Assembly (NCBI RefSeq): GCF_024700885.2
Contig: NZ_CP117014.1
Strand: one strand, 5' to 3'
Length of the DNA: 64,000 nucleotides
Source of the DNA: Escherichia coli
Lineage (GTDB): Bacteria; Pseudomonadota; Gammaproteobacteria; Enterobacterales; Enterobacteriaceae
In this document: positions 1-64,000 of the stretch, piece after piece
Numbering within the stretch: position 1 is the first letter of the stretch
How the letters are laid out: each line of letters opens with the position of its first letter
Made by a program: the position numbers and the translations under genes
Notes under the pieces: model-generated
The model's database searches: none
What the model saw: only the letters and a program-made list of their open reading frames with translations
Told to the model about the DNA's origin: nothing

Positions 1-42
1 GTGGTGGACGACGAGTGATGGGAAAAGACTGTAGTTGTTCAT
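1..42 (-). CDS. Partial ORF start (MNNYSLFPSLVVHH...) running off the left window edge
   Basis: ATG at 42-40 on minus strand preceded by AAGGAG (53-58); only 14 codons visible. By P1 synteny the gene after ref would be mat, unverified. Confidence 0.2.
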   Translation of the reverse strand, partial: MNNYSLFPSLVVHH

Positions 43-287
43 AGTGTAGTGACTCCTTGCTTTCGGAGCCGCCATCGACTGTTCCACGGTCTGGTGGCGG
101 CGCAATAAAGGCTGGAACACCGTGAGTCAACGGGGGCTTTTCAGCCACCTATATTGCACCGCCATAGGTATGACGGCGGCAATAATACGAAAAACTAAAC
201 AGTTTGTCTCAAAAAGTTGACCGGTGTGCCAATCGGTAGTGAATGTACATCGGAGAAATTTACAATTCAACTTAAAATGTTAGAAAA

Positions 288-866
288 CTAATTTATCGAT
301 TCAATCGCCATCTGATACAACGTCATTTCATCGGCATTGTGCCGTATGAAATCTGCTTTTCCGCCTATTTTTCCATCAGCATGAACAGGGACCAGCCAGG
401 GATATTGTTCTCGGACCTCGGCTGGCGCTGCGTACTGGTGGTGCCATTTACACAAAGGGAGGACATATTTATGCGCGTTCTCTGCCGTTCTCCCGAAGAT
501 ATGGTGCAGGGATACCACTGGGCTATGTTGCCCGTGAATATGGCAGGCAATGCAGGGGAGAGTACCTATAGCGGTCTGTATCCGGCGTTCATCGGCTGTG
601 AGTGATCTGCCTTTCAGGCCGCGTGACGTGCGTGTTTTTTTGGGCGGAGCGGATACAGCTTTATCTTTTCTCCGCTGTTCATATTGCTTTGCTTTTTCAT
701 TTTTCTTTTGCCGATATTCAGGCGATGCGGCCTTTTCTCTCGCTCGCTGCTGCTGGCGTTGAGCTTGTTGAAGGCGCTTTGCCCTTTGTTCCTCTCGCCA
801 GGCCGGGTCAGCCAATTTTTGCATGGCTTTTTGTCTCTGTTTCTCCCAATAACTCTGTTTCTGCAT
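288..866 (-). CDS. ref: Ref-like HNH endonuclease (recombination enhancement function)
   Basis: 192 aa; Cys/His motifs LPCIACHIHG, SLHHIFGRT, PLCKWHH, APAEVREQYPWLVPVHADG match my recollection of P1 Ref. Confidence 0.65.
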   Translation of the reverse strand: MQKQSYWEKQRQKAMQKLADPAWREEQRAKRLQQAQRQQQRAREKAASPEYRQKKNEKAKQYEQRRKDKAVSAPPKKTRTSRGLKGRSLTADERRIQTAIGTLPCIACHIHGQHSPVVSLHHIFGRTAENAHKYVLPLCKWHHQYAAPAEVREQYPWLVPVHADGKIGGKADFIRHNADEMTLYQMAIESIN

Positions 867-936
867 GATGGCAGTCTCTTACTTTTCAACGATTTTTCTA
901 TGATTGATCAAAACGGTTAGATATTCAAAATTGATT

Positions 937-944
937 TTCTAACA
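937..944 (+). promoter_or_regulatory. Operator-like motif TTCTAACA in the ref promoter region
   Basis: Lies within GTTAGA-N-ATTGATTTT-CTAACAC about 70 bp upstream of the ref start; same motif recurs at about 12 other promoters. Confidence 0.45.
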
Positions 945-1138
945 CAAAACATTAATATCATCACTGATAAATGTTTGGAGGACATGATGCTTATAGCTTT
1001 AAGTGCGATCCACCAGCCATCTGTGAATGAGATTGGCCTGTTCTATGTGTTGTTTTTCGGGGCGTTGGCGCTACTTGAGCTTGGTATTGAGCTTTTCGCA
1101 GTGCTTATGTTTTGCGTCACGATTTTGGGGAAATTTTG

Positions 1139-1750
1139 ATGGTGAAACGTGTTTTGAAAATTTACATCGCGGGGCCGATGACTGGTTATCCAGATTACAA
1201 CCGTGCTGCGTTTAATGCGAAAGCGAGCGAGCTGATGGCTGAAGGGCATATCGTTCTGAATCCAGCTGTGTTACCTGGTGGCCTTTGTCAGAGTGAATAC
1301 ATGGATATTTGCCTGGCAATGGTGCGTTCTGCTGATGCGATCTACTTGCTCAATCGATGGGAGGAATCGATTGGTGCTCGTGCAGAGCACGCGCTGGCTG
1401 AAAAGCTGGGGCTGACTGTAATTTATGAGTCACCAACCAACATTGAATGCCAGGTTGCTCCGCATATTTACCGGGAACTGGTCAATGCACTGCGTGATAT
1501 CGCTGCTGTATATCACGGCACAGAACAGCTTCGTGAGCGTTTAGCCCATACCATTTCCTATTACCTGTCTTTATCTCATGAGCACAAGCTCCGCCAGAAG
1601 GTAATGATCAAATTTATCATGAGGTTATCGAAATCCCTGGCAAACGCCGATCCAAAGAATCCATTACCGAAAGAGGCAATGAATTACCTGAAGTCCTGCA
1701 ACGTTGTTTCTGAAGATGGCGTTCTTTTGGTTAGAAGGAGTTCTGCGTGA
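1139..1750 (+). CDS. DUF4406-like (nucleoside 2-deoxyribosyltransferase-fold) protein with a C-terminal module shared with the 8866-10386 protein
   Basis: KIYIAGPMTGYPDYNRAAF...VLNPA motif; C-terminal PHIYRELVNALRDIA..GTEQLRERL recurs as PHVYRELVNRLHDTA..GTQQLRERI. ATG at 1139 chosen over the upstream alternative start at 1112. Confidence 0.5.
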   Translation: MVKRVLKIYIAGPMTGYPDYNRAAFNAKASELMAEGHIVLNPAVLPGGLCQSEYMDICLAMVRSADAIYLLNRWEESIGARAEHALAEKLGLTVIYESPTNIECQVAPHIYRELVNALRDIAAVYHGTEQLRERLAHTISYYLSLSHEHKLRQKVMIKFIMRLSKSLANADPKNPLPKEAMNYLKSCNVVSEDGVLLVRRSSA

Positions 1751-1779
1751 GCTGGCGGGGATGGGGAAGGGCAGAAATC

Positions 1780-2064
1780 ATGATACTCCGCCAGTGCGCC
1801 GGAACTATGACGGTCGAGAGTATTGGGAAGCTGATCGGTCGTACCGGTGATGCCGTCAGGACTAAAGCGCGGGAGTTGGGGATCAGCATGATTCTGAAAG
1901 GAGACTTTCATCCGTCAGCCAAATTCCGGCAGAGCGATATAGAACTGGCGCGGCAGCTTCATCAGTGTGGTGTTCCCCGCCGTGAGATCGCGGAAAAACT
2001 CGAAATGCCCCTGGGCATGATTAATCAGTACGTTTATTTCGAAAGGAGAGTACATGAAGTCTGA
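1780..2064 (+). CDS. Small putative DNA-binding (HTH) protein
   Basis: ORF; segment TVESIGKLIGRTGDAVRTKARELGI is HTH-like. Start taken at the internal ATG with an RBS. Confidence 0.4.
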   Translation: MILRQCAGTMTVESIGKLIGRTGDAVRTKARELGISMILKGDFHPSAKFRQSDIELARQLHQCGVPRREIAEKLEMPLGMINQYVYFERRVHEV

Positions 2065-2557
2065 AGGTTTAACGCCAGCACAACTGGCAGAGCGTAACGC
2101 TGAGTATGTAACGGAAATTTCCCGACTTGAGAAAGCGTGTGCTGCGCTGGCGGCGGAGAATGCGAGACTGAATGCGATATGTGAGGATCGCCGCACGTTC
2201 ATTATGAATGGCGTGCAGCTTGGCTTTATCAAGGTGCCAACAGTGGAAATAGATCCAGCTCTCGAAACAATTCGTCTCGCCCTATCACCACAAAAAACCA
2301 CTCCTGCGACCGACACTTTCCTGGATGAAGTGAAGACTGAAGCACGCAAGGAGGGCGCTTACTTTGTGGCGAACAGGATGCTGGCTGCTTGGGAAGCTGG
2401 TTTTATTGATGATACTGCGAAGAACGCCGCGGATATTGCCCGGATGATTCTTACCTCTACTGAGTTTATGGCTAATGCGCGGGAAGGCGATTTTGACCGC
2501 TCATTCTCTGATGGCGTTCTCGAAGATATCGCCGAACAGCTTAGAAAAGGAAGGTAA
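2054..2557 (+). CDS. Ead/Ea22-like coiled-coil protein (paralog family member)
   Basis: ACAALAAENARL motif and C-terminal similarity to 5775-6488 (FLDEVKTEARKEGAYF / FLAEIRAEARNEGVNY); RBS AAGGAGAG. Confidence 0.5.
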   Translation: MKSEGLTPAQLAERNAEYVTEISRLEKACAALAAENARLNAICEDRRTFIMNGVQLGFIKVPTVEIDPALETIRLALSPQKTTPATDTFLDEVKTEARKEGAYFVANRMLAAWEAGFIDDTAKNAADIARMILTSTEFMANAREGDFDRSFSDGVLEDIAEQLRKGR

Positions 2558-2560
2558 ACA

Positions 2561-2809
2561 GTGAGTAATACCGCACGACTACAGCTTGGTTTTTCACCGC
2601 TATCAAAAACCATCGTGTTGGCAAAAATGCGTGACTTAGGGGATGGAACAAAACGTCGTGTTGGCAATGATCGCGGTCGTGATGTAACCAACGAGGCCGC
2701 TCAACTCCTCTGGCATCTGGTCATGGCAGAAGGCGGTGAAATTAATTGGGAGCTGGATGATGGTTCTCGCATGGTATTGAAGGCAGAAAAGCAGGAACCA
2801 CCACAGTGA
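2561..2809 (+). CDS. Hypothetical small protein
   Basis: ORF with GTG start and RBS, translationally coupled to neighbours. Confidence 0.35.
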   Translation: MSNTARLQLGFSPLSKTIVLAKMRDLGDGTKRRVGNDRGRDVTNEAAQLLWHLVMAEGGEINWELDDGSRMVLKAEKQEPPQ

Positions 2810-3081
2810 ATATCGACACCACGATAACGCTCGATACGGCCCTAAATACCGGTCTGGCACTTCTTGGTTGGCTTTACATCATGTCCCGTACCTGGCGATG
2901 GCTGGGTTCCATTTTCCTAAAAGAGTGGAAAAAACGGCGCAAACAGGAACTACGCCAGAAGGCATTAGAAGCGTTCTATGACGCATTTGAACTTAGCCGC
3001 ATTGAACCAGGCACAACAGCCAGAATAGCGACAAAAGGCGACCTGATGATAGTGATGTTCAGACAGGAGAAAACCAAATGA
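2806..3081 (+). CDS. Hypothetical small membrane protein
   Basis: ORF with hydrophobic stretch LNTGLALLGWLYIM; overlapping start/stop coupling. Confidence 0.35.
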   Translation: MNIDTTITLDTALNTGLALLGWLYIMSRTWRWLGSIFLKEWKKRRKQELRQKALEAFYDAFELSRIEPGTTARIATKGDLMIVMFRQEKTK

Positions 3082-3302
3082 CAGAACAGACGATGACAAA
3101 TCGCGAACTTGTTGATGCCGCGATTGAACTTGCTGGCGATTTTTATTCCATGATGGGGTACACGCATCGCCCAGGCTTCAAATATTGGGAGTCTCCGCAC
3201 CCGCAAGAGCAACGGGTATTTCAAATGGCCTGCCGCGCTTTTGAAGTTATTCGCGGTTCTGATGTGATGGACGCGGTTGCTGATTTGGAGGATGAAGAGT
3301 GA
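3078..3302 (+). CDS. Hypothetical small acidic protein
   Basis: ORF with ATG and RBS AGGAGA; coupled to neighbours. Confidence 0.35.
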   Translation: MTEQTMTNRELVDAAIELAGDFYSMMGYTHRPGFKYWESPHPQEQRVFQMACRAFEVIRGSDVMDAVADLEDEE

Positions 3303-3610
3303 ACACAATTAAAGAAATGCCGGTAGAACGTGATGAATATGGCTGCTGGACACATCCGGAGTATGAGAAGTTTTGCGCAGGTCGTGAATATATTTCCACT
3401 GAGGAATTTGACGCCTGGATGAAGGAAAATAATCTTCAGTGGACTATTCGCAGTATGGATGAAGATGATTTTGATCTGGACGCAGCTGGTCCCGATATTG
3501 CCGCCTGGGAACCGGAGCGACCAGAGGGTGAAGGCTGGTTTGTTGGCTCTATTCATGACACTGAAGATGGTCCGGTTTGTATCTGGCTGCGTGAGAAGGT
3601 TGCCGCATGA
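3299..3610 (+). CDS. Hypothetical small acidic protein
   Basis: ORF with GTG start and RBS GGAGGA. Confidence 0.35.
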   Translation: MNTIKEMPVERDEYGCWTHPEYEKFCAGREYISTEEFDAWMKENNLQWTIRSMDEDDFDLDAAGPDIAAWEPERPEGEGWFVGSIHDTEDGPVCIWLREKVAA

Positions 3611-3767
3611 CCCAGGCTCTGCATGAAGTGAATTTATATAGCCGTATTGATGGTTCTGGCTATAGAAACTAGACACGGGCGCGGTTTTTAGCGGAAATCT
3701 GACGCTAATGCAGGTGAAGGGAGGGCAGCTTAAAGTCTGATCAAATCATTTACGCACTCAAAATCAC

Positions 3768-3796
3768 GTTAGAACATTGATTTTAGTTTTCTAACA
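3768..3796 (+). promoter_or_regulatory. Operator-like inverted repeat GTTAGAA-N14-TTCTAAC overlapping a putative promoter
   Basis: Perfect 7-bp inverted half-sites 45 bp upstream of the 3839 start; contains the recurrent TTCTAACA motif. Confidence 0.45.
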
Positions 3797-3838
3797 TATT
3801 ATTTTACCGATCGGAACAAAACAGAGTCGGTATGCATT

Positions 3839-4834
3839 ATGAGTGCAATAATCACCCCATATGTCGTAAATGAAACTGGTGTGGCTGTCTTTCCTGTAGA
3901 TAAGCCCACCAGCAATTACATCGGCGCAGGACGCCGTTTTCTTATATCCCCATTGCCGCGTGAACAGGCTGAAAACACCCCTGATGGTGTCGTTGACCTG
4001 AATTATTCACTGGTTGCCAACCAGTCACTGGCACCCTTTTTTCAAAGTGAGCGCGTATTTAACGCGTTAGGTGGTGAGGATTCTCTCGTTCACTGGGTTA
4101 GCACCAACATTCACGATTGCCAGGTGCATGATAAGCGCGATTGCAGCCACCAGCTAACCACCCATTTCTATAACGGTTCTGCCGTTCGCCTGTGCTGGAA
4201 GCATGATGCGGAATACATGATGAAGGGATACGGCAAGCTGGAAGACCAACTGTCACTGAATCGCGCCAACTGGATTATGAACTGGGCTGCCAGCGAGTTA
4301 AAACTTCCGCCAGATCGCGATCTGAGCATGGTTGAACTCACCTTTTGGGCCATTCGCCGGAATCTTAAAGACGAACTGCCTGATGAAGCTGGTCGCATTG
4401 CATTTTGTCAGCCAAAAACTGAAATCCCTACCGGCACTCTGAAAGAGTCGGATATTACTTGGGAGCATAGTACCCGCGAGCTGGTGGATATTTCCGCAGA
4501 GCAGATCGTCAATCTGTCCGTCGATGAAGATTCTGGCCTCCTATATATGCGCCGTCCAAAAACCTTACTCGGAAAAAGCCCGGCTTATCTCCGGTTTGTG
4601 GTGTCTCGCCCGTGTGTAGGCTGCGGCGGCAAGGTTAATCACCCATTCATGTACCGCGCCCGCTCGTTAAACGAACACGACCGCTGGACTGTTCCTCTTT
4701 GCGATGACTGCGCCAGAAGCGCAGAAAACGATGTCCGGGCATGGGAAAAAGCACATGGCATACGCCTTTACGTAGCCGCTAACCAGCTTTTCGACTTCGC
4801 CATTGAGCGCGGAGTGATCACGTTCAATAACTGA
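3839..4834 (+). CDS. DUF968-like / HNH-like Cys-His protein
   Basis: 331 aa; C-terminal CVGCGG...HPFMYRARSLNEHDRWTVPLCDDCAR resembles the Ref-type Cys/His cluster. Confidence 0.5.
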   Translation: MSAIITPYVVNETGVAVFPVDKPTSNYIGAGRRFLISPLPREQAENTPDGVVDLNYSLVANQSLAPFFQSERVFNALGGEDSLVHWVSTNIHDCQVHDKRDCSHQLTTHFYNGSAVRLCWKHDAEYMMKGYGKLEDQLSLNRANWIMNWAASELKLPPDRDLSMVELTFWAIRRNLKDELPDEAGRIAFCQPKTEIPTGTLKESDITWEHSTRELVDISAEQIVNLSVDEDSGLLYMRRPKTLLGKSPAYLRFVVSRPCVGCGGKVNHPFMYRARSLNEHDRWTVPLCDDCARSAENDVRAWEKAHGIRLYVAANQLFDFAIERGVITFNN

Positions 4835-4847
4835 TGGGAGCAATGCA

Positions 4848-5141
4848 ATGAGTCAAGGTAATGGTGACGGAGCTGCAAAGTGCAGAATCTCCACTTGTTT
4901 GATTAATGACAAAAAAATAGAACCGTGCGCGGCGTTGGCACAATCTCTGGAGAAGGATGCTGAATACACGACGCGGAAAGGTCTGCTGAAATACAAAATC
5001 TATAACCATGAATTAATTCATTCACAAGACCTGATCATGCTGCGGTCTGGTGAATTTTCTAAATCGCCTATTCGAGTTTCATTTTGCCCATTCTGTGGTG
5101 AAAGTCTGAAAACGTGGGAAGCGGAGGCAACCAGTGAATAA
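4848..5141 (+). CDS. Small Cys-rich protein with C-terminal zinc-ribbon-like CPFCGE
   Basis: ORF with ATG and RBS; CxxC pairs. Confidence 0.35.
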   Translation: MSQGNGDGAAKCRISTCLINDKKIEPCAALAQSLEKDAEYTTRKGLLKYKIYNHELIHSQDLIMLRSGEFSKSPIRVSFCPFCGESLKTWEAEATSE

Positions 5142-5778
5142 CCGCTTTTACATGATGTGCTTGCGTGAAACTGTGGGTAATAACGCCTCATTCCATTGCC
5201 ATAACGGCAATGGTTACAGTTCTGATATCGATCGCGCTCATATTTACACGCTGGAAGAAGCCCAAAAAGCCTGGAATTGTGGGCGAGATATCGATCAGCC
5301 TGTTTGTGCCGATAGTGTGGATGCAATGGCTGTGTGGCACGTTGATTGCCAGTACATCCCTACAGAAAGCCTGATTGAGTCAGATTGCACTGAGTATGTG
5401 GCCTACAAAAAAGGTAGCTGGAACGGCAACGATGTTTACTGGCTTCAACACGGTGGATTGCCAACAGATGACTTCAGTAAAGCGACCATCTTTAGCTTCG
5501 CCAACAAAAACGAACCAGGAATAGTTTGGTTGCCATTTTCCATTGCTGATGCAGCAAAGCGCCGGACGTTCAATATCAATAACTTTAACCGCAGAACAAT
5601 GGTTCAGGGCGCAGGTTTGGTCATGCCTGACTGGTTGAAAGAGCAGAACAGAAGAAAGAAGTCGCGAAGCGGGAAGGTGCGTTGGAATTGTCCGCATTGC
5701 GGAAAAATAACCTGGCAGTACAGCCCATATGATTTTGAAGGCTGTCGTGATTACAACTGTGAAGGATGGCGAGAATGA
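5134..5778 (+). CDS. Hypothetical protein with C-terminal zinc-ribbon-like motif
   Basis: 214-aa ORF; WNCPHCGK...CEGW near the C-terminus; start uncertain (GTG 5134 or ATG 5152). Confidence 0.35.
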   Translation: MNNRFYMMCLRETVGNNASFHCHNGNGYSSDIDRAHIYTLEEAQKAWNCGRDIDQPVCADSVDAMAVWHVDCQYIPTESLIESDCTEYVAYKKGSWNGNDVYWLQHGGLPTDDFSKATIFSFANKNEPGIVWLPFSIADAAKRRTFNINNFNRRTMVQGAGLVMPDWLKEQNRRKKSRSGKVRWNCPHCGKITWQYSPYDFEGCRDYNCEGWRE

Positions 5779-6488
5779 CAATTGACTATCAGGTACTGCG
5801 TGAGGCGGCAGAAAAGGCAACACCAGACGAATGGGTCGCATTTATTTCGACGGATACTGGTACTTATGCGGTGCACACGCCCGGTGATGAACGATGTGAA
5901 GACGTTATCAAATGGACCGGCTTTGATGGACAGAAAAATGCAGAGAACAACGCTCGTTATGTTGCCGCGTTCAACCCAAAGGTTGCACTGGAGCTTCTTG
6001 GTGAAATTAAGCGCCTGGAGGACACAAATATTGATGCTATGTGTCGAATTGCAGAGCTTGAGACTAATCTCGCGGCGCTGGCGGCGGAGAATGAACTGGC
6101 TCGTAAGGCAGTTCAGGCATTCTGCGATGTTGTTGGCGACAACACCGAGGTTATCGCTGAGGAGGTTGGGCGAGATGGCGTTCTGGTTATTTTGGAGGCC
6201 ATGAAGGCAACAGGAAATATGCCAGCCACCGATGCTTTTCTGGCTGAAATTCGTGCGGAAGCACGCAACGAGGGAGTTAACTATACCGCCAGCCGTCTTG
6301 CTGCTGCGTTCAATCACGGATTTATCAATAAGTCTTTGCGTGAAGTTTTCGACGTTACACGCATGATTTTGTCAGCGAAAGAAGAGTTGGCTAATGAAGC
6401 GCATCCGATTGATGGCCTGTCTGGTGAATATGCGGAGAAATCCCTTGAAGAATGGGCGGAACAGATTCGCAAAGGAGCTGACAAGTGA
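5775..6488 (+). CDS. Ead/Ea22-like protein (paralog of 7423-8178 N-terminus and 2054-2557 C-terminus)
   Basis: N-terminal MTIDYQVLREAAEKAT...AAFNPKVALELL matches 7423 ORF (MSKINYQALREAAEKAT...AAFNPKVALALL); LAALAAENE coiled coil. Confidence 0.5.
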   Translation: MTIDYQVLREAAEKATPDEWVAFISTDTGTYAVHTPGDERCEDVIKWTGFDGQKNAENNARYVAAFNPKVALELLGEIKRLEDTNIDAMCRIAELETNLAALAAENELARKAVQAFCDVVGDNTEVIAEEVGRDGVLVILEAMKATGNMPATDAFLAEIRAEARNEGVNYTASRLAAAFNHGFINKSLREVFDVTRMILSAKEELANEAHPIDGLSGEYAEKSLEEWAEQIRKGADK

Positions 6489-6895
6489 AGAAGATGATTT
6501 TTATCGCGGCATTGTTGGTGAATATCCAACAAGTGCATGCTTCAGCAGCTATTGTAGCCTCTACCGCCGCGACTACGGCTGCTGTAGCTGCTGCGAACTC
6601 TGCGAATATCGCAAACCAACAGGCACAGCGTGCTGCTAATGCATCAGCCAGCGTTCACTCAATCACCATTAAGAGCAGTAAGCAAAATCTGGGATTCATA
6701 ACGTGCGGCACGCGTTCTAATGAAGCTGTAGGTTCACTTGGATGTACGGTATATGGGGGTAGTGAGAATAGAGAAATTCCATGGAAAACGTGGCCCGGAT
6801 ACGTTCTTGGCTCGAAGCTCCCGGCCAGTTATGAAGTAAACGCCGTATCGTTTGATCACTATAACGGCGTGGCAACGGTCTATTTTGCATATTGA
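6485..6895 (+). CDS. Small secreted/periplasmic protein (signal peptide)
   Basis: N-terminal MKKMIFIAALLVNIQQVHA followed by an Ala/Thr-rich region; no lipobox cysteine. Confidence 0.4.
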   Translation: MKKMIFIAALLVNIQQVHASAAIVASTAATTAAVAAANSANIANQQAQRAANASASVHSITIKSSKQNLGFITCGTRSNEAVGSLGCTVYGGSENREIPWKTWPGYVLGSKLPASYEVNAVSFDHYNGVATVYFAY

Positions 6896-6902
6896 GGCCC
6901 GC

Positions 6903-7436
6903 ATGAAATTCTCCAAATTTTCTGAGTTGGTGAATCGTATTTTGTTGAATCGTATTTTGTCCAACAACCACAGCCATCGTCGCGATATGGATGTAACGAT
7001 CGTTGTTCATTCGCCTGGCAGCATTGGTTCAACACCCTCAGTTGAGGTTCAGTCAATTCACGCTGGTTTTGATTGGGATTCCGGGAAAGTGCTGATTTTC
7101 CCAGCACAGCCACTGACCACTCTAACACCAGAACAGATTACTGATATTACTGATAGTGTGCGCAAAGGTCAGTCCTGGCACGCATATCAGGAATACAAGA
7201 AGCATAAAGAGCAGTTGGAAAAATTATCGATTGAACTTGATACCGCAAAACAGCGCATTGCAGAGCTGGAGAGCAATCGCGCGGCGCTGGCGGCGGAGCA
7301 TGGTATTCAGATTGCAATAAATGAACTGCTTGCTCTGGCCCCGCGTCTGGATAAACGAGCGGTGGATGCACTCTCTGTGGCTGTGGAGCACCTGTGTAAA
7401 CTGATTAAGAAGGAGGCAGTCAGTGAGCAAAATTAA
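6903..7436 (+). CDS. Ead/Ea22-like coiled-coil protein
   Basis: ELESNRAALAAEHG motif; ATG at 6903 with RBS chosen over the upstream alternative start. Confidence 0.4.
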   Translation: MKFSKFSELVNRILLNRILSNNHSHRRDMDVTIVVHSPGSIGSTPSVEVQSIHAGFDWDSGKVLIFPAQPLTTLTPEQITDITDSVRKGQSWHAYQEYKKHKEQLEKLSIELDTAKQRIAELESNRAALAAEHGIQIAINELLALAPRLDKRAVDALSVAVEHLCKLIKKEAVSEQN

Positions 7437-8178
7437 TTACCAGGCACTGCGTGAGGCGGCAGAGAAAGCAACGTGGGGAGACTGGGACTCATATAAACCA
7501 CACCGTGGCGCACGTGGTTATAAGGTCCGACTAAGTGGTCAGGCCATTGCGCAACACGTTCTGAAAAACAACGCTGAATTTATTGCTGCCTTTAATCCAA
7601 AGGTTGCTTTGGCATTACTGGATGAACTGGAAAGAAACCAGCAATACATCAAACGCCGCGACCAGAAGAACGAGGATATTGCTCTTACGGTTGGGAAGCT
7701 GAGAGTTGAGCTTGAGGAAGTAAAACAACACGCTGAAGAATTATCCGAAACCAAGGCTGTTCGTAACCAATGGCGGCCAGATATTTGCCCAATAACCGGA
7801 CGTGCATTTTTCATGTGGATTGAGCATCCAACATTGGGAAATGTGCCGACATATGGTGGCCCATTAGATAGTTACACCATTCCAACAAAGGACGGTGACG
7901 GTGAGTTTTCATGTGAGCGTTACGATCATGATTTTGGCGGTTGGGTAGAAAGCGAATGTCTTGGGTTATATCTGATTGATGATAGAGAACAATGCAGGGT
8001 CTACGAACTGGAGGAGCGCGTTAAGGAACTGGATGCTCGGGAAATATCGCTCCCGGAACGTAGCAGCATGCTTCATCGAACAGATTTTCACGATGATTAC
8101 CAAACGGTAATGGCATACAAAGTTTCTGAAGTCATCGATGCAATCCGCGCTACTGGCATTCGCATCAAAGGAGAGTGA
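7423..8178 (+). CDS. Ead/Ea22-like protein
   Basis: GTG start with RBS AAGGAGG; N-terminal paralogy to 5775-6488. Confidence 0.45.
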   Translation: MSKINYQALREAAEKATWGDWDSYKPHRGARGYKVRLSGQAIAQHVLKNNAEFIAAFNPKVALALLDELERNQQYIKRRDQKNEDIALTVGKLRVELEEVKQHAEELSETKAVRNQWRPDICPITGRAFFMWIEHPTLGNVPTYGGPLDSYTIPTKDGDGEFSCERYDHDFGGWVESECLGLYLIDDREQCRVYELEERVKELDAREISLPERSSMLHRTDFHDDYQTVMAYKVSEVIDAIRATGIRIKGE

Positions 8179-8179
8179 G

Positions 8180-8590
8180 ATGAACGCTATAACCAAAGAA
8201 CGTATCAAATTATTCATTAAAAATCCGCTTGATAACGGACTTACTCGTGGCGAACAAATGGAACTGGCACGAATTGCTCTGGCATCGCTGGAAGCAGAGG
8301 CAGTTATGTTCTGTATATCAGGACAAAATGTAGATTCAGAAGAACATGTATCAACCAGCAAAGCGGTTGTTGATGCCTGGGTTGAAGAATGGAATCAGGT
8401 TGACGGAAGTCCTGGCGAACCACTGTACAAAACTATGCCACTCTACTATCACGCTGCCTTGCCAGCGCCGGTAGTGCCGGATGAAATGTATTGGCAGGAT
8501 GCGCCAGTTGAAGGCAGCAGCAAAGCGGCTGCATACGCTACAGGCTGGAACGCCTGCCGCGCCGCTATGCTTCATGGGAAAGGAGAGTGA
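8180..8590 (+). CDS. Hypothetical protein, N-terminal paralog of the 8866-10386 protein
   Basis: First 40 aa (MNAITKERIKLFIKNPLDNGLTRGEQMELARIALASLEA) nearly identical to 8866 ORF; about 90% DNA identity over roughly 120 bp. Confidence 0.45.
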   Translation: MNAITKERIKLFIKNPLDNGLTRGEQMELARIALASLEAEAVMFCISGQNVDSEEHVSTSKAVVDAWVEEWNQVDGSPGEPLYKTMPLYYHAALPAPVVPDEMYWQDAPVEGSSKAAAYATGWNACRAAMLHGKGE

Positions 8591-8591
8591 T

Positions 8592-8855
8592 ATGGCAACT
8601 TTAACAAAAAAAGAACGGGCATGGTTGAACGAATTACAGGACGTTCTTGATCGCTGTCCATCACCGAAAAAAATTGGTTTTTACACCATTGGCGATAAAA
8701 GCATTTACCTGTATGACCTGCGCCGCATGGATGAAATCATGGAGACTCTTGATAATCGTTCGTCGATGGATTGGTGTGTTGCTGTTCATGATATGAATGC
8801 AGGGTTTGATGAAAAGATTTTGTTCCCCTCATCAGTTGAAAGCACTGCGGGTTAA
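8592..8855 (+). CDS. Hypothetical small protein
   Basis: ORF starting MATLTKKERAWLNEL at an ATG directly after the previous stop. Confidence 0.35.
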   Translation: MATLTKKERAWLNELQDVLDRCPSPKKIGFYTIGDKSIYLYDLRRMDEIMETLDNRSSMDWCVAVHDMNAGFDEKILFPSSVESTAG

Positions 8856-8865
8856 GGAGTAACAC

Positions 8866-10386
8866 ATGACCACTATTACCAAAGAACGTATTGAATTGTT
8901 CATTAAAAATCCGCTTGAAAACGGGCTTACCCGTGGTGAACAAATGGAACTGGCACGGATTGCGCTGGCATCGCTGGAAGCAGATCCAGTTAAACGAGTT
9001 AACTCAGATCAGATGCGCCGAGTCTGCTTAGAAGCTAATCGCCATTTAGATAAATATGACGCGATGGCGAAAGAGGTAAATAAGTTGCTTGGACGCATCG
9101 CCCCGCCAGCGCCGGTAGTGCCGGAAGAAGCAACTCCGGAAAACGTAGAAATGCTCTCTGGCTATGTTTCCACGTACAAATTAACCGATAGCGAGCGCGA
9201 TATTGCTGCCGAAATATGGAACGCCTGCCGCACCGCCATGCTTCAGTCCGGAAACTTTCGGGAAAGCAAGAATTCGTCAACCAATAATTTTCGGGAAATC
9301 GCGGAAACGTCAACCAACTATCCGGTAATTCCTAGTGAGGTGTTGTCAGCAATCCTGAAGTTTGCCAGAGTTCGTGCCGATTTCGATGATTTTGACGGTG
9401 ACAGGCGAGGTATCGGTGATTGTCTGGATGAGGCCGAGCAAGAGCTTATCGTTACCATTAACAAATATGCCAGTCAGTTGGCAGCAGAACCGATAGCGAC
9501 TAATGACGTTCGAGAGCAAACAGCCGTTCCGCCAATACAGGCTGATGTCGCGCAAGCAATTGAAAATCTCAAGCAGAAGTTAGTGGAATGCAATCGCTAT
9601 AACTACTGCGCAGATGCAGTTAAAGGCGTAGAGGATGCCAGCCGCGTCTTGGCACTCCAAAATCAAAATATGTCAGCACCGGTAACGCCGGAGGCCATTG
9701 AAAACGCAATTGAATATATCCGCAGTATCGCTTTTCACATCGATGAAGACGATTACCACGGCAAGCATATTGCGTATTTCATGCGACAAGCATTGGCCTG
9801 GCTGGAAGGGCATTCATGCAGCGACGACAGGCTGGGTAAGGCCGACAATCAACCCGCATCTGGTAACCAGTCTGCCGAATCCAATCGCGGTAATGAGTGG
9901 ACCGGCAATCCTGATATTGATAACGCCATCATCATGCTCGACCGCATAGATACGGCGGAAAGTTGCGATGATGACCGTATTGAGGCCGTTAAGGCTGTGT
10001 TGCGTAGACTGGCAGGCAACTATCCGGATATTCCGGATAGTTCGGTGCCAGCGCCAGGAAAGGGCGTCACCGGTGAACGTATCCGCATTAAGCCGCATGT
10101 TTATCGCGAACTGGTTAACCGTCTCCACGATACAGCGATCAAGTGTGCTGGCACCCAGCAATTACGAGAAAGAATTAGCCGTGTTTTGGGCGACGTTATT
10201 ACACCAGATCATCATAAACAAGCCGAGAAAAGTGGCCTGGAAAGGTGTCGCCTTGAGGCGGCATTAAACATTAAGCCGGGGCATACGCTTGGCATTATTG
10301 ATGCACTATTGGTTCATAAGATGGCCAGGGCTTTATTGCCGCTGGTGGCTGAAAAGCATGAGGTGGACCATGCCAACGAAAGCTGA
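8866..10386 (+). CDS. Hypothetical 506-aa modular protein
   Basis: N-terminal module shared with 8180 ORF; C-terminal PHVYRELVNRLHDTAIKCAGTQQLRERI module shared with 1139-1750 protein; RBS AAGGAG. Confidence 0.45.
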   Translation: MTTITKERIELFIKNPLENGLTRGEQMELARIALASLEADPVKRVNSDQMRRVCLEANRHLDKYDAMAKEVNKLLGRIAPPAPVVPEEATPENVEMLSGYVSTYKLTDSERDIAAEIWNACRTAMLQSGNFRESKNSSTNNFREIAETSTNYPVIPSEVLSAILKFARVRADFDDFDGDRRGIGDCLDEAEQELIVTINKYASQLAAEPIATNDVREQTAVPPIQADVAQAIENLKQKLVECNRYNYCADAVKGVEDASRVLALQNQNMSAPVTPEAIENAIEYIRSIAFHIDEDDYHGKHIAYFMRQALAWLEGHSCSDDRLGKADNQPASGNQSAESNRGNEWTGNPDIDNAIIMLDRIDTAESCDDDRIEAVKAVLRRLAGNYPDIPDSSVPAPGKGVTGERIRIKPHVYRELVNRLHDTAIKCAGTQQLRERISRVLGDVITPDHHKQAEKSGLERCRLEAALNIKPGHTLGIIDALLVHKMARALLPLVAEKHEVDHANES

Positions 10387-10654
10387 ATTACAGGTGCGCG
10401 TAGATGAGCTTGAAAAAGAGAACGCGAGCCTCAAAAAAATGCTGTCGCGGGCGGAAAGGGAATTATCAGGCAAATTATTGCCAGAAGAACTGCCACCAGC
10501 AGATATACCTGATCGAGTGTCCTGGTGGATGAAGTATTTCCGTGCACCGTGGGAGGCGTTTTGGTGCTACGACCATCGCAGATGGTGTGATGAGCTTGAT
10601 AGCAGTTTCCCCTATTTTGCAGAAGGGAACTCTTGCCCTGAATGTAGGCGTTAA
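10370..10654 (+). CDS. Small Cys-motif protein (tandem paralog 1)
   Basis: Ends WCYDHRRWCDELDSSFPYFAEGNSCPECRR; paralogous to next ORF. Confidence 0.4.
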   Translation: MPTKAELQVRVDELEKENASLKKMLSRAERELSGKLLPEELPPADIPDRVSWWMKYFRAPWEAFWCYDHRRWCDELDSSFPYFAEGNSCPECRR

Positions 10655-10959
10655 TGATGACCGGCGAGCTTTATTTTAAAATGGCACGGGAGCGGCGTGT
10701 GCATCTGGATCGGATATTTCATCTCCAGAAGAGAGTAGAAGAACTGGAACGTCGTCTGAACTGTTATCCTGTTGATATGGTGTCTGCAATACCGCCGATT
10801 CCAATAGAAATGCAGATCCGCCTATGGATGGAAGAATATGGAATGCCGTGGGAGATATTTTTCTGCTTCGACCATAAACAGTGGGTAGATGAGCTGGATA
10901 ATAGTTTCCCATATTTCACAGAGAACACATGCCCAGTATGCAGGAAGAACGGAATATGA
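10654..10959 (+). CDS. Small Cys-motif protein (tandem paralog 2)
   Basis: Ends FCFDHKQWVDELDNSFPYFTENTCPVCRK. Confidence 0.4.
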   Translation: MMTGELYFKMARERRVHLDRIFHLQKRVEELERRLNCYPVDMVSAIPPIPIEMQIRLWMEEYGMPWEIFFCFDHKQWVDELDNSFPYFTENTCPVCRKNGI

Positions 10960-11480
10960 CAAAATTTGGAAAGCTGGAAGCTCATTTGCTAACTCGCAAC
11001 TACCGCCATGATATACACCCATATAGACAGTGGATCGATGAAAGCGAAGGAGTAGTTACATTCCCTCTCTACAGGTTTGATGGGATGTTGGCTGGGTATC
11101 AGACATATAGACCAGGTGCACCTAAGCAGCATAGCAATCCGAAGATGGCCCGGTATTTCACGCGATCACACGGCAGACAGTTACTTTGGGGAACCTATCT
11201 TCCTTTAAAAGATGGCCCAATATGGATAACTGAGTCTATTTTTAAGAGCGCAGCTGTACACAACGCGGGCGGCAATTCGTGGGCGCTGTTAGGTTCAACT
11301 TTCTCCGCAGGATTACGCCGTCAACTTGCGATGCTGCCGTATGACTTTCGCGTAATAGGTGACAATGATGCGGCTGGTGAATCACTTGTGAAGTCTTTCG
11401 GAAAAGGTTTTGTGGCCCCGGATCTTGACGAGCTACAACCACATGAAGTGTCTCATTTGATTTTTAGCCATAGCCAATAA
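10956..11480 (+). CDS. Stand-alone Toprim-domain protein
   Basis: ESIFKSAAVHNAG ... VIGDNDAAGE resembles the Toprim conserved Glu and DxD motifs; ATGA overlap with the previous stop. Confidence 0.45.
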   Translation: MTKFGKLEAHLLTRNYRHDIHPYRQWIDESEGVVTFPLYRFDGMLAGYQTYRPGAPKQHSNPKMARYFTRSHGRQLLWGTYLPLKDGPIWITESIFKSAAVHNAGGNSWALLGSTFSAGLRRQLAMLPYDFRVIGDNDAAGESLVKSFGKGFVAPDLDELQPHEVSHLIFSHSQ

Positions 11481-11690
11481 GCATCTCTCCCCTTTGAGGT
11501 CACAATTAGTGGCCTTAAACAATGTGTTTTCTACCTCGATTTAGCCTTTATTATCGTTTTGCATTTCTCTAATCCGGGCAACGAGGTTACGCTGATTCGT
11601 TGGTGATGAATAGTAGCAAAGCGCACAAAATCATCTGCGGTGGTTGATGTACGTAACGCGTTTGCACCAAATGTGTCTCTTTAATGTATA

Positions 11691-11706
11691 CTGTATAAAT
11701 GAACAG
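11691..11706 (+). promoter_or_regulatory. LexA (SOS) box upstream of humD
   Basis: CTGTATAAATGAACAG fits CTGT-N8-ACAG, 22 bp upstream of the humD ATG. Confidence 0.6.
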
Positions 11707-11727
11707 TATTATTGAGGTGAAAACGCT

Positions 11728-12117
11728 ATGGGCTTCCCTTCTCCTGCGGCGGACTATGTTGAAAGCCGAATTTCTCTTGATCAGCAACTAATCAGGCATC
11801 CATCAGCGACATACTTCATGCGGGCGGCAGACAGCCATCACCGTGAGGGAATATTGCAGGGTGCTTTGCTGGTGGTTGATTCTTCGCTTACTCCAGTTGA
11901 TGGTTCGCTGCTTGTGTGCGCTATGGAGGGAGAATATCGCGTAAAAAGATACCGGAAGTATCCGCGCCAGCACCTGGAGGATTTAAGCACCGGGAAGAAA
12001 GAGGCGTTACCAGTAGATGACGATGGTTACACGGGTAGTAATGCTGTTTTTGGTGTGATCACCCACATTATCAATGACGCCAGGGGCGGTGAATTTGATG
12101 ATAGTCCTGCTATATGA
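11728..12117 (+). CDS. humD: HumD (UmuD-prime homolog, S24 peptidase-like)
   Basis: 129 aa starting MGFPSPAADYVE; P1 synteny humD-phd-doc; LexA box upstream. Confidence 0.65.
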   Translation: MGFPSPAADYVESRISLDQQLIRHPSATYFMRAADSHHREGILQGALLVVDSSLTPVDGSLLVCAMEGEYRVKRYRKYPRQHLEDLSTGKKEALPVDDDGYTGSNAVFGVITHIINDARGGEFDDSPAI

Positions 12118-12251
12118 TTTGTTTTCAGAGAAACCATAGAGAGGCATGACTGGATCTATATCGCCCTGGCCATTTAAATGATTCCTCCCATTAGACGCGG
12201 TTACTCACTTGAAGATAAGATGAGGTTATAATTCTCTTTTTAGGTACGCGA

Positions 12252-12674
12252 ATGAGTTCGTCTGCTTTTGTCACTGTTGTCACTGGAGTAAGCGTTTTTG
12301 TCCTAGGTCGACTCATCATCAAGGGGGTTGAGTCTTACATTTCATTCAAGGAACAGTTGGGGGAAATATCGCATCTGTTATTGTCTAACCAAGCAAAGCT
12401 ATCGAATCCCCGCTCTGACTTAAAACAAGAAATCATCCATGATTTGAAAGATGCGGCAGCACAGTTACGGGTGAAGTACGAACTATTACCTTTCTATATC
12501 AAAATGTTACACATCGGTTTTCGCCTTGTTCCATCAGAAACTGAAATTCGTAAAGCGGCGCAAGAATTGAATCTGATAGCCTCGATACATGATGGTAAAA
12601 CCGGAGAGCTGCCATATGAGCACATAGCCAAGATTGGATTACTGCTCAGAATTCCAACCACTTATTCTGCTTAA
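12252..12674 (+). CDS. Moron: membrane-anchored protein inserted between humD and phd
   Basis: N-terminal TM helix FVTVVTGVSVFVLGRLII; own TATAAT at 12226-12231; AT-richer than flanks; P1 has humD directly followed by phd. Confidence 0.5.
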   Translation: MSSSAFVTVVTGVSVFVLGRLIIKGVESYISFKEQLGEISHLLLSNQAKLSNPRSDLKQEIIHDLKDAAAQLRVKYELLPFYIKMLHIGFRLVPSETEIRKAAQELNLIASIHDGKTGELPYEHIAKIGLLLRIPTTYSA

Positions 12675-12782
12675 TCCCAGCAATTGCAAGACTGCATCTC
12701 GAGGATTTAAGGCACCAAGAAGTGGTATTCAGCATCATTAAAACCTATAATTGCGTACACATAACGAGCACACGAGGTGTTT

Positions 12783-13004
12783 ATGCAATCCATTAACTTC
12801 CGTACCGCGCGCGGCAACCTTTCTGAAGTGCTCAACAATGTTGAAGCCGGGGAAGAGGTTGAAATCACCCGCAGAGGCCGTGAGCCAGCAGTAATTGTCA
12901 GCAAGGCTACTTTTGAAGCCTACAAAAAAGCGGCGCTGGATGCCGAATTTGCATCCCTGTTTGACACCCTGGACTCCACCAACAAGGAACTGGTTAACCG
13001 ATAA
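12783..13004 (+). CDS. phd: Phd antitoxin
   Basis: [73 protein letters not shown] matches my memory of P1 Phd across the full length. Confidence 0.85.
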
Positions 13005-13384
13005 TGAGGCATATATCACCGGAAGAACTTATTGCGCTTCATGATGCGAATATAAGCCGCTACGGCGGCCTGCCGGGAATGTCAGATCCGGGTAGGGCAG
13101 AGGCCATTATCGGGAGAGTTCAGGCCAGAGTTGCCTACGAAGAGATCACCGACCTTTTCGAAGTCTCCGCCACCTACCTGGTGGCTACGGCGAGAGGGCA
13201 TATATTCAATGATGCCAATAAGCGTACCGCGCTAAACAGTGCGCTGCTATTTCTACGCCGTAACGGTATACAGGTATATGATGATCCCGTGCTGGTGGAG
13301 CTTGCAGTGGGGGCTGCAACTGGTGAAATCCCCGTATCTTCAGTAGCGAAAAAACTACGTGAACTATATGGTTCCAATATTTGA
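13004..13384 (+). CDS. doc: Doc toxin (Fic-fold kinase)
   Basis: 126 aa with [10 protein letters not shown] Fic-type motif; near-identical to recalled P1 Doc; ATGA overlap with phd. Confidence 0.85.
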
Positions 13385-13385
13385 A

Positions 13386-13415
13386 AAGAAGCCCGCTCAA
13401 CCAGGCGGGCTTCTT
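13386..13415. terminator. Bidirectional rho-independent terminator between convergent doc and 13420 gene
   Basis: AAGAA-GCCCGC-tcaaccag-GCGGGC-TTCTT hairpin with flanking A/T runs. Confidence 0.55.
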
Positions 13416-13419
13416 ACTA

Positions 13420-14514
13420 TCACTCAATGATTTTTTCTGCTGTCAGCCAGCTAATTTCTTGCCTGTCTTTCGGCGGTTTTAGCATGTGGGCGTATTCAGC
13501 GACATTCTCCCACGGAATTGTTTTTGCCCACTCAACGATAGCATTGTGATCTGCAGTGAAGAGTGGAATGGTGTGCGATTTCAACCATTCTAATGTCGTG
13601 ACGCCATGTTTTTTGGCGTGGTGCTGCGCATGATGCCGGGCTATCACTCGTAATGGTATTGTCCATTCACTACCATCAGGCATCGAAAAGCGCATTGTCT
13701 TCGGCATATCTGATTCAAGAACAGCCTCCCTAATACCAGGGAACTCACCAAGAATCATACGACGATAGTCATCACTATTTCGCCCGCCATACCTTTCGGC
13801 AAAATGATCAAGATATTCTTGGGTAATAAATGGTGAATCCTCCGCACTCAGCTTAATGGCTTTATATACACCACTCGGATTATCTTCAGCTAAAGCACGT
13901 CCATGATGTGAATCATAAAAAAAGCCTATTTCCTCTGGTGACGGAATTGAAGTGAGCAATATGCGTGAATCACCACTAGTCATGCTTGCCCACACAATGC
14001 TGTATGCCCGATCGCTGATATGTGCGGAATCCACAATAATGAATAAAAGATGGTCGGCGTAGTGACCTGCAATGCTATCTTCATAGTTAAGGCGGAAGTT
14101 ACAAAAGCACATTCCCCAAAATTCATTGAACATCAGACCGCTATCACCGACCTTAAAATACTCAATGATAAAAGGTTGTTTTTTCAGCAATGCCTCCCAA
14201 CATTGCCACACATATGCAACAATTCCTCTTTTGCAAACATTTGATTTTGGATAAACAATTACTGTCCGGGAATCAGGATACATAATCGTATAAAGGGTAC
14301 TAATAACAGCAAGCACTTGCGGTCGTCCGATCCCATACGGAGTGGTGACAGTAGCTTTTGCATTATTGGGCTGTATAGCTTCAACAATTTGTTGTTGCTG
14401 GTGGCTTAAATCAATATCAAACAATTCTTTTGCTGCCAGTACCCAATTGTCTTTATATTTCTCCACCAGCGACAGCCAGCGCGGATCTTTATAAATATTG
14501 CTCTTAGTCGCCAT
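13420..14514 (-). CDS. Terminase large-subunit (PacB) paralog with degenerate Walker A/B motifs
   Basis: Aligns with PacB (19603-21111): DPRW, SHQQQQI, FYDSHH, SPF, EYGGR shared; Walker A GHGTGKS replaced by PYGIGRP, Walker B ILDEAS by IVDSAH; divergent shorter C-terminus. Start set at MATKSNIYKD (ATG 14514). Confidence 0.6.
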   Translation of the reverse strand: MATKSNIYKDPRWLSLVEKYKDNWVLAAKELFDIDLSHQQQQIVEAIQPNNAKATVTTPYGIGRPQVLAVISTLYTIMYPDSRTVIVYPKSNVCKRGIVAYVWQCWEALLKKQPFIIEYFKVGDSGLMFNEFWGMCFCNFRLNYEDSIAGHYADHLLFIIVDSAHISDRAYSIVWASMTSGDSRILLTSIPSPEEIGFFYDSHHGRALAEDNPSGVYKAIKLSAEDSPFITQEYLDHFAERYGGRNSDDYRRMILGEFPGIREAVLESDMPKTMRFSMPDGSEWTIPLRVIARHHAQHHAKKHGVTTLEWLKSHTIPLFTADHNAIVEWAKTIPWENVAEYAHMLKPPKDRQEISWLTAEKIIE

Positions 14515-15271
14515 CTGCCACTTCCTTAACTTCTTCTTTGGCCTGTTCTGCAATCGCCGCACGGCATTTCGCCCTGGCTGTAGCGATTGCTTCAGCTCGC
14601 ACATCGTCTGGAATCGTTGACGTGATATACATATCCAGTTCTTCGGCACGGAATACTGTTTGGTCCAGATATTCGCGTAGCATCCAGGTAAATTCGAAAT
14701 CACACGCGATAATCTCTGCGCTACCTTCTGCACCATTTGGGAAATGAATAAATGCCTGTTTAGCCAAACCGATAACACGACATGCGGTTGCCAAAACAGC
14801 GACAACTAGGTTTACATTTTCACACGCTACGGGCTGGTTAACGCCGGAGATTACTCCATTTAACTGTCGGTTATATGGAAGGTAGTTTGAGATGCGTTCT
14901 ACGCGCCATGTGCCAGTCAGGCTGCCATTTTTAAATATAATTGGTGTAACGGATAGCCCAAGCTCGCGTATAAGTCGTTGCGCTATAGCAGGATCATTAA
15001 ACAGGTCTAATGCTACACATTCGAAAGACTGCGCAAGGGCAAACAGTTCTTCCAGAGAGTAGTCTTTGCCCCTGGCGGTGATGTAACGACGAACGCCGCT
15101 GTCTGCATCACTCCATATAGCTACGCCATGCTCTTCATTCAGCTCTTCATTAAAGCCGAGATACGTCATGATAGTGCGTTCAATCGTGTCAAACGGCAGT
15201 GACATGTCGGCGTTAACAGCCACCAGCAGGCCATTACGCAAGCGGTATTGAATTGTTTTAGTGCTTTCCAT
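14504..15271 (-). CDS. Hypothetical 255-aa protein
   Basis: ORF tightly coupled within the six-gene minus-strand operon. Confidence 0.4.
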   Translation of the reverse strand: MESTKTIQYRLRNGLLVAVNADMSLPFDTIERTIMTYLGFNEELNEEHGVAIWSDADSGVRRYITARGKDYSLEELFALAQSFECVALDLFNDPAIAQRLIRELGLSVTPIIFKNGSLTGTWRVERISNYLPYNRQLNGVISGVNQPVACENVNLVVAVLATACRVIGLAKQAFIHFPNGAEGSAEIIACDFEFTWMLREYLDQTVFRAEELDMYITSTIPDDVRAEAIATARAKCRAAIAEQAKEEVKEVADGD

Positions 15272-15277
15272 GTCAAA

Positions 15278-15718
15278 TCACTCCACAACAAACCAGTCAC
15301 AGGCCAGCAGGTCGCCAACTGAAGGCACCCACGGAACAACTACACCTTGTGCATTTTTTAAGGCGAAATAAGCACCATACGGAACGAGGTCGCCGGGGAA
15401 ATATCCCTTAATGGCTTCCATTCGTGCCGGGTACTGTCCTTCAGGAACCAGCCAGCAGAATTGGTTTTCGCCGTTCCACCCGCGTCGAGCAACTTTCTTG
15501 CCTTCCTTCAGCCACATCAGCGCGTCTGAAAAGTCGGCTGCTTCAAGGTCGATTTCTTCTTGCTGGGTGGTGATGCCACCAGCAGAAATAGTTACGCTCC
15601 CGGTAAGATTAATCATCACGCCGTTGTCATCCGTAATGATGACCGTGGTTCCATTTTTTTTGTGAGCTTTGTATTTGGGACGGAACTTAAAAAGCTCTTT
15701 CGTTGCCATGTTATTCAT
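15278..15718 (-). CDS. DUF2829-like protein (Tad2-like candidate) with N-terminal extension
   Basis: C-terminal half FSDALMWLKEGKKVARRGWNG...VPWVPSVGDLLACDWFVVE fits my recollection of the DUF2829 signature. Confidence 0.45.
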   Translation of the reverse strand: MNNMATKELFKFRPKYKAHKKNGTTVIITDDNGVMINLTGSVTISAGGITTQQEEIDLEAADFSDALMWLKEGKKVARRGWNGENQFCWLVPEGQYPARMEAIKGYFPGDLVPYGAYFALKNAQGVVVPWVPSVGDLLACDWFVVE

Positions 15719-15732
15719 AGTCTTTTCTCTGC

Positions 15733-16227
15733 TTATAACTTTTCGTACTGAAGCGGTGAACGCTTAATTTCAAAGTGGCCTTCCGATGTGCTACCAAAGC
15801 CACCAGCACCACGCTCCGTTTCGTTGAGTTCCTCAACCTCGACTAGTGAGACTTGTTCAACACGCTCAAAAATTCCTTGCATGACAGCCATTCCAGGCTT
15901 GAGACAAACGCCTTCCCCGCCGGGATCAGTAATCAGTTTTGCCATGATTTCGCCGCGATAATCGGAGTCGATAATTCCTACGCAGTTAGCCAGGCGAGTA
16001 TGTTTTTTGCAGCCCAATCCTGATCGCGGATAGAGTTTCAGACACCAGCCGGGCGGGATCTCCATAGCCAGTCCGGTATACACCCACCAGCTTGAGGAAA
16101 TTGCACCATTGCTATCGACGCATGGTTTTATTTCAACAGCCTCAAAATCCATCGCCGCCGATCCGGAGGTGGCATAAGCTGGAAGTTTTGCTGCCGGATG
16201 TAGGCGTTTCACTTTTACGTAAATCAT
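15733..16227 (-). CDS. dut: dUTPase (trimeric dUTP diphosphatase)
   Basis: Motifs SAAMDF, PRSG, GIIDSDYRGEI and RGAGGFGSTS. Confidence 0.75.
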   Translation of the reverse strand: MIYVKVKRLHPAAKLPAYATSGSAAMDFEAVEIKPCVDSNGAISSSWWVYTGLAMEIPPGWCLKLYPRSGLGCKKHTRLANCVGIIDSDYRGEIMAKLITDPGGEGVCLKPGMAVMQGIFERVEQVSLVEVEELNETERGAGGFGSTSEGHFEIKRSPLQYEKL

Positions 16228-16706
16228 TGTTTTTTAGCTCTCTGCGTGAAGGTGTAAACCCGACGTTTGATATGTGGAACGGTAGGAACAGGAAGACAGG
16301 AACTTTCAATAACTCCTTGCTCATCCAGCGATCGCACCGCCCGCAAGAACTGCGACGTGTCGCCGCCAAACTGGCGGGCATAGGTGCTGCCGTTATGAAG
16401 TATTTGAGCTATTACCCGAGTTTTTGTCTGGCTGTCACGATATGCGAATAGCCGCACGGCCTCTTCTGGCGCAATCGCTAACTGATAGCCTTTCCCGGCA
16501 CGGTGTCGAATGAATCCATGCGCCAGTAGGTTTTTGAGTTCGTTACGAGTGCGAACAGATCCGTAACCCAGGAAGTGTGGATTGATAACGACTGGCTTAA
16601 ACCATTCCGTAGGTGCTTTAGCTAATAGAGCTAACAGCTTCCCGGATAATTCTGGATAGGAAGACGGGTAACAATTCAGAGATGGGTAATAAGTTTTCAC
16701 CGACAC
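16224..16706 (-). CDS. Hypothetical 160-aa protein
   Basis: ORF with 4-bp overlap to the downstream gene. Confidence 0.35.
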   Translation of the reverse strand: MSVKTYYPSLNCYPSSYPELSGKLLALLAKAPTEWFKPVVINPHFLGYGSVRTRNELKNLLAHGFIRHRAGKGYQLAIAPEEAVRLFAYRDSQTKTRVIAQILHNGSTYARQFGGDTSQFLRAVRSLDEQGVIESSCLPVPTVPHIKRRVYTFTQRAKKQ

Positions 16707-17041
16707 CCCCTTGCAGGATATCGACCGGCATTAGTATCCGGTGCAATAAAGCCGGTAGTGGGGCGAGTGAAAGCGAGATTAATCTTCTCGACCATAGTGC
16801 GATAATTTTCCTGATAGTGGGCCAGGAGTTTTTCGGCGGCAATGATGGTTACTTTCCGGACGTAGCTTTCTGCTTCCTCCAGATTTCGCCAGTTTTTTTC
16901 GAGGGTAAACACAGGGACGGCCTCAAGCCCGGTCATGATGCCGAACACAACGACAGCATGACTGTTCTTAACACCAGCGGCGAAGGTTACGGTGTAACCA
17001 TCCACCTTGAAGCGTCTTGATTCCGTGATTTGACTCTGCAA
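16697..17041 (-). CDS. Hypothetical 114-aa protein, first gene of the operon (P1 c8 position)
   Basis: ORF preceded on its upstream side by the TGTTAGAA operator-like motif at 17099-17106. Confidence 0.35.
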   Translation of the reverse strand: MQSQITESRRFKVDGYTVTFAAGVKNSHAVVVFGIMTGLEAVPVFTLEKNWRNLEEAESYVRKVTIIAAEKLLAHYQENYRTMVEKINLAFTRPTTGFIAPDTNAGRYPARGCR

Positions 17042-17098
17042 AGCACCCTCCTAAATAGGCGAGGGTACTTTACAGCAAAGGCGTTAATCTAAAAAGAT

Positions 17099-17106
17099 GT
17101 GTTAGA
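17099..17106 (-). promoter_or_regulatory. Operator-like motif (TGTTAGAA) upstream of the 17041-13420 operon
   Basis: Same motif family as 937-944 and others. Confidence 0.4.
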
Positions 17107-17114
17107 AATTTAAT

Positions 17115-18143
17115 TTACGAATCCATCAGGCGGCTATTAGCCCCCACAGACACGCCGCCACGGCGAAGATACCGCATAAGTGTTTCCGGTTTCTTCCAGG
17201 TTCCTTCCTGCATGATCTCCACCATAGACACCTGCTTTTCAGCCATATCAATAGCGGCCCCGACGCGTGCACTATGCCCGGTCCACGTCCGGTATCTTCC
17301 TTTGTTTGGCGTAGCATCTCTTTTATTCAGCAACACCCAGGCGTCGCTGAATATTTTCTCCATTGCAGGTGCAGTAAGGGGCGTTGTCGTGATCCTGGCC
17401 TTATTGCTACGGTGTATCGGCGGGAACAGCACTGCGTCAGGATGTTCGCGAAGCCCGGAAACATCCAGCCAGTCATTCAGCACAGCGGTAGTGCGACGGG
17501 AAAGCACCTTATCAAGCCCGGCGGCGGTCGTTATTGTCTTCGTGTGTGAAATATGTAGCGTGACAGTGTCACCTGTTTGATCCAGATCTCCTACACGAAT
17601 ACGCGAGATTTCCGACATACGCATCAGCGTATTGTATGCAACAAAGAGAAAAGCCCGGTTGCGCAGGTCCACCAGCCGTTCTGACCTGGACAACAGGACG
17701 TCGAGCAGTTTCAGATCGTCCCACCGAAGCGGTATAGCCTGGCCTGTTCGTTCGCCTTTTTCAGTTGCCGCTTCGCGCCGGATGCGCCGCATAGCCAGAG
17801 AAACACTTTTATCATCCGAAAGTGGCGGAAGGCCACAATGCGAAAGCAGCATATTCAGCATGGCGTAGTGCTTATCAATGGTGGTCGAAGCCAGATCGGC
17901 ATCATGCAGCTGAAGAAAATACTCGCGGGCCATTTCTGGTGAGATCGGAAACCAGGCAAGCTGGCGAGCGTGACACCAGCGCGCCCATGAATGAAACACC
18001 AACCGGAGGTCGCGCAGAGTATTCGGCGCATAAGCCCCCTGGTCATTCATGAACCGCATAAAGTTTTCTGCAGCCTCCTGGTACTCTTTGCCAATGTTGC
18101 GCAGAAAACCACCGGAGCTGCCAGAGATAATTAATTCACTCAT
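17115..18143 (-). CDS. dre: Cre-family tyrosine recombinase (Dre-like)
   Basis: 342 aa; AVSLAMRRIRRE, AYNTLMRMSEISRIRVGDL, WTGHSARVGAAIDMA parallel recalled Cre (AVSLVMRRIRKE, AYNTLLRIAEIARIRVKDI, WSGHSARVGAARDMA) at roughly 40% identity; adjacent rox-type site. Confidence 0.85.
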   Translation of the reverse strand: MSELIISGSSGGFLRNIGKEYQEAAENFMRFMNDQGAYAPNTLRDLRLVFHSWARWCHARQLAWFPISPEMAREYFLQLHDADLASTTIDKHYAMLNMLLSHCGLPPLSDDKSVSLAMRRIRREAATEKGERTGQAIPLRWDDLKLLDVLLSRSERLVDLRNRAFLFVAYNTLMRMSEISRIRVGDLDQTGDTVTLHISHTKTITTAAGLDKVLSRRTTAVLNDWLDVSGLREHPDAVLFPPIHRSNKARITTTPLTAPAMEKIFSDAWVLLNKRDATPNKGRYRTWTGHSARVGAAIDMAEKQVSMVEIMQEGTWKKPETLMRYLRRGGVSVGANSRLMDS

Positions 18144-18295
18144 GAAACTATTTAACCTCTATATACAGATAACGCTACGCGAAAAATATAAAAATGACAG
18201 GGTAGCTATAAGTTAATTTTCAAGATTCAAGCCTTTGATTCGAGGCGCGTATTTTCAGTGATGTCAATACTGATCATCTACCCATAATTATAGCC

Positions 18296-18327
18296 TAACT
18301 TTAAATAATGCCAATTATTTAAAGTTA
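18296..18327. other. rox-type recombination site (14-bp inverted arms, 4-bp spacer GCCA)
   Basis: TAACTTTAAATAAT-GCCA-ATTATTTAAAGTTA, perfect arms; arm begins ATAACTT-like as in loxP; 150 bp upstream of the recombinase start. Confidence 0.8.
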
Positions 18328-18426
18328 TAAAATGCCGATTTTTTTTAATCCATCATAGATTGATGATGACCAGTAACACGTTGCCTTCATGGTCTTTAAT
18401 TTGCGAAGTGTGGTTTCTACGGTTGG

Positions 18427-18521
18427 TTTTCTAAAATTGATGACAAAAAATCACAGTTCGATCCTTTACTCACTCTGTTATTCGACATAAATTTGTCATA
18501 GTAATTTTATGTTAGAAAACT
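18427..18521 (+). promoter_or_regulatory. Two operator-like motifs upstream of the 18538 gene
   Basis: TTTTCTAAAATTGATGAC at 18427-18444 and TGTTAGAAAACT at 18510-18521. Confidence 0.4.
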
Positions 18522-18537
18522 AAATCGAGTAGGAATA

Positions 18538-19575
18538 ATGAGTAAGAAGTCGATCGAGAAAGAGTACAAACGGTTCCTGCAAACCGCTGAACGGTGGAAA
18601 GAGCTGGTGGTCGCAAACTCTGTTTTCCATGATACCAGTTATGCTGGCGAGGAATTCCGCCATGTTGCATTAACGCATGACCAAAACATATTAGAAGAAG
18701 CTGAAAAATGTCTTGCTGAATGGAAAGCCTTCGTTGACATGTGCCGCGATGCCGACGGCAAAGCGTCGAACATTGTTGAGTCTGTATATTCTCCGATCCC
18801 ATTCATCATTGAGGACACCAATCAAAGCACGCATGTCGTTGTGCAAAGCGCTACAACAACACGTACATTTACACGTGAACAATTGCTAAAAAAATACGAC
18901 AAAATCATAAAGAAAAGCCTTAAAAATAGGGTTTTTTCTCAAATCGTAGGTGATCTTGAAGAAGAACAGCGCTTCTTTGAAGCTGAGCCTGAAGGCGAGA
19001 TCTACCGGGCGCGTAAAGAGGCATATACAGATGTTGTGCTGACAACAAACATCGAAGGCAGCAATGCCCTTTCTCGCTTTAGAGTTGGCGCACATGGTGC
19101 ATTGGTTTTCGCAAGACTACCGAAGACAACGATCCCCGTTGTCAATAATGTTGGTGAACGCCGGAGCATTACAATTTATTCTGGCGTCGAATCGGTACCT
19201 TGCAGCCTTCTCGGCGATTTTAACTTATATCGTGTTCGTGACCTGGAAAAACACCAGCCAAGCTATGTTGCGAAGTCGTACATCTTAAGGAACATCGATA
19301 TTCGCAATGAAAGCCTTAAGCAGAAATCCGCTAAGATGCTGGAGGATGCCGATCCGGCTATTCGCCATATCATTGAGCGTAAGATACGTACATCACGTGA
19401 AGCAATGGCAAGGCTGGATAAAATGGATCTGGAATTGTTAGACGTAATGATGGCCTCTGGAGACGACCTGACCGGCATTAAACTGAATGAAGCTCGTAAA
19501 AAATACGGCAAAGCAATCGAAGAACGTTACGGATACACATTCCCCCAAACGCAGTACGCCGCGAAGCTCTGGTAA
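18538..19575 (+). CDS. Hypothetical 345-aa protein, candidate immunity repressor (C1 position)
   Basis: Lies between pacB and the rox/recombinase, transcribed opposite to pac as c1 is in P1; two operator-like motifs upstream. No sequence match to C1 verified. Confidence 0.35.
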   Translation: MSKKSIEKEYKRFLQTAERWKELVVANSVFHDTSYAGEEFRHVALTHDQNILEEAEKCLAEWKAFVDMCRDADGKASNIVESVYSPIPFIIEDTNQSTHVVVQSATTTRTFTREQLLKKYDKIIKKSLKNRVFSQIVGDLEEEQRFFEAEPEGEIYRARKEAYTDVVLTTNIEGSNALSRFRVGAHGALVFARLPKTTIPVVNNVGERRSITIYSGVESVPCSLLGDFNLYRVRDLEKHQPSYVAKSYILRNIDIRNESLKQKSAKMLEDADPAIRHIIERKIRTSREAMARLDKMDLELLDVMMASGDDLTGIKLNEARKKYGKAIEERYGYTFPQTQYAAKLW

Positions 19576-19584
19576 TCACAACCG

Positions 19585-19604
19585 GCCCCGCATCGCGGGG
19601 CTTT
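19585..19604. terminator. Bidirectional terminator between convergent 18538 gene and pacB
   Basis: GCCCCGC-atc-GCGGGGC followed by TTT. Confidence 0.5.
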
Positions 19605-21111
19605 ATATATCCAGATCCGGCATTTCGATATCCGCCAGAACCTGATCTCGGAAAGTTGCCATTTCGGCACCAATATCTTCATTAGCAGGCACATAGTCCA
19701 CCAGCATAGTGAAGCAGTAGGTATCCCATCGGTCAGGCGATTTGATGTTTAGCTTTTGCCGCATGTGCTCTTTGCGCATCATCGCCATTTTCCCTTCTTC
19801 ATTCAGTAAAAAGGGGATTTTTGACGCTTGCTCTGCCGTTTTAGGGTCACTGTCTATCCGCATACGCCCTGACTTTATGGCATCACGCGCCATAATGTTT
19901 GCGTAGGCACGCTGATTAACAAATCGCTCCCTGTCTTTGTTCGCAAACATGGGTTTTCCCCACCGAATACGTACCGGGTTCGCACCACGACGCACCAACT
20001 GCGCACACGTATCAGAACCAAAACCATCAGCATCAACCGCGATTGTTATATTCGGGTATTTTTCCGGCGTACATTCGTTATATATGAAGTCAGCAAAGGC
20101 CAATGGGTCCATAGTGCCAGGCATCTCCATTACCTTAAAGTTAACAACGCGCCGCTTATCCCTGTGACCTGATACCTTGCAGATGTTGAGGACCGACTTA
20201 TCTCGCCCATTACCAACGTCAGCCGTTGCCACCCATCCCCAGTTTTTCTCCAACAACACCTTGCGGCGAGCAGAGCGATCGCATTCATCACGACCAAGCA
20301 AATAGCCGTTAATTTCTCGTGGGAACTGACCAAGCACCTTGACCATGTACTCAATAGAATCGCGCCCACCATATTCCAGAAGCTTCTCCTTGATGAATTG
20401 TGGTGTGACGAACGGTGATTCTTCCGAGTTAAGAACAATTGCTGTCCAGATCCCTTTCGGGTTGTCTGGGGTTTTTGCTCGAGAATGGTGCGAATCGTAG
20501 AAATAACCACTTGGCCTTGTTGGCTGGGATAGCATCAACATCCGGTTATCTTCTTCAGTAAGAGCACCGGTCATTACGCCGATCGCCTTATCAGATATAC
20601 CAGATGCTTCATCCAGAATTAGAAGCAAATGTGCCGCGTGTTCCCCCGCCAGCGCTTCTTCGTTGCCGAGTCGATAACCTTTGCAGAGAACTTCCCAAAT
20701 CCCCTTACGGGAGCGCTCATAAAACATGGTGTCAGAGAGGACAAAATAGGTCTGCAACCACCCATGACGCTTAACTGCATTCGCCCAATACTGTTTAACG
20801 TATTTGAATACGCCTGTTTTTACCTGGCCTATCTTGTTAGCAACAATGATGACACGGGCATCGGGGAACAGGATCATAAAAATCAACAGCAACATCGCGG
20901 TAAGGGACGACTTCCCCGTTCCGTGTCCGGACGTGACGGTCGTCCTACTCCCCGTTTCCTGCACTGACTGAATGATCTGCTGCTGCTGGTGGGAGGGGAA
21001 CATCCCAAAAATATCGACTACAGCCTGGGTAAAGTTGTAGCGGTATTTGATTACCATATCGCGCCAGCGTGGATCGCTGGTGACGCATTTAATCTTGCGC
21101 CCGCCAGCCAT
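19603..21111 (-). CDS. pacB: Terminase large subunit (PacB-like)
   Basis: 502 aa; Walker A SGHGTGKSS, Walker B LLLILDEAS; downstream of pacA with overlapping stop/start. Confidence 0.75.
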   Translation of the reverse strand: MAGGRKIKCVTSDPRWRDMVIKYRYNFTQAVVDIFGMFPSHQQQQIIQSVQETGSRTTVTSGHGTGKSSLTAMLLLIFMILFPDARVIIVANKIGQVKTGVFKYVKQYWANAVKRHGWLQTYFVLSDTMFYERSRKGIWEVLCKGYRLGNEEALAGEHAAHLLLILDEASGISDKAIGVMTGALTEEDNRMLMLSQPTRPSGYFYDSHHSRAKTPDNPKGIWTAIVLNSEESPFVTPQFIKEKLLEYGGRDSIEYMVKVLGQFPREINGYLLGRDECDRSARRKVLLEKNWGWVATADVGNGRDKSVLNICKVSGHRDKRRVVNFKVMEMPGTMDPLAFADFIYNECTPEKYPNITIAVDADGFGSDTCAQLVRRGANPVRIRWGKPMFANKDRERFVNQRAYANIMARDAIKSGRMRIDSDPKTAEQASKIPFLLNEEGKMAMMRKEHMRQKLNIKSPDRWDTYCFTMLVDYVPANEDIGAEMATFRDQVLADIEMPDLDI

Positions 21112-22475
21112 TAATCATCCTCCGGCGGTTCTATCGCGATATCATCATCTCCGGCGTCATACCCTGCATCAGATGCATCATAATCACCGTAAATTTCAGC
21201 CGTTGCCGAAGGGTCAATATCCAGCTCTTCGTCGTTGGCCTCGAATTCTCCAGCTTTACGCTCGCCATTGCGGTCGTAATCTCCGCACCCCAATTCTTCA
21301 ACAATGGTTGCCACATCCGCCCGGCGCTCTGCCAGCCATTGCGGATGGTTAGCCTGAAGCGTTGCAAACTCCCTTGCCTCTTTGTCCAGCTGTTCATCAT
21401 CAACATCATTGACGTCAGAAACAGGTGGTTCGAGAAGAGTGATAGCTTTCGCCGCGCGCGCCGCGAGGATAGCCGGGACGCTGACACCCTGGCGCTCGAT
21501 GTATTCAGCAACACCGATATCATCCAGTTCCTCGCGCTCACGCATACGTATAGCGGCGGCGATAACTCTGGCTGCGCGTGCGTCAGCGCCAATGCGATAT
21601 TCAATCTCTTTGCCACGCTGTTCGGCCTGTAGGCGTGCTAATTCGAGTTTTTCTCTGGCCTCAGCCTCTTTGAATGCTTGCTGGCGAGCGCTCTGACGAA
21701 GCTTTTCATCCCCCTGTCGCAGCTTTTGTTCGGACTGATATATAGCTGCCAACCTACTGATAAAATCATTCATGTAGTAGGCCGCGTCACTGATTAGACC
21801 GAGAAGGCGCTGCCCAGGGTGCATTCCTTCTGGCTCTTTATCGCCCAAGGCGTCTATTTCCGCCTGTAGACGTTCGGCCTCCTGATCAACAATGCTTTGA
21901 TACTGAAGTGCGCGCTCTTGCGCCATTTGAATTGCTAACCGCAGGTGTTCTTCTGCGCCGTTCTTCATCATATCGCGAGCCACATTCGTAGTTGGCAATG
22001 TGGCACGCTGCACAGCACCGTCAGGGATCATTGCAGAAGATCCCTCAATTTTTGGGGCGTTTTTATCTTCTTCGGGGATCATTTTCGCCATTTTTTCGCG
22101 CAATGATCTCCTGACAGATTCTTTTATCTCATTGTTATTATTTGAATTATTTTCATGATCCGAAGTTTTCTTTCTCGGCATACTTCGGAAAGAACCTGCG
22201 CCCTGCGAATTGTCAATTTCTGTAAATTTTGTTTTTTCTGCACCCTCTTCCAGCTTTTTTGTTGCTCTTCCCGCCCGTTTTTTTTCAGGTGATTTGGTGC
22301 TTTTTTTTGTTGTCTTTACCTGCGACCGCACCTCATTTTTTTTCATATTGAGATGCTTTCTGGCTGTATTGAAGCTAAGGCCATGCTCCTCACAGTATTC
22401 CTTTACAGTGATCCCTTTTTCTTCACGCAACGCTATAAAGCGGGCGCGGTGCTCCTCCCAATTAACCAGACTCAT
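21111..22475 (-). CDS. pacA: Terminase small subunit (PacA-like)
   Basis: 454 aa, N-terminal HTH-like and Lys/Glu-rich region; position immediately upstream of pacB; GATC cluster inside. Confidence 0.6.
   Translation of the reverse strand: MSLVNWEEHRARFIALREEKGITVKEYCEEHGLSFNTARKHLNMKKNEVRSQVKTTKKSTKSPEKKRAGRATKKLEEGAEKTKFTEIDNSQGAGSFRSMPRKKTSDHENNSNNNNEIKESVRRSLREKMAKMIPEEDKNAPKIEGSSAMIPDGAVQRATLPTTNVARDMMKNGAEEHLRLAIQMAQERALQYQSIVDQEAERLQAEIDALGDKEPEGMHPGQRLLGLISDAAYYMNDFISRLAAIYQSEQKLRQGDEKLRQSARQQAFKEAEAREKLELARLQAEQRGKEIEYRIGADARAARVIAAAIRMREREELDDIGVAEYIERQGVSVPAILAARAAKAITLLEPPVSDVNDVDDEQLDKEAREFATLQANHPQWLAERRADVATIVEELGCGDYDRNGERKAGEFEANDEELDIDPSATAEIYGDYDASDAGYDAGDDDIAIEPPEDD
22026..22160. 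other. Candidate pac site (cluster of Dam GATC hexamers inside pacA)
   Basis: Five GATC sites within 135 bp (22026, 22039, 22077, 22105, 22157), far above chance; P1 pac is a cluster of TGATC(A/G) elements inside pacA. Confidence 0.35.
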
Positions 22476-22864
22476 AAAGCAACACCACGCTTTTTAACGG
22501 CGGCATTCCACAGCTTATTCGCCATGTCCACCAGCTCTCGTTGCTCTTTTCGCGCCTGTTCGACTGATTTCCTGCTACAGTTTTTAACCAGTAAACTGCC
22601 ATATTCAGGGGTTCGCCCACGCACCTTGAACTGATATCCGTTCAGGCCATGCAACCAGTATTTTCGTGGGTAAACACGATCATCAAGCTCACAGATTGCC
22701 CTGCTTGAACGAACAAAATGACGAATGATGTTAGTTACACTTACTCGTGAAACATGGAGATGAGGGTATTTTTCTTTGGCGAGAGTGGTAATTTCAGTGA
22801 CTGTCAGATAGCAGTCAGCCCTGATCATGATATCCGCAATTTCTGCGCTGCTGATTTGTTCCAT
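22472..22864 (-). CDS. Hypothetical 130-aa protein, positional analog of late-promoter activator Lpa
   Basis: Immediately upstream of pacA as lpa is in P1; operator-like motif TATTAGAA at 22941-22955 upstream. Confidence 0.3.
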   Translation of the reverse strand: MEQISSAEIADIMIRADCYLTVTEITTLAKEKYPHLHVSRVSVTNIIRHFVRSSRAICELDDRVYPRKYWLHGLNGYQFKVRGRTPEYGSLLVKNCSRKSVEQARKEQRELVDMANKLWNAAVKKRGVAL

Positions 22865-22972
22865 TAATCCCCCGGGCAGGAAATGACCGAGGGGATGATA
22901 ATGAGAATGTTAAAACTGTATAGACTGGTAAAAAGATGAATGTATTAGAAAATTAATACTAAATATCTAATG

Positions 22973-23365
22973 CTACCAGCTAGACAAACGAACAACATGT
23001 TTCACTTTTGCGATCCACTGTCCGCGATAACTATTGATTACGGCCTGTGCCAGCTTCAAATTGGCTTCAAAATCAGCCTTACTACCATCAGACTCCACCA
23101 GCATTCCTCCATCTATTTCTGGTAAACATAGATAATCCTGCTCAACCTGCAGCGGCATTGATGGCTCTCTGAATGGGGTTACTTGCTCTGCTTTCCAGCG
23201 AAATCTAACCCTTATCCCCCTGGTGGTCATTACTAGATAGCCTGTTATAGTGCTTTTATGGCCCACATCAGTACGCGTGGCATTGCATGACTCGATCTTA
23301 CAGTTAGCGATAGACCACTCCATATTGGTGGCCTGTTGAGTGCTTAATTTGGTAGTCCCGTACAT
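22973..23365 (-). CDS. Hypothetical 130-aa protein
   Basis: ORF coupled with the upstream 191-aa gene. Confidence 0.3.
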   Translation of the reverse strand: MYGTTKLSTQQATNMEWSIANCKIESCNATRTDVGHKSTITGYLVMTTRGIRVRFRWKAEQVTPFREPSMPLQVEQDYLCLPEIDGGMLVESDGSKADFEANLKLAQAVINSYRGQWIAKVKHVVRLSSW

Positions 23366-23940
23366 CAGAAAGCCTCCCAGTCAGTCGCGATAATATCCAC
23401 ACCAGTTGCAAACCAGTCTGTCTGCGCCTGTAAATCCCCATTCATCATTACCAGGCGAGGCATCACCATCACATCGCACCCTTCCACAATATCGAATGCC
23501 TCTTCCGGCAAGAATTCGAAGAGCTTTTCTTTGCTGCCAATACTGCCACGGAACATCGATATATAGCTCCCTTTGGGCCATGATGTCCGCCGGGCATCAA
23601 GCCCTTTCATCATCCAGTAAAAAGCCGAGGAAAAAGGGATATTCTTTTTGCCAATGATTACATTATTCGCTTCTGTGTATTTCAGGAACTTAACTAACCT
23701 TACCATTGACTCGGATAACGCAACGTATGGCTCATGATTGATTGCTGACACGCTTACACCGTGCAATCCAACGCTTACCACTGTCATATCGCCGCTCTGT
23801 GCGGTTTCGATATTGACGCCTTTGCGAACTAATGAGGCGTAAATTTCCTCTCGCTTTTGGGTCCAGCGTTCACGCTTCCCTATGAAGTCACTCAAAATGA
23901 GATCTTCTTCTGTATATGCGTTATCGTTCGCCATTAACAT
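23365..23940 (-). CDS. Hypothetical 191-aa protein with a possible DUF2829-like C-terminal region
   Basis: FYWMMKGLDARRTSWPKGSYISMF ... TDWFATGVDIIATDWEAF loosely parallels the 15278 ORF pattern. Confidence 0.3.
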   Translation of the reverse strand: MLMANDNAYTEEDLILSDFIGKRERWTQKREEIYASLVRKGVNIETAQSGDMTVVSVGLHGVSVSAINHEPYVALSESMVRLVKFLKYTEANNVIIGKKNIPFSSAFYWMMKGLDARRTSWPKGSYISMFRGSIGSKEKLFEFLPEEAFDIVEGCDVMVMPRLVMMNGDLQAQTDWFATGVDIIATDWEAF

Positions 23941-24392
23941 AACGTTTCCTTTTTTACACGCGCGACTATCCCCCGGAAGTACCGGTAGTGATGTCGTAAC
24001 TTCGTATTAATTAAGGGGTACAGCCTGAGCGGCTATATGATGAATTGAAAGGAGTTGTGGCGGTGGTGCCTCCACCTGCCAGGTTAGCCACTCCTGGCGA
24101 CGTCACTTATCAGAACGTAGTGAATGAAAATGGCTTCGTCACGAGCGCATAGCCGCAATTACCACAACGGAAACGGCGCTCACGCTAATTAAACGCCTTT
24201 TCCTGTTGTGCGCCGTGCTCTTCCGGCTGTCACACCGAATCGCCAGGATGGTGAATCCGCAGTCCGACGCTATGAACGGGGCTTGCACATTCCGGCTACC
24301 TGGTGTGCCCATGCAGTGTTAGTAAAAGGTACCTAACAGCTACACCAGACCGCTAACGACGCATGTGCCATACGCCGTGTTACAACCAAATG

Positions 24393-24468
24393 TGGTGGCC
24401 CCTACCGGACTTGAACCGGTGACCGTGCGATTATGAGTCGCCCGCTCTAACCACTGAGCTAAAGGGCC
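24393..24468 (-). tRNA. tRNA with CAT anticodon, most like tRNA-Ile2 (lysidine, reads AUA)
   Basis: GGCCCTTTAGCTCAGTGGTTAGAGCGGGCGACTCATAATCGCACGGTCACCGGTTCAAGTCCGGTAGGGGCCACCA; cloverleaf folds; closely resembles E. coli ileX as recalled. Confidence 0.75.
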
Positions 24469-24897
24469 AGATTACTGTTAATTACGCTTACGCTTTTTGC
24501 CAGAACCGCGTAAGGCTTTTGCCGCTTGCTCTACCCCGTATGCAACCACCAGCAGAAACAATAATGTCCACTCCGGGTTTTTATCGGCAAACGCCCAAAA
24601 ATCCATCACTTGCAGCCACCTTTTAAGACAAAACGCCATTGCTGTTAGGTTGCGGTGCCGGGCGCCTCCCGGTGACGTTAACCAGTTAACAATTAACGCC
24701 GGATCACTTATGGATTCTCGTTACGCCAGTAAAAAGACCACCTTTACTGTTTTAACTGTTCCGCGTGCGCTTAGCCGCATTCACCGCAATGGTAAGAGCA
24801 TTTGGCTGACTGGGCGGCGATGACGCCTGTACGCATTTGGTGATCCGGTTCTGCTTCCGGCATTCGCTTAATTAGCCAAATACCCTTAATGTTGCAC

Positions 24898-24984
24898 TGG
24901 CGGAGAGTAATGGAATCGAACCATCATCGCTTGCGCAATGGGACGGTTTTCAAGACCGCTTGAGCACCATGCTCCCTACTCTCC
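24898..24984 (-). tRNA. tRNA-Ser (anticodon TGA) with long variable arm
   Basis: GGAGAGT...GGTCTTGAAAACC...GGTTCGATTCC...CTCTCCGCCA; 87 nt. Confidence 0.7.
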
Positions 24985-25438
24985 CGTTATTGTGGCGACC
25001 GGTGCTGATCTCCGGCTTGCGGTTATTTCAGACTCTCACGGGCGTTTAATTGCCCCGCCGAACAGCTCTTTTCCGCAATAGCTGCAATGTCTTTCGCGCA
25101 TCAGCCTGCGCATTCACCACAATGTTGAGAACACTGGTTGTCACGCTGCAACGCAACATTTATTCGTAGATTGGGATATGACCCCGTTACGCCAGTGTTC
25201 TCAACGTTGTAGTGCCGGTTACGGTTCCGGCCAGACCTCTTCCTCAACGGGGTGTTCTCCATACGGACTACCGTTTATTGGTCGTTCCTGCGGTTTATGT
25301 TGTGAAGCCAGATGCTTATCTTCTGGTTGCTTCAAAGAGCTGCACTTCATCACAACGGTAAGAGCATTTATGGCTCGCATCGCGGGAAAAAGCCCACGGT
25401 AGAGAGTCGAACTCTACAAATGCTCTTACCTGTTGTGT

Positions 25439-25514
25439 TGGTGCCGGTTAACGGGATCGAACCGCTGACCATTCGCTTACAAAGCGACTGCTCTACCAAC
25501 TGAGCTAAACCGGC
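25439..25514 (-). tRNA. tRNA-Thr (anticodon TGT)
   Basis: GCCGGTTTAGCTCAGTTGGTAGAGCAGTCGCTTTGTAAGCGA...GGTTCGATCCC...AACCGGCACCA. Confidence 0.7.
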
Positions 25515-25518
25515 AATT

Positions 25519-25605
25519 TGGTGGGGAGTGATGGAGTCGAACCACCCGAGTCGCAATGACAGTAGATTTACAGTCTACCCCGCTACCCCTACGGACTAAC
25601 TCCCC
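25519..25605 (-). tRNA. tRNA-Tyr (anticodon GTA) with long variable arm
   Basis: GGGGAGTTAGTCC...AGACTGTAAATCT...GGTTCGACTCC...CTCCCCACCA. Confidence 0.7.
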
Positions 25606-25610
25606 TAAAT

Positions 25611-25687
25611 TGGCGATGGTGGGTGGATTCGAACCACCTACCGAAAGCTTAGAAGGCTGCTGTTCTATCCTACTGAGCTACACCATC
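25611..25687 (-). tRNA. tRNA-Arg (anticodon TCT, reads AGA)
   Basis: GATGGTGTAGCTCAGTAGGATAGAACAGCAGCCTTCTAAGCTTT...GGTTCGAATCC...CACCATCGCCA; anticodon loop CTTCTAA like argU; stem slightly degenerate. Confidence 0.6.
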
Positions 25688-26191
25688 ACTTGCCGGGTAC
25701 GTCTCCGGCGAGGGCTTCCACCTCCGTATGCTTTTCGGCGCACCGCGCCCTGGCTGCAATTCGGTAACAGGGGATGCACAACCCTGGCTTCCAGCGTGAT
25801 TAGCGCCTTCAGCATGACGGGATATACCCGTTACAAGAAGTTCTCCCAGGATGCCATTAAGCAATGGCTGTTACGCGGGAAGGACGCAACAGGTAAGGGC
25901 GCTGACCAGAAAGACCTGACCCTTCTCATTCATCTGGTTAATCACACCAGCGCCCTTGCCTGTTATGCCTCCCCGTTCCCTAATACACAGACGGGGACAC
26001 TCTGCGGTCGATTTTTTTGACGGGGGACGACTCATACCCCGTGGCGTCTGGCTTCTTAGGCCGCTACCATCATCAGATCATCGTTTGCATTTACTTTAAT
26101 GGTCAGTTTCTAAACCGCCGCAAAGTCGCTAACCATGACGAAAACCCTAAAAAAGCCCACCCGAAGATGGGCAAATACGCTACATCTCACA

Positions 26192-26270
26192 CAAGAAAGA
26201 AGCCGACTGCCTGAGCTGGATTCACTTTCAAATGCCCGCTGAAAGGGATCACAAGTCGGCTTCTTTCTTG
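26192..26270. ncRNA. Long perfect hairpin (17-bp stems, about 45-nt loop), candidate structured RNA
   Basis: CAAGAAAGAAGCCGACT ... AGTCGGCTTCTTTCTTG in a 1.2-kb ORF-poor region next to the tRNA array. Confidence 0.3.
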
Positions 26271-26756
26271 ATGCGGCACTCTCTCCGCCCGTCACCGCTC
26301 TGTCTCGGTTGTCGCGTTTGCCACGCCAGCCGTAACGAGGTTTAAAGTCTTTACACGTTTCCATCACTCGACTGCCGTCTGTGGCTGTTCGTTGCAGCGG
26401 GGGTGCCTCCCCCTGGGGATATCCCCGGCCTTACCCCATTCTTTCAAGACACAATGCAAGGCCACATCCGCATAGGTGCATTACCGCAACATTAAGGAGA
26501 CTCAGGGCAAAAGGTAACCGCCACAAAAATCCCTATGCCTCCTTAATGTTGAAGATGTGCATTGATGATTAGATGCAGCATGTACCGTTACTCTCTGCCG
26601 GACCATCATCAATGAACACCTTAAAAAGACCTTCCGTGGCTCAACATGTATTGTCGTTTACTCCGCAAAGTGCTCTCTCTGAAACCACTTTCCGCACTAA
26701 ACCTGCTGAACTTTGGCCTGCACGGTGCCAAAGCGTGCTCTTGCATTACTATACAT

Positions 26757-26920
26757 TTCTAACACTTTAATTTGTTAAATGCTGGTGGGCGAACAATAAC
26801 CAATAAGTGACTATCAAGCCCAGCAAGCGAAACGTGGGTACCGCCCACCAGCAAGGAAAATTCTATGTTAAGTTATCTTCACAATCAATACATTCGAATT
26901 GTGATTTTAGATTTCTAACA
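26757..26920. promoter_or_regulatory. Two operator-like motifs flanking an 11-bp perfect inverted repeat
   Basis: TTCTAACA at 26757-26764 and 26913-26920; GCTGGTGGGCG ... CGCCCACCAGC between them. Confidence 0.35.
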
Positions 26921-26922
26921 CA

Positions 26923-28131
26923 TTATTTCCCATAAAGATCTTCTACACCCCCATTCTTCTTATCCCATTCGTTCGCCCATACCCGGCAAGCGTCAATGAT
27001 TTCCTGACGACGATCTCCTTGCATGAACGGGATGCTTTCATGGAAACAGCTTGGAATGCAGGCCACACTGAATACAGTATCAAACTCCGTCTGCTTGATT
27101 GCCTCCAGCGTCTCCGGACGCATTTTTAATTCATCGATTGGCGCATCCTTAGAGTCCATAATCCGGCGATATAAGCGCGGAAAATCCGTCTCCAGATACG
27201 CCATAATTTTATCTGCGAGACATTCGTCTATGTCGGTATTCCAGTCCTTTTCGAAGCCCGGCAGGCGATAGTAAAGCGGCGTTCCCCATACCGATGGGAT
27301 CACATCCATCGTTAACAGGCGATTGGTTCTGATTTGTTGATGGTAATTAGCCGTCAGCAGTGCTTCGCCACGCTGCCCAGTTTCCGCAACCAGGCCGTGC
27401 GGATACTCATGGATGTAGGCAATGGCATCCCTTCCATCATACATAAGTGGAAATGTCTCTGGTCTTTGTCCCATGCCACAAGCACGGTTCAGATCGTGAC
27501 CAAGCTGTGAGCACTCTCGCTTTAATGTTTCGATAATGCTCTGCGCTGTAGCCAACTTTTTACGCAGTGTGACGCCTTCGCCTTGATAATCAATGCATTG
27601 CTGATTGAGCTTGGTTAAACGCTCTTTTAGTTCCCGGCGCTCTCTTTTCAGCGTGCGGTTATCCTTCTCCGCAACATCCAGCCGCTTTGTCAGGCTTGGC
27701 GGATAGTCTTTTTTGTAACGGTTCAAATCGGCTTCGGCAGATTTACGCAGTGTATTTGCCTGTTCAAGACGCGCTTCCAGATTGCCGATCTCATTACGCA
27801 TATTCGCGGCAAATTGATTAACTGCATCACCCAGGCTTTCAACTGTCGCTGATACGCCTGTGACTTGTGAAAAACGGATCAAGCCATCATTAACTGCTTG
27901 TTGGTATTCCTCAAACTGATCCACCAGCTTATTGTAATCAACTGCCCCATCATCAAGCAGCTTGTTGATTTCCGCCACCAGGTTATCTGTAGTGGCAATG
28001 ACACTCTCGTGCAGTCGCTTTGACAGGTCATCACCCGGATTCCGTTTCTGTATAAGAGCGATTTGTGTGCGCAGCGTTTCAATTGCTGTCGAGATAATTT
28101 CCAGATTAGAAGTATCAGTGTGTTGACTCAT
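26923..28131 (-). CDS. Hypothetical 402-aa protein: N-terminal coiled coil plus unrecognised C-terminal domain
   Basis: ORF with operator-like motif (28162-28169) in its promoter; no motif I can assign to a known family. Confidence 0.5.
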   Translation of the reverse strand: MSQHTDTSNLEIISTAIETLRTQIALIQKRNPGDDLSKRLHESVIATTDNLVAEINKLLDDGAVDYNKLVDQFEEYQQAVNDGLIRFSQVTGVSATVESLGDAVNQFAANMRNEIGNLEARLEQANTLRKSAEADLNRYKKDYPPSLTKRLDVAEKDNRTLKRERRELKERLTKLNQQCIDYQGEGVTLRKKLATAQSIIETLKRECSQLGHDLNRACGMGQRPETFPLMYDGRDAIAYIHEYPHGLVAETGQRGEALLTANYHQQIRTNRLLTMDVIPSVWGTPLYYRLPGFEKDWNTDIDECLADKIMAYLETDFPRLYRRIMDSKDAPIDELKMRPETLEAIKQTEFDTVFSVACIPSCFHESIPFMQGDRRQEIIDACRVWANEWDKKNGGVEDLYGK

Positions 28132-28212
28132 TGCTATTCCCGTTACTTTGTTAAATTATTTTTCTAACATATTTTATTAGTTTGATGACAGTATCGAAAG
28201 ATGCAATAAACA

Positions 28213-28238
28213 AAAAACCCGCTAATTGGCGGGTTTTT
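28213..28238. terminator. Rho-independent terminator separating the 104-aa gene from the 402-aa gene
   Basis: AAAAACCCGC-taattg-GCGGGTTTTT. Confidence 0.6.
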
Positions 28239-28244
28239 ATGCAA

Positions 28245-28559
28245 TTACTGTGTTGCAGCCTGATAAATAAGATACGCGATAAATACAGGTACGATGGCCC
28301 ATTGCAGCAATGAAAGTAGCCTCATTACTGTTATTGGGGTAACTCCATCCACGTATTGTTTCTCTGACATTTTCCCGAACCAACTAACCGACAACAGTGC
28401 CGAGTTTTCCCCCAATTCCAGCTCTCTGAGAGCTTCACGGATTAACGGCGCTGTCACAGCCTTAACCGGTGTGCTCAACGTGATACTCCGCGTCCTCCCC
28501 GCATCGTCAGCGAACGCCAGACTCACATAATATTTTTTGCTCAATGTACAAACTCCCAA
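28245..28559 (-). CDS. Small protein with C-terminal transmembrane helix
   Basis: C-terminal LLSLLQWAIVPVFIAYLIY; start uncertain, may be the shorter MSEKQYV form. Confidence 0.35.
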   Translation of the reverse strand: MGVCTLSKKYYVSLAFADDAGRTRSITLSTPVKAVTAPLIREALRELELGENSALLSVSWFGKMSEKQYVDGVTPITVMRLLSLLQWAIVPVFIAYLIYQAATQ

Positions 28560-28741
28560 TCATCAGCGCTTGCACTTTCCGGGGTTATGTGAACCTTATC
28601 GCCAGTAACAATATTGCGAGCTTCAAAACTTCCATTGATACGTTTCGAGATCTCAATACATAGAGCCTGCTGCCATGAGCGACGACGAGCGATAGCATTA
28701 GTTCCTGCAGGGATAAGTTCTGCCACGTTAAGTAACCGCAA
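28541..28741 (-). CDS. Hypothetical 66-aa protein
   Basis: ORF immediately downstream of the VRR-NUC gene; short overlap with the next ORF. Confidence 0.3.
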   Translation of the reverse strand: MRLLNVAELIPAGTNAIARRRSWQQALCIEISKRINGSFEARNIVTGDKVHITPESASADDWEFVH

Positions 28742-28755
28742 AACGATTTCTCCGT

Positions 28756-29250
28756 TTAATCAAGACAAACATACTCCGTGATAGCTTTTATGGCTTCAGC
28801 GGCACTGCGCGCCTCAAAGCAGTAGTAACCGGCTTCTGTGAGGCGAGTCATCCAGACGAGTTGTTCGGGAGTCAGGCGATTTCTCCCATGTTTCATCTCA
28901 ATGCGCATTCCGTGGTATCCCCCACAAGCAAGGTCTATAGAAAGATCGGGATATCCCTTCTTTTGGCCCTCTGCCACCATTTTTATTGCCGTCCTTATGC
29001 CTCGCAGGCCACCGTTTGGAGTGGCGTGAGTATGCTCATACACATAACGCATATTGCGATACATCCAGTCCAGGACGCGAACCTGCTCGTAATGCTCATG
29101 GTTCCTTTTGATTAGATCTGGGTTTTTCTCCAGTTCTCTAAGAGCTGCGGCATGTGGGGATGTTTCAGAATATTCACTGCGACGCCTTCTCTTTCGCGCT
29201 ATTTTTCTAACACACCCATTGATAGTAAATATGCGAAATAATAACAACAA
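28756..29250 (-). CDS. VRR-NUC domain nuclease (PD-(D/E)xK fold); true start probably internal
   Basis: GYPDLSIDLACGGYHGMRIEMKHG...LTPEQLVWMTRLTEAG fits the VRR-NUC pattern; operator-like motif at 29205-29212 lies inside the longest ORF, so the real start is likely Met63/Met67 (about 29064). Confidence 0.55.
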   Translation of the reverse strand: MLLLFRIFTINGCVRKIARKRRRRSEYSETSPHAAALRELEKNPDLIKRNHEHYEQVRVLDWMYRNMRYVYEHTHATPNGGLRGIRTAIKMVAEGQKKGYPDLSIDLACGGYHGMRIEMKHGRNRLTPEQLVWMTRLTEAGYYCFEARSAAEAIKAITEYVCLD

Positions 29251-29386
29251 CGTTAGATTTGTAAAACAAGAGAGATACTACTCAAGGATGGTCTATATGC
29301 AACAGGTCGGATTTGCTTTTAGAGTAAAGAGTGACCTTAATCAACAAGGAGGGTAAATCGCATGGCATTTACCCAACCTGTTATTT

Positions 29387-29647
29387 TTAAAGGGTTATTT
29401 TATCCTGTTCGGATAATTCTTTGATTGTCTTGTCGATTGCGATCAACCAACCTTCATAGGTTAAATCATCAACAAGTTCTACCAACTTATCATCGGTGTG
29501 AGGAAAGTATATCCAGCTCCAGTTCGCAGGGTTTTCTGCTTTTCGCAGCGTAAAAACCTTCTTGTATCGGTGGAACTCAAGGATATACCCCTTCGATATG
29601 GAATATTCCTTTAGGTCTTCGACCGTAAACCTACGATTCTTTCGCAT
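29387..29647 (-). CDS. Small protein, positional analog of P1 Lxc/Bof
   Basis: 86 aa, directly downstream of the ulx-like and darB-like genes as in P1; no sequence match verified. Confidence 0.35.
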   Translation of the reverse strand: MRKNRRFTVEDLKEYSISKGYILEFHRYKKVFTLRKAENPANWSWIYFPHTDDKLVELVDDLTYEGWLIAIDKTIKELSEQDKITL

Positions 29648-29649
29648 GG

Positions 29650-30084
29650 CTACCCCATAATTCGATATTTCTCTATAGACTCGTCGTAACTTGTGTACAC
29701 GTATGGCTCTGTATCATCGGCATAAGGTGCGACTTCCAGAGCATGAACAGGATTGTATACCGCGTCATTTTCCAGGCGATCGCTCGAATACAGATGCCCA
29801 GCCAAAACCGTAAGCGCCGGGCGACTCATTTTGTAGATCTCTGCCACATCACTATCTACAACTTGTCCAAATGATATGTCGCCGCGCTCCAGCAATAACG
29901 TTTTAAGCGCAGGCCACCACGGCCCATAAAGGTGATAAAGCTGTGGATCTCGTTTCAGCCTTTCCACCATGCCATTCAGATATGCATCCAGAAACGCCTC
30001 TTCACTCCTGCCATTGAGCGCCTGCGGCAAAATGTCCTCAAGGTAGGATTCCGTCGGTTTTACAGTGTCAATTAATGTCGTCAT
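29650..30084 (-). CDS. Hypothetical 144-aa protein, positional analog of P1 Ulx
   Basis: Immediately downstream of darB-like gene. Confidence 0.3.
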   Translation of the reverse strand: MTTLIDTVKPTESYLEDILPQALNGRSEEAFLDAYLNGMVERLKRDPQLYHLYGPWWPALKTLLLERGDISFGQVVDSDVAEIYKMSRPALTVLAGHLYSSDRLENDAVYNPVHALEVAPYADDTEPYVYTSYDESIEKYRIMG

Positions 30085-30120
30085 TCAAATTCGGCCCCAG
30101 TTGGGGCCGCTCCTTATCTG

Positions 30121-33100
30121 TTAGGCCGCATCGGCGATTATTTTACGCAGTTCATCTACCGAGTAACGCGTAGATACCATCCATGCAGGACGGTCAAAGT
30201 TCACATCAGCAACCGGGTTTGCTTCAAAATTCCAGAAACGTCCGCCAATCTTCTTAATCGCGTCTTTGGCGTTCCGTATTGTCGAGGAACCTGGTTGGTC
30301 GGCAATGAGATAAACCGCGCCAACGTCCTCGCTGACGCTCCACCAGCGCCCGCGAACACGCGCCTTAGCGCGAATCGGCTTATCATTAACCACAATGATA
30401 TAGTCATCATTCGCCGCTTCATCAGCTCTGGCTTCAGCCACTGCCGCCTGCTCTTCTCTTTTGCTTTCAGCCTGCTCAAGCCTTTCCGCGATCTCTGATT
30501 CAGTGGCCCCGCCGTTTTTCAGCGATACATAGTCCTGCCACGTTGCCGATTTGAGCGTATCCGGCAACTCATTCACATAGTCGCCGTCTTTCAACTCACG
30601 GGCGCGGCGGGTAGCCATTTCTACCAGGCGATTAACAGAAACAGCATCAGCAAAATCGTCCTTACTAATGTGTTTTTCATCAAATGCATTGATGACAGCC
30701 CCCACCTTAATCCACTGTGCTGCCGGTGATTCCAGGGGGTTATCAGCCTGAACAATGGCGAGTTTCGCTCCATCTACCCCATTATTCGCCAGCTGTTCCA
30801 ATGCCGCCCATCCATCTGCATCACTGAGTGATTTATATTGCTCAAACAATGCATCGCGCCAGGCCACCAGCGCAGAACGTGTTTTTTCGATCTTCGCCTT
30901 AATTTTCGCGATCTTGACCTGATTAAACATCCGTTCAATATCATCGATATTGCTAAAGGCTTTCATCCTGCCCTGGAATAAACGGTATGCCAGCACGGTC
31001 CTCCAGAATGATTCCAGACCTTCTCCGGACGGTTTGCGGAACAAGCTAAGAATATCTTCAGAAGTGACTTTATTAAGCGAACGACCTGACAGACCACGCC
31101 CAGCCATCCAGTTTTCGAACTCATGGGCAACATCATCCATCGTTGCCTGTGCGCCCCATGCCTGCATTCCCTGGGTGTAATCATACCCATACAATGCCTG
31201 GAGGAATCCCTCGCCGTCCACGATATTCAGCGGGTTATCACTGGCTTGTATTTTTGCCACTTCACGCTTCAGCGCCTCGTCGTTGCCATCAGGATATATC
31301 CATCGCTCAGGTGCTATATCCGATGCTCGCCCGATTTTTTGGCCTATCACGCCATCATAGGCCGATGACAGCGCGATCTGACCATCATCTGTGCGATATG
31401 CCCAGTATTTAATAGCTGACCCACCGCCCCATGCATTACCAGGTTTACCAGCAATAACATTCATTACCCCATTGCGAATAGCATCATAGAACTGATCGCG
31501 AGTAAGTATTGTTGATAGCTGGTGGCACTGAACACCACGCGCAGCCGTTGCGCGCGATTCAGCTACCCCCTCTTCAAAAGTTACCGCTTCAATCACAGAG
31601 TCAAACGGCAATGTAACGATTGACCCCGGTGCTCGAGCGTAACGACTTGCTCTATCCAGCCAGGCGATACGGCAGAGGTATTGTGCTTTTTCACCGTCAA
31701 TTTTTTCCACCCGGACAATCGCTGTTGTTTCGCGATCATCAATGACTGCACGGTAATAACTACCTTTATGCAACAGGATATTCTTGTCAGTGCGCATATA
31801 TTCCTGTGGGTTCTGAATAACATCGATACTGATATCCAGCACACCAGACTTAATAGCGCGCTCCACCTCACCACGAGAGCGTTTCATTATGGTATCCGCG
31901 TCTTTTGCCCTGGTGATCGCAAACCGCAGCACCCGCGCACGTTTTCTGTAGCTACTCAACTGCTCAAGCGCGTATTTTTGCCCATTCCTGTTCGTACCCG
32001 CTTTTATCAGGTCGTCAAGATTGCGCTGGTAATACTCTATCTGTTCCATCGCGCTTTTCAGTTCTGTCTCCATCATGCCGATATCTTTTCCGGCGGCGTT
32101 TGCCGCTTTCAGGTAGATATCGAGAGCATTGTTGGCCTCGCGCTGTGCTTTCAGTTTCAGACGTTCTTCACGCTCTTGCGCCTGGCGAGCCATGATTGCG
32201 CGGCGTTCTTCCGGGTTTGCCGCCAGCATAATGGCGCGTTCATCAGCATCATCCGCATCACCATTGGCGATCTCTGACATGTCGGATGTCATCACCATCT
32301 TGATCCAGTCTTTCTTACGTTTCAGCGTATCCAGACGGAAGTCGTCGAATGTGCCTTTGCCACAATAGTAGTGAACATTGACCTTTTCTTGCGGTGAACC
32401 TACGCGCGCACCGCGCCCATTTCGTTGGTCGATACTGGCTGGTGTCCAGGGTAGTGTCAGGTGGTGGATATCGGTTGTCCCGATGTGCAGGTTAATACCT
32501 ACTTCAGCCTTCTTGTTACAGATTATGATGCGCGTGCGACCTTCGTTATAGTCGGCGGCAATACCTTCCATGCCCTCAAGGCCAGCATCATTTTTAGCGG
32601 AGAGATAATCCTCATATTGGGCAAGTTTGCTGTAGTAGGTTTCCCATGCCCCTTCTTTGTATTCACCGTTTTTGTTTGGAGTAGGTTCGGTCGGCTTATT
32701 CACCTTCTTCAGCTTGATGCCACCAGCCTGGCTAACTGTCGTCGCATTGATAATGCCAATCTCCTGCTCCGGCATTTGCAGTGCACTGGCGATAATACGG
32801 CGCAGCTTCTGGTGCTGGGCTTTTTCATCAATAAAGACGATCTGCTTACCGTTCTTCAGACCTTCACGAAGATTTTCGATCAGCGCGGCATACTTCGGCG
32901 GGATGGGGTGCGACACCTGCTGCATATCAATGCCGGCAGCCGCAATGGCCTTCAGTATTTCAGCTTCCAGTTCAATGCTGGCACGTATTTCAACATGCGT
33001 CGGATGTTCACTAAAAGCGGTCTTCACTACCTTGCTGGTACGCGTACTGACCAGCCCGCCAGCGCCGTCTTCCTCGGCCTCATCAACATCATCTGCCACT

Positions 33101-36100
33101 TTACCGCCAGCTACTTTTGGCAAGGCATCAGCAATAGCTTTTACCTGGTCTGCAAGCTCAACGGGGAACTGGAATGTAATCGCACTGGCATACAGATCCG
33201 GGTCTATAGCAACCTTATCCATGTCACGGATGATGGAGAAGATGAAATCATCCGGTTTGTCGTTAGTGATATGCCCGTTTTCATCGACTGTCAGCTCATC
33301 ATTGCGACTTAACTCCTGAGCACGCTTACGAAGCTCTTCATAAGCAGTCTCCTGCTCCCCTGTCATCGGGATCTGCAAGGTGTTCTCGATGATGTCGGGA
33401 ATTTTAACCGTCGCTCCGACATCTGCAGCAGTCTTCAGAGTGGTCCAACGATGGAAAATACCACGCAGGCCGTCAAGGTTCTGGAAGCCCACCAGCCCCT
33501 GCTTCTCTTCCACTTCCCCGGAAATTTTCTGGACCTGAACTGTGGCTGTTTTGCCAAACACACGAACGAAATCATCAGGCGTAATGATGCCCATGCGCAT
33601 CCACTCTTCCTGCGGAATGACAGTAGACAGCATGTTGAAGGCATCAATCGGACTGTTCACCAGCGGTGTTGCCGTCAGCATGACTACACCACGCCCGTTG
33701 TTGCGTTTCATCATGTACGCAGCTTTTACAGCCATGTCGCGGGCCATCTTGGATACTGCCGGGTTAGGCAAATATGCCAGTTGTCCCGCTTCACGCCCGG
33801 CATTAAAGGAGTTGCGGTAGTTATGCCCCTCGTCGGCAATCACGCTATCGAAGTTCATATCCTCAAAGTACGGGATATTCTGCTTCTTCGTTGTACCGGT
33901 ATTCGCGGCCTGATCCTTAATCTTGTTCTTCTTCTGCGCATCACGGTGTTTACCGGACGCCAGGTCAAGACGCCCCATTTCCACAGCATTAAAGACAGCT
34001 TGCTGTGAGTTCTCCTCGATGGTTTTTTCTCGTAGCGGGATAGACGCGAATTGTTCTTTTGTCATGATGACCGTTCGCCAATTTGACGACGGGATCATGT
34101 TCATGCGCTGAACGATAACGGCGCTGGCGGACTCTTTCACAACATTTCTGGTAAGAGGCTGCCCGTTACTGTCGAGGCGTGGTTCGCCATTTTCATCAAG
34201 CACCGGCGCGGTCAGAATATTTCCGCTGTCATCACGAACTTCATCCAAACCGATAAACATCATATTGGCGAAGGCATCAGCACTGTAGAAACTCTGTGCC
34301 TCGTGATACCAGTTCTGATAAACCGCCTTCGGAACAACAATACACGTGCGTTTAGTGCGACCTGTTTCGAAGTTATACGCCTCAAGCGCAAGCGCGGTCG
34401 TGGTTTTACCCAGCCCGGTACCAAATCCCATGATGCCGCGCCCATCTTCTGACAAGCTACGAACTTCTTCATTCTGATAAGTCAGAGGAATGCGCTTTCC
34501 ACTAATCCCTTCCAGGCCAAGCGGTGCGTTAGAGTGCGTGAACGGAATGAAGCCATTGAATGCGTCGTTATAGTCACGGGCTATCTGATCCGCCTGCGGG
34601 TGGGTGCGTAACCAGTCGTTAAAGCTAACTTCCAGTTGAGCAATTTTATCCAAGTACTCGTTAGCGTTCTGCCCACGCGGTTTAACACCGTTCAGGTAGT
34701 TTTCTAACTGGTTCAGGAAGCCGTCTTTATTGTTGGCCTTCTTGAACTCATTCCCGTTTTTGCCGTTTACGGTTCGTAGTTGATAGCCGGTAAATACCCC
34801 GTCCTTACCTTCGTAATCGTCCGGAGATACCAGAATGCCATCGACGACCTTCAGATCAGGTTCAGTGTACTTAAACTCGTCATAGCCCTGCTCTGCCAGG
34901 AACTCTTTTATCAAGCGGCGATCCAGCCAGCGGGCATTCAGATTAACGGTGACTTTATTTAGTGGCGTGAAAATGCGTTTCTCTTCGATTTTCGCCAACT
35001 GACGCTCAAAGTTCGCTTTCTGCTCACCTGTTGACGCATCACGCCAGCCCACCAGCAGTGCTGTTTTGGTTGCAACATCGCCGCTGGTGGCGCGGTCCAT
35101 CGGCAGCAGACAGCCATACCCATCAATAGCGATATCATCAAATTTCGCCAGGTATTCAAGGACCGCGTCGTCGTCCTCTGGCAGTTCACCAGCAAACGCC
35201 TCACGAAAGTCGCCCAGCGTTATAGGATTAAGGGCTACATCACTAAAAAGATGTGCTATCACTTGTTCAGGACGCGTAAAGTCAATACCGGCAGCACCAT
35301 CCGTTACATCAAGTCGCCCTGCCAGAAGGTCAGAAGTGGAACCATCCTGTTTCACATTGCCAGTGAACGTCATCCAGTTTTTAGCGCCAGCTTCAGCAAG
35401 CCCATTCAGCTTAATCGCGTGCGGTGGTCCATACTTCGCAACTTCTGCTGCCGCCAGGCGGGATGCATCTGCCAGTTTGTCATCAACGTTCACCCCCAGG
35501 TTACGCAAATCAAGTGCCTTGTTGATCAACTGACCTATCAGTGCACCGCGCATAACGCGCTCCCTGTCTTTTTCTCGCTGCTTGCCAGCAAAGCGAATCA
35601 TTGCTGCCACTTCATCACTGACAACCGATGGATAGTCGGACGCGATCGCCGATATCTGGTCCCATGACAAAGCCAGAATCCCGTTTGTTGACTGGAACGC
35701 GATCTGCAGATCGCCAAACGTCGAAACACCATATCGACTTACATCAAGCGCGGAGGATTTGGTTGTCGTGTCCTTAACCCATTTCAGACCATCAAACTCA
35801 TGCCAGATACCGCCTACAAGGCGTTTATCGCCCACTTTCGCGCCCTGCCATGCCTGAGTAGTTACGCCGAGCAAATCCCAATTGATGCGACTATCAAAGC
35901 GACGAGATAGCGCGGTTTTCATCGACTCATTGGATACACGACCGTCTTTTTTCACCACCAGGGTATTGCGGAAGCTGGTACGTTCCATGTCGCCGTAAAC
36001 AAATCGCTTCCCTTCGGTTGTAAACCATTTCCCTTTGAGGAAGGTATCCCAAAGGACGTTTGCCGATTTGAGCGTCGAATCATCCGTATCGGGGATCATC

Positions 36101-36957
36101 ACCAGGAAGGCTTCCGGGTGTTTACGCAATACCCATACGTCCACCACGGTATCTGTACCTGATTCACTGAACGTACCGGAAGGCATACGATGCGCGCCCA
36201 AAAATTCCGCTTTACGGCTGACTTTATCGCGCAATTTTTTGTATTTCGTACCATCAGTCATGCCATTCGGCACCACCAATACGATAAGCCCACCAGGTTT
36301 AACCTTGTCGATCGTGCGCAGCACAAAGTAATTGCCAACGTTCTTCTCGTTTGCATATGCCGGATCAAGCCCTGCAACGCCGGAACGGCCTTCGCCAAAC
36401 GGTACGTTACCAACAGCGTGGTCATACATTGCGTCTTTCGCCGCCAGCGCCTCAAACGCCCCGATATTCACATCGTCTTCCGGGTGCAAAAGCTGGTTTA
36501 TTCGACCGGAAATCGGAGACAGCTCGGCGCTGGTCATTATCATTCCCTGCCGTTTTGTCTCCTGGAAAATACCCGTGCCAGCTGATGGTTCCAGTACGTG
36601 ACCGCCATCAATACCGTAGTCAGCAAACAGCTCCCATATACCTTCAGCCATAAACTGTGGCGTGTAGTATTCGTATTGGCTGCCCTCACCATCTGTCAGG
36701 CCGCCTTCACCGGTATACCCAGCAAGAATCTGACGTTGTTCGTCAGTTAATTTCGCCCCATCGAAGCCGGGCGGAAGGGAATTAAGAAGATTTACTGCGG
36801 CATTGTTTGCTGCCCGGCGTGTTTTCTGAATACTGACGCCATCGGCTTTCCTGACGCCAAAGGTCGCAACAGCACGTAATTTATGCAACCGACTAACAAT
36901 TTCAATCAGTTCGCCTAAGCTGGAGGCTTCACTGATTGAATGAAGTAGTTTGTCCAA
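30121..36957 (-). CDS. darB: DarB-like virion anti-restriction protein (N6-adenine methyltransferase plus helicase)
   Basis: 2278 aa (P1 DarB about 2255 aa as recalled); methyltransferase motifs LEPSAGTGIF and NVPFG; helicase Walker A GFGTGLGKTT and VIADEGHNYRN. Confidence 0.75.
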   Translation of the reverse strand: MDKLLHSISEASSLGELIEIVSRLHKLRAVATFGVRKADGVSIQKTRRAANNAAVNLLNSLPPGFDGAKLTDEQRQILAGYTGEGGLTDGEGSQYEYYTPQFMAEGIWELFADYGIDGGHVLEPSAGTGIFQETKRQGMIMTSAELSPISGRINQLLHPEDDVNIGAFEALAAKDAMYDHAVGNVPFGEGRSGVAGLDPAYANEKNVGNYFVLRTIDKVKPGGLIVLVVPNGMTDGTKYKKLRDKVSRKAEFLGAHRMPSGTFSESGTDTVVDVWVLRKHPEAFLVMIPDTDDSTLKSANVLWDTFLKGKWFTTEGKRFVYGDMERTSFRNTLVVKKDGRVSNESMKTALSRRFDSRINWDLLGVTTQAWQGAKVGDKRLVGGIWHEFDGLKWVKDTTTKSSALDVSRYGVSTFGDLQIAFQSTNGILALSWDQISAIASDYPSVVSDEVAAMIRFAGKQREKDRERVMRGALIGQLINKALDLRNLGVNVDDKLADASRLAAAEVAKYGPPHAIKLNGLAEAGAKNWMTFTGNVKQDGSTSDLLAGRLDVTDGAAGIDFTRPEQVIAHLFSDVALNPITLGDFREAFAGELPEDDDAVLEYLAKFDDIAIDGYGCLLPMDRATSGDVATKTALLVGWRDASTGEQKANFERQLAKIEEKRIFTPLNKVTVNLNARWLDRRLIKEFLAEQGYDEFKYTEPDLKVVDGILVSPDDYEGKDGVFTGYQLRTVNGKNGNEFKKANNKDGFLNQLENYLNGVKPRGQNANEYLDKIAQLEVSFNDWLRTHPQADQIARDYNDAFNGFIPFTHSNAPLGLEGISGKRIPLTYQNEEVRSLSEDGRGIMGFGTGLGKTTTALALEAYNFETGRTKRTCIVVPKAVYQNWYHEAQSFYSADAFANMMFIGLDEVRDDSGNILTAPVLDENGEPRLDSNGQPLTRNVVKESASAVIVQRMNMIPSSNWRTVIMTKEQFASIPLREKTIEENSQQAVFNAVEMGRLDLASGKHRDAQKKNKIKDQAANTGTTKKQNIPYFEDMNFDSVIADEGHNYRNSFNAGREAGQLAYLPNPAVSKMARDMAVKAAYMMKRNNGRGVVMLTATPLVNSPIDAFNMLSTVIPQEEWMRMGIITPDDFVRVFGKTATVQVQKISGEVEEKQGLVGFQNLDGLRGIFHRWTTLKTAADVGATVKIPDIIENTLQIPMTGEQETAYEELRKRAQELSRNDELTVDENGHITNDKPDDFIFSIIRDMDKVAIDPDLYASAITFQFPVELADQVKAIADALPKVAGGKVADDVDEAEEDGAGGLVSTRTSKVVKTAFSEHPTHVEIRASIELEAEILKAIAAAGIDMQQVSHPIPPKYAALIENLREGLKNGKQIVFIDEKAQHQKLRRIIASALQMPEQEIGIINATTVSQAGGIKLKKVNKPTEPTPNKNGEYKEGAWETYYSKLAQYEDYLSAKNDAGLEGMEGIAADYNEGRTRIIICNKKAEVGINLHIGTTDIHHLTLPWTPASIDQRNGRGARVGSPQEKVNVHYYCGKGTFDDFRLDTLKRKKDWIKMVMTSDMSEIANGDADDADERAIMLAANPEERRAIMARQAQEREERLKLKAQREANNALDIYLKAANAAGKDIGMMETELKSAMEQIEYYQRNLDDLIKAGTNRNGQKYALEQLSSYRKRARVLRFAITRAKDADTIMKRSRGEVERAIKSGVLDISIDVIQNPQEYMRTDKNILLHKGSYYRAVIDDRETTAIVRVEKIDGEKAQYLCRIAWLDRASRYARAPGSIVTLPFDSVIEAVTFEEGVAESRATAARGVQCHQLSTILTRDQFYDAIRNGVMNVIAGKPGNAWGGGSAIKYWAYRTDDGQIALSSAYDGVIGQKIGRASDIAPERWIYPDGNDEALKREVAKIQASDNPLNIVDGEGFLQALYGYDYTQGMQAWGAQATMDDVAHEFENWMAGRGLSGRSLNKVTSEDILSLFRKPSGEGLESFWRTVLAYRLFQGRMKAFSNIDDIERMFNQVKIAKIKAKIEKTRSALVAWRDALFEQYKSLSDADGWAALEQLANNGVDGAKLAIVQADNPLESPAAQWIKVGAVINAFDEKHISKDDFADAVSVNRLVEMATRRARELKDGDYVNELPDTLKSATWQDYVSLKNGGATESEIAERLEQAESKREEQAAVAEARADEAANDDYIIVVNDKPIRAKARVRGRWWSVSEDVGAVYLIADQPGSSTIRNAKDAIKKIGGRFWNFEANPVADVNFDRPAWMVSTRYSVDELRKIIADAA

Positions 36958-37108
36958 AGGATTTCCCCCTCTAAACCGTAAAAAATTCCGCTATGCGGTA
37001 CGGTTGAGAGGGTATGGAGAATGTTATTTTCAGGGGGACGATACTACCGTCAAAATCACATACTCCCCATAGTTTGCCTACTTATTAACCCATGACCGGG
37101 AGAAAAAT

Positions 37109-37594
37109 ATGGCAAACATTGAACCTCGCTGGCTAATTGAAGCCCGTAAGCACATTGGCTTGACTGAAATAAAAGGCGCTAAACACAACCCTGAAATCGT
37201 TCAGTTCTGGCGCGACATCAAGCGCGGCGGAATTAAAGACGATGAAACGCCGTGGTGCGCAGCATTTGTCGGTGCAATGCTGGAACGTGTAGGCATTCGC
37301 TCAACAAGATTTGAGTCGGCAAAATCCTATCTGGATTGGGGCGAGAAATTAGATACACCGGCATACGGATGTATCGTTGTATTTACCCGCGTAGGCGGTG
37401 GGCACGTAGGCTTCGTTGTCGGACGCCGCGCCAATGGCGATCTGCTTGTCCTGGGTGGGAACCAGGGGGATGCGGTTAATATTCGCGCATTCCCAACATC
37501 AAGAGTGTCTGGCTATCGCTGGCCTGCTGGCGAACCACGCAATACCGCCCTGTTACCAGTCGGAGACGCAGCAACCTCAACTAATGAGGCATGA
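37109..37594 (+). CDS. CHAP/NlpC-P60-like peptidoglycan hydrolase (candidate endolysin)
   Basis: Cys in ETPWCAAFVGA and His in GGGHVGFVVG typical of the TIGR02594-type family; occupies the lyz region relative to P1. Confidence 0.5.
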   Translation: MANIEPRWLIEARKHIGLTEIKGAKHNPEIVQFWRDIKRGGIKDDETPWCAAFVGAMLERVGIRSTRFESAKSYLDWGEKLDTPAYGCIVVFTRVGGGHVGFVVGRRANGDLLVLGGNQGDAVNIRAFPTSRVSGYRWPAGEPRNTALLPVGDAATSTNEA

Positions 37595-37622
37595 AAAAAG
37601 CCCCGGCCAGGCCGGGGCATCA
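37594..37622. terminator. Rho-independent terminator after the hydrolase gene
   Basis: AAAAAAGCCCCGGCC-a-GGCCGGGGC. Confidence 0.55.
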
Positions 37623-37823
37623 CGCTTCAAGTCACGATCCAATCATTACCGACTATATCAGCCGTCGATAAATCAACTTCCCGGATCTGGAGTCCATTAA
37701 TACAAAACCATCCGGTAGTAGAGTAATTATCAGGCCAGGCCCATACACCAACACTCCATGCTTTACGGCGGCACACTTCAGCCTGTCCTTCCCTGATTTT
37801 TTTTACCGCCTGCATGATGTCCA

Positions 37824-38531
37824 TCACTCACCTCCCCAACCGATCACCTGGAATTGCCCCATTTTGGGGTGATACCAGCGTTTTCCTCGGTGTTCAGCCT
37901 CCGACATCATCCGGTTAAAAGCATTCATGAAGGGAGATAAGGCCACGATGGAACGACGCGACAATACCCCCTCTGGAGTCAAAAACTCATGTGTATCGGT
38001 GGGAATCCGGTAAGCGTTGACAAGGTTTCGGCATTTGGCTTCAGTCAGGCCGCATTTCGCCGCCAGCTGGCGGTAGCCAATGTAGCCTTCCGGAATATTG
38101 CCTTTCTTTATTTGCTCGACGGTTTCAGCGACCTGGCTAACCTTTGACTCAACAGCATGAATCAGCTTTTGCTGCTGAACTGCATTCGCAGCCATTGCAG
38201 CGATCATCTCTATTTCGGTCAACGGCTGGCGTACTTGTTCTTCCAGTTCGCGCCAGCGGTCCACCAGCCGGGCGGTGAATTCGGGAGAGAGCTGCGCGAC
38301 GACAATGATGCTGTCTCGTTTGCCTTGCTCGCCTTCGAAGACGTAAGCCTCAACGCCACGACGCAATCCTAAGTTATTGATTTTTTCGAAAACAGCCATT
38401 GGCGGTTTTCGGATAATGCTTCGAGCAACCATACGCTCAATACTACGTTTAACGTCAGAGTGTTGGCTTCCCACCAGCTCCGCAATCTCAATGCTGGTCA
38501 TTGATAGTTTTTCGAGAATGCAGATACCCAT
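37824..38531 (-). CDS. Rha-family phage regulatory protein
   Basis: N-terminal MTSIEIAELVGSQHSDVKRSIERM resembles the Rha domain. Confidence 0.45.
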   Translation of the reverse strand: MGICILEKLSMTSIEIAELVGSQHSDVKRSIERMVARSIIRKPPMAVFEKINNLGLRRGVEAYVFEGEQGKRDSIIVVAQLSPEFTARLVDRWRELEEQVRQPLTEIEMIAAMAANAVQQQKLIHAVESKVSQVAETVEQIKKGNIPEGYIGYRQLAAKCGLTEAKCRNLVNAYRIPTDTHEFLTPEGVLSRRSIVALSPFMNAFNRMMSEAEHRGKRWYHPKMGQFQVIGWGGE

Positions 38532-38755
38532 CAGTGTGCCTCCGCAATTCCGGGATTGGTAATATTGCGATACCAGGGATTAGTGTTTGGTTGTGGGGAA
38601 GTAGAGAAACGACCAGTAAGAACACCATGCTGATCAGGGATCAGAGAACGGGCTTCTTTTTCGGTTGCGGCAATTGCGAAGTGATCGCAGCGTTTTTGCA
38701 GGGAGTGGAAACGCCAGATGAATTCTGGACGTGAGCAAGGATTGGCATTAACCAT
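38531..38755 (-). CDS. Hypothetical 74-aa protein
   Basis: ORF coupled to Rha-like gene. Confidence 0.3.
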   Translation of the reverse strand: MVNANPCSRPEFIWRFHSLQKRCDHFAIAATEKEARSLIPDQHGVLTGRFSTSPQPNTNPWYRNITNPGIAEAH

Positions 38756-39168
38756 AGTTACGGCCTCACTAACAGGTTTAACAACCTGCCACCCGCTGTC
38801 AAACAGGTGGCAGGACGTGACAGGGTTGACAGACTGGCGTTAGTGAAACCAGCAGGCCGAAGCCTCCCCATCACGCCCCACCATAATTCGGGCGTAACGC
38901 GGTTTACGGACACAAAAATACCGCAATATCGGAAATCTGCGGTTGTCCGCACTAACATTCAGGCTGTCAAACCCGGTCGCAGAATTTGCTACGACGGCAT
39001 GAATATAAGCCTGAAAACATGGAAGATCAACTAAAAATTTCAGCAATGGATGACTTCAGTCGATGATGCAGATCATACATTCCGTTTTAGAAACAGCAAA
39101 TTAATTTTCTAACATAAATAATCGGCCGAGCATTTTCCGATCATTGGGATGTTTTGTAGACACACAGG

Positions 39169-40131
39169 TCATCCCCTAAATCCCGCAGGGATTGACCAAT
39201 CCTCACGGTCAAATTCAGACCGATAGCCACGCTGTTTCATCAGGTCAAAGGCTTCACCAATGGTTGCACACCCCTGGGAGCCAGAATAATCCATTGAGAA
39301 ATCTAGGGCACTGGATTGTTTAGGCTTATTCACTGCGGTAGCGGCACTACGTATCCATGCAAATTTTTTTGCCAGCTTTTCAGCGGTACGATACAGAGCC
39401 TGCCGTTTTGCGTGCCCCTCGTCTGAACGACGCTTTGCAGCTCTCGCTTTTGCCGCCGCCAGGCAGTGGTTGGTATGTTCTTCCCTGATTACTGGTTTTT
39501 TATCCAGTACCCCGTTATCCGTTTGAGAACTATCTGCAGGTGAAGCCTTTGGCTGAACCGCGCATGATCTTTCTCTTCTTTTGGCTATAGAGTGACTCTT
39601 ATTTTCTATTGGCTGTTCATTTTGAACATGGGGGGACTTGTTCAATTTGAACAGGGGGTTCCCAGTTTCAAAAAAATAACGAACCTTTGAAATCAACTGC
39701 TTAACCAGTTTTGTGGCGTTGGCAAATTTGATGCCCTGCTTACCCCCTATCTCCATTGCTACATGAATGAAGTGGAGAAATTGTGTCGTAAACCGATATA
39801 CGTTACACACCTGGGCATTGTTATTCGCTACCTGATGTTGCTTAACAAGCATTCCGCACTTCGTCGCTTCAGCAAATGCCCGGCGCACAGTAGAAATACT
39901 GCGTCCTGTAATCTCGGACATATCAGCATATGAGCGACGGATCATGTATTCATCGGTAGACCCTGCCAGGTTGGCGAACTCGGCAATAATGGCGCTATGT
40001 GAAGGGGAAAGAAGACCGCTATGACGAGCAAAAAAACTCAACTGATGACCTTTGATTTTTTTGTGGTATTCAGTGTTGTTTTTATACTCAGAAGTGTTGA
40101 AAGTTACTGAAACTGAATTTAAAATACTCAC
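39169..40131 (-). CDS. Putative replication initiator (RepL-like) with internal palindromic repeats
   Basis: HTH-like MSEITGRSISTVRRAFAEATKCGML; two tandem palindromes inside the coding sequence; operator-like motif upstream. Confidence 0.4.
   Translation of the reverse strand: MSILNSVSVTFNTSEYKNNTEYHKKIKGHQLSFFARHSGLLSPSHSAIIAEFANLAGSTDEYMIRRSYADMSEITGRSISTVRRAFAEATKCGMLVKQHQVANNNAQVCNVYRFTTQFLHFIHVAMEIGGKQGIKFANATKLVKQLISKVRYFFETGNPLFKLNKSPHVQNEQPIENKSHSIAKRRERSCAVQPKASPADSSQTDNGVLDKKPVIREEHTNHCLAAAKARAAKRRSDEGHAKRQALYRTAEKLAKKFAWIRSAATAVNKPKQSSALDFSMDYSGSQGCATIGEAFDLMKQRGYRSEFDREDWSIPAGFRG
39614..39657. repeat. Two tandem palindromic sites TGTTCA-N3-TGAACA inside the RepL-like gene (candidate internal origin)
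   Basis: TGTTCATTTTGAACATGGGGGG and TGTTCAATTTGAACAGGGGG about 24 bp apart. Confidence 0.4.
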
Positions 40132-40304
40132 CAGATAGTTCCGTGAAAAAATCTATCTACCGTATAAATCTATGGCAGTGGATTTATACACCCAAAAAGC
40201 CGCTTCTCAGCGGCTTTTGCTTTTTTGGCAGTCGCTACCGGAGCAGTGACCGCGATCCTACTCGATCCCATCCACCAGGATCAACAGTGTATATAAATAC
40301 ACTA

Positions 40305-40312
40305 TGTTAGAA
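40305..40312 (-). promoter_or_regulatory. Operator-like motif upstream of the RepL-like operon
   Basis: TGTTAGAA about 175 bp upstream of the 40131 start. Confidence 0.35.
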
Positions 40313-40331
40313 ATTTAACTTAACAAGGCGA

Positions 40332-41330
40332 TTACCCCCTTCTGGAAACGAAGAGTAACGGGGTAGTGTTTTTGTTCTCCTTCGGTGATAACTCTGGTTC
40401 TTTCTTGCCTGATACCGGTAAGCCATAAGTAGCATTTGCCCCAAGAGATTCAAGCATCGCAGCCACTATGCGGGCATCATCTTCAGACTGCATACGGCAG
40501 AGCGCCCGGCGCTGTTCTGCGCTGATAAAAACAGGCATTTCCTGGATAGCTTCACGCAAAATCCGGCGGCATTGCTTTGCATTTTCCCCCTGGCTTTCCA
40601 TCATCGCTGTTTGAGCGCGCAGCTTATCTCGAAGCTGTATGTTTTCCACTTCAAGGAGCATCAATTCTGATTCCAGGGCTTCACGATGTGCAGATTCGAG
40701 CATGGCTTGCTGATTTTTCATTGCTGAAAAGTGGTGAACCAGATCCGTAGCAGCGTTATCGGTAAAACCTTGTTCGATAAGTGCTGCATGAATAGCCGCA
40801 TCGCGCTCTTCTGCTGATTCAAGCATCAGGCTTTTCTTGTCGAGGCTGATATAGTTAGGCACAGTTACGTAATCAAAGCCGTGGAAAGACTTTACCAGGG
40901 ATACCGATGAATCTGGACCAGATGTAGCCCACGACCAACCACCAGCACCAGAATTAATCATGCCCTGAACAATACGCCCGGTGTCTGTATTCAGTATTTC
41001 CTGCGTATGAGTAACAATGCCGTTGTCGTCAATCGAAATGTCGATAGTCCTGTTTGACGGCACGTTCTCCAATACAACAGGCTTCCCATCTACCATCACA
41101 ACAGAGACTTCCGGCAAGTTCAGGCTTTTCGTTTTGTTATAGTGCATCGCCCGGCGACCATGACCGTAATAACCATACATCTCACCCAGCGCGATACGCT
41201 CTTTTGTTTCTGGCGAGTTGAATGTGTCTCGTACCGACTGAATGACGTAATTTCGGTTGTTCTGCGGTGTGTGTTTGCGGATTTTCTCTACCAGGGAGAA
41301 GCGATCCGTAACAGTATTCAGTGATTGCAT
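40332..41330 (-). CDS. Putative prohead protease/scaffold (Pro-like)
   Basis: 332 aa with C-terminal coiled coil; directly downstream of the portal candidate. Confidence 0.4.
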   Translation of the reverse strand: MQSLNTVTDRFSLVEKIRKHTPQNNRNYVIQSVRDTFNSPETKERIALGEMYGYYGHGRRAMHYNKTKSLNLPEVSVVMVDGKPVVLENVPSNRTIDISIDDNGIVTHTQEILNTDTGRIVQGMINSGAGGWSWATSGPDSSVSLVKSFHGFDYVTVPNYISLDKKSLMLESAEERDAAIHAALIEQGFTDNAATDLVHHFSAMKNQQAMLESAHREALESELMLLEVENIQLRDKLRAQTAMMESQGENAKQCRRILREAIQEMPVFISAEQRRALCRMQSEDDARIVAAMLESLGANATYGLPVSGKKEPELSPKENKNTTPLLFVSRRG

Positions 41331-41343
41331 TATTTCCCTCCGG

Positions 41344-43026
41344 TTAATTGCTCATCACAAATTTTGCAAAGTTTATTAACTGTTCTGGCGTCCAGTTTTC
41401 CGGATCGTCACCGGACGACAACGGCGCGGATTCGTACATACCATGCTCGTTGTTTTGCTCTGATTCATTCGCCTTAAACTCTTTGATCATGGTGTTGAGA
41501 GTGTCATCGTCGATGTGCAACTGCTCAGTGAACAGATAACGCATAAACGCGTCGCTACCAGCCAGTTTCGGGTTGTTCTGGATCTGGTCCATAATTTGGG
41601 AGATGACAGCAACAAAGTTGGCGCGTGCATCCAGTTCTCGGTTTTCCTCTTCCTGGATAGCTGTGTTCATTGAGTTGAATTGCACGTCATAAGGGCGGTT
41701 TGTTTCGGTGTAAACCTTGCCGTATTTATAAGCGAGGTGAATGTCCAGAAGCCGATAAATAGTTCGCTGGGCGGCCTGTCTGATCCAGTTCGCACGCAAT
41801 GCAGCCTGGATAGCAGTTTGCTGCCAGCCGCCTTCTCCAAGCCCTCCGCTCATCTGATCAGCCCAGCCAAGCATTGTTGCGTCAATGCCGAGGCTTGCAG
41901 CAAGCTGCCGGAGGTGAAACATAACGTCTTCGATACCACTGATATCTGCGGGTATGGATTGCGTATCAATGGTGATGCCGTTCTTCCCGTCTCCCATAAC
42001 AGGTATCAGATGGTTAAGCACAGTCGGAATAGCGTTGGCATTAATCGACCTTTGCGCCACCAGGTCACTATGACGCTTCAATGCCTGGCTGACGCCACGC
42101 GTATAGTTCGCCGCATTAACCGGGTCCAGTGTGTTCGTCGTAAGAGCAATCAGGCGGTCAATTTTGGCTGCATTATTTCGCGTTGATTTCAGCGCGGCGA
42201 GCGAAGCACATAAATTAAGGTAAGGTTCATAGCTGTATTCCAGGAATGAAGTTCCGTAATTCTGCGTCTCCATTAACGGCTTATCAGCCTGATCACTTAA
42301 CAGTGAGTACCCTTTTGTGCCGTAGCTAACCGGAATAACTTTATGCTGTGGCGTCCAATAGGGATTTTTCATGGAAACCAGATTCCACGGTTCGGTTATT
42401 ACTCTGCGCAAACTATGCGTATCCAGAATGTAATCACCACTGAAACCTACCAGCTGGCTACCACGATAAAACTCCTGGACGAAGTGTGGCAGAGTGTAAT
42501 AACTGGACTCAATGCCTGTTATCCCCCTGCCCTGTTCAGCATAAGGTCGGACATAAGACACCCCAAAGATCGCCATAATCATGGCCCATGAAGGAAGTCC
42601 GTCATTAATCACCGTCCCCAAATCAGCGGTTAACTCTTCACATCTACTTACTGCCTCGGCATCGGAACCATCCTTTGGCGAAAGGATGAATGCTTGTCCG
42701 GTTTTTTTTGAAGGCGCAAGCGCATGTGCAATGTGAATATTTAAAGCCGTCGAGATAGTCGGGCTTTTAGCCATCGTTTCCAGGATGTTGTACTTTTGCA
42801 GGCGGTCGCCGGGCAGTTCTGCCGAAATTGATACTGTATCTGCCGCGCTTGTCATGCCATCGCTATTGCCACCCAGTATCCCCGGACGTAAAGCGGACAG
42901 ACCAGAACGCGCAACGACACTATGACCGCTCGTAAAAACGACCGGATCGGCAGGCGTGACATCGCCACTGTTGAAGGCTTTCTTCAATGCCGACAGAAAG
43001 CCTTTGTTTTTGTCTTTCGTTGCCAT
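41344..43026 (-). CDS. Putative portal protein (Prt-like)
   Basis: 560 aa; size and position next to protease gene and the dar cluster. Confidence 0.4.
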   Translation of the reverse strand: MATKDKNKGFLSALKKAFNSGDVTPADPVVFTSGHSVVARSGLSALRPGILGGNSDGMTSAADTVSISAELPGDRLQKYNILETMAKSPTISTALNIHIAHALAPSKKTGQAFILSPKDGSDAEAVSRCEELTADLGTVINDGLPSWAMIMAIFGVSYVRPYAEQGRGITGIESSYYTLPHFVQEFYRGSQLVGFSGDYILDTHSLRRVITEPWNLVSMKNPYWTPQHKVIPVSYGTKGYSLLSDQADKPLMETQNYGTSFLEYSYEPYLNLCASLAALKSTRNNAAKIDRLIALTTNTLDPVNAANYTRGVSQALKRHSDLVAQRSINANAIPTVLNHLIPVMGDGKNGITIDTQSIPADISGIEDVMFHLRQLAASLGIDATMLGWADQMSGGLGEGGWQQTAIQAALRANWIRQAAQRTIYRLLDIHLAYKYGKVYTETNRPYDVQFNSMNTAIQEEENRELDARANFVAVISQIMDQIQNNPKLAGSDAFMRYLFTEQLHIDDDTLNTMIKEFKANESEQNNEHGMYESAPLSSGDDPENWTPEQLINFAKFVMSN

Positions 43027-43209
43027 GAGTCACCGCGAAATGTTTTCAGTTTGCGGCAGCATAATCAGTATGTGATTTTTGATGATGGATCTTTTCAACT
43101 AGAAATATTGGCTGGCCCCTCTCGTAACAAAGTGAAGAATAAAACTTGAATATGCACATTGTGCGCATTAAGATTGAAAAAGTTGACCACTTTGCTGCGG
43201 AGAAATCCC

Positions 43210-43512
43210 ATGAAAAGCTCTTTAATTAATTCCAAATTACACCAACTTGCTATCAAAAATCGAGTTCCTGCATGGTCGGTTTACATGCATATCAGCCGCG
43301 CATGTCTGAGCAATGAAAACATTTACAATCTGCAAATTCTAAGCCGGGAAGGCAGGACTTTGTTTAGCGTTGCAGAGGATTCCTATAAGGCCTGGGATAT
43401 GCTGGATGACGCGTTAAGCCAATACGCGCAAACAGAAGAATGCCAAAAAGAATGGGCCAGGTACTGTGATGAAGGGATGCCATGCTGCGGTCTATTCGGC
43501 GCAGCTCTGTGA
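43210..43512 (+). CDS. Hypothetical small protein
   Basis: ORF; ATG at 43210 with GGAG upstream. Confidence 0.3.
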   Translation: MKSSLINSKLHQLAIKNRVPAWSVYMHISRACLSNENIYNLQILSREGRTLFSVAEDSYKAWDMLDDALSQYAQTEECQKEWARYCDEGMPCCGLFGAAL

Positions 43513-43524
43513 ATCGATTCAACG

Positions 43525-43788
43525 ATGATATACTTCGTTGCGAATCACAGCATTGGCAAAGGGCATATTGTGAAACAACTCCCACCAAACACCCCGGAAA
43601 CTATAATTGAAATCCGCCAGCGAATGGGGCTAACGCAAACGGAGTTAGCCCACAAAATGGGGTATCAACTCCGGGCTTGGCAATTCAAAGAAGATAGAAA
43701 TAAACCGAGACGCCTTATGGCTGGTGAATTTGAGTACCTGTTATTGCTTGCTGGAGAGCATCCTGAATTTATTCTTACACCACGCTAA
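43525..43788 (+). CDS. XRE-type HTH regulator (Hxr-like)
   Basis: IRQRMGLTQTELAHKMG helix-turn-helix; same position relative to ddrB as hxr in P1. Confidence 0.5.
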   Translation: MIYFVANHSIGKGHIVKQLPPNTPETIIEIRQRMGLTQTELAHKMGYQLRAWQFKEDRNKPRRLMAGEFEYLLLLAGEHPEFILTPR

Positions 43789-43792
43789 AAAA

Positions 43793-43808
43793 ACCCGCCT
43801 GACGGCGG
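43793..43808. terminator. Bidirectional terminator between convergent hxr-like and 43823 gene
   Basis: AAAAAAACCCGCC-tgac-GGCGGGATT. Confidence 0.55.
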
Positions 43809-43822
43809 GATTATCAATCATA

Positions 43823-44116
43823 TCAATTCACATCAATGTCTTGATATGATTCGCCAGTATCGTCTTCGTCGTCAGGATCTCCTTCCACCTCTGGCCACTC
43901 AACCTCCCAGCCAACAGTTTCCAGGCTCCGCAGAACAAACACCCCATCGGCATGAATGGTATTCACGATCCCCATTGCGGAATTTGAGTTGATAAAGCGT
44001 AAATCTTGCGCAATATTTTCTTCCGAAATATCGCCTTCAAATATACGCAATGTGCCGTCATCAGAGCATTCAACAATCCCTCTAATCCCAGCGGGACTCA
44101 CAATGCTATACTTCAT
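43823..44116 (-). CDS. Small acidic protein (IddB-like position)
   Basis: 97 aa, acidic C-terminus; overlaps the stop region of the upstream 1013-aa gene. Confidence 0.3.
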   Translation of the reverse strand: MKYSIVSPAGIRGIVECSDDGTLRIFEGDISEENIAQDLRFINSNSAMGIVNTIHADGVFVLRSLETVGWEVEWPEVEGDPDDEDDTGESYQDIDVN

Positions 44117-47100
44117 TTTGCAACTCCTTCATACATCCCAAGAAAAATTCCAGCACGCCGTCATTGTTTAATACAGAGTTAGTCGCCTGCTCCGGATCGG
44201 CATACATCTGCAAGGCCATAGAAAAAATCTCAGTCGCCCTGCAATTGCTTAATGCAGGTGGCTTTGATATAAATCTGCCGCTGACAGAACTTACCGTATT
44301 TTCCATATAAATTTTAGACATATATCCATGACTTAGGTCGGTTCGCACCAAATACTCAGCACTGCCACGGCTACCAATATTATGATAAGAAACTTTACCG
44401 TTAGTTTTTGATTTAATGAAGGCTTTGGCCCTCTCCAATAGATGGGGATTTGAATGTTCTATATGGTGACCTATTTCATGCCATAATACACGCTCGTGAT
44501 CACTATTAGCATCAATTGTTATATTCCCATTTCGACTTGCAAAAGCACGAACATTGTTCTTGTGGTTAATATTTTTTAATGTAGATAAAGTCCCTCCTGA
44601 AATAATATAGGCTTTTTCAATCGTCTCGCGAATACTGTATGCTTTACGGGAGAAAGTTTCATTATCGTGACCACTTAACTGCTCTGCTTCATCAGAAATA
44701 GCAATCCCACGACTCCATTCCTTAGACTGGTCATGTGACACATTTGACGATTCAAGAATCATGTCAAATGCGGCTCTGACTTTTTTATGTACTACATTTT
44801 CAAGCGCATTAGGATAGGCTTTTTGTCCACGTGTTAATGAAGCTATTTCATATAGTTCTGCTTGCAAGTCTTCCGGTATGTCCAGATTAAAAACAAGCAT
44901 TTTTTTCAGATCATATCCAATCCCATGATCATTCTGGTGCAAAACCTCAGCAAGGTAGTCAGTGAGTTTTTCCTTATTTGACCTAACTTTATTGATTTGT
45001 TCTATAGTAAAGTCAACACGCTCCTTGATTCCGTAATATGAGGAATGCTCTGCTAATTCCACTATCTCCTTAAGCCTGACAAGTGTCTCAATATACGCAT
45101 CAGCGATCTCCTCTGCCGTTAGTTCAGAGCTAACTCCGACACTGGCTGTTATTTTCCTACCAGCCGCCATAATATCGTCGATATTATGCAAGCTCTTTTT
45201 GAATAACTTCAAAGTATTTTGGATTATGCACACCATCTCTTCTGCGCTTCCAGCTTTATTCATTTCCTTTCTAAATCTTAAAGCTGTTTTCTCTGCAATA
45301 GACGCTGGAGATTTTAAATAGTTACCTAACCAAACAAGACAACCATTGCGCAATTCATCAATACTAAAGTCATCAGGAATATGTTTTGCTGCATTATGTA
45401 AAACACGTATAAATTGTTCAGCGGGCACGCCTTCTTCTGATATGTTGCAAAACGTTTCAATATCACAATCAATATTTCTTTCATCTGCGAGCGAAGGAGC
45501 TTCATCTCCTTTTTCAATCGCGTCACGCAGTGCGTTAGCATAAAAATTGCTGCGTTGATAAGACAATAACATCGTTGTTAACACAGCGTCGCTGTATCCA
45601 TAACGTTTAGCCCACTCCTTAATCTCATTAACGGTGACATTGCGAATATAAAAACCAAGTTCCAAAAATACATTGCGCTTTATTTTTTTTGCGGACTCCT
45701 TAATTTTTTCTGACACCTTCACGATTCGGATCAAGTCCTCCACGCTGGTCGCATCAGCAATTAGCTTTGAAATGTATGGTTCGACATCTCCTGAAACCGA
45801 TTCAAACATGGCGAAATTAAGCCCTTTACCTTCGCCATACTCAGCCTCAATTTCATCAGAAACGGCAGATAAAATGCTACGCAGATCGACATCTCCGCCG
45901 CCGAACATATCGCCTAACGCTTGTTGCTGGTGAATAAGTTCATCGTTAATTTTTTGCGCCAGTTTCTTGAAAGCTGCCCCCATTCGCTTAGCGCTTCGGT
46001 TGTTGGCAACAATAAACAGAGCAAGCGCTTCTGCTTCCGGAGTGCTATCTCCAAACAATCCACGCTGTGCGATCACCTCTTCTACTGCCTGACCGTTATC
46101 TTTTGCTTCACGAACAAGGTTAATTGCTTCCTGTAGCGCGGCAATAGCCTGTTTATCCAGACCATTCAATTGCTCTATACCGTCTACCAGTCCGGTTACC
46201 GTGTCATGGTGAACATCACCTGAAAGCGACTGCATTTGCGCAAAATCGCTGGCTGCCGTATTTAATGCGGTAAGAATGTTACGCATTTCCGGATCTGGCT
46301 CTTCCGCCACCAGCCGAACAAGCCTTTCATCCTTGTACGCTTTGGCAAAAATTGCATTCTGGATGCGGTCGATAAGTTGTTTCGTTGGACGCCCATCGGC
46401 AGTAAGCAAACCTGCCGTCGCCGTATCACCTATTTCGCGCAAAAACGCACGAATAAACGCATCATTGGACCGCGCCAGTAGATTTCCATCATCTGAAGGA
46501 TTAAATAGCGCCATGACGCTCTCAGTGAGAAATTGCGCATCCGCATACGCTTTTTCACTTGCAGCCATCTCTTGCAGATCGCTGATGTTTGAATCGCGGG
46601 CAAATTGTGCGCGGTCTACATCTGTGAGTCTTTCTCGCACCAATACGGGCATAGACATTTGTGAAATGTCGTCAGGATTCAGACCAAACTCTTTTGCATG
46701 ATCGATCAGGTACTGGCGATATTCATCCGCCTGCCCTTGCTCATAGGCACGCCAGATACCCATGCTCCTTCCGTTGCCGGATTCAACAACGTTGTCCGGA
46801 CCAACTATCGGCGCTCCGTGGCTGCTCATGCCGGAATCCGTTAATTGTGCCGGGCGTAAATTGGAGGCAATACGGTTAACCTGGAGTTTGCTTGATAGCC
46901 GTGTACGGTCACGTGGCTGGAGTTCTTCCGGGAAGGCCGGATTAATCGTACCGTCAAGGTTGTTCGAAATGATCAGACTGCTGGCATCAACGACCTTAAA
47001 AGCCGTCTTTACCTCTGCCCCTTTACTGGTGACTACGTAACTACTGCGCCCCTGGCGTGTTTCTCGCCTCTCTAATGAAGAAACCAGCGCAATAACACTG

Positions 47101-47147
47101 TTAATGTCTGCTGCTTCGGATAGCGCGGAAGTAACTGACTTGTTCAA
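44106..47147 (-). CDS. Large virion/anti-restriction-cluster protein (DdrB-like position) with HExxH motif
   Basis: 1013 aa; LWHEIGHHIEH zinc-metallopeptidase-like motif near C-terminus; position in the dar operon. Confidence 0.45.
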   Translation of the reverse strand: MNKSVTSALSEAADINSVIALVSSLERRETRQGRSSYVVTSKGAEVKTAFKVVDASSLIISNNLDGTINPAFPEELQPRDRTRLSSKLQVNRIASNLRPAQLTDSGMSSHGAPIVGPDNVVESGNGRSMGIWRAYEQGQADEYRQYLIDHAKEFGLNPDDISQMSMPVLVRERLTDVDRAQFARDSNISDLQEMAASEKAYADAQFLTESVMALFNPSDDGNLLARSNDAFIRAFLREIGDTATAGLLTADGRPTKQLIDRIQNAIFAKAYKDERLVRLVAEEPDPEMRNILTALNTAASDFAQMQSLSGDVHHDTVTGLVDGIEQLNGLDKQAIAALQEAINLVREAKDNGQAVEEVIAQRGLFGDSTPEAEALALFIVANNRSAKRMGAAFKKLAQKINDELIHQQQALGDMFGGGDVDLRSILSAVSDEIEAEYGEGKGLNFAMFESVSGDVEPYISKLIADATSVEDLIRIVKVSEKIKESAKKIKRNVFLELGFYIRNVTVNEIKEWAKRYGYSDAVLTTMLLSYQRSNFYANALRDAIEKGDEAPSLADERNIDCDIETFCNISEEGVPAEQFIRVLHNAAKHIPDDFSIDELRNGCLVWLGNYLKSPASIAEKTALRFRKEMNKAGSAEEMVCIIQNTLKLFKKSLHNIDDIMAAGRKITASVGVSSELTAEEIADAYIETLVRLKEIVELAEHSSYYGIKERVDFTIEQINKVRSNKEKLTDYLAEVLHQNDHGIGYDLKKMLVFNLDIPEDLQAELYEIASLTRGQKAYPNALENVVHKKVRAAFDMILESSNVSHDQSKEWSRGIAISDEAEQLSGHDNETFSRKAYSIRETIEKAYIISGGTLSTLKNINHKNNVRAFASRNGNITIDANSDHERVLWHEIGHHIEHSNPHLLERAKAFIKSKTNGKVSYHNIGSRGSAEYLVRTDLSHGYMSKIYMENTVSSVSGRFISKPPALSNCRATEIFSMALQMYADPEQATNSVLNNDGVLEFFLGCMKELQNEV

Positions 47148-47240
47148 AATACACTCCCCTTACATAGAAAGCAGGAAGTGTAAAAAGTGTGTGATTTATG
47201 GACTTACAGGAAAGTGAAAGGGGCATTTCAGCCCCTTTGA

Positions 47241-47609
47241 TTACCCTGCATAACCGTTGGCTTTCACCCAGCTTATGGTCTGCTCTTTTGCCTGTTCCAA
47301 CGTAAGGAACTCGCCAACATAGTTTGAGATCCCACGCAGCGCATCAATAAATTCCATTTGTGTGGACTTTGTGAACACACCGCCCAGGAAGTCAGTCACT
47401 ATCTTAGGAACTTCATCTACAACAGGATCAGTCTGTTGTTGCGGTTCCGCTGCCGGTTGCGCGGCAGTCCCCAAGCCCAATTTCAGCATCACATCAACAA
47501 TCTGCTTACCAATGGTGACGCGTTGCAATACTGGCGCCGTTTTCTGCGCCTGCATTAGATCTGATAGCTCTTTACCTAATTTCAGGCGGTCTAAAACAGA
47601 GATGGTCAT
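47241..47609 (-). CDS. Small protein (DdrA-like position)
   Basis: 122 aa; located between DarA-like and DdrB-like genes. Confidence 0.35.
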   Translation of the reverse strand: MTISVLDRLKLGKELSDLMQAQKTAPVLQRVTIGKQIVDVMLKLGLGTAAQPAAEPQQQTDPVVDEVPKIVTDFLGGVFTKSTQMEFIDALRGISNYVGEFLTLEQAKEQTISWVKANGYAG

Positions 47610-49534
47610 TAAGCACCTCCCTGCTGAATTTCAGCCAGAATGTTGATCAGGTAGTCAACTGCTGCACCAACAGTGGCTTCGTTCTCGTCGTATCGACCTG
47701 CGCTGATTAGAGCGTTTGCTGCTTCCTGCACATGATCAAGTTCAGCACTGATGACCGTCAGATCGCGGGATGTAAACTGCTCCGGCACGGATTTCAGGTA
47801 CTCCAGTGCTTTATCTGCCTCCTGATCAGCTTCACTTGCTGATTCACCAGCTTCTTCTGGCTCCGGCTCCTGTTCTGGTGCTGGTTGTGGTTGTGATTCC
47901 GGCTCAACCACATGCTCTGCTTTTACTTCGCTTGAATGATTTTGAAGGGCGTTATACACGTCCATAATGAAAAGGTTCTCCCCATCACCAAGTGGATACG
48001 CCACGTTTGGAAACGCTTTGCGGAAAAGAATTTTCACTTGCGCCTTGAATGTTTTCAGGTCACTGCCAAACAGGTCTACATAGCCATCAATATGTTTCGA
48101 CATGCTGGACACAACCAATTGGCCTGCAAAATCTTTCAGCTCATCTTCATCAGGAAGATAGAGCAACTCGTACTGGCTGACTTCTTCATCTGTCAGTTTA
48201 CGGTCATACGTAATGATACCGTGACGAGCATATTCGTAATACTGATCAGCCTGGTCAGGACGATCAAGCACGGCTTTATTTCCATCCGGCACAGCACCAA
48301 CACCAGCCGGGCGAGATTGAAGTGCATAGTGGTATTTACCTACATCCTGGCTCTCTGGTTGTGATACTGGGTTCGTCTCGGGGTCTGTCTGTGGTGGTTC
48401 GGGGTCTTCCTGCTGGCCTGGTAACACATCAACTTTATATTTATCTGCGTTATGCTCTCGGTAGGCTTTAAGTAATTTGGTTGCAGCATCTGCCAAACTG
48501 CCTCCTTTGACAGCACTGGCATCAATACTGAATTTACCTTCAGGTGCTACTATCGTAACGAAATTGTCACTGCCGGACGTGATATAATTAACTTCAGCGC
48601 CATTATCCAGCACTGTTTTTCCGTCAATGGCAAGATTATGTTTTACATGTCGCAGCTGGTCACTAAACGCTCGTTCCTTCGTTTTTTCACCTTTAGCAGA
48701 CAACAATTTATCGCGTTTTTCTTGTAATTCCTCGTTGATGGCTTTCTGGGCATCAAGTTTTTTTTGCATCTCCGTAAGAGCAGCACGCTTTTCAGTCAGC
48801 CCACGTTGCGCAACGTCCACCTGATCAATCATTATTGACCGTTCTTCTGCCAGTTTATCTGCTTCATTGAGATAACTCTCAATATCTGCCTTCATTTTGT
48901 CCTGGCGCTCTTTTGCTTTCTTAAATTTTTCGCTGTTACGCTCAATCAAATTAGATAGCGCCTGGCATACCTGGCTTAAAGAAACATCTCTCCCACCAAT
49001 CGGGGCGACAACGTGAGTTACGTTACGCTTATTAAGTAAAAACTGAAATGCAACAAGCTCGTCGTTACTCTTTATTTTTGCCCCGTCAGCTGTTGGAGAG
49101 TGGAAAATTATGCTTGTACTCTGCCCGTCAGTAAGTGGTATCTGCGCGGTCAAAACAGGGATATTAGCTACCCGACGTACACGACCGATAATCGCACCAC
49201 CAATACAATTACGTCCATTTTCATCGGTCCCGGCTTCATCAGTCCCTGCCATAATATTCGTACCATTCAGGCCACGATTCAGCGCACGGACGAAAGCTCG
49301 CATTGTTTGGGCTAACCGAATTCTGGTTGTAGTTATGGACTCAAACATAGCTTCGTCAGACACAACCAGAATTTCATTGCCCATATAGGCAAGCTCAATA
49401 TCTTCTAAGGTCGCCGCCTCAAAAATCAGGTCATCTTCGCTTAATTCTTCTGAAGACCAGCGACTTGGCACATAGCCGGGGATCGTATCAGCAAAAGTAG
49501 ACTGAATATTAATTCGTAAAGGATTGTTAATCAT
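47609..49534 (-). CDS. DarA-like internal head/anti-restriction protein
   Basis: About 641 aa from ATG 49534 (GGAGG RBS); P1 DarA about 639 aa as recalled; coiled-coil centre, acidic Pro/Glu-rich linker. Confidence 0.45.
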   Translation of the reverse strand: MINNPLRINIQSTFADTIPGYVPSRWSSEELSEDDLIFEAATLEDIELAYMGNEILVVSDEAMFESITTTRIRLAQTMRAFVRALNRGLNGTNIMAGTDEAGTDENGRNCIGGAIIGRVRRVANIPVLTAQIPLTDGQSTSIIFHSPTADGAKIKSNDELVAFQFLLNKRNVTHVVAPIGGRDVSLSQVCQALSNLIERNSEKFKKAKERQDKMKADIESYLNEADKLAEERSIMIDQVDVAQRGLTEKRAALTEMQKKLDAQKAINEELQEKRDKLLSAKGEKTKERAFSDQLRHVKHNLAIDGKTVLDNGAEVNYITSGSDNFVTIVAPEGKFSIDASAVKGGSLADAATKLLKAYREHNADKYKVDVLPGQQEDPEPPQTDPETNPVSQPESQDVGKYHYALQSRPAGVGAVPDGNKAVLDRPDQADQYYEYARHGIITYDRKLTDEEVSQYELLYLPDEDELKDFAGQLVVSSMSKHIDGYVDLFGSDLKTFKAQVKILFRKAFPNVAYPLGDGENLFIMDVYNALQNHSSEVKAEHVVEPESQPQPAPEQEPEPEEAGESASEADQEADKALEYLKSVPEQFTSRDLTVISAELDHVQEAANALISAGRYDENEATVGAAVDYLINILAEIQQGGA

Positions 49535-50147
49535 GCTCATCCTCCAGGCGCGCGATTTCTTCTTTAAGAGCACGTGTCTTAGCTACTTCCTGAGACAAGG
49601 CAGCTTTAACGTTACCCGTATCTTGCATTACTTTGTCTGACTTGCTCTGGAGTTTAGACAGTTTGTCGTTAGCATTAGCGATATCTTCACGGAGTGCATC
49701 ACGTGATTCTTTCGCTTCAGCTAATTTCTGAGCGTTAGATTTAACTCCCTGCCGCTTCTTATTTCCGTCATCAATATTTTTTGCTGCACGAGCAAGTTTT
49801 CGAGCTAATGACTTCTGGAAAGAAGTTGCTCCGCGATTAAATAAAGCCGCAAGAGATTGCCCCAAAGCCGACATTGTTTTTACTGGCTTGAACGGTACTG
49901 TTTTACCATTCAGTTTGATCCCAGATATATCACCGGTATCGTTAACCTGAACTTCCATTGTCTGTTCATCAATACCAATAAGGGTAAATGTGCGCGTCAT
50001 GATCCCATCTTTCTTCCTGCCATTACTTGCAGGGATCACCCTCGCTATCTTGTAACCACCTTTGCTGATTTCTTTGACGAGTTTTGCCAGCCCCTTTTCG
50101 TTTAACTCATCATAATTAAGAAGAACATAATTATTCTTATTTGACAT
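49527..50147 (-). CDS. Hdf-like protein
   Basis: 206 aa from ATG 50147 (AAGGAG RBS); coiled-coil; position between lydB-like and darA-like. Confidence 0.35.
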   Translation of the reverse strand: MSNKNNYVLLNYDELNEKGLAKLVKEISKGGYKIARVIPASNGRKKDGIMTRTFTLIGIDEQTMEVQVNDTGDISGIKLNGKTVPFKPVKTMSALGQSLAALFNRGATSFQKSLARKLARAAKNIDDGNKKRQGVKSNAQKLAEAKESRDALREDIANANDKLSKLQSKSDKVMQDTGNVKAALSQEVAKTRALKEEIARLEDEHD

Positions 50148-50583
50148 CCCAGTCTCCTTCACGCTTTTCGATCGTAAACTGGCGCTCTATGCAGTCATTG
50201 ATAGGGAAAATGCGATAAAGCGGATTCAGTCGGCAGTTACCGTTAGTCAATGTGACTTTCAGATCCCACTTCGTTGGCTCAAGATATTTCGTATCGATGA
50301 GCAAATACTCTTCTCTCTCACCGCGTTTTGAGGCGTCAACTGGTCGCGTTTTCCCTGAAATAACCACAGATGGATTTTTCAGGTCTTGCAACCAATATTC
50401 GATTTGAGCATTGCTGACCCAGCTTCGCTTAACACGTAGCGAAACAGGAAATGCTATAGCGGATTCTTTCACTACAGCGTCACCAATACTCAAAATCTCA
50501 ACACTCTTGCGACGAAAAATGAAACGGTCAATGATGGCAACAAATGCCATGATAAAAATGAAATAATTTCCAAAGTTACCCAT
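50137..50583 (-). CDS. LydB-like (antiholin position)
   Basis: 148 aa with N-terminal hydrophobic segment; directly after the holin candidate. Confidence 0.35.
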   Translation of the reverse strand: MGNFGNYFIFIMAFVAIIDRFIFRRKSVEILSIGDAVVKESAIAFPVSLRVKRSWVSNAQIEYWLQDLKNPSVVISGKTRPVDASKRGEREEYLLIDTKYLEPTKWDLKVTLTNGNCRLNPLYRIFPINDCIERQFTIEKREGDWDVK

Positions 50584-50909
50584 TATTTCTCTCCACCTTT
50601 TCCCCCATTCGCTATTACGCTTAAGAGATTCAAGACGTAACTAGCTCTGGACTTCAAGCCCTGTAAAATTTCACTACCGTTGTTACTGGCAATCAGAACA
50701 ACGCAGAAAATGATACCTTCAGGCCATTCTTGGCTAACCGCCACCCCATACCCCGCAAGCCCGGCTGTTACCGCAGTAAACAATTCACTCGCAAGATTGA
50801 GCAGGGACGCAGAAATGCGCCCGTCTCTAACTCCGAGAAGGAATACGCCGGTTCCACTTAGTAGGGATGTTATGACTACTACAGCCAGATTTTCATAATC
50901 TGCAAACAT
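50583..50909 (-). CDS. Holin candidate (LydA-like)
   Basis: 108 aa with multiple hydrophobic helices; first gene of the operon next to the invertase. Confidence 0.45.
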   Translation of the reverse strand: MFADYENLAVVVITSLLSGTGVFLLGVRDGRISASLLNLASELFTAVTAGLAGYGVAVSQEWPEGIIFCVVLIASNNGSEILQGLKSRASYVLNLLSVIANGGKGGEK

Positions 50910-51012
50910 ACCCCTCCAGAAATAACATCTAATGCGCCACTAACTTAGTCAGTTTGTTATTTCCTTACAGGACATCTTCTAGGATCGTATCCTTAGCATA
51001 CAAGGGAGACAT

Positions 51013-51048
51013 ATGCTTATTGGATACATTCGCATATCAACAAATGAT
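51013..51048 (+). pseudogene. Relic of a second invertase 5-prime end (MLIGYIRISTND...) in inverted orientation
   Basis: About 80% identical to the first 36 bp of the intact invertase gene (51698-51663) but frame diverges immediately. Confidence 0.5.
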
Positions 51049-51125
51049 GATGCGCCGCGCGATAAATGCACTCTATCTTGTGCGATAAATGGCATCCACG
51101 CGGCGTTTCATTATTTGAAAAAGAA

Positions 51126-51698
51126 TTACATTTCAGGTTGCGTTATGACAGTCCCAACAGGGTGATAGCGGTAGATCGTTGACAGTCCAATATCATAGAT
51201 AATTGCCAGCCGCTTTCTGTCATACCCTTTCTGGAGCAATCTTGCGATCTGCTCATGCTGCTCCTTCGTCAGTTTCGGGCGACGTCCTCCAACTCTTCCT
51301 TGTGCTCGCGCAGCAGCCAGTCCTGCCAGCGTGCGCTCAACTATCAGTTCACGCTCCATTTCTGCCAGTGCACCCATCATATGAAAAAAGAACCTTCCCA
51401 TCGGAGTGCTGGTATCGATTGAATCCGTCAGACTGCGAAAATTGACACCTTTTGCGCGTAACTCTTCTGTGAGAGCAATGAGGTGTTTCATTCTTCTACC
51501 CAACCGATCCAGCTTCCAGACCACCAATGTATCCCCTCTTTTAAGGCACTTTAAAGCGCGTTTCAGGCCTGGTCGTTCCGACTTGGTTCCGCTCATTTTG
51601 TCCTCAAAAATCTGTTCACATCCTGCGCACATTAATGCATTGCGTTGCAAATCTGTGTTTTGGTCATTTGTTGACACACGTATGTAGCCAATCAGCAT
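51126..51698 (-). CDS. cin: Serine DNA invertase (Cin/Gin/Hin family)
   Basis: MLIGYIRVSTNDQNTDLQ...LVVWKLDRLGR...C-terminal HTH (GLSTIYRY); about 190 aa from ATG at 51698; adjacent invertible segment. Confidence 0.85.
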   Translation of the reverse strand: MLIGYIRVSTNDQNTDLQRNALMCAGCEQIFEDKMSGTKSERPGLKRALKCLKRGDTLVVWKLDRLGRRMKHLIALTEELRAKGVNFRSLTDSIDTSTPMGRFFFHMMGALAEMERELIVERTLAGLAAARAQGRVGGRRPKLTKEQHEQIARLLQKGYDRKRLAIIYDIGLSTIYRYHPVGTVITQPEM

Positions 51699-51742
51699 TA
51701 AAAATACTCCCTTTTGAGTGGTTAAAGTACTGAGATAATGTG

Positions 51743-51768
51743 GGGAGGATTTGAGAGATAAACGTTGG
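51743..51768. repeat. Left crossover site (cix/gix-like) of the invertible segment
   Basis: Reverse complement TTCTCCCAAACC-AA-CGTTTATCTCTC; inner half-site identical to the right site. Confidence 0.65.
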
Positions 51769-51769
51769 T

Positions 51770-52123
51770 TTGGGAGAAGCGGCAAAACGGAATGTGGGCA
51801 CAGGAGATAATCAGATACCGGATATGGGAGCATTCGCTTCTGGTTCGGGATGGTTCAGGCTACCAGGTGGATATATTGTTCAGTTTGGCACTTTTTCAGG
51901 AAACACGACCCGCTTTATCAGTGGACACTTCCCTATACCATTCCCTAATCGGCCGATGGTTTCAGTCAGTGTTATGTCTGATGCCGTTCAGTCAGACCCG
52001 TCGAATCCTGCCCCGCATGTTTTGTCTGTAAATTTTGAACATATCAGTAATTCAGCGTGGCGTGTGGCAACCAGTGATATCTCACAGCAATACAGATTCA
52101 GTTATATTTCGATAGGATGGTAG
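51770..52123 (+). CDS. Alternative tail-fibre C-terminal exon (Sv-prime), currently silent
   Basis: Starts directly at the left crossover site; no own ATG; would fuse in frame to ...YLGLGE of the fibre after inversion. Confidence 0.6.
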
Positions 52124-52566
52124 AAATGCAGAAATATATTTTCAGTGCCGATAAAAATGCGTTTTTCCCTGTGGAGCTTAAAATCGCTTATCAGGAATCC
52201 GGCGAATGGCCCGATGATGGAATCGAAATTGACGACACTGTTGCTGCCGAATTTATGAAGGAAGCACCAGAAGGAAAATACAGAGGTGTCATCGACGGAA
52301 TGCCTGCATGGATTGATATTCCACCGCCAACTCATGAGGAACAAATTGCCGCAGCCGAACTGAAAAAGCAGCAATTGATTAATCAGGTCAACGAATACAT
52401 AAACAGTAAGCAATGGCCTGGTAAAGCGGCGATTGGTCGCCTGAAAGGTGAGGAACTGGTGCAATATAATTTGTGGCTGGATTATCTGGACGCACTGGAA
52501 CTGGTCGATACTTCCAGTGCGCCAGATATTGAATGGCCTACGCCTCCGGCAGTTCAGGCCAGATGA
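52117..52566 (+). CDS. Alternative tail-fibre assembly chaperone (U-prime)
   Basis: 149 aa; C-terminal [23 protein letters not shown] parallels the other Tfa ([25 protein letters not shown]). Confidence 0.65.
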
Positions 52567-53131
52567 CATCAGGCGCGGTGCTGGTATCTGTTGCCTCCAC
52601 CGCGTCAATGTAATCCAGCACAGCGTTAAGTCGGGTGGTTTCTGCCTGCGTCAGCTTCCGCCCGGCCCGTAATTTCAGCTGAATCAGACTGATGGAAGCC
52701 ATTGCAGCATCAATCAGCGACTGGCGCTTTACTTCTGCCGCGTCTAGTGCGGCGCTATGCTGTGCCTCGGTATCCGTCACCCATTTCTCACCATCCCATT
52801 TATCGTATGGCGTTAACGGTGAAAGCGTGACATAACCGTCTTTGATGGCACCGATATAATCCACTGTAACAGCTGCGCCATTTTCTGTTGAGTAAACAGT
52901 CTCATTGCGATGGTCTTCTTCATGGCTCCATCCCTTACCCGTAAATACTGCCACTCTTCCCGGAATGTATTCGCCCGGGTCAATACCAGTGGAACAGGCG
53001 GGCATACTTACGCCAGTATTAATATATTCATCAGACCAGCCAGTATATTCATACGTAACTGCCTCATAATAAAAACAACGCATATTACCCGGTACTGTAG
53101 CCAGCCCATTTTCATCAAAAACAGGTTTCAT
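52538..53131 (-). CDS. Tail-fibre assembly chaperone (U), expressed orientation
   Basis: 197 aa; MKPVFDENG...Tfa-type sequence; directly downstream of the fibre gene. Confidence 0.7.
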   Translation of the reverse strand: MKPVFDENGLATVPGNMRCFYYEAVTYEYTGWSDEYINTGVSMPACSTGIDPGEYIPGRVAVFTGKGWSHEEDHRNETVYSTENGAAVTVDYIGAIKDGYVTLSPLTPYDKWDGEKWVTDTEAQHSAALDAAEVKRQSLIDAAMASISLIQLKLRAGRKLTQAETTRLNAVLDYIDAVEATDTSTAPDVIWPELPEA

Positions 53132-55740
53132 TATGCAGCCCTCACAATATAATTAAAGGCGATGTTACGTGGACGGTTTTCATTAGCTGTTGGCACGACA
53201 CGAGAGGCGTCGAATCCAAGGTCATCGGTTTTGCCTATATCAGTTGTGTTATTCGGCATTCTCGCTGATCGTGTTCCTGCATCGTAAAAAGCCCCTCTGA
53301 TTGCATCAAAAGACATACCGATCCCGCCATCTGCGAATCCCTCAATATTTCTTATTGCATCCCCCTGTGAAGATAATAATTGTCGCCCGGCATCCACTCC
53401 ACGTCCGTCATCCCAGCCACGAATAAATTCACCGCGTAAATCAGGCAATTTATTTGTCGGATAAACCTTTGCCAGTTCCGGGTATTCTTCAGCAGAAAAA
53501 GCCGCACCGTTGCATTTCAGCCAGCCTGTTGGCGGAGTGGCGGAAGGCCACGGAACAGGCACACCAACGGGTAATGCCGAACCTTCTCCCAAACCAAGGT
53601 AATTGAGGACATCTTTTATACTGCCCTTAGCGATAATAGCGCGACCAATAGCTGTAAGGGTTGTCAGCGCTGCGCGGTCTGCTCCGGTAAAATAAGGCAA
53701 CCGATCTGCTGCAGTGGCAAGTCCTGCCAGAGCAGTGAGCGTGGCATCTGCCGGTTGTTTTCCGTTTGCCAGATCGTATGCAGCCTTGACAGCTTTCGGT
53801 GTAGCGGCCAGCACTTCAGACGTGCTGTTAGTGGCACTACTGAGCTGAGTGATGCCTTTCGCTGTCAATGAAGCTGTTGGCACACCAGTGATCTGATTCC
53901 AGGGATGTATATGATTGGATGGTGCCTTTCCGGCTGCTAGATCGTATGCAGCTTTAACCGCTTTTGGAGTTGCAGCTAATGTTTCAGAAGTGCTGTTGGT
54001 GTCGCTACTGAGCTGAACTATCCCTTTTTGTGTCGTGGTTGCATCCTGGGCTGTGTACTTCCCGTTAGCCAGGTCATATGCAGCCTTGACAGCTTTCGGT
54101 GTAGCGGCCAGCACTTCAGACGTGCTGTTAGTGGCACTACTGAGCTGAGTGATGCCTTTCGCTGTCAATGAAGCTGTTGGCACACCAGTGATCTGATTCC
54201 AGGGATGTATATGATTGGATGGTGCCTTTCCGGCTGCTAGATCGTATGCAGCTTTAACCGCTTTTGGAGTTGCAGCTAATGTTTCAGAAGTGCTGTTGGT
54301 GTCGCTACTGAGCTGAACTATCCCTTTTTGTGTCGTGGTTGCATCCTGGGCTGTGTACTTCCCGTTAGCCAGGTCATATGCAGCCTTGACAGCTTTCGGT
54401 GTAGCGGCCAGCACTTCAGACGTGCTGTTAGTGGCACTACTGAGCTGAGTGATGCCTTTCGCTGTCAATGAAGCTGTTGGCACACCAGTGATCTGATTCC
54501 AGGGATGTATATGATTGGATGGTGCCTTTCCGGCTGCTAGATCGTATGCAGCTTTAACCGCTTTTGGAGTTGCAGCTAATGTTTCAGAAGTGCTGTTGGT
54601 GTCGCTACTGAGCTGAACTATCCCTTTTTGTGTCGTGGTTGCATCCTGGGCTGTGTACTTCCCGTTAGCCAGGTCATATGCAGCCTTGACAGCTTTCGGT
54701 GTAGCGGCCAGCACTTCAGACGTGCTGTTAGTGGCACTACTGAGCTGAGTGATGCCTTTCGCTGTCAATGAAGCTGTTGGCACACCAGTGATCTGATTCC
54801 AGGGATGTATATGATTGGATGGTGCCTTTCCGGCTGCTAGATCGTATGCAGCTTTAACCGCTTTTGGAGTTGCAGCTAATGTTTCAGAAGTGCTGTTGGT
54901 GTCGCTACTGAGCTGAACTATCCCTTTTTGTGTCGTGGTTGCATCCTGGGCTGTGTACTTCCCGTTAGCCAGGTCATATGCAGCCTTGACAGCTTTCGGT
55001 GTAGCGGCCAGCACTTCAGACGTGCTGTTAGTGGCACTACTGAGCTGAGTGATGCCTTTCGCTGTCAATGAAGCTGTTGGCACACCAGTGATCTGATTCC
55101 AGGGATGTATATGATTGGATGGTGCCTTTCCGGCTGCTAGATCGTATGCAGCCTTGACAGCTTTCGGTGTAGCCGCTTTTCTTTCTTCTGTACTGCTTAT
55201 TTCATTAGAGAATTCGACACCAACAGCCCGGTTAACCCGGTATTTAAGCACAATCATTTCTTTAGTCACAGCCGTTGCGCCGCTAGGCACGATAACTCGA
55301 CATAATTCAATTTGATTCTGCCCAATAGTATTGTCCGTACGCGCGTAAATTCTTGCAGCACTGACAGAAGATGCGCTATCTACCTGTGTCGTTTTTACAC
55401 CATGTTCAAAATTGGCTTCCAGCACAATAATGTTGGTAGCCCCTGCCTTTACCGAGACAGTCACATCTTCTATTTGCTGAACGGATATCTGAACATTATT
55501 TACATCTACTGAAGCAGCCCCTTTACCTTCGGAGTTTTCAGAAGTTATGCGGACACTCAACCCTGTGCCGGGAACCGGTTCAAATCCACAGTAAAAGCCA
55601 GGCAAAACAATATTTTTTAGTTTTCTGTTAAGAGCCAGACTACTATAGAGTTCGAAATATTGAACATCAGCAAGCAACGACTGTGAGACACCAGAGGATA
55701 GTGTCATTATGTTGTTCGTTTTATCAGCCCCCATAATCAA
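53131..55740 (-). CDS. Tail fibre protein S with tandem-repeat shaft and invertible C-terminus
   Basis: 869 aa; repeated ATPKAVKAAYDLA units; C-terminal GEFIRGWDDGRGVD...NIAFNYIVRAA; right crossover site inside the gene. Confidence 0.8.
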   Translation of the reverse strand: MIMGADKTNNIMTLSSGVSQSLLADVQYFELYSSLALNRKLKNIVLPGFYCGFEPVPGTGLSVRITSENSEGKGAASVDVNNVQISVQQIEDVTVSVKAGATNIIVLEANFEHGVKTTQVDSASSVSAARIYARTDNTIGQNQIELCRVIVPSGATAVTKEMIVLKYRVNRAVGVEFSNEISSTEERKAATPKAVKAAYDLAAGKAPSNHIHPWNQITGVPTASLTAKGITQLSSATNSTSEVLAATPKAVKAAYDLANGKYTAQDATTTQKGIVQLSSDTNSTSETLAATPKAVKAAYDLAAGKAPSNHIHPWNQITGVPTASLTAKGITQLSSATNSTSEVLAATPKAVKAAYDLANGKYTAQDATTTQKGIVQLSSDTNSTSETLAATPKAVKAAYDLAAGKAPSNHIHPWNQITGVPTASLTAKGITQLSSATNSTSEVLAATPKAVKAAYDLANGKYTAQDATTTQKGIVQLSSDTNSTSETLAATPKAVKAAYDLAAGKAPSNHIHPWNQITGVPTASLTAKGITQLSSATNSTSEVLAATPKAVKAAYDLANGKYTAQDATTTQKGIVQLSSDTNSTSETLAATPKAVKAAYDLAAGKAPSNHIHPWNQITGVPTASLTAKGITQLSSATNSTSEVLAATPKAVKAAYDLANGKQPADATLTALAGLATAADRLPYFTGADRAALTTLTAIGRAIIAKGSIKDVLNYLGLGEGSALPVGVPVPWPSATPPTGWLKCNGAAFSAEEYPELAKVYPTNKLPDLRGEFIRGWDDGRGVDAGRQLLSSQGDAIRNIEGFADGGIGMSFDAIRGAFYDAGTRSARMPNNTTDIGKTDDLGFDASRVVPTANENRPRNIAFNYIVRAA
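53584..53609. repeat. Right crossover site (cix/gix-like) inside the tail-fibre gene
   Basis: TTCTCCCAAACC-AA-GGTAATTGAGGA, inverted relative to the left site; segment between sites about 1.84 kb. Confidence 0.65.
53761..55160. repeat. About 4.6 copies of a 300-bp tandem repeat inside the tail-fibre gene (copies 2-5 perfect)
   Basis: Identical text recurs at 54061, 54361, 54661, 54961; first copy at 53761 slightly divergent; encodes a 100-aa unit. Confidence 0.85.
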
Positions 55741-56183
55741 CCCTCAACTTGCTCGATTGTCATGAGAATACTGTAACGTTTACCTTTATAGAGGGTATCT
55801 TGCTGGGTGCAAAGCACACCAAAAGCCTGTTCCTCAGCATCAACAAGCACAAGCGTGTTAAAGTCGTAAGGCGTGTTATCCGGCATTCTTTCTTGAGGGA
55901 AGGCTGCATTGATCGTGATAATCCCATCCACGCTGGACAATATCAGATCGGACACAGCAAACTGTTGAGCGCCACTCAATTTAAAATCGAGCGGAATGTC
56001 CGCTATATTCCAGCCTCCTGCACCATTAGCAGTTACCAGACTAGATTTGCACCAATACGCCTTAGAGATAACAAAACGCGCACCTTTGCCGATCGCCGAC
56101 TCTGCGCGGCGTGAATAATAGTAGGAAAGTAATTGCGCCTTATACAGGCGGTTACCATCTCTTGCCTTTAAATTTTCAGCCAT
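55737..56183 (-). CDS. Tail-fibre-associated protein (gene R position)
   Basis: 148 aa; 4-bp overlap with the fibre gene start. Confidence 0.4.
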   Translation of the reverse strand: MAENLKARDGNRLYKAQLLSYYYSRRAESAIGKGARFVISKAYWCKSSLVTANGAGGWNIADIPLDFKLSGAQQFAVSDLILSSVDGIITINAAFPQERMPDNTPYDFNTLVLVDAEEQAFGVLCTQQDTLYKGKRYSILMTIEQVEG

Positions 56184-56277
56184 ACGAACATAGCCCCTTC
56201 ATAAGCAATGAACCAAAGGAGAGTATGCTCAGTTTGTGATTTCCGTTGTTCTTCCCCCAAATGCGGGGGAAGAATTA

Positions 56278-57123
56278 TTAAACAGATTGAAGGTGGTAAT
56301 CCAAAGGCCACGCATCGAGTGGGGTTACATCAAGATGTAATTGCTTTTCTGCCGTTCGGTTCGGTATGGCATTAAGAGAAATATTGTCTGCCTGGCAGGA
56401 GGTATCACTACGGGATAGCATATCAGCCATACTCTCAGTAACATAAACACCTTCAATTACCGAAACATCCGTAGACAGGTAATTTAATATTTCTGCCACT
56501 TCAGGGAATACAGCACTAAGCCGAAACGAGACGCCATCAAAAACAATATGCAATGGCAACAAAGGGGCTATTACTGTTTCGAAGTCAGATAACAATTTCT
56601 GCACAGCGGCTTCTTTATCCTGCTCTCCATATGAGCGATATAGCTTGTTCTGATCAACAACGACCAGCCCCCTTGATGTCAGGAAGAGCTCACCGAATTG
56701 AGCCTGTGCCGTAGGTATTTCTATTTCGGTCGCAAAATATGAACCATAGGGGTGTTTTTCTATATTTACAGGTGCATACAGCGGTTCCCAACTAACAGGA
56801 ATACAACCGAATTCACGCCAGAATGTCTGCTCAATAGGCAAGATAGTACCTTTAAAGTGCACTTCATCTAAACGCTGCGCCAGAAGCATTGGCCTACGGG
56901 CATTATCTTTTTCAGTGATAACGAAAAAACGCCCGTATTCAGCAATGCGGGCATCCATATCCTCACTGTCCATAGTGAAGAAGGATTTTCTGTTACTTAT
57001 TCTTGTTAATATTGGTTCTACTGCCTCATTCCAGACATCCTGTAAAGCGTCTATAAATGCACTCCAGAGATGTGAATCCTGTTTTACTTTAGTTAATCGT
57101 TCCTTAAGCCAATTATCTTTCAT
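56278..57123 (-). CDS. Baseplate protein (gene 16 position)
   Basis: 281 aa in the baseplate cluster. Confidence 0.4.
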   Translation of the reverse strand: MKDNWLKERLTKVKQDSHLWSAFIDALQDVWNEAVEPILTRISNRKSFFTMDSEDMDARIAEYGRFFVITEKDNARRPMLLAQRLDEVHFKGTILPIEQTFWREFGCIPVSWEPLYAPVNIEKHPYGSYFATEIEIPTAQAQFGELFLTSRGLVVVDQNKLYRSYGEQDKEAAVQKLLSDFETVIAPLLPLHIVFDGVSFRLSAVFPEVAEILNYLSTDVSVIEGVYVTESMADMLSRSDTSCQADNISLNAIPNRTAEKQLHLDVTPLDAWPLDYHLQSV

Positions 57124-57133
57124 GCTAACCTCA

Positions 57134-58564
57134 TTACGGGTAAGAAATGCTGAACGTTGAAGATTTTACGTTAAGATAAATGAAGTCATTAAAGTAAACA
57201 GCATCTTTCATATTTTGTATTGTTATGTCGTAAGACAGAAACATATCCAGAGACTCTATTACTCGCCAAATATCTTTAACTTTTACCTGTGCATAACATT
57301 GCTGGGAATCATCATCACTCTGTAGTAATAAACTGAATGATGACGAATCACGGCCAAAATTATCTTCCAACGCTGCTTTAATAGCATTTTGAGCATCGTC
57401 TATCAGAACATTTTTACGTGCAATACCTATAAATTTTATAGTAAATGGCTGTTCATTTGTATCTACATACTCGAACCGCTTGTTCAACTCATTTGGAACA
57501 TTCTCTAGAGCTTTCAGTATTTCTGATTTTAGCTGAGCCTGGCTTACACCCGGCTTATGTCCGCAAAAGAAAATTTTGTTGATGTTTCGAACGTCAAACC
57601 CAGTTATTTTCTCTTGTAACGCTTCGCCCCAAACGTTCAACCATGAAGTTCCATGAACAACATTCTGAATGAATTGGCGATAATCACCGCCCCATACCAC
57701 TTGTTCATCGTATGCAACATAATACTGAGCACGATTTCGAGTTTCTTCTGTAGTTTCCATACCACTACCACCGGTAATGATCGAATCAGTTTTAAACTCT
57801 AGTGACTCCGCATATTGAGCGATATTTCCAGCCGGTTCTAACTTTTGTCCTTCAGCCAAAGTATAGTCGCCAAGGCTAGCCATAACATCGATTCGAACCT
57901 GACAGCCTGCTGGAGGCATCATACCCATAGAACCATCACCAAACTTGACTCCAAGTTGTTCTGTAGGTTTATATGCCAATGAATAGTGCTTACTCTTGTC
58001 TCTGGACATTCTAAATAATGGGTTATATGTCCATTTTTCTTCTACTCCATCTGTAATAACATAAACATCCAGGCTAGAGACTTCTTTTGTTAACTCTCTG
58101 GAAAGCAACAATGTCAGAAATAAAGTTTCCTTCTCAATATCAAATGTAATGCTAACAGCTTCATGCTGTTTAGTTTCTACGCCAGAAACAGTTCCTCCAG
58201 CAGGAATTACAACACTGTTAATAATTGCCAAAGGTGTTTGGTCATTGGCAAGCAATTCAGCCCCGGCTGGTAACGTAATATCCCGATCAGTTTTATTGGT
58301 TATAGACGTTGTTCCGTATGAAGCACTAACAAATCGCCCTACGTAGCTACGGTCTTCAGCAACCGCTAAAATACTTGAGCGACGCGTTGCCGTTGAAATA
58401 AGTCCCTCAGTGAGGCCGCGGCTTGCAAATGTACGGGCAATATAAATAAGCTGCGCTCCGAATATAGCGTGCATCTGCACAAACTGACTATTTACAAATC
58501 GTGACCACCATGTGTTTTCGTTTAACTTGGCGTTAAATTTGTCCAGTAATTCTGTAATCGTCAC
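57134..58564 (-). CDS. Baseplate protein (BplA / gpJ-like)
   Basis: 476 aa; position and size. Confidence 0.45.
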   Translation of the reverse strand: MTITELLDKFNAKLNENTWWSRFVNSQFVQMHAIFGAQLIYIARTFASRGLTEGLISTATRRSSILAVAEDRSYVGRFVSASYGTTSITNKTDRDITLPAGAELLANDQTPLAIINSVVIPAGGTVSGVETKQHEAVSITFDIEKETLFLTLLLSRELTKEVSSLDVYVITDGVEEKWTYNPLFRMSRDKSKHYSLAYKPTEQLGVKFGDGSMGMMPPAGCQVRIDVMASLGDYTLAEGQKLEPAGNIAQYAESLEFKTDSIITGGSGMETTEETRNRAQYYVAYDEQVVWGGDYRQFIQNVVHGTSWLNVWGEALQEKITGFDVRNINKIFFCGHKPGVSQAQLKSEILKALENVPNELNKRFEYVDTNEQPFTIKFIGIARKNVLIDDAQNAIKAALEDNFGRDSSSFSLLLQSDDDSQQCYAQVKVKDIWRVIESLDMFLSYDITIQNMKDAVYFNDFIYLNVKSSTFSISYP

Positions 58565-58935
58565 GCGCCCACCCCACTTGATTTCTGCATAACAATATCC
58601 ATGCTCCCACCTTTCGCATAAAAACTAATTAATAAAGAATCTTCAGAAATTGATGTGCAACGAATCCCCTGCACATCCAAACCTGGCAAGTCTTGTCGTA
58701 GTTTTTTCATCATTCTCCCTTCAATAGCCACTTCAACTATGTGCGAAGTTTCAGAGCCGAATGGTTCATGCTTAAATTCTTCCATTGGACTCCCCCAAGA
58801 GGGTAAACCATAAACACTCCCTTCAGGGGTTCGTAGCCACTCGTCAAGTCGGGCCATCCATGCTGCGGTACTTCCTTCTGCAATAATGACACCGCTCTCA
58901 TTCGTTTGAAGTCTTGCGTCTATTTCGTAAAGCAT
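58561..58935 (-). CDS. Small baseplate protein (PmgA position)
   Basis: 124 aa; 4-bp overlap with the downstream gene. Confidence 0.4.
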   Translation of the reverse strand: MLYEIDARLQTNESGVIIAEGSTAAWMARLDEWLRTPEGSVYGLPSWGSPMEEFKHEPFGSETSHIVEVAIEGRMMKKLRQDLPGLDVQGIRCTSISEDSLLISFYAKGGSMDIVMQKSSGVGA

Positions 58936-58940
58936 CAGTA

Positions 58941-61900
58941 TTAATCCTCAAGCAGAGCATCCAGCGACTGGTCATTAATAGTTGTGCTCGCACGTGGTCG
59001 CGGCTGCGGCTGCGATGTTTTGACAACATTATCCGGATCGCCTTTTGTATTGTTCTTGTTCACATTCAGCAGATCGTTCAGGATAGAGCAGATGTTATCC
59101 AGCGCCTTCAACATAGCAGGATCGTTATTTATAGTGTCAGTAGTTAATGGTTGTCTTATTCCGCTTCGTGCGAGATCGGTTACAGTAGGGAGTTGTGGCG
59201 GCATAGCAAGAAAAGGTTCTTGCACAGCTGAAGCAGAGCCAAATATGGCGTTATTGGCACCAGTTGCTATTCCCCTAATGCTATTAGCGGTTTGTTGAAT
59301 CCCCCCATTCAGCCAGTCTCCAACATTTCTTGTTAATGGGCTAATAGCTCGCGCAATCGCACTATTCTGCCCAGTAGACTGCATTACAAGATCGTTCAAT
59401 ATCCCTGTACTATCAATCCCCCCAACAAGTCGTGAAAGGTTATCGCCAACGGCAGGAATTACTGCGGTTCCTGTCTGTTTAAGCCCTGACACCGTGGAAT
59501 CAAATAGCGAACCAAAGAAGCTCTTATCCTCACCTGTAACCACCTTGTAGCCGTTGTCATAAATCTGCACATCACTTGGTGCCGTGATAGTTCGTTTTCC
59601 AGAGGTAACTACTGGCGCAGCTCCCGCCATAGCCTGGCTGATTGCTAGAGCCTGCTCCTGCTGTGGAGTTTTCGGAGTAGAAGGGGATACTTGATCTCCC
59701 GGAAGTAGATCAATGATTTCTGTATCGTGATTAACAGTGCGTTTTTGTTGTATGGCTGTTGCGATATCAGCCACTTGAGAAGCTTTTTTAAATCCAAAAG
59801 ATTTACCGGTTAAGCCGGATATCTTTTCAGTAAGAGCCTGATCCATTCCTTTCGCTTTTTCGGAAAGCGAAGATATAGAACCAAACGAAGTAGCCAACGC
59901 AAAATCCTTTACCAGGTCCAGACTTGTTCCAGCAAGGCTGGTAGCCGCGCCGCCAAATAAATTACTTGCACCACTGATTCCGCTTTCATTTATTGCGATT
60001 AACCGCTCAAGCAAACTCGATGGAGAGCCGGTATTAACATCAGCGTTCTCTGGATTAATCGGTTGTGGTTGGTTACCTGTTTTTTGTGGCTTTTTGACTG
60101 CCTGGGCATGTTGTGCAACCTCAATTGGCTGTTGTGTTGCTGTCGGAACGGCATTCAAAACTGGTTGAGCTGGAGATTTTCCATTAGCATATTTTACCTT
60201 GCGACCAACACTATATTGCGAATCGCGGGCAATTAGCTGACCACCATTTTCTTTCTGAATTTTATTAATCCGCGCCAAGGTTTCGTCAGAGAATTGCCCC
60301 TCCCATCGACCAGTGTTTGTGTTAAATGCTCCAAGTGCGTTCTTAATGAACTCATTATTAACTGCCGGATTTCCGCCTTCTTTCGTCGCAATTGCACGAA
60401 CTAATTGCGTCATAACCTCTGGTTTGCTGACATCTATTTTTTCATTAGGCGATACACCAAGATATTTACTGACGTTATCAATATATTGGTTAGTATTGTT
60501 CTCATTTGGCGGTGCCCATTTTGAAATGATGCTGGATACCGTCTGTAACTTCTGATATCCCGCTGCGGCACTGGTGCCGTTGTAATAGCTGGAAACCTGG
60601 TTTGCCAGTGCCCTGATCCCTTCTTCAGGTGTGTTAAATCGCGCAAAACGTTGTTCACCTTTTGCATTTGGCGATTCCAGCGTCGCCCCTTCCTGGTTGG
60701 CAAAAACAAGATTGCCGAGATTATTATTTCGGTAATTGCGGTTTTTAGCGTTGCTGCCGCCAATATTCAGATCCGCTGCAATGGTGTTGTTGGCAGGTGC
60801 ACTAAATTCAGTTGGAGAAGTATACCCGTGCTCACCAACTCCATCCTCGCCATTACGCCCACCTTGTAATTGTTCACCTAGAGAATGAATCGCATCGACA
60901 GTTTTTTTGGTGCCGTCTTCAACAGCTTTTTTTACTTGTTTCGTGTTTTCGTCAGTGGATAAAAATGTATCCTTAAGGCTACCAAAAACAGATTTGGTGA
61001 TATCTACCGCGCCGTTAACACCACGAGCAATATCTCCGGTATCAAAATTCTGAAGTTTTTCACCTGCTCTTTCAAATCCTAGCGCAGAAATTCCTTTCCC
61101 TATCAAGTTCGTTGCGCCCGACACCAAGCCCCCCATATCGAGCACATTAGCTGTTGCGTAAGCCGTTTTTTGCTGTTCGGATACAGCATTATCGTCACTT
61201 AATCCAAAGGCTGCCTTTTGCGCCTCTGTATCTGTGTAACCATCTATGGCGTCATATCCAGCCATTGCCAGCGAACCGATGATAGGGACCGCTCTTGCCG
61301 CTGTGGATGCTGCTGATTTAACACCTATTTTTGCAGCACTTTTGAGGGCTACAGATTCAGTTTTTTTCTTTGCAATGGCTTCGCCGGTTTTAATGGTGGC
61401 ATCTTCAGCCACAACACCAGCTGACTTCACGGCCTTAGCAGTATTTTTTGTTTCCTTTGCAATCCCCTTTGATGTATCGCTGATAGTGCTTACATCTTTG
61501 GGTTTGCTGATCTTATTTTTAACTACTTTTGCTGCTCCGACACCAGTGCCAGCCGCAGCGCTACCGGCAGCAACTTTTTCGCCAGCGGAGAGTGCTTTTT
61601 TCCCAAGATTGCGTCCTTTCCTTTTCGATTTGTTCCGTTTATTTTTTCCCGTCTGATCACCAATATTGATTTTATTTCTTCTGCTTGCTCGATTTTTCCA
61701 GAGATCACTTAAGCCGAACTTATTTCCAGAAGACACTGATTTCCGAAGCTTAACTATCTCGTCAGAAACATTTTCCAGACCATCAATTATTTCGTTGTCA
61801 TTGGTCTGAAGGATTTTGGTTTGCTCTTCTACTGCTTGTGCGGATTTTGTCTCAACAGCGTTATTGAACGCTTTTGCAGATGTTGCTTTTTGAGAATTCA

Positions 61901-62810
61901 CCGCCGCCGGATAAGTAATTACTGGTGATATTGCTTTCGAGGTTGATGTTTCTTTTTTCCCCTTTTCTACCCATTCTTTAAGAGATTCTGCTTTACCTGT
62001 GATCTCTTTAGTTATATCGTACATGCCACGAGCCGCCATCCAGAACGGCCCACCAGCACCGACACCAGCTGCATTTGTTAAAGACTCTTCACTGGAAGAC
62101 CGATTGCCATCTACCCCCATAATGGAACCTAGCTTTCTGAGAAAGCCAGCTTGTAATTTTGCGTCGGCTTTACGTGCGTTCTGCAATTCTTTTTTTCTGG
62201 CTACATCCTCATTGCTTTTTTGGGATACAAAACGTCCATTACTATCCCGCAGCGGGCCTTTTAGACTTTGGGGGGATTGTGGTTCAAGAGGGGCTGAATT
62301 AGCAGCTACCGGTATAAAACCGTCCGATTTTCGGATGGTCTGACGTGATTGCACGGAGCGAACACTTTCTGGTGTGTTCGTTGCAACGATAGAGCGGTCC
62401 ACGGTTTGGTTTATCGGTGCCCTCTCCTTTTTAGCAGGGAGACGTTTTTTATATGGGTTAGTTTGGACATCTCTAACGCTATCAGATGTACTTTGCTCGT
62501 ACTCTTTACGCCTGCGTGATAGTCTGTTGCTAACTCTGCCTTGCCTTTCGTCCTGTTGAGTTATGGTGCTTGCCCCAGAAAGAATGGCGTCTTTTACCTC
62601 AGCAAGAGCTTTAAGTTCGTTTGTGCTCGCTTCCTGAATAGCGTCAATTATTGCGATACGGTCTTTATTCTCTTTCAAAATAACCTCTCTTTTACCAGCG
62701 CGATCAACGTTTCCCGGCTTGAGCTTTGTATTTTTCTTCCAGGGCTTTTGACATATGGAGTGCTCGCCATTGCGGTAATTGTTCAGCGTCACTAACGGGC
62801 TGATATCCAT
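58941..62810 (-). CDS. Tail tape-measure/injection protein (Sit-like)
   Basis: 1289 aa, Lys/Ala/Gly-rich with repetitive low-complexity stretches; position upstream of baseplate genes. Confidence 0.55.
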   Translation of the reverse strand: MDISPLVTLNNYRNGEHSICQKPWKKNTKLKPGNVDRAGKREVILKENKDRIAIIDAIQEASTNELKALAEVKDAILSGASTITQQDERQGRVSNRLSRRRKEYEQSTSDSVRDVQTNPYKKRLPAKKERAPINQTVDRSIVATNTPESVRSVQSRQTIRKSDGFIPVAANSAPLEPQSPQSLKGPLRDSNGRFVSQKSNEDVARKKELQNARKADAKLQAGFLRKLGSIMGVDGNRSSSEESLTNAAGVGAGGPFWMAARGMYDITKEITGKAESLKEWVEKGKKETSTSKAISPVITYPAAVNSQKATSAKAFNNAVETKSAQAVEEQTKILQTNDNEIIDGLENVSDEIVKLRKSVSSGNKFGLSDLWKNRASRRNKINIGDQTGKNKRNKSKRKGRNLGKKALSAGEKVAAGSAAAGTGVGAAKVVKNKISKPKDVSTISDTSKGIAKETKNTAKAVKSAGVVAEDATIKTGEAIAKKKTESVALKSAAKIGVKSAASTAARAVPIIGSLAMAGYDAIDGYTDTEAQKAAFGLSDDNAVSEQQKTAYATANVLDMGGLVSGATNLIGKGISALGFERAGEKLQNFDTGDIARGVNGAVDITKSVFGSLKDTFLSTDENTKQVKKAVEDGTKKTVDAIHSLGEQLQGGRNGEDGVGEHGYTSPTEFSAPANNTIAADLNIGGSNAKNRNYRNNNLGNLVFANQEGATLESPNAKGEQRFARFNTPEEGIRALANQVSSYYNGTSAAAGYQKLQTVSSIISKWAPPNENNTNQYIDNVSKYLGVSPNEKIDVSKPEVMTQLVRAIATKEGGNPAVNNEFIKNALGAFNTNTGRWEGQFSDETLARINKIQKENGGQLIARDSQYSVGRKVKYANGKSPAQPVLNAVPTATQQPIEVAQHAQAVKKPQKTGNQPQPINPENADVNTGSPSSLLERLIAINESGISGASNLFGGAATSLAGTSLDLVKDFALATSFGSISSLSEKAKGMDQALTEKISGLTGKSFGFKKASQVADIATAIQQKRTVNHDTEIIDLLPGDQVSPSTPKTPQQEQALAISQAMAGAAPVVTSGKRTITAPSDVQIYDNGYKVVTGEDKSFFGSLFDSTVSGLKQTGTAVIPAVGDNLSRLVGGIDSTGILNDLVMQSTGQNSAIARAISPLTRNVGDWLNGGIQQTANSIRGIATGANNAIFGSASAVQEPFLAMPPQLPTVTDLARSGIRQPLTTDTINNDPAMLKALDNICSILNDLLNVNKNNTKGDPDNVVKTSQPQPRPRASTTINDQSLDALLED

Positions 62811-62824
62811 ACAGAGTCAGGTTG

Positions 62825-63646
62825 TTAATAATGGTTAGCCATCCATTCAGATCTAATTGATGGGATAAACTCTCTATTGAGAAAGGGGACGTACAGTGTG
62901 GTTGTCACATCTGCACCCTCCTTAGCGTTTTTGCAATGTTGCGGAGGCAGGATCAGTCGGCTTGAGCCTCTCTCAATAGACATTTTCAGGCCGTGACGTA
63001 GGTCTTTTTGCATAAGCTGTATGCGAGCCACAAGCGGAGTAAATTCGGTTTCAAGCGCCATGCTTTCAATGATGTCAAAGCGTCGGTTAGCGGCCTGCGT
63101 GAAGTCCTCCGGATCGTCTTCAAGCGCCGTGCATAAAGCGAGTTCAGCAATTCGCATCCGTGCTACGCCAGCACTGTATTCGGGACTTTTCATATCAGGA
63201 AGTGACGCTCGCATTCGTTCAAGGAGTTCCGCACCTTTCCCGGTTAATGGTTTAAGTATCCAGTCAGTTGGTACTCCATTTACTGGTACGTTGGTTTTCA
63301 CGTAAGGAGGTACAGTGAGTATTTCTACTGTTTGGGCCAGGTCGCTCAGGTTAATATCTGCATGATGCGTATTACCGCAGTGACTGCACTCATAGGAGTA
63401 GGTCATTACTGCATCGGGGCGCGAATTAACAAATATCCACCAAAGGGCAGTTCTGCGATCCTGGACTGTCCAGTAAGCACTGTCGTTAATTTCACCATCC
63501 TGCATAGAGTTAAGGTACTCTGTAGTAGTTGCCTCATCTTCTGCCGGGTTCAGGTCAGAATATTTCAGCGCATCCTTCACGGTAGGGGCGTGGAACTGAA
63601 TTTCTGTCTCAGGACGGGAAGGCAATGGGAATTTTGGAATGTTCAA
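62825..63646 (-). CDS. Hypothetical tail-morphogenesis protein (PmgB position)
   Basis: 273 aa with CSHCG motif; directly upstream of sit-like gene. Confidence 0.35.
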   Translation of the reverse strand: MNIPKFPLPSRPETEIQFHAPTVKDALKYSDLNPAEDEATTTEYLNSMQDGEINDSAYWTVQDRRTALWWIFVNSRPDAVMTYSYECSHCGNTHHADINLSDLAQTVEILTVPPYVKTNVPVNGVPTDWILKPLTGKGAELLERMRASLPDMKSPEYSAGVARMRIAELALCTALEDDPEDFTQAANRRFDIIESMALETEFTPLVARIQLMQKDLRHGLKMSIERGSSRLILPPQHCKNAKEGADVTTTLYVPFLNREFIPSIRSEWMANHY

Positions 63647-63732
63647 GTATTCCTCCGATAAGCAGATGTCTGTTTATTCGTTGGAGGATAGGTAGTGTGT
63701 GAAATTGGGTGGAGCTTTGTAATTCTTCTTTT

Positions 63733-63941
63733 TTATCCACAGGATAGATCCAATATATAGATCCTGATTAGATCCATATAGTACCAAATAGATCCCGTAG
63801 CTCTTCAGGCCGCGCCACATAAGGCTTTAACCACTATTCAGATGTGTGCTGGAGGGAGAACGATGTGTGCTGACGGGAAAAATATGTGTGCTGGAGGGTT
63901 TTACATGTGTGCTGACGGGATGTAGGATGTGTGCTGACGGG
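63733..63941. other. Plasmid-type replication origin (oriR-like): DnaA box, GATC heptamer cluster, five iterons
   Basis: TTATCCACA at 63733-63741; AGATCC repeats at 63746-63795; five 21-bp-spaced iterons (G/C/T)ATGTGTGCTG(G/A)(A/C)GGG at 63841, 63862, 63883, 63904, 63926. Confidence 0.75.
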
Positions 63942-64000
63942 AAAAAAAGCCGGATATCCACTGTCGTAAACTTTATTCACAACATGACGGTAACTTATTG

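Follow-up and report, generated by a model that had tools for sequence, protein, structure and literature searches.

Work on phage P1 has since 1989 located its lytic origin, oriL, 'somewhere inside repL'. A related question is raised by a 64-kb stretch of Escherichia coli DNA (contig NZ_CP117014.1, referred to below as the window), in which a minus-strand open reading frame (ORF) carries two closely spaced palindromes. Is this ORF a lytic replication gene, and do the palindromes within it belong to the origin on which its product would act?

Identification of the repL gene

As judged by its 97% nucleotide identity to phage D6 in this region, the window is a D6-like P1-family phage-plasmid. 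The gene in question is listed here.

39169..40131, minus strand: repL homologue, GTG start, 320 aa (ORF list and translation)

A preliminary description of the window had read a 320-aa HTH protein from this frame. The ORF is present as described, and its product gave a weak match to HTH_36 in a Pfam-A scan (E 0.009) and an AlphaFold (AF2) model, with a mean pLDDT of 71, that includes an N-terminal winged-helix domain at aa 19-157 (recognition helix 79-91, wing 95-114). In the model, this domain is followed by a linker (aa 164-210) predicted to be disordered, with pLDDT below 50, then by a long helix of 50 residues (aa 217-268) and a small C-terminal portion whose last residues are IPAGFRG.

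The ORF is 98% identical to orf20 of phage D6, a P1-like plasmid prophage; the annotation of orf20 reads 'lytic replication protein, similar to P1 repL'. Similarity to RepL, on the presence of which the preliminary description had staked its proposal beforehand, was found over essentially the whole protein, as BLASTP aligned it with P1 RepL at 28% identity across 293 aa (E 6e-29, 92% of the length). PF26868 (Phage_P1_RepL) is a precomputed match for the 98%-identical cluster P0001 and for all divergent members of the family, and was not reported by the copy of Pfam-A used for the scan above. In tblastn searches, repL was detected in every P1-type phage with E values of 1e-14 to 1e-17, and matches were also obtained in 635 plasmids. 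A profile search of 1.84 billion representatives returned 60 matches at E<=1e-3 and 20 at E<=1e-10; as delimited by these sequence searches, the RepL family is small and coherent. No match was obtained in the NCBIfam search with the window protein, and the PDB sequence search gave weak HTH matches and designed-repeat artefacts, and nothing else.

These results also bear on whether the protein is a plain HTH transcription factor, with a likeness to RepL confined to the HTH and a locus that is not a replicon. The weak HTH_36 match would suit such a protein, fold searches return generic winged-helix regulators, and RefSeq often names the P1-type homologues 'helix-turn-helix domain-containing protein'. 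However, the alignment with P1 RepL covers aa 28-320 and thus runs through the linker and the long helix to the C-terminal IPAGFRG, which is identical in the two proteins. Furthermore, nearly all full-length members of the family lie in P1-like phage-plasmid contexts, the exceptions among those examined being P0013 and a short contig with P0019. It is therefore extremely improbable that the gene encodes nothing but a regulator. By full-length homology to P1 RepL, the product of ORF 39169-40131 is the RepL-type lytic replication initiator of the D6-like element. In terms of annotation this is ordinary, a repL homologue guessed correctly from sequence; the D6-type gene is already annotated as a lytic replication gene and is not a new system.

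Palindromes at the position of the minimal P1 oriL

The following features lie within repL.

39639..39653, minus strand: dyad site 1, TGTTCAATTTGAACA on the plus strand and TGTTCAAATTGAACA on the coding strand, gene nt 479-493
39614..39628, minus strand: dyad site 2, TGTTCATTTTGAACA on the plus strand and TGTTCAAAATGAACA on the coding strand, gene nt 504-518
39565..39612, minus strand: A-rich, purine-biased tract, coding strand CCAATAGAAAATAAGAGTCAC...AAAGAAGAGAAAGATCA, found by alignment with the P1, Ec65 and Enterobacter genes
39547..39635 (approximate), minus strand: inferred equivalent of T5, the minimal oriL fragment of P1, mapped by alignment

The two TGTTCA-N3-TGAACA palindromes with adjoining G-runs that had been noticed inside the ORF were verified in their coordinates and symmetry. 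Both are perfect, with 6-bp arms, and their starts are 25 bp apart. On the plus strand, site 1 is followed by GGGGG (39654-39658) and site 2 by a T and GGGGGG (39630-39635), so that on the coding strand the sites are preceded by CCCCC and CCCCCC, respectively. No other perfect match to TGTTCA-N3-TGAACA occurs in the 64 kb, and allowing up to one mismatch gives 3 matches against 0.35 expected, a number reached in 0 of 100 shuffles. Site 2 is the copy adjoining the A-rich tract. The dyads and the tract together occupy codons of the disordered linker (aa 160-190), and the two sites are read in different frames, encoding PLFKLN (site 1) and PHVQNE (site 2).

In the P1 record, the oriL annotation covers 'the whole repL gene' and nothing finer, and Huan, Brown and Wang stated in 2023 that the exact origin was unknown (PMC9948254). 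Their study showed that AT2, a 43-bp A/T-rich tract at about nt 495-540 of repL that ends in AAACAAAAAGATC, is needed in cis, that mutations in AT2 abolish oriL activity, and that the IHF and DnaA sites are dispensable (PMC9948254). An 89-bp promoterless fragment, T5, with the sequence ccccctccccc-TGTCAGGATGACG-tgg-AT2-gtttccggcggtgccgg (supplement), was as active in trans as the full gene (PMC9948254). The place at which RepL binds and the role of the C/G-rich segment before AT2 were left unstated, and the terms 'palindrome', 'inverted repeat' and 'iteron' are absent from that paper (PMC9948254).

In a gene alignment, the window palindromes have counterparts in P1 repL, namely the imperfect dyads TGTCAAAATGATA (nt 457) and TGTCAGGATGACG (nt 481), which conform imperfectly to TGTCA-N3-TGAYR, each follow a C-run and lie directly upstream of AT2. 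The order at the homologous place in P1 is thus C-run-TGTCAAAATGATA-C-runs-TGTCAGGATGACG-AT2. T5 comprises a C-run, the second dyad and AT2, and the site 1 counterpart TGTCAAAATGATA is absent from this still-functional fragment. The likeness to P1 oriL that the preliminary description had seen in these palindromes is borne out by their position, which is homologous to that of T5; the equivalent stretch of the window contains a C-run, site 2, the A-rich tract and ~18 nt beyond.

The A-rich tract is 67% AT and 69% purine and is closed by a GATC at 39566-39569; only one other 45-nt stretch of the gene is less stable. By alignment the tract is the homologue of AT2, and it is proposed as the DNA-unwinding element. 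On the same comparison, site 2 is proposed as the primary RepL binding site and site 1 as an auxiliary one. It is thus likely that oriL lies inside the repL coding sequence, where RepL would bind the dyads and the adjacent tract would open. Some observations count against this interpretation. The AT content of the tract is lower than the ~80% of P1 AT2, making it a weaker element and not the least stable one in the gene. GC skew does not switch at repL and tracks gene orientation. No DnaA boxes were found in or beside repL, their number across the window being at chance level.

Conservation of the dyads among RepL genes

The repL DNA was compared in 80 viral contigs, two plasmid lineages of intermediate identity (65% and 35%) and 11 divergent lineages. 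The 14 lineages compared encode proteins whose identity to the product of the window gene is mostly ~16-35%. In all 14, a pair of nnTCA-N3-TGAnn dyads spaced 23-25 bp apart leads into an A-rich tract with a purine bias, and the dyads are usually preceded by a C-run. Ten lineages have a spacing of 24 nt, D6 and its 65% relative one of 25 nt, and the remaining two, P0021 and P0029, one of 23 nt. As a consequence, the reading frame changes from one copy to the other in D6, Ec65, P0021 and P0029, whereas the frame of site 2 is identical across all lineages.

An alternative, which the shared frame of site 2 would suit, is that the protein needs a tandem peptide repeat, Pro-Pro-x-Gln-Asn-Asp in two copies, and that the palindromes are its by-product, the symmetry of the DNA being without function. 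In 10 of the 14 lineages the sites are indeed in frame at 24 nt and encode similar peptides with a conserved P-x-Q-N-D, for example PPCQND/SPCQDD, which counts against a reading purely in DNA terms and makes a contribution at the protein level possible. However, neither the 25-nt spacing of the D6 type, with the dissimilar peptides given above, nor the 23-nt spacing of P0021 and P0029 would preserve such a repeat. Different frames for the two D6-type copies argue for conservation in DNA and not in peptide. The site 2 peptides are themselves diverse (VQNEQ, DHADR, AHGEQ, RQNGV), with paired changes in the flanking codons that keep the dyad, and disorder is predicted for the segment. A promoterless fragment of P1 that carries site 2 and AT2 but is non-coding is a target for replication (PMC9948254). 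A peptide repeat as the sole reason for the palindromes is thus quite unlikely.

Within clades, the arms of the dyads are invariant and only the 3-nt spacers vary, these being AAT or TTT in the D6 clade and AAA and TGA in the 65% lineage. Such conservation of the origin core within clades has no discriminating power, as the 5' 90 nt of the gene are equally invariant. Between clades, the outer positions of the arms change on both sides together, giving GTTCA/TGAAC in D6, GTCA/TGAC in P1-like genes, GATCA/TGATC in Enterobacter-like and other genes, TGGTCA/TGACCA, and ACGCCA/TGGCGT in P0021, where both arms are altered. Complementarity between the arms of site 2 holds at d2-4 in all 14 lineages and at d5 in 12 of 14, with three pair types at the latter position. 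When columns were shuffled, the observed co-variation in site 2 was reached in 1 of 20000 shuffles for d5 and 0 of 20000 for d4-6; since the lineages are related, these figures may represent perhaps 3-4 independent changes. Site 1 is more degenerate than site 2 across lineages, which fits its absence from the functional T5 fragment of P1.

Two mutually complementary palindromes might also act in RNA, as a hairpin in the repL mRNA that tunes translation or transcription. A 91-nt RNA from the window pairs site 1 with site 2 at -18.4 kcal/mol (z = -2.5 against shuffles). Pairing between the sites is nevertheless not conserved, because site 1 is degenerate in many lineages, and the hairpins formed by single sites are short and A/U-rich. 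Given also that a P1 fragment without site 1 has full origin activity although it is not transcribed (PMC9948254), a role in the mRNA is highly improbable.

A separate candidate, a perfect 13-nt long-range inverted repeat (39246-39258 / 39539-39551), is probably due to chance, as neither conservation nor compensation was seen in sister clades.

Recognition of the dyads

If the symmetry is read in DNA, the reader may be RepL or another protein. The binding of RepL to the dyads is proposed from sequence comparison, and a host factor or another phage regulator could occupy them, so that they would form a roadblock, a regulatory site or a methylation-sensitive switch. The half-site of site 2 contains GATC, the Dam site, in five lineages. 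Moreover, the correspondence between recognition helix and half-site is imperfect, with no clean match except in the outlier P0021, and GATCA is found with two helix types. On the other hand, elements of the same host differ in their half-sites, as seen for D6 (GTTCA) and P1 (GTCA) in E. coli, and half-sites that differ within one host species argue for a reader encoded by the element. The site is absent elsewhere in the 64 kb, and RepL is the only P1 protein required for the replication of repL-bearing plasmids in E. coli (PMC9948254). A factor other than RepL is thus an unlikely reader, and recognition by RepL is preferred.

The mechanism favoured here would start with the binding of RepL to nGTTCA-N3-TGAACn dyads via its N-terminal winged helix, probably as a dimer, with site 2 (39614-39628) being essential and site 1 (39639-39653) acting as a helper. 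Binding would destabilise the adjoining A-rich, strand-asymmetric tract (39565-39612), after which the host replisome would be loaded and theta replication would follow. Location of the origin in codons for a disordered linker would allow the constraints of symmetry to be tolerated at little cost to the protein. In the prophage state, the replicon may be repressed by an operator-binding repressor, by a short antisense RNA from a promoter in the 5' end of repL, or by both. The homology, site positions, conservation and co-variation that enter this model were computed in the present analysis, and RepL as the dyad binder, unwinding of the tract and the regulation are its inferred parts.

The chances are somewhat better than even that the pair of C-run and dyad serves as the RepL recognition element across the P1 supergroup, with GTTCA, GTCA, GATCA and CGCCA as putative specificity classes. 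If so, D6-type and P1-type lytic replicons could coexist without cross-activation, which would explain the specificity of lytic replicons among related phage-plasmids in one host, and Dam methylation would fall inside the initiator site in the GATCA class. The classes would also amount to a set of orthogonal RepL/ori amplifier pairs. Biosensors and recording devices already use RepL/oriL to amplify copy number, and mutually orthogonal pairs would be useful there. The D6-type gene, with its two perfect dyads, presents the element in its clearest form, and the family comparison turns it into a testable hypothesis, with the dyad as the RepL site and the A-rich tract as the unwinding element. No earlier description of these probable RepL sites and their lineage-specific half-sites was found in the accessible literature.

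Comparison with other replicons

The closest relative of this arrangement is the P1 lytic replicon. The two share an initiator that is homologous over its full length and whose gene contains the origin elements at corresponding positions, in the order C-run, dyad, C-run, dyad and an A/T-rich tract ending in GATC. In both there is also a genomic family of repressor operators, putative in the window, and a promoter in antisense orientation where the transcription unit begins, which in the window is predicted. They differ in that the proteins are only 28% identical, the half-site is GTTCA in the window and GTCA in P1, and the window dyads are perfect and 25 rather than 24 bp apart, a difference that places the window copies in different frames. 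There is no DnaA box beside the window dyads and no kilA in the window, where repL follows pro and precedes c4-icd-ant; in P1, repL follows ant-kilA. The window also lacks P1-type C1 operators, and its nearest operator-like motif does not lie over an obvious promoter.

A similar layout is known from phage lambda, where four dyad-symmetric sites followed by an A/T-rich, strand-asymmetric tract lie inside the segment of O that encodes its linker. In the window, too, dyads and an A-rich tract lie in linker codons between an N-terminal DNA-binding domain and a C-terminal part, and the protein gives weak profile matches to PHROG 'replication initiation O-like' (E 2e-7 and 2e-5). However, the Pfam scan did not report Phage_rep_O, there are two sites and not four iterons, and no gene for a lambda-P-like helicase loader is adjacent. 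The likeness to lambda O and ori-lambda would therefore be one of layout only, an analogy.

The iteron initiators Rep3, RepA and pi are more distant. The window protein has no Rep3 Pfam match, and a single winged helix with a linker and a long helix takes the place of their tandem winged helices; its sites are palindromic and inside the gene, whereas iterons are direct repeats outside the gene. With the RepL of Firmicute plasmids (PF05732) only the name is shared, as that family is unrelated and was not matched in the Pfam scan.

Sequences flanking repL

The following features lie at or beyond the ends of the gene.

40303..40318, plus strand: operator-like motif TATGTTAGAAATTTAA, member of a family of ~12 copies
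40286..40303: palindrome AGTGTATATAAATACACT, abutting the operator-like motif 40303-40318
40195..40218: G+C-rich hairpin AAAAGCCGCT-tctc-AGCGGCTTTT with T-runs on both sides, between pro and repL
40162..40189: inverted repeat GTATAAATC-N10-GATTTATAC, immediately upstream of repL
40097..40125, plus strand: strong sigma-70-like promoter TTGAAA-17-TAAAAT (10/12), antisense in the first 35 nt of repL
39101..39116, minus strand: another copy of the operator-like motif, TATGTTAGAAAATTAA, between the repL stop codon and the c4 RNA region
38956-39008, same strand as the motif at 39101-39116: c4-a1b1 (Rfam)
38803-38888, same strand as the motif at 39101-39116: C4 (Rfam)

The preliminary description had also placed an operator-like motif upstream of the gene and, on that basis, considered the replicon to be controlled by a repressor. 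The motif is real and belongs to a family with the consensus TATGTTAGAAAAnTAAttt, of which ~12 copies occur in the window, 11 of 12 being outside ORFs of at least 90 aa. This TATGTTAGAAAAnTAAttt family, with its TATGTTAGAAAAnTAA sites, is probably the operator of the D6-type repressor, a C1 homologue. However, 172 bp separate the copy at 40303-40318 from the repL start codon downstream of it; the copy points away from the gene, and a terminator lies in between. Repressor control is supported only in part: an operator-like family exists, but the P1-type C1 operator ATTGCTCTAATAAATTT was not found in the window with up to 3 mismatches, and the copy near repL differs from P1 Op53 in its placement. 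The block formed by the operator motif and the palindrome AGTGTATATAAATACACT is conserved in the 65% and 35% lineages. This palindrome was also considered as a repeated late-promoter box and rejected, since it is unique in the window. At the other end of the gene, the motif at 39101-39116 is the positional equivalent of P1 Op51.

The hairpin at 40195-40218 would act as a bidirectional intrinsic terminator, as predicted from its sequence, and in the 65% lineage its stem is conserved and its loop variable. The inverted repeat at 40162-40189 occurs once in the window, where none would be expected by chance, and in the 65% lineage its arms ATAAATC/GATTTAT are conserved and its spacer varies. It overlaps a weak candidate promoter on the minus strand, TTGGGT-17-TAGATT; no convincing sense promoter for repL was found upstream of the gene.

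The best promoter in the area is the antisense one at 40097-40125, which is conserved in the 65% lineage (L003, 1535 to 1507). A terminator was called on the antisense strand in three lineages, those of the window, L003 (the 65% lineage) and L004. From the antisense promoter and the terminator at 40195-40218, a short antisense transcript of ~95 nt (about 40132 to 40228) would be expected at the 5' end of the replication unit. It recalls the P53as antisense RNA control of P1, whose lytic unit has a promoter in the same orientation at its 5' end, annotated as PaskilA. The two differ in that the window promoter is inside repL and that of P1 inside kilA, the RNA of the window is predicted, and no sequence similarity to the antisense region of P1 was seen.

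Upstream of repL lies a homologue of the head protease gene pro (40332-41330), repL following prt-pro with no kilA upstream, and downstream of it are c4, icd and ant. The order pro-repL is common to 9 of the 11 divergent lineages, which makes P1 the exception and its arrangement the rearranged one.

Gene order around repL

In the window, the lytic replication initiator gene repL follows the genes for the portal (prt) and head protease (pro), and the same prt-pro-repL order is found in nine of the 11 divergent RepL lineages compared (loci L085-L093; for example 924-5498 in L085 and 968-5426 in L091). In the divergent lineages with this order, a cell-wall hydrolase gene on the opposite strand is often next after repL. 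P1 is the exception, its repL being placed with kilA by immI. A 2278-aa ORF (30121-36957, minus strand) is the counterpart of D6 orf15, whose annotation notes a similarity to P1 darB, a gene for defence against restriction, and four clustered tRNA genes (Rfam) were identified at 24396-25687 on the minus strand.

Elements flanking and overlapping repL

38803-39008, minus strand, C4 antisense RNA (RF01695) and a1/b1 target element (RF03163)
40042-40105, invariant repL 5' segment (gene nt 27-90) in the D6-clade comparison
40097-40228, plus strand, predicted antisense RNA of ~95 nt, from a promoter in the repL 5' end to a hairpin

The C4 RNA and a1/b1 element lie directly downstream of repL, and are followed by icd and then by an anti-repressor gene. 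According to the D6 annotation the anti-repressor is of the HK97 Roi type, whereas P1 has ant.

A strong promoter (TTGAAA-17-TAAAAT) within the repL 5' end is the predicted start of the antisense RNA, which would end at the hairpin at 40195-40218, and the lineage with 65% identity has kept this promoter, at 1535 to 1507 of L003. It overlaps in part the 5' portion of repL (~nt 27-113) that is without variation among 19 distinct D6-clade sequences. The N-terminal extension encoded by this portion is, however, not conserved in the P1 and Enterobacter RepL proteins.

Dyads within repL

The tract-proximal palindrome proposed as a RepL site takes the form GATCA-N3-TGATC, mid-gene, in five lineages, namely L004 (1879-1915), L090, L091, L092 and L093. 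As each such dyad holds two Dam GATC sites, initiation in these lineages may be methylation-sensitive. A perfect 13-nt inverted repeat in the window repL (39246-39258 and 39539-39551, 280 nt apart; ~0.02 expected by chance) is not conserved in sister clades, where 10/13 and 8/13 positions match with no compensation, and is therefore probably fortuitous.

Operator-like motif family

Copies of TATGTTAGAAAAnTAAttt: 276-291; 931-946; 3765-3798 (inverted pair); 17098-17113; 18508-18523; 22941-22956
Further copies: 26907-26922; 28156-28171; 29199-29214; 39101-39116; 40303-40318

The window includes ~12 copies of this motif, 11 of them outside ORFs of at least 90 aa, and several are followed after ~10 nt by TTTCTAA, giving partial dyads. 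The family is probably the operator set of a D6-type C1-like repressor. The motif differs from the P1 operator ATTGCTCTAATAAATTT, no copy of which was found within the window.

Other features

A 300-bp tandem repeat (53762-55164; 4.7 copies, 99% identity) sits within an 869-aa ORF (53131-55740, minus strand), and the protein therefore has near-identical 100-aa repeats.

Follow-up and report, generated by a model that had tools for sequence, protein, structure and literature searches.

A predicted zincin metallopeptidase domain in the DdrB protein of a D6/P1-like plasmid prophage from Escherichia coli

DdrB of phage P1 and its relatives

DdrB is a head protein of the phage P1 virion, as detected by LC-MS/MS, and its gene is non-essential. 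Its incorporation into the head, its dependence on DarA and Hdf, and the shorter, processed form found in the virion have been described only for P1, where incorporation of DarB into the capsid requires DdrB. The protein is already suspected of enzymatic activity: the P1 GenBank record lists it as a ‘possible metallopeptidase’, the record of phage JL22 gives ddrB as a ‘putative metallopeptidase’, and Iyer et al. 2017 (PMC5512222) described a C-terminal zincin metallopeptidase (MPTase) domain in P1 DdrB. The same study cited the processing of P1 DdrB to a 76-kDa virion form and proposed autoproteolysis before packaging, with the hypothesis that the protease removes itself and an N-terminal ParB fragment is packaged.

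Polyvalent-protein MPTases (PF18818), for which P1 DdrB served as an example, occur in multidomain proteins associated with phage heads, as with DdrB (PMC5512222). They resemble the DdrB domain in a three-stranded sheet, a HExxH helix, a Glu on a later helix, and variable inserts. In that work, gluzincins are recognized by their HExxH helix together with a Glu that the second C-terminal helix carries, a description with which the predicted DdrB domain is consistent. A preliminary description of the DNA considered here had pointed to a HExxH motif in a large protein of the dar operon and had suggested that, if catalytic, an injected protease within the anti-restriction cluster would be noteworthy. 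The observation is sound but not new, as the two phage records and Iyer et al. (PMC5512222) had already stated it.

The ddrB gene of the window and its operon

We analysed a window of 64,000 nucleotides from Escherichia coli (assembly GCF_024700885.2, contig NZ_CP117014.1). The ORF list and its translation give a real ORF at 44106..47147 (stop codon included), which encodes 1013 aa and lies on the minus strand, a detail absent from the preliminary description. It begins with a TTG start codon, ∼8 nt 5′ of which lies AAGGGGAG. The product is 100% identical to WP_032323249.1 of pB2C_96, a plasmid of 100% identity on which RefSeq labels it ‘hypothetical protein’ at the same coordinates. Roughly 290 public contigs encode it, under the label ‘hypothetical’.

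BLASTP aligns residues 4–1011 of this product with residues 2–993 of P1 DdrB (YP_006491.1, 995 aa) at 777 bits and 44% identity, and a match to phrog_2299 spans aa 12–1012. The two proteins are collinear over their full length, have the same ParB N-terminus, occupy the same operon slot between ddrA and hxr, and have in common a C-terminal domain marked by LWHExGHHxE and, further on, TE[IV]FSM. Their differences include strong divergence over the central 330 residues and a protease domain that is only ∼41% identical. The DdrB position assigned in the preliminary description is borne out by the full-length identity, by the PF18763 domain described below, and by hdf-darA-ddrA-ddrB-hxr synteny; judged by sequence comparison, the ORF is a full-length orthologue of P1 DdrB.

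The gene belongs to a D6/P1-like plasmid prophage, whose hdf-darA-ddrA-ddrB-hxr operon is complete. Immediately upstream of ddrB is a ddrA homologue (47241..47609, minus strand; phrog_1855 DdrA-like, E = 4.8e-50), preceded by homologues of darA (47609..49573, minus strand; phrog_1926; PF18788 DarA_N, E = 5e-40; PF18789 DarA_C, E = 1e-18) and hdf (49527..50162, minus strand; phrog_1620 Hdf-like, E = 1.6e-76). At the other end, a homologue of hxr (43823..44116, minus strand; phrog_2292; 41% identity to P1 Hxr) overlaps the last 11 nt of ddrB. When the neighbours are assigned through PHROG and Pfam and set beside the P1 and D6 records, ddrB falls into the darA operon order lydA-lydB-hdf-darA-ddrA-ddrB-hxr, with darB elsewhere on the element. 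The darB-like gene encodes a giant protein of 2278 aa (30121..36957, minus strand) with N6_Mtase, SNF2-rel_dom, and Helicase_C domains. Opposite ddrB, an iddB-like ORF on the plus strand (46276-46701) shares 64% identity with P1 IddB; we treated it as an antisense shadow because it is S/A/R-rich and faces the most conserved part of ddrB.

The DdrB product divides into two modules. The N-terminal one contains a DdrB-like ParB superfamily domain (aa 42–173; 46629..47024, minus strand; PF18763, E = 1e-41, 142 bits against a cutoff of 27.6). The module boundary is a predicted flexible linker at aa 440–452 (45792..45830, minus strand), where the pLDDT of the full-length model falls below 50; it is also where D6-type truncated alleles break off. 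Beyond it lies a sequence-variable, all-helical central region (aa 455–780; 44808..45785, minus strand). This region has few conserved columns in alignments and matches no above-threshold Pfam family, yet it is confidently folded in the full-length AF2 model, mostly at pLDDT 80–93. The remainder of the protein is the zincin-like MPTase domain (aa 783–1013; 44109..44801, minus strand).

Comparison with phage D6 separates the two modules. The N-terminal half of the window allele is D6-like, at 95–98% DNA identity; the match to D6 DNA breaks off at nt 1346 of ddrB (aa 449), and the D6 protein is itself only 454 aa long. Most D6-type alleles lack the entire C-terminal half and end at the predicted flexible linker, and the truncated 454- and 461-aa forms fall in the same 90% cluster. 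Because D6-like phages are entirely without it, the protease domain is dispensable for the phage. That D6-type alleles encode the N-terminal module alone agrees with the view that the effector lies elsewhere than in the C-terminal half, which would serve as an accessory or processing module.

These alleles also bear on an idea raised in the preliminary description, that of an injected protease. In this scenario the domain would enter the virion, pass into the cell with the DNA, and cleave proteins of the host. Such a protein might, for example, cut Type I restriction complexes on incoming DNA while the ParB module tethers it in cis. We consider this scenario improbable: D6-type phages manage without the domain, published work expects the N-terminal fragment to be the packaged part (PMC5512222), and the literature explains the DdrB phenotype by an effect on DarB loading.

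Conservation, fold, and putative active site of the C-terminal domain

The motif LWHEIGHHIEH, which the preliminary description had placed near the C-terminus, occupies aa 888–898 (44454-44486, minus strand), 115 residues before the end of the protein, and contains the sole HExxH of its 1013 residues. Read as sequence alone, a HExxH is weak evidence. A protein of this composition is expected to contain ∼0.04 by chance, and four other long reading frames of the window have one by chance; the significance of the motif comes from its conservation. In the aligned P1 DdrB its counterpart reads LWHELGHHLEY. Seven residues (H890, E891, H894, E897, E931, Y942, and E973) are invariant among 194 representatives drawn from clusters at 50% identity, with at most 50% identity between them. 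The same seven are invariant among 34 full-length homologues that were picked without regard to the motif and whose central region (aa 455–780) is otherwise very variable. Across the 194 representatives H895 is conserved in 94% and Y947 in 99.5%. Within the downstream TEIFSM (aa 972–977; 44217..44234, minus strand), E973 reaches 100%, T972 and S976 95% each, and M977 93%.

The family of DdrB-type zincin domains is large, with ∼1,900 clusters. When the C-terminal domain alone served as query, a word-indexed homologue search gave one match, and the family was recovered by exhaustive profile search. One strong-looking match of the latter search, P0142, proved to be a tandem-repeat artefact (26 weak repeated matches) and does not belong to the family.

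An AF2 model of the last 231 residues (aa 783–1013) has a pLDDT of 96.4 and a pTM of 0.92. It contains a helix at 839–849, strands at 859–862, 869–871, and 875–878, and then a helix at 885–899 that carries H890, E891, and H894. This is the layout of a zincin, in which the HExxH lies on an α-helix after a backing helix and a small β-sheet, with further helices following. The nearest solved folds are zincin metallopeptidases, and the closest structural neighbours all belong to the gluzincins, in which a Glu on a downstream helix supplies the third ligand. The preliminary description had named two findings that would count against its zincin-like signature: a motif that is not conserved in homologues, or one that lies in a non-globular region. 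The motif residues are invariant in both homologue sets, and the motif sits on a helix of a compact globular domain; structure prediction, similarity to solved folds, and conservation together back a zincin-like domain.

The same evidence bears on whether the fold might be kept for a purpose other than proteolysis, whether in a structural or scaffolding capacity that serves capsid targeting or as a metal-dependent hydrolase of a non-peptide substrate. The HExxH-plus-Glu(-plus-Tyr) set is invariant across ∼200 diverged representatives, as in an active peptidase and unlike a pseudoenzyme, and its best matches by structure are to true endopeptidases. A non-peptidase function seems to us improbable.

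By analogy with gluzincins, H890 and H894 are putative zinc ligands that most likely bind the metal together with a downstream Glu, and E891 is the putative general base. E897 is a probable second-shell carboxylate. The favoured candidate for the third ligand is E973 of the TE[IV]FSM element, which the AF2 model places at the N-terminus of a helix (974–980). Between the HExxH and TEIFSM helices, a β-rich insert holds E931, Y942, and Y947 (44307..44357, minus strand), which are candidates for an oxyanion-stabilizing Tyr and a further active-site carboxylate. Y942 or Y947 may help to stabilize the transition state, as in gluzincins of the lethal-factor/PPEP type. The invariant E931 is also an alternative candidate for the third ligand: its distance from H894, 37 residues in the window allele with a family mode of 41, is similar to that in PPEP-3, where His and Glu lie 40 residues apart. 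In PPEP-3 the oxyanion residue, Tyr190, lies 7 residues ahead of the ligand Glu197. The corresponding Tyr-to-Glu distance is 6 at the family mode and 26 in the window allele because of an insertion, so that the Tyr-x6-Glu pattern typical of MEROPS M34 is not seen.

Other differences also set the domain apart from known zincins. Sequence identity to M34-type gluzincins (PPEP-1/2/3 and anthrax lethal factor) is 10–13%, with no match at the HMM level, and the DdrB domain has the β-rich insert of ∼23–40 residues with invariant E931 between its helices. M34-type enzymes are secreted toxins or adhesin-releasing enzymes, whereas DdrB is a phage head protein. We found no sequence relationship to MtfA (M90, Mlc titration factor A, PDB 3DL1), a cytoplasmic regulator and aminopeptidase of enterobacteria with a genomic context unrelated to that of ddrB. 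ImmA/IrrE proteins (COG2856) are likewise HExxH zincins, and IrrE is a weak Foldseek match to the DdrB domain. The P1 record describes hxr as a ‘possible repressor; homolog of Xre’; neither the window Hxr homologue nor P1 Hxr matched a helix-turn-helix or any other Pfam family, even at E ≤ 1. We rejected a pairing of an ImmA/ImmR-like protease with an XRE repressor because the Hxr homologues lack the helix-turn-helix. The genes that follow stand-alone members of the family matched no Pfam family.

Curated libraries miss the domain. Pfam returned nothing for the isolated domain (aa 783–1013) at E ≤ 10, no NCBIfam model matched it, and a Pfam search with 30 family members gave zincin matches below threshold only. 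PF07737 (ATLF) did not match the window domain and matched one of the 30 members at E = 0.016, which is below threshold. PF18818 (MPTase-PolyVal) was absent both for the isolated domain (E ≤ 10) and among the 25 families listed for the 30 members (E ≤ 1). Since PF18818 fails to detect it, the domain would belong to a clade that the curated HMM does not represent. Sequence searches of PDB chains with the single protein and with a 30-sequence profile yielded nothing relevant, and matches in BFVD were all to uncharacterized phage proteins.

Proposed role of the protease domain

With a probability of roughly 60%, we read the protein as a two-module DdrB of the Dar system whose C-terminal zincin peptidase carries out limited proteolysis in head assembly, including autoprocessing. 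DdrB is a head-internal polyvalent protein of the P1/D6-type Dar (defence against restriction) system. Its N-terminal module (aa 1–440) combines the DdrB-type ParB domain with a helical region and is joined through the predicted linker (∼aa 440–452) to a C-terminal half (aa 455–1013) that ends in the zincin metallopeptidase domain (aa 783–1013). The most likely job of the enzyme would be limited proteolysis during head assembly, in which DdrB cuts itself, as proposed by Iyer et al. (PMC5512222) for the conversion of P1 DdrB from 108 to 76 kDa; neighbouring Dar cargo may possibly be cut as well. Our analysis establishes orthology, domain architecture, fold class, conservation of the candidate active-site residues, and operon context, and from these we infer metal binding, which residue is the third ligand, catalysis, substrate, and timing. 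A cut at the predicted linker would give fragments of ∼49 and ∼62 kDa, which do not match the 76-kDa form. The prohead protease Pro (T4 gp21-like) could instead be the enzyme that processes DdrB. The P1 major-capsid cleavage sequence SVAAEM, sought as a Pro cleavage motif, has no match in the window.

A first scan of viral contigs returned almost solely P1-like loci, and our survey of context rests on a second scan with distant family members. At 44 of 73 distant loci with ≥3 kb of upstream sequence, a DarA_N-containing ORF on the same strand ends <1 kb upstream, a lower bound, as the DarA_N HMM probably misses remote homologues. An ORF of ≥1500 aa occurs at 37 of 75 distant loci, nearly always downstream. 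In these phages the protease protein usually lies just 3′ of the DarA_N protein and 5′ of a DarB-like giant. Stand-alone protease proteins of ∼630 aa, which lack a ParB module, are usually found between the DarA_N protein and an SNF2/methylase giant of 1500–2800 aa. This context ties the protease to cassettes of head-internal or ejected proteins. Among plasmids in PLSDB, 513 carry the domain; three of these have the window allele at ≥99% identity, and beyond them the highest identity is 45%.

Such an arrangement is also what might be expected if the active protease worked in trans on head-internal Dar proteins, with autoprocessing incidental. The enzyme would then trim DarA_N-containing proteins or the DarB-like giant for capsid loading or release. 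DarA is itself proteolytically processed, and the ∼630-aa stand-alone proteases have no ParB module to release. Processing of DarA and the capsid is usually credited to Pro, however, and gene adjacency alone is no proof of a substrate relationship. We regard action chiefly in trans as possible but rather unlikely, and favour limited proteolysis in head assembly with autoprocessing of DdrB.

The distribution of the domain also invites a broader and more speculative proposal, which we rate as doubtful. The DdrB-type zincin may be the conserved core enzyme of a very widespread cassette comprising a DarA_N protein, in some cases DdrA, the protease, and a giant SNF2/methylase protein. There it would be dedicated to maturing or releasing ejected head-internal anti-defence proteins and would act apart from the prohead protease. 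In P1/D6-like phages the enzyme might also accompany the DNA through a ParB tether and cut restriction complexes in cis.

What we add to the literature is modest: a domain missed by Pfam and NCBIfam that defines a large family with sharply delimited invariant residues, and synteny of this domain, well beyond the P1 group, with genes for DarA_N and DarB-like proteins. The Dar system shields P1-like phages and plasmid prophages from Type I restriction and BREX, and these elements often carry resistance genes in Enterobacteriaceae. In a system of six head-internal proteins, the DdrB protease domain offers a concrete and cheap experimental handle.

The ddrB orthologue and its operon

The minus-strand cluster is the darA operon of P1/D6-like plasmid prophages, with the gene order lydA, lydB, hdf, darA, ddrA, ddrB and an hxr homologue; portal and pro come next. 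The darA homologue (minus strand) encodes DarA_N and DarA_C domains. Counting the DarB-like 2278-aa methylase/SNF2 protein at 30121–36957 (minus strand; N6_Mtase, SNF2 and Helicase_C domains), the Dar gene set in the window is complete. The 1013-aa ORF at 44106–47147 is real and lies on the minus strand, with a TTG start codon behind a good Shine-Dalgarno sequence, AAGGGGAG. The preliminary description had guessed its identity as DdrB from gene order; end-to-end alignment with P1 DdrB (44% identity) and an N-terminal PF18763 match (the DdrB-type ParB domain, E = 1e-41) establish it as the orthologue. WP_032323249.1, a ‘hypothetical protein’ of E. coli plasmid pB2C_96, is 100% identical, and the exact protein is encoded on ∼290 public contigs, unnamed on every one. 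The window allele is a diverged, unannotated DdrB orthologue.

The hxr homologue (43823–44116, minus strand; 41% identity to P1 Hxr) and the ddrB stop overlap by 11 nt, which suggests that the two genes are translationally coupled. Hxr is labelled ‘possible repressor; homolog of Xre’ in P1, but Pfam scans of the window homologue and P1 Hxr found no helix-turn-helix or any other Pfam family in either, leaving the label unsupported by these scans. Antisense to ddrB, a 141-aa ORF (46276–46701, plus strand) has 64% identity to P1 IddB. It is rich in Ser, Ala and Arg, lies opposite the most conserved stretch of ddrB, and is more likely to be an antisense shadow than a gene.

The metallopeptidase-like motif and its conserved residues

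The sole HExxH in DdrB lies within LWHEIGHHIEH (aa 888–898; 44454–44486), which pairs with LWHELGHHLEY in the P1 alignment. On its own an HExxH means little: the composition of the protein leads one to expect ∼0.04 occurrences, and the window has four other long reading frames that contain one; conservation and structural context must therefore decide. The preliminary description was right about the motif, and its zincin reading is structurally sound, but the observation is not new. The P1 reference record lists ddrB as ‘unknown protein function; possible metallopeptidase’, the phage JL22 record as ‘putative metallopeptidase’, and Iyer et al. 2017 (PMC5512222) explicitly recognized a zincin-like MPTase domain at the C-terminus of P1 DdrB. 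In its essentials the finding is thus published.

A profile built from five sequences over the final ∼230 residues of DdrB, searched against 1.84 billion cluster representatives, matched 1913 proteins at E ≤ 1e-3, 647 of them at E ≤ 1e-10. One apparent family member, P0142 (1879 aa, E = 4e-38), was rejected as a repeat or assembly artefact, its score being summed over 26 weak hits on a tandem repeat of ∼47 residues; summed scores in profile hit lists can mislead in this way. H890, E891, H894, E897, E931, Y942 and E973 are conserved in all 194 representatives that cover ≥75% of the profile; Y947 is conserved in 99.5% of them and H895 in 94%. These counts carry some circularity, since the profile itself contains the HExxH motif; E-values down to 1e-97 across >200 positions do not stem from five motif residues. 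The identical invariant set recurs in 34 full-length DdrB homologues gathered without reference to the motif, whose central region is very variable. The HExxH residues, which the preliminary description would have discounted if not conserved in homologues, are invariant in both sets. The family signature reads L-W-H-E-x-G-H-H-x-E ... E ... Y-x-G-K-x-Y ... T-E-[VI]-F-S-M.

For the third zinc ligand we favour E973 as the putative residue, because it is invariant, begins a helix of the C-terminal subdomain and has conserved tyrosines ahead of it. This layout matches that of PPEP-3, in which Tyr190 serves as the oxyanion residue and the zinc ligand is Glu197 of the following helix. Y947 and E973 are spaced 6 residues apart in most family members and 26 in the window's DdrB lineage, which carries an insertion. 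The alternative candidate is E931, which follows H894 by 41 residues in the family (mode) and by 37 in the window allele. E897, three residues past H894 on the same helix face, would most simply be a putative second-shell carboxylate, as occurs in neprilysin/thermolysin-type enzymes.

Mosaic architecture

The full-length DdrB model (pLDDT 81, pTM 0.54) runs from the ParB domain and a helical region (to ∼aa 440) through a low-confidence linker (aa 440–452) to helical residues 455–780, which are confidently folded and continuous with the zincin domain. The window gene is a mosaic. Its first 1346 nt (to aa 449) are 95–98% identical to phage D6 and to many E. coli, Salmonella and Shigella plasmids, and identity to D6 ends there. 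The breakpoint coincides with the predicted disordered linker (45792–45830), a natural module boundary. D6-type DdrB proteins (compare L002, 6001–7365) stop at 454 or 461 aa and unrelated genes follow (DUF4145 in D6). Among PLSDB megablast matches, the full-length allele occurs in only 3 of 117 plasmids; the zincin domain itself is found in 513 PLSDB plasmids, nearly all P1-type at ∼41% identity. Other relatives combine ParB with InPase or replace ParB with SLT, and such module swapping is typical of polyvalent proteins. Two homologues from E. coli and metagenome sequence, P0091 (1084 aa) and P0092 (1009 aa), share the C-terminal ∼79% of DdrB, zincin included, at 39% identity; in P0091 the place of ParB at the N-terminus is taken by an SLT lytic transglycosylase domain.

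Probable proteolysis in head assembly and the Dar-like cassette

The best-supported reading is that the domain is a predicted active gluzincin-type endopeptidase for limited proteolysis during head assembly, where its simplest target would be DdrB itself. Iyer et al. 2017 (PMC5512222), with citations of Walker & Walker 1981 and Lobocka 2004, describe conversion of DdrB to a 76-kDa form before packaging; autoproteolysis is their proposal, and they expect the packaged part to be the N-terminal ParB fragment. A rival reading, raised in the preliminary description, is an injected protease aimed at host proteins. LC-MS/MS places P1 DdrB in the head (39 peptides, 59.5% coverage), and the protein is reported to help add DarB to the capsid. 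Autoprocessing at the predicted linker does not fit the 76-kDa size; by size alone, a cut near aa 320–327 or near aa 700 would fit. An obvious alternative is that Pro, a T4-gp21-like prohead protease, processes DdrB instead. In another rival reading the domain would act in trans on DarA or DarB cargo, and a further one gives it a non-peptidase or structural role. D6-like phages do without the domain, which counsels caution about the main reading. P1 ddrB is non-essential.

Outside P1, most zincin family members among the profile matches are ∼600–700 aa long, with the domain mid-protein. Four metagenomic contigs and Xanthomonas phage Rb1 share one arrangement: the protease gene comes after that of a large DarA_N(+InPase) or ‘internal head’ protein, often separated from it by a gene for a small protein (one such protein matches DdrA, E = 5.6e-5), and ahead of a 2000–2500-aa SNF2/methylase giant. 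A recurring cassette (loci L091–L154, L004 and L006–L010) comprises a large DarA_N(+InPase) protein, sometimes a small DdrA-like protein, a stand-alone ∼630-aa zincin protein and then a 1500–2800-aa SNF2/methylase giant. Of 75 distant loci surveyed, 73 extend far enough upstream, and in 44 of these a same-strand DarA_N ORF ends <1 kb upstream of the protease; an ORF of ≥1500 aa is present in 37 of the 75, nearly always on the downstream side. Dar-like head-internal cassettes therefore regularly include the predicted protease, whether a ParB module is present or not.

Follow-up and report, generated by a model that had tools for sequence, protein, structure and literature searches.

The P1/D6-like phage-plasmid of Escherichia coli recorded as contig NZ_CP117014.1 carries an invertible tail-fibre host-range switch within the 64-kb stretch analyzed here (the window), and next to the invertase gene lies an inverted fragment of a further invertase start. 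This raises the questions of whether the switch works and from where the switch and the fragment came. Judged from its sequence, the locus is an ordinary DNA-inversion switch of the Gin/Pin type which is apparently working, and the fragment reads as the remainder of the plasmid's original Cin switch, cut by the end of a transposable phage and then replaced. The switch itself is textbook biology and this kind of system is already known. We regard the full explanation, comprising the current switch and an origin of its cassette by entry of a transposable phage into the plasmid's cin, as probable.

Invertase, crossover sites and alternative fibres

The invertase gene (51126..51698, minus strand) encodes a serine DNA invertase of the Gin/Pin/Cin/Hin family with 190 aa. 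Both the N-terminal resolvase catalytic domain (Pfam Resolvase PF00239, 1.1e-50) and the C-terminal HTH (HTH_7 PF02796, 2.3e-12) are present, the PHROG family 'DNA invertase' matches at 1.3e-94, and in an alignment with Gin, Cin and Pin the catalytic motif YIRVSTNDQ (pattern Y-x-R-V-S-T-x-x-Q) as well as the KLDRLGR motif are kept. The first-pass annotation had called this gene Cin-type, which is appropriate at the family level only, as the protein shares 75.5% of its residues with Pin, 72.6% with Gin and 71.5% with P1 Cin, versus 100% with the invertase of a BcepMu-like chromosomal prophage. A recombinational (Fis) enhancer is predicted, purely by homology, in the 5′ part of the gene (51609..51680, minus strand). 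This 72-bp stretch is the counterpart of the enhancer which the P1 record gives at cin nt 19-90, and it is identical to the latter at 54/72 positions (Mu gin scores 55/72).

The invertase gene adjoins a segment previously given as 1.84 kb, which measures 1,833 bp from core to core (51765..53597) in a simulated inversion and in the inversion found between sister plasmids. The left crossover site L (26 bp, 51753-51778, minus strand), located by inverted-repeat and half-site comparison, reads GAGAGATAAACG-TT-GGTTTGGGAGAA on the plus strand, with the core TT at 51765-51766, and TTCTCCCAAACC-AA-CGTTTATCTCTC on the minus strand. The right site R (26 bp, 53584-53609, plus strand) lies inside the fibre reading frame and reads TTCTCCCAAACC-AA-GGTAATTGAGGA. 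Both sites are in inverted orientation and have the same 2-bp core AA/TT and identical inner halves TTCTCCCAAACC, so that the earlier description of inverted sites with a common inner half stands with slightly corrected coordinates. The inverted repeat at the sites (51762-51779 / 53583-53600) comprises 18 nt with 94% complementarity, and TTCTCCCAAACCAA has just two occurrences in the 64-kb window, inverted relative to each other, with 0.01 expected by chance. In the window the inner half-sites are of the SKA5/e14 type and the outer half-sites of the prophage type: the inner half of site L is that of the SKA5/e14 sites, and its outer half is that of the invertase-proximal site in the prophage and in the sister plasmids.

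In the current orientation the tail-fibre gene (53131..55740, minus strand; PHROG tail fibre families) encodes 869 aa, consisting of a D6-S-like N-terminal part of ~195 aa, tandem repeats, a conserved ...NYLGLGE which runs across the R site, and a variable C-terminus. The repeat array (53762..55164, minus strand) contains 4.7 tandem copies of a 300-bp (100-aa) unit (TRF period 300, 99% matches) with identical protein units, and relatives align to fewer or more copies. As described before, the expressed fibre ends in ...NIAFNYIVRAA and is followed by a U-like fibre assembly chaperone (52538..53131, minus strand; PHROG tail fiber assembly, 1.4e-82). On the opposite strand lies a silent alternative fibre C-terminus without a start codon of its own (Sv′, 51770..52123, plus strand), whose PHROG matches are to C-terminal parts of tail fibres and virion proteins. 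Next to it is a U′-like assembly chaperone (52126..52566, plus strand; PHROG tail fiber assembly protein, 1.5e-61), which would be expressed only after inversion and whose orthologue in pF719-4 is annotated likewise. With all four products matching tail-fibre or fibre-assembly PHROGs, the two alternative C-termini and two chaperones proposed for the segment are confirmed.

Simulated inversion leaves the fibre gene in frame both ways, yielding 869 aa or, by fusion of the constant part to Sv′, 833 aa, each fibre with its own chaperone. A natural inversion is seen between the sister plasmids pF719-4 and pF801-4, in which the homologous 1,833 bp are inverted exactly from core to core; once these are turned back, the two plasmids agree over 10,823 nt with 0 mismatches. 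As these plasmids differ only by the inversion, the switch works in nature; their switch system is 98% identical to that of the window, and the inversion was seen in them rather than in this molecule. Together, the simulated and the natural inversion bear out the invertible tail-fibre switch of the first-pass annotation. In this plasmid the invertase would pair the two inverted 26-bp sites, probably with the help of an enhancer that is bound by Fis and lies in the 5′ part of the invertase gene itself, cut at the AA/TT core and invert the 1,833 bp. The constant part of the fibre (719 aa) would thereby receive one or the other C-terminus in frame. As each C-terminus comes with its own assembly chaperone, a lysogen population would yield virions with two receptor specificities.

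The cin relic and the phage terminus

The fragment beyond the invertase gene (51013..51047, plus strand) corresponds to nt 1-35 of a resident P1/D6-type cin (codons 1-12, MLIGYIRISTND), as 33/35 positions agree with the opening 35 nt of D6 cin, with 0 matches expected by chance. It had been recognized correctly as a real invertase start and was assigned 36 bp instead of 35 nt. The relic is contiguous with D6-like lydA and cin-upstream DNA (49500-51047, 98.8% identity to phage D6), and the D6 homology ends at 51047. Directly upstream, positions 50910..51012 (plus strand) represent by D6 homology the orphaned upstream region of the original cin, i.e., its predicted promoter and RBS area. In the P1 record the cin promoters and RBS are located in the corresponding stretch, and no strong sigma-70 match was found in the version of the window. 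Of the cin enhancer region annotated in P1, the relic holds no more than the first 17 nt, and it is a scar without predicted function. Relatives contain longer versions of it, of 53 nt and ~300 nt, which carry its private substitutions.

The DNA which follows (51048..51125) was identified by comparison with the Mu end and with prophages as the right, invertase-adjoining end of a BcepMu-like transposable phage. It begins with 5′-TGATGCGCCGCGCGATAAATGC, a 5′-TG end, and contains a second CGATAAATG box. Over the first 20 nt it agrees with the Mu right end read inward (TGAAGCGGCGCACGAAAAACGC) at 15/20 positions, with the second CGATAAATG box at matching spacing, and its hairpin is strong (z-score -4.95). 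A 37-kb transposable prophage in ycaL ends in DNA 100% identical to the terminus, and the DNA from 51047/51048 onward is 99.6% identical to this chromosomal prophage end. The insertion in ycaL is present in 359 of 5,426 E. coli genomes and ycaL is intact in the others; the prophage has TG...CA ends and a 6-bp target duplication (GAAGAA) in the E. coli chromosome. Its genes include a DDE transposase, an ExeA-family protein downstream of the transposase, Gam, Mor and P2-type tail genes. The ExeA-family gene occupies the position that MuB holds in Mu. The other phage end, a target duplication and the transposase are absent from the window.

On its far side the foreign DNA ends within the fibre gene. 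The fibre is 90% aa-identical to D6 S over aa 6-223, D6 DNA homology picks up again at 55154, and the joint between P1/D6-type and foreign fibre lies at the upstream edge of the repeat array (55154-55177). In the sister plasmid p1_000200, whose flanks are 99.4-99.7% identical to the window, ~3.2 kb run colinearly with the end of the prophage (98.7% and 95.2%). This cassette has cin nt 35 on one side and the fibre repeats on the other, and D6 homology adjoins it left and right. The identity between the window and SKA5 (97.5%) is confined to 51760-53597, i.e., to the DNA between the crossover sites.

History of the cassette and alternative explanations

These breakpoints suggest that the locus likely arose by transposition into cin, recombination between fibre genes and a subsequent segment swap at the crossover sites. 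In the order which we infer, an ancestral P1/D6-like plasmid would have had a cin reading rightwards from lydA, into which a BcepMu-like phage inserted behind nt 35, its invertase-proximal end facing lydA. The fibre gene of the phage and the S gene of the plasmid, being in the same orientation and having common repeat motifs, would then have recombined with each other, deleting all other phage DNA, the remainder of cin and the old C segment. The product would be a hybrid fibre of plasmid N-terminus and foreign shaft and tips. A later exchange between crossover sites for an e14/SKA5-like segment would have reduced three sites to two.

The relic has also been explained as an ancestral duplication, i.e., as a duplicated 5′ end of the present invertase gene, or as a second invertase which decayed in place. 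It is indeed an inverted copy of the resident invertase start at 51664-51698, with 83% complementarity (29/35). However, the relic fits D6 cin better, it continues without a break from 1.5 kb of D6-like DNA in which the cin upstream region is included, its longer versions in relatives align to cin and not to the resident invertase, and the resident invertase belongs to a different, prophage-derived block starting at 51048. Both versions are therefore very improbable. The proposal of a decayed second switch had come nearer to the truth, in that the relic does appear to derive from another switch, the original Cin switch, which would have been cut by insertion of a phage end and then replaced. 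An entry of the cassette by illegitimate or homologous recombination between plasmid and prophage, with 51047/51048 as a microhomology breakpoint, would account for the 5 nt AATGA common at the joint to D6 cin and to the chromosomal flank of the prophage copy. Mosaic joints of phages commonly have such an appearance, and no P1-like plasmid with a complete transposable prophage in cin was found in PLSDB, which leaves the intermediate of the transposition route hypothetical. Yet the joint falls, to the exact base, on the TG terminus of a transposable prophage. This terminus is found beside at least 12 distinct, unrelated left flanks, all stopping at the same TG, and it has a target duplication; moreover, part of the AATGA stems from the ycaL flank and is not phage DNA. 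An entry without transposition is for these reasons unlikely.

It is similarly unlikely, and if anything slightly more so, that the switch is frozen in this plasmid by an inactive invertase or inactive sites, as a fossil comparable to the e14 Pin region in K-12. A consensus scan for promoters found none for the invertase, outer and inner half-sites make poor palindromes with each other, and the window has two sites versus three in the donor prophage and the sister plasmids. Against this, the invertase is full length and its exact protein is kept on at least 1000 contigs, the reading frames of the two fibre versions and of the two chaperones are open, and the same sites recombined between pF719-4 and pF801-4.

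Whether the same route was taken more than once is a more tentative matter. NZ_CP122510 has another junction at which this terminus directly adjoins cin, there at nt 53, and a single insertion event does not account for it. The foreign block of the p15B-like relative L008 ends in the same 18-nt terminus TGATGCGCCGCGCGATAA, with ~75 nt of unrecognisable DNA between the decayed cin and the terminus. It is conceivable, though we would not count on it, that transposition of BcepMu-like phages into cin with fibre recombination is a general and repeated route to new switches of the P1 family, including Min of p15B, and that the cin 5′ end with its Fis-bound enhancer is a preferred target; such a preference would explain two flush junctions 18 nt apart (cin nt 35 and nt 53).

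Relation to known switches and relevance

A replacement of Cin by a Pin/Min-like system with a cin remnant is already on record for p15B. As Sandmeier and colleagues are said to have described in 1992, Min of this P1-related plasmid from E. coli 15T- is a substitution homologous to Pin of e14. Like the window, p15B combines a P1-family backbone with a reverse-oriented Pin-like invertase in place of Cin and a cin remnant beside lydA; between P1 31570-31832, which holds the cin promoter and the first 173 nt of cin, and p15B nt 7147-7408 the identity is 89%. Reverse-oriented Min-like invertases together with a truncated cin occur in P1-like plasmids (PMC6906374). However, Min of p15B has six sites and overlapping segments, whereas the window has two sites and one 1.83-kb segment, and the L008-type (p15B-like) invertase is only 84% identical to that of the window. 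Unlike in p15B, the cin remnant of the window is 35 nt long and flush with a phage terminus, and the cassette, being 99.6% identical to a chromosomal prophage, is a recent import. No description of a transposon-end junction at cin was found in the literature.

With Cin and the C segment of P1/D6 the window has in common the position between lydA and the S-R-16 tail genes, the enzyme family, and alternative S C-termini plus U/U′ chaperones. In P1, however, cin is directed towards the segment and has cixL at its 3′ end, whereas the invertase of the window lies on the other strand and reads in the opposite direction. The P1 C segment has 4.2 kb and long terminal inverted repeats, compared with 1,833 bp and a longest inverted repeat of 18 nt here. 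An intact cin reading from lydA towards the segment is absent from the window, in which nt 1-35 alone remain. The order of fibre gene, invertible segment, invertase and phage terminus, with the invertase reading away from the segment, is that of Gin and the G segment of Mu, and the terminus resembles Mu attR. Unlike Mu, the BcepMu-like donor has an rve-type DDE transposase, early genes divergent from the late ones, P2-type tail genes, a 6-bp duplication, three sites and no mom, and its DNA is unrelated to Mu except for the invertase gene. Pin and the P segment of e14, as well as SKA5, have inner half-sites TTCTCCCAAACC-AA identical to those of the window, two-site segments of ~1.8 kb and, for SKA5, closely similar segment DNA. 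Their flanks and outer half-sites differ, they integrate by a tyrosine integrase, and the constant parts of their fibres are unrelated to P1 S.

Temperate phages and phage-plasmids, the latter being spreaders of resistance genes as well, have their host range set by tail-fibre inversion switches. At this locus the passage of such a switch from one element to an unrelated one can be followed base by base. Invertase, sites and fibre tips would stem from a transposable phage, common fibre repeats would allow their fusion to the resident fibre, and the crossover sites would then serve as joints for swapping whole segments. This provides a concrete and testable mechanism for the long-known substitutions of Cin by Min or Pin.

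An invertible tail-fibre segment and its invertase

All elements listed by the first-pass annotation could be found in the window, which belongs to a P1/D6-like phage-plasmid. The invertase claimed there is encoded by an open reading frame on the minus strand (51126-51698), whose 190-aa product carries Resolvase and HTH_7 domains together with the catalytic motifs known from Gin, Cin and Pin. The two crossover sites of 26 bp, L (51753-51778) and R (53584-53609), lie in inverted orientation and have the inner half TTCTCCCAAACC and the AA core in common. The 14-mer shared by L and R occurs only twice in 64 kb, again inverted, with 0.01 occurrences expected by chance. Between the sites lie, as had been proposed, two alternative fibre C-termini and two assembly chaperones, with each C-terminus being followed by its own chaperone. 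When the 1,833 bp between the cores were inverted in silico, the constant 719 aa of the fibre, which end ...NYLGLGE, remained in frame, and the present fibre of 869 aa (ending ...NIAFNYIVRAA) was replaced by an alternative of 833 aa.

A homologous inversion was found in nature. The plasmids pF719-4 and pF801-4 from French broilers, both 92,643 bp in size, carry a system that is 98% identical to that of the window. As deposited, the two sequences show 1,339 differences over 10,823 nt; once the 1,833 bp enclosed by the homologous cores are re-inverted, none is left, which is natural evidence of recombination at exactly the predicted sites. Together with the in-frame simulated inversion, this pair of plasmids bears out the earlier reading of the locus as a tail-fibre switch, which belongs to the Gin/Hin/Cin/Pin class.

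The catalytic domain of the invertase reads HMMGAL in its helix region, as compared to HVMGAL in Gin, Cin, Pin and the enzyme of L008, a p15B-like relative, and the C-terminal tail of the window's enzyme (...VGTVITQPEM) is distinct. In P1, cin nt 19-90 are annotated as the recombinational enhancer; the homologous region of the window (51609-51680) agrees with them at 54 of 72 positions and is thus as conserved as that of Mu gin (55 of 72). Fis may be used at this candidate enhancer. In consensus scans no convincing promoter of the invertase gene was detected, nor any canonical terminator.

The cin relic and the adjoining phage terminus

The 35 nt at 51013-51047 are 83% complementary to the start of the invertase gene, and it had been suggested that they arose by an ancestral duplication. 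This idea did not hold, as the relic matches the cin gene of phage D6 at 33 of 35 positions and the resident invertase at only 29 of 35. Homology to D6 runs from lydA through the region upstream of cin into cin itself and ends at 51047, which corresponds to nt 35 of the intact plus-strand cin in D6. Longer relics with the same private substitutions are present in NZ_CP122510 (53 nt) and pEc-050-T5-ESBL_3 (about 300 decayed nt). Taken together, the continuity with D6, the better match to its cin and the longer versions in relatives identify the relic as the stub of the plasmid's original cin and not as a duplication. Recurrent matches to positions 1-88 in 22 plasmids were also considered as a shared breakpoint at 51047; however, these plasmids run on into a longer cin relic.

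Between the junction 51047/51048 and position 51779, the window shares 99.6% identity with a prophage in the chromosome of ST131-type E. coli. In strain 4/1-1 (NZ_CP023844 801-37815) this prophage is about 37 kb long and encodes a DDE transposase, downstream of it an ExeA-family protein in the place of MuB in Mu, as well as Gam, Mor, a DUF935 portal and P2-type tail genes. Early and late genes are arranged divergently, as in BcepMu. The prophage ends are TG...CA and are flanked by a GAAGAA duplication, and homology to K-12 stops at the start of ycaL. This insertion is present in 359 of 5,426 complete E. coli genomes, with ycaL being intact in the remainder. The prophage sits just after the start codon of ycaL, for which the annotation now gives a new start lying 18 nt upstream, within the phage end; the fibre gene of this prophage is annotated as a pseudogene. 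Independently, a preprint on ST131 isolates names Bcepmuvirus among the genera of their prophages and mentions an invertase in one of these, typed as Burkholderia phiE255-like.

When the terminus (TGATGCGCCGCGCGATAAATGC) is read inward, 15 of its first 20 bases agree with the right end of Mu, and a second CGATAAATG box lies beyond them at a corresponding distance. At least 12 unrelated sequences adjoin this terminus in IMG/VR and the retrieved loci, with homology always ending at the T of TG. The TG terminus with its many flanks, its likeness to the Mu end and the target duplication of the ycaL copy all argue that a transposable phage ends at 51048, having probably inserted in cin. No P1-type replicon with a complete transposable prophage was found, as a query with the Mor-proximal end gave five PLSDB records, none of them P1-type. 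IMG/VR contained no independent flanks for the terminus in its p15B-type form (GATGCGCCGCGCGATAAGT...), the single match lying in the same P1-like context as in L008. In L008 approximately 75 nt separate the terminus from the decayed cin; examined as possibly cin-derived, they scored no better than shuffles.

A strong hairpin (-33.3 kcal/mol, z = -4.95) is predicted at 51041-51117. Its stem is formed by the phage terminus (GCGCCGCG...CGCGGCG), lengthened by the last bases of the relic pairing with TCATTATTTG, and a U-rich run follows on the plus strand. Transcription from the orphaned cin promoter could be terminated by this structure, so that the invertase gene would not be read in antisense.

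A second junction is found in NZ_CP122510.1 (5054-5233, corresponding to window 51013-51158), where the terminus stands flush against cin nt 53, not nt 35. It includes a tandem duplication, 17 nt in length, of cin nt 1-17, and of the invertase gene only the last ~30 nt are left in this plasmid. The junction of the window equals that of NZ_CP122510 minus exactly the 17 nt adjoining TG. Two independent insertions 18 nt apart would be unlikely if the phage has no target preference, and if a deletion is assumed, its end exactly at the terminus has to be accounted for as well.

Proposed transfer of the cassette and exchange of the segment

The structure of plasmid p1_000200 (NZ_CP022228), whose flanks are 99.4-99.7% identical to the window, is informative for how the locus may have formed. 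It is colinear with the prophage end over ~3.2 kb (98.7% and 95.2% identity), and this block comprises the terminus, the invertase, a three-site invertible region, a chaperone and the C-terminal part of the fibre into its repeats. Homology to D6 extends on one side up to cin nt 35 and resumes on the other from the N-terminal ~195 codons of S; in the window it restarts at 55154, the upstream edge of the repeats. The fibre gene of the phage and the plasmid S gene share repeat motifs and have the same orientation, which, with the structure of p1_000200, fits a single recombination after transposition. A transposable phage would have inserted in cin, and recombination between its fibre gene and S would then have removed what remained of both the phage and cin, along with the C segment. 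Delivery of the locus on the end of a transposable phage has good support, short of proof.

Between L and R the window does not resemble the prophage. It is instead 97.5% identical to SKA5, an e14-like phage with a tyrosine integrase, and only from 51760 to 53597. The inner half-sites are of the SKA5/e14 type and the outer ones of the type transplanted from the prophage. These mixed half-sites, together with the restriction of SKA5 identity to the segment, indicate that it was later swapped at the crossover sites. Three sites and an extra 438-bp fibre-tip cassette beside the invertase are present in the donor and the sister plasmids (L004, L005, p1_000200 and the 4/1-1 prophage), whereas the window has two sites and lacks the cassette. 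The cassette has no chaperone of its own; in principle, the third site and the cassette give these relatives three alternative fibre C-termini. The left site of the window could stem from site-specific deletion of the cassette (seen in pF719-4) between direct sites. A swap spanning sites 1 to 3, in which the whole three-site region was replaced by a two-site segment of the SKA5/e14 type, explains the left site equally well.

Within the fibre gene, a near-perfect (99%) tandem array at 53762-55164 repeats a 300-bp unit 4.7 times; the 100-aa units it encodes are identical and show the fibre-repeat motif ...NSTSE.LAATPKAVKAAYDLA.... The repeat stretch of p1_000200, 647 bp long, can be fitted to this array in three registers of 300 bp and corresponds to about two units, and vB_EcoM-673R5 aligns to at least five copies. 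These differences in copy number among close relatives point to recent amplification and a variable length of the fibre shaft.

Place of the locus among P1-family plasmids

Upstream of the locus lie homologues of darA, hdf, lydB and lydA on the minus strand, and downstream S, R, gene 16 and baseplate genes. This backbone is common to ~360 plasmids in PLSDB, roughly 90 kb each and mostly from E. coli. At 24393-25687 and 38803-39008 the window also includes a cluster of five tRNA genes (Met, Ser, Thr, Tyr, Arg) and the C4 antisense RNA with its a1/b1 target, which is the P1-type immunity region ImmI. Among its darA-region genes p1_000200 has a gene for a TnpB-family RNA-guided endonuclease (NZ_CP022228.3 1439-2647) without counterpart there in the window.

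The switch is not an orthologue of P1 Cin/C, as its invertase, encoded on the opposite strand, shares only 71.5% identity with Cin and long inverted repeats are lacking. The nearest known case is p15B, a relative of P1 in which the Pin-like Min system has taken the place of the Cin-like one. According to the P1 GenBank record, the cin promoter and the first 173 nt are 89% identical to p15B DNA beside min. P1-like plasmids with truncated cin and reverse-oriented Min-like invertases have been reported and read as impaired switches (Venturini et al., 2019; PMC6906374). A description of the foreign block as starting at a transposable-phage terminus was not found in the literature covered; it may be in the 1991 and 1992 p15B papers, which lay outside it. 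The locus is a Min/Pin-type substitution in a plasmid of the P1 family.

Follow-up and report, generated by a model that had tools for sequence, protein, structure and literature searches.

A probably recombination-prone array of 300-bp repeats in the tail-fibre gene of a D6-like phage-plasmid

Introduction

Is a block of perfect 300-bp repeats in a tail-fibre gene of Escherichia coli a genuine, length-variable part of the fibre shaft, and how, and how quickly, does it change? The block lies in a 64-kb stretch of DNA from contig NZ_CP117014.1, the whole of which is referred to as the window, on an element related to phages P1 and D6. Phage-plasmids of the P1/D6 type occur commonly in E. coli, Salmonella, Shigella, and Klebsiella, some carry resistance genes, and their host range is set by the tail fibre. 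Repeated motifs in p15B/P1 fibres were reportedly described by Sandmeier et al. in the early 1990s. Literature searches on the copy number of tail-fibre repeats, covering phage-plasmids, P1-like elements, p15B, and PF03406, gave no description of variation of the array. We conclude that the array is very likely genuine, VNTR-like, and prone to recombination, that it belongs to the constant, shaft-coding part of the fibre gene of a D6-like phage-plasmid, and that it changes at an evolutionary tempo.

Results

The tail-fibre gene (53131–55734, minus strand) is P1 S-like and encodes 867 aa from an ATG (MGADKTNN...), as identified by its ORF, translation, Pfam domains, and PHROG tail-fibre families. 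The ORF list opens the frame at the TTG of 55740; annotated orthologues begin with MGADKTNN. The N-terminal domain (aa 1–187; 55174–55734, minus strand) is of the phage D6 type, with 97.3% DNA identity to the 5' end of D6 orf35, a "long tail fiber protein", and is presumed to be the baseplate-proximal attachment part. It is followed by the repeat array (53758–55173, minus strand), which consists of ten PF03406 motifs in the order A0 b0 A1 b0 A1 b0 A1 b0 A1 plus a truncated last motif (Z). The non-repeated end of the constant part (QPADATL...LNYLGLGE; 53601–53757, minus strand) is 100% identical in three relatives, and the variable C-terminal tip now joined to the gene (53131–53582, minus strand) has a Collar domain at aa 726–773. 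Ten significant Pfam matches to PF03406 (Phage_fiber_2) precede the Collar domain, nine of them full length (i-Evalues of 1.6e-19 to 5.9e-19) and that to the first motif partial (2.2e-09), placing the protein among the PF03406 repeat proteins. Together with strong PHROG tail-fibre matches and P1-type neighbours (R, gp16, baseplate, and chaperone genes), they support the original prediction that the repeats encode a tail-fibre shaft. The overall plan of the protein is a D6-type N-terminal domain, (A+b)n PF03406 repeats, a short constant tail, and a Cin-type-exchangeable tip.

Two methods confirm the 300-bp tandem repeat. Tandem Repeats Finder reports a period of 300 with 4.7 copies, 99% matches, and no indels at 53762–55164, and in a base-by-base comparison the self-match at an offset of 300 is unbroken from 53777 to 54852, so the perfectly periodic tract spans 53777–55152 (1376 nt, 4.59 units, zero mismatches). 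An exact self-match of 1076 nt cannot have arisen by chance. When units are read in the register 53759/54059/54359/54659, three are identical and the unit at 53759–54058 has four differing positions (53761, 53767, 53773, and 53776). The slightly divergent fifth unit that had been noted is present, but as a partial copy of which 54959–55152 is identical to the repeat; the next 21 nt (55153–55173) carry six substitutions and lead into the non-repeated N-terminal domain. In the protein, ATPKAVKAAYDLA occurs ten times at intervals of 56/44/56/44... aa, bearing out the claim of two sub-units per 100 aa. This is the sole large tandem array in the window, and its unit matches nothing else there, ruling out a donor copy for gene conversion elsewhere in the window. 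The plus strand at 53153–55748 has no ORF of at least 80 aa, which likewise rules out a hidden feature opposite the fibre gene.

Each 100-aa unit is a pair of PF03406 repeats, A (168 nt, 56 aa) and b (132 nt, 44 aa). The A sub-unit includes SNHIHPW, with an HxH motif at aa 208/210 and every 100 aa thereafter. The A and b sub-units encode the same 13-aa motif with ~75% DNA identity and a longest shared exact run of 12 nt; their synonymous sites have diverged to saturation while the protein motif is conserved. Judged by these codons, the A/b pair is an old duplication. Whole A+b units, in contrast, are identical and so were amplified or homogenised recently. The first unit, A0 (55006–55173, minus strand), is a b/A hybrid according to the codon types along it, with b-type codons in the first ~21–28 nt and A-type codons in the remainder. 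We read it as the footprint left when a crossover in the motif-coding stretch (around GCTGCATA) deleted 132 bp. Such b/A junctions are found at three distinct positions, and every A unit that has one lacks a b directly before it.

The array was predicted to be an assembly hazard, and this is supported by draft data. Five of five draft or metagenome contigs end 54 nt into the array, and the S. flexneri draft GCA_053371775.1, in which the first 937 nt of the gene are identical to those of the window's gene, has a 100-N gap in place of the array. In a homologue search with the N-terminal domain, most proteins were labelled "partial"; in short-read assemblies the fibre gene will be interrupted or given the wrong length at the array, so database fibre proteins are often truncated. 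The same observations would fit an artefact in which an existing array owes its unit count and perfect identity to collapse, expansion, or polishing. We consider this improbable because the array keeps the reading frame between intact flanks and at least 16 independently assembled complete replicons have comparable arrays with 2–5 identical units. Furthermore, some arrays resolve single-nucleotide differences between units (e.g., A11 A11 A12 A11 A13 in L014), and the S. flexneri draft, which is independent, has the same hybrid first unit as the window.

Array size varies among 17 related fibre genes from 3 to 15 motifs, with proteins of 611–1176 aa. The two plasmids with flanks closest to those of the window differ from its 10 motifs: pB2C_96 has 11 (flanks 99.83% identical) and pKY1497_2 has 5 (99.66%). 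The 15-motif plasmid pGF4-B has one clean, in-register block of 972 bp more than pF374-2, and the two are otherwise 100% identical over 6005 bp. The predicted variability in copy number is thus borne out by comparison of plasmids rather than by reads. Fibres of the P1 type in complete E. coli genomes also fall into length classes that differ by multiples of 300/132 bp. BLAST spans were counted only where they equalled sums of 300/168/132 bp, and rows that were set aside, such as H161, probably reflect piece tiling. Each plasmid repeats its own DNA allele: units are lineage specific and homogenised within each array, with identical unit pairs making up 46% (A) and 75% (b) within arrays versus 9% (A) and 17% (b) between arrays. 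These plasmid-specific alleles, along with the synonymous divergence of A and b, support recent expansion or homogenisation, as had been proposed.

The element carrying the array is a D6-like (P1-related) phage-plasmid on the basis of backbone synteny and identity (pac, c1, cre-like recombinase [D6 dre], ref, and baseplate/tail genes). Positions 1–25000 of the window are 96–98% identical to D6 over large parts, the R/gp16/baseplate neighbours match, and the best plasmid matches are non-mobilizable replicons of 91–96 kb. Immediately upstream of the fibre gene is a gene for a P1 R-like tail-fibre protein (55737–56183, minus strand; phrog_2032), the identical neighbour of which in drafts matches PF26881 (Phage_P1_tail_fiber_R).

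The array belongs to the constant 5' portion of the gene and has a Cin-type invertible tip downstream of it. As in P1 Cin, Mu Gin, and p15B Min, and as expected of an invertible fibre of the P1 S/Mu S type, there are an adjacent serine invertase, inverted sites of which one is in the fibre gene, and a tip and chaperone in opposite orientation. The Cin/Min-type serine DNA invertase has 190 aa from MLIGYIRVSTND (51126–51698, minus strand; phrog_125 DNA invertase, E 1.1e-95). A cix-like crossover site within the fibre gene (53583–53600) forms an inverted repeat (18 nt, 94%) with a second cix-like site that bounds the opposite end of the invertible segment (51762–51779); the former falls at ...LNYLGLGE, the boundary between constant and variable parts, and phage D6 annotates cixR at the equivalent place. 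The expressed tip has a U-like tail-fibre assembly chaperone (52538–53131, minus strand; phrog_105, E 1.4e-82). In the silent orientation are an alternative, U'-like chaperone (52117–52566, plus strand; phrog_188, E 1.7e-63) and an alternative, Sv'-like tip recognised from its translation (51770–52123, plus strand), a kind of tip that is joined to the fibre gene in the relatives L004 and L008 and in the S. flexneri draft. Relatives carry multi-segment, Min-like versions. In Cin, Gin, and Min systems the tip is changed by site-specific inversion, whereas the array is in the constant part and differs by homology-driven gain and loss; tip inversion and the repeat array are independent sources of variation within one gene.

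The two sources also appear to differ in tempo. Among related plasmids of the P1 type, those of three derivatives of a single strain (2020N21-110, -15, and -24) differ solely downstream of the crossover site, with tips inverted differently and arrays identical, suggesting evolutionary variation instead of rapid switching. Identical arrays are also found in separate isolates and different countries, and one protein accession is common to pSX4-3 and pSX48-3. Many P1-type plasmids have one and the same array of 12 motifs, implying that the rate of change is modest or that length is under selection. A programmed, high-frequency switch, in which a contingency locus changes length within a clonal population in parallel to the invertible tip, would be in keeping with perfectly identical units of 300 bp, with the length change without point mutation between pGF4-B and pF374-2, and with the Ref (recombination enhancement) homologue on the same element (window positions 291–866). 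A role for Ref or RecA in array change is speculation. Counter to a switch are the shared array of the three derivatives, the recurrence of identical arrays across isolates and countries, and the finding of no dedicated recombinase site in or beside the array, the inverted-repeat sites being only downstream. The three derivatives, a small sample and weak evidence, show no high-frequency change; on that clonal sample we reject rapid, phase-variation-like switching, and we regard a programmed switch as very unlikely.

Discussion

The array is very likely a real repeat block prone to recombination, and its footprints suggest two routes of change. In the first, whole units and higher-order blocks would be gained or lost when units of 300 bp (or 168 bp) undergo unequal homologous recombination or replication slippage. 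In the second, rare crossovers at 5–9 nt of homology within the motif-coding stretch would delete the body of a b sub-unit and generate b/A hybrids. Both routes appear to have operated, as read from the sequences. The array of the window resembles a b(Ab)n array of 11 motifs from which a short-homology crossover has removed 132 bp. Such changes take place over evolutionary and epidemiological time.

Several known systems resemble the array in part. Fibres with PF03406 (lambda Stf, Mu S, P1 S/p15B, and P2 H-type) are of the same family and have their repeats in the same place, between attachment domain and tip; the solved chain of Mu S has one motif. The DNA module of the array is also present, at ~97% identity, in fibres of P1-type plasmids and in one P2-like chromosomal prophage fibre. 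The prophage has five diverged copies, whereas the array of the window is two-tiered, its identical 300-bp units having arisen by amplification of an old A/b pair. Phage D6 itself is without such an array. Like VNTR surface proteins, the array has identical, head-to-tail, in-frame units, a copy number that is polymorphic when close relatives are compared, and greater divergence in terminal than in internal units. In contrast to the short units of those proteins, its unit is 300 bp, and no within-clone variation is seen in arrays of this type in the small sample of three derivatives of one strain.

The repeats have predicted consequences for the fibre. Presumably the fibre is a trimer, as are those of the P1/Mu/P2 type. 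The shaft would lengthen by a fixed amount with every unit, and every A unit would contribute one HxH site of a kind that binds iron in other trimeric fibres. In trimeric fibres, HxH motifs from three chains form octahedral iron sites (PMC6116203). The S-N-H-I-H-P-W of the A unit is of the same kind as motifs in the R1/R2 pyocin fibre, T4 gp37, and P2 gpV, a resemblance in sequence only, and A units also have the variants SSHTH and SSHKH. When solved structures were searched with the repeat, the sole match was a single motif at residues 111–150 of Mu S, a region not resolved in detail in the Mu cryo-EM paper. Whatever the receptor-binding tip, reach and flexibility would then depend on array length. 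The array probably affects fibre length and may affect host range. Duplications in T4 gp37 are said to expand host range (Tetart et al. 1996), a precedent for duplications in fibres.

As a neutral by-product, array length would drift as identical repeats recombine, and the fibre would tolerate any length with adsorption and host range unaffected. The range of 3–15 motifs and irregular orders such as BAAAA and BBABABA, all of which keep the reading frame open, are consistent with drift, as is the lack of an observed association between array and type of tip, tips being invertible. However, the motif is kept despite saturated synonymous change between A and b, indicating that the repeat itself is under selection, and the recurrence of the 12-motif class across many P1-type plasmids also argues against drift. 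In other fibres, repeats are argued to allow fibre length to be adjusted, tuning the geometry of binding (PMC6116203), and the killing range of tailocins correlates with length haplotypes of fibre genes (bioRxiv 10.1101/2023.04.17.536465). Neutral drift is plausible but somewhat doubtful in our view. A more ambitious reading has two axes of diversification, a fast choice of tip by the invertase and a slower, recombinational change that lengthens or shortens the shaft by 44, 56, or 100 aa at a time, with selection matching length and number of HxH nodes to the depth of O-antigen or capsule. Length would then be a determinant of host range; we offer this tentatively and rate it unlikely.

The array is an ordinary, clean example and leaves the current understanding of tail fibres unchanged. 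It is nevertheless a natural size marker that separates otherwise identical plasmids, such as the pair that differ by 972 bp with no SNP in 6 kb. If length affects adsorption, natural variants with 5, 10, and 15 motifs are a ready series for testing fibre reach. If the two axes of diversification were real, array length would be an engineerable dial of "reach" in P1/D6-type phage-plasmids.

Results

Extent and setting of the repeat array

The window contains a single large tandem array, located in the fibre gene. Tandem Repeats Finder places it at 53762-55164 and gives a period of 300 bp and 4.7 copies, which match at 99% and are free of indels. Compared with itself at an offset of 300, the window matches exactly and continuously from 53777 to 54852, so the tract 53777-55152 (1376 nt, 4.59 units as assembled) is perfectly periodic. 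The original prediction describes the array correctly, except that its "slightly divergent" fifth unit is a partial end copy, in which 194 identical nt give way to 21 nt with six substitutions and then to unrelated sequence. Three units are identical (register 54059/54359/54659), and the unit starting at 53759 has four differing positions, all toward its outer edge. Searches of the window outside the array found no other copy of the unit. GC content of the array (53600-55200) is 0.50-0.51 versus 0.43-0.45 in flanking fibre/tail genes and its GC skew is opposite to theirs, consistent with a horizontally imported module. Elsewhere, a 21-bp tandem repeat at 63841-63942 (4.8 copies, 74% matches, consensus GATGTGTGCTGAAGGGAGAAC) is probably akin to the iterons that RepA binds in the P1 plasmid replicon.

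The ORF that holds the array (53131-55740) is on the minus strand; its orthologues begin at the ATG at 55734 (MGADKTNN...), yielding 867 aa. As anticipated, this is a tail-fibre gene: its PHROG matches are tail-fibre families, and Pfam identifies ten PF03406 (Phage_fiber_2) repeats, nine at E ~1e-19 and the first partial, followed by a Collar domain at aa 726-773. Nearby genes encode P1 R-like, gp16-like, and baseplate proteins, two tail-fibre assembly chaperones, and a serine invertase. As a whole, the window is a phage-plasmid of the D6 type, related to P1, with 96-98% identity to phage D6 across large blocks. The plasmids that match it best come from E. coli, Salmonella, and Shigella, measure 91-96 kb, and are non-mobilizable. 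Fibre aa 1-187 correspond to the N-terminal domain of the D6 fibre (97% DNA identity), but the D6 shaft is different and lacks such an array.

The 3' end of the gene is probably invertible. An 18-nt inverted repeat (51762-51779/53583-53600, 94% complementary) flanks a segment with two tips and two chaperones. The tip at 53131-53582 is the expressed one, with its chaperone at 52538-53131; the alternative tip at 51770-52123 is silent, and the second chaperone (52117-52566) is in opposite orientation. A Cin/Min-type invertase gene (51126-51698) adjoins the segment. Because the inner crossover site falls at ...LNYLGLGE, where D6 has an annotated cixR, the array is wholly in the constant part, upstream of the switchable tip. 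Just beyond the 3' end of the invertase gene, the 35 nt at 51013-51047 (plus strand) repeat the invertase 5' end (51664-51698) in inverted form, 83% complementary; this copy reads MLIGYIRISTND and then degenerates. It seems to be what is left of another invertase gene in the opposite orientation; two related replicons (L004 and L008) have whole or partial recombinase genes in that orientation. In five others (L005, NZ_CP069886.1; L007, NZ_CP135715.1; L014-L016), the fibre gene is followed by five to seven short "phage tail protein" segments, a multiple-inversion region like Min of p15B. The region of the window is of the simple two-state kind. Strain 2020N21-110 is represented by three derivatives, each with a different arrangement.

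Two-tier structure of the unit

Each 100-aa unit does consist of two sub-units, as predicted: sub-unit A has 56 aa (...AAGKAPSNHIHPWNQ...) and sub-unit b has 44 aa (...ANGKYTAQDATTTQKG...). Both open with ATPKAVKAAYDLA, yet its coding DNA differs synonymously at 11 of 39 nt. Overall, A and b are ~75% identical in DNA, with a longest common exact run of 12 nt. The A/b pair is thus an old duplication kept by selection on the protein, and the identical 300-bp A+b units are recent. An HxH motif (SNHIHPW) is present in every A unit (53806-55173; aa 208/210, 308/310, 408/410, 508/510, and 608/610) and absent from b units. A units of relatives have the variants SSHTH, SSHKH, and ASHTH.

Variation among related replicons

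The fibre genes of 17 related replicons were examined, and each unit was typed at the DNA level (Z is the truncated last motif). Copy number is variable, as had been expected, with 3 to 15 motifs and proteins of 611 to 1176 aa. The window has A0 b0 A1 b0 A1 b0 A1 b0 A1 Z (10 motifs). Plasmids pKY1497_2 (b1 A1 b0 A1 Z; 5 motifs) and p1_000533 (b1 A1 b0 A2 Z) are short; pCUVET20-PYO4.3 (b0 A1 (b0 A2)x4 Z) and pB2C_96 (b2 A3 (b0 A3)x4 Z) have 11 motifs each. Others include pF719-4 (b0 A1 A4 A4 A5 Z), pF374-2 (b0 A1 A5 A6 b3 A7 A5 A5 Z; 9 motifs), and pGF4-B, which adds a second A5 A6 b3 A7 A5 A5 block to the pF374-2 array (15 motifs). Five plasmids with an additional 237-aa D6-type segment have 7-9 motifs, plasmids with a P1-type N-terminus have 3 to 12, and a P2-like chromosomal prophage has 5 diverged motifs. 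The two plasmids whose flanks are nearest to those of the window (99.83% and 99.66% identical) have 11 and 5 motifs, respectively.

Plasmids pGF4-B (Switzerland) and pF374-2 (France) differ only by one in-register 972-bp block across 6005 bp that cover the upstream flank and the constant gene part, a length change without any point substitution. Every plasmid has an allele of its own, repeated along the array, and units at the edges are more divergent. Identical pairs are far more common within than between arrays, for A (46% vs 9%) and b (75% vs 17%), a pattern that supports recent expansion or homogenisation and is what unequal exchange or homogenisation typically leaves behind. P1-type fibres with this array occur in 136 records of complete E. 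coli genomes. In an evenly spaced sample of these, one colinear class is common and others are shorter by 1200, 1032, and 899 bp; single-piece matches begin at query positions 349, 649, and 949, consistent with whole-unit steps.

In a P2-like prophage with its own invertase (NZ_CP098187.1, chromosome, near tatD/rfaH), the repeat and constant-tail DNA of the fibre gene is ~97% identical. The shaft module is mobile across phages of unrelated types.

Mechanism and tempo of length change

An A unit that follows b has A-type codons across the whole motif; one that follows another A or the N-terminal domain has b-type codons first and A-type codons later. The switch occurs after nt 6-8 in A4, 9-14 in A5 and A6, and 21-29 in A0 of the window. 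These three distinct hybrid junctions point to at least three separate losses of the b body (132 bp), through crossovers at just 5-9 nt of homology. The window array has the form that an 11-motif b(Ab)n array takes when 132 bp are deleted in this way at its start. The gain or loss of blocks of 300, 168, and 972 bp fits slippage or unequal homologous recombination between long units of identical sequence. The window also encodes a homologue of the P1 recombination enhancement nuclease Ref (291-866, minus strand; 96.9% identical to D6 orf87). P1 Ref is a RecA-dependent endonuclease, and we speculate that the homologue might boost recombination between repeats on the same element.

Rapid switching of the array was considered and, on a small clonal sample, rejected. 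The three 2020N21-110 derivatives have identical arrays, their sequences diverging right after the crossover site according to tip inversion state; pSX4-3 and pSX48-3 have a common fibre protein accession; and pKY1497_2 (Japan) and p1_000533 (China) have the same array architecture. Together these argue for slow variation, on an evolutionary and epidemiological time scale.

Discussion

Comparison with relatives bears out the original prediction. Tandem PF03406 repeats in mosaic tail-fibre genes are a known class, of which the array is a member, and it behaves as an ordinary intragenic VNTR. Our literature search found no paper on the polymorphism of this particular array, but such variation is unlikely to surprise specialists.

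The predicted assembly hazard is evident. A search of a very large protein collection with the N-terminal domain returned mainly "partial" proteins of 157-312 aa. For one, five of five contigs stop 54 nt into the array; another is from a Shigella flexneri draft, identical to the window gene over its first 937 nt, which are followed by a gap of 100 Ns. The gene is also poorly handled by annotation pipelines, and the array calls for caution in both annotation and assembly. In pF719-4 (NZ_OY754396.1, 2870-4908), PGAP labels the fibre gene a pseudogene ("missing N- and C-terminus"), yet it is one open frame. In pZ1323CEC0017-3 (NZ_CP148411.1), the gene is truly disrupted, with the break after the array.

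Fibres of the P1/Mu/P2 type are trimers. The HxH motifs of A units resemble, in sequence, the iron sites of trimeric fibres; our structure search found no solved structure covering this repeat beyond one motif in Mu S. In pyocin fibres, HxH motifs of three chains make buried iron sites and the repeating structure permits adjustment of fibre length (PMC6116203), and the killing spectrum of Pseudomonas tailocins correlates with fibre-gene length classes (bioRxiv 10.1101/2023.04.17.536465). By analogy, the array likely sets the length and stiffness of the shaft independently of the tip, and the arrays of relatives provide a natural length series that can be used in experiments.
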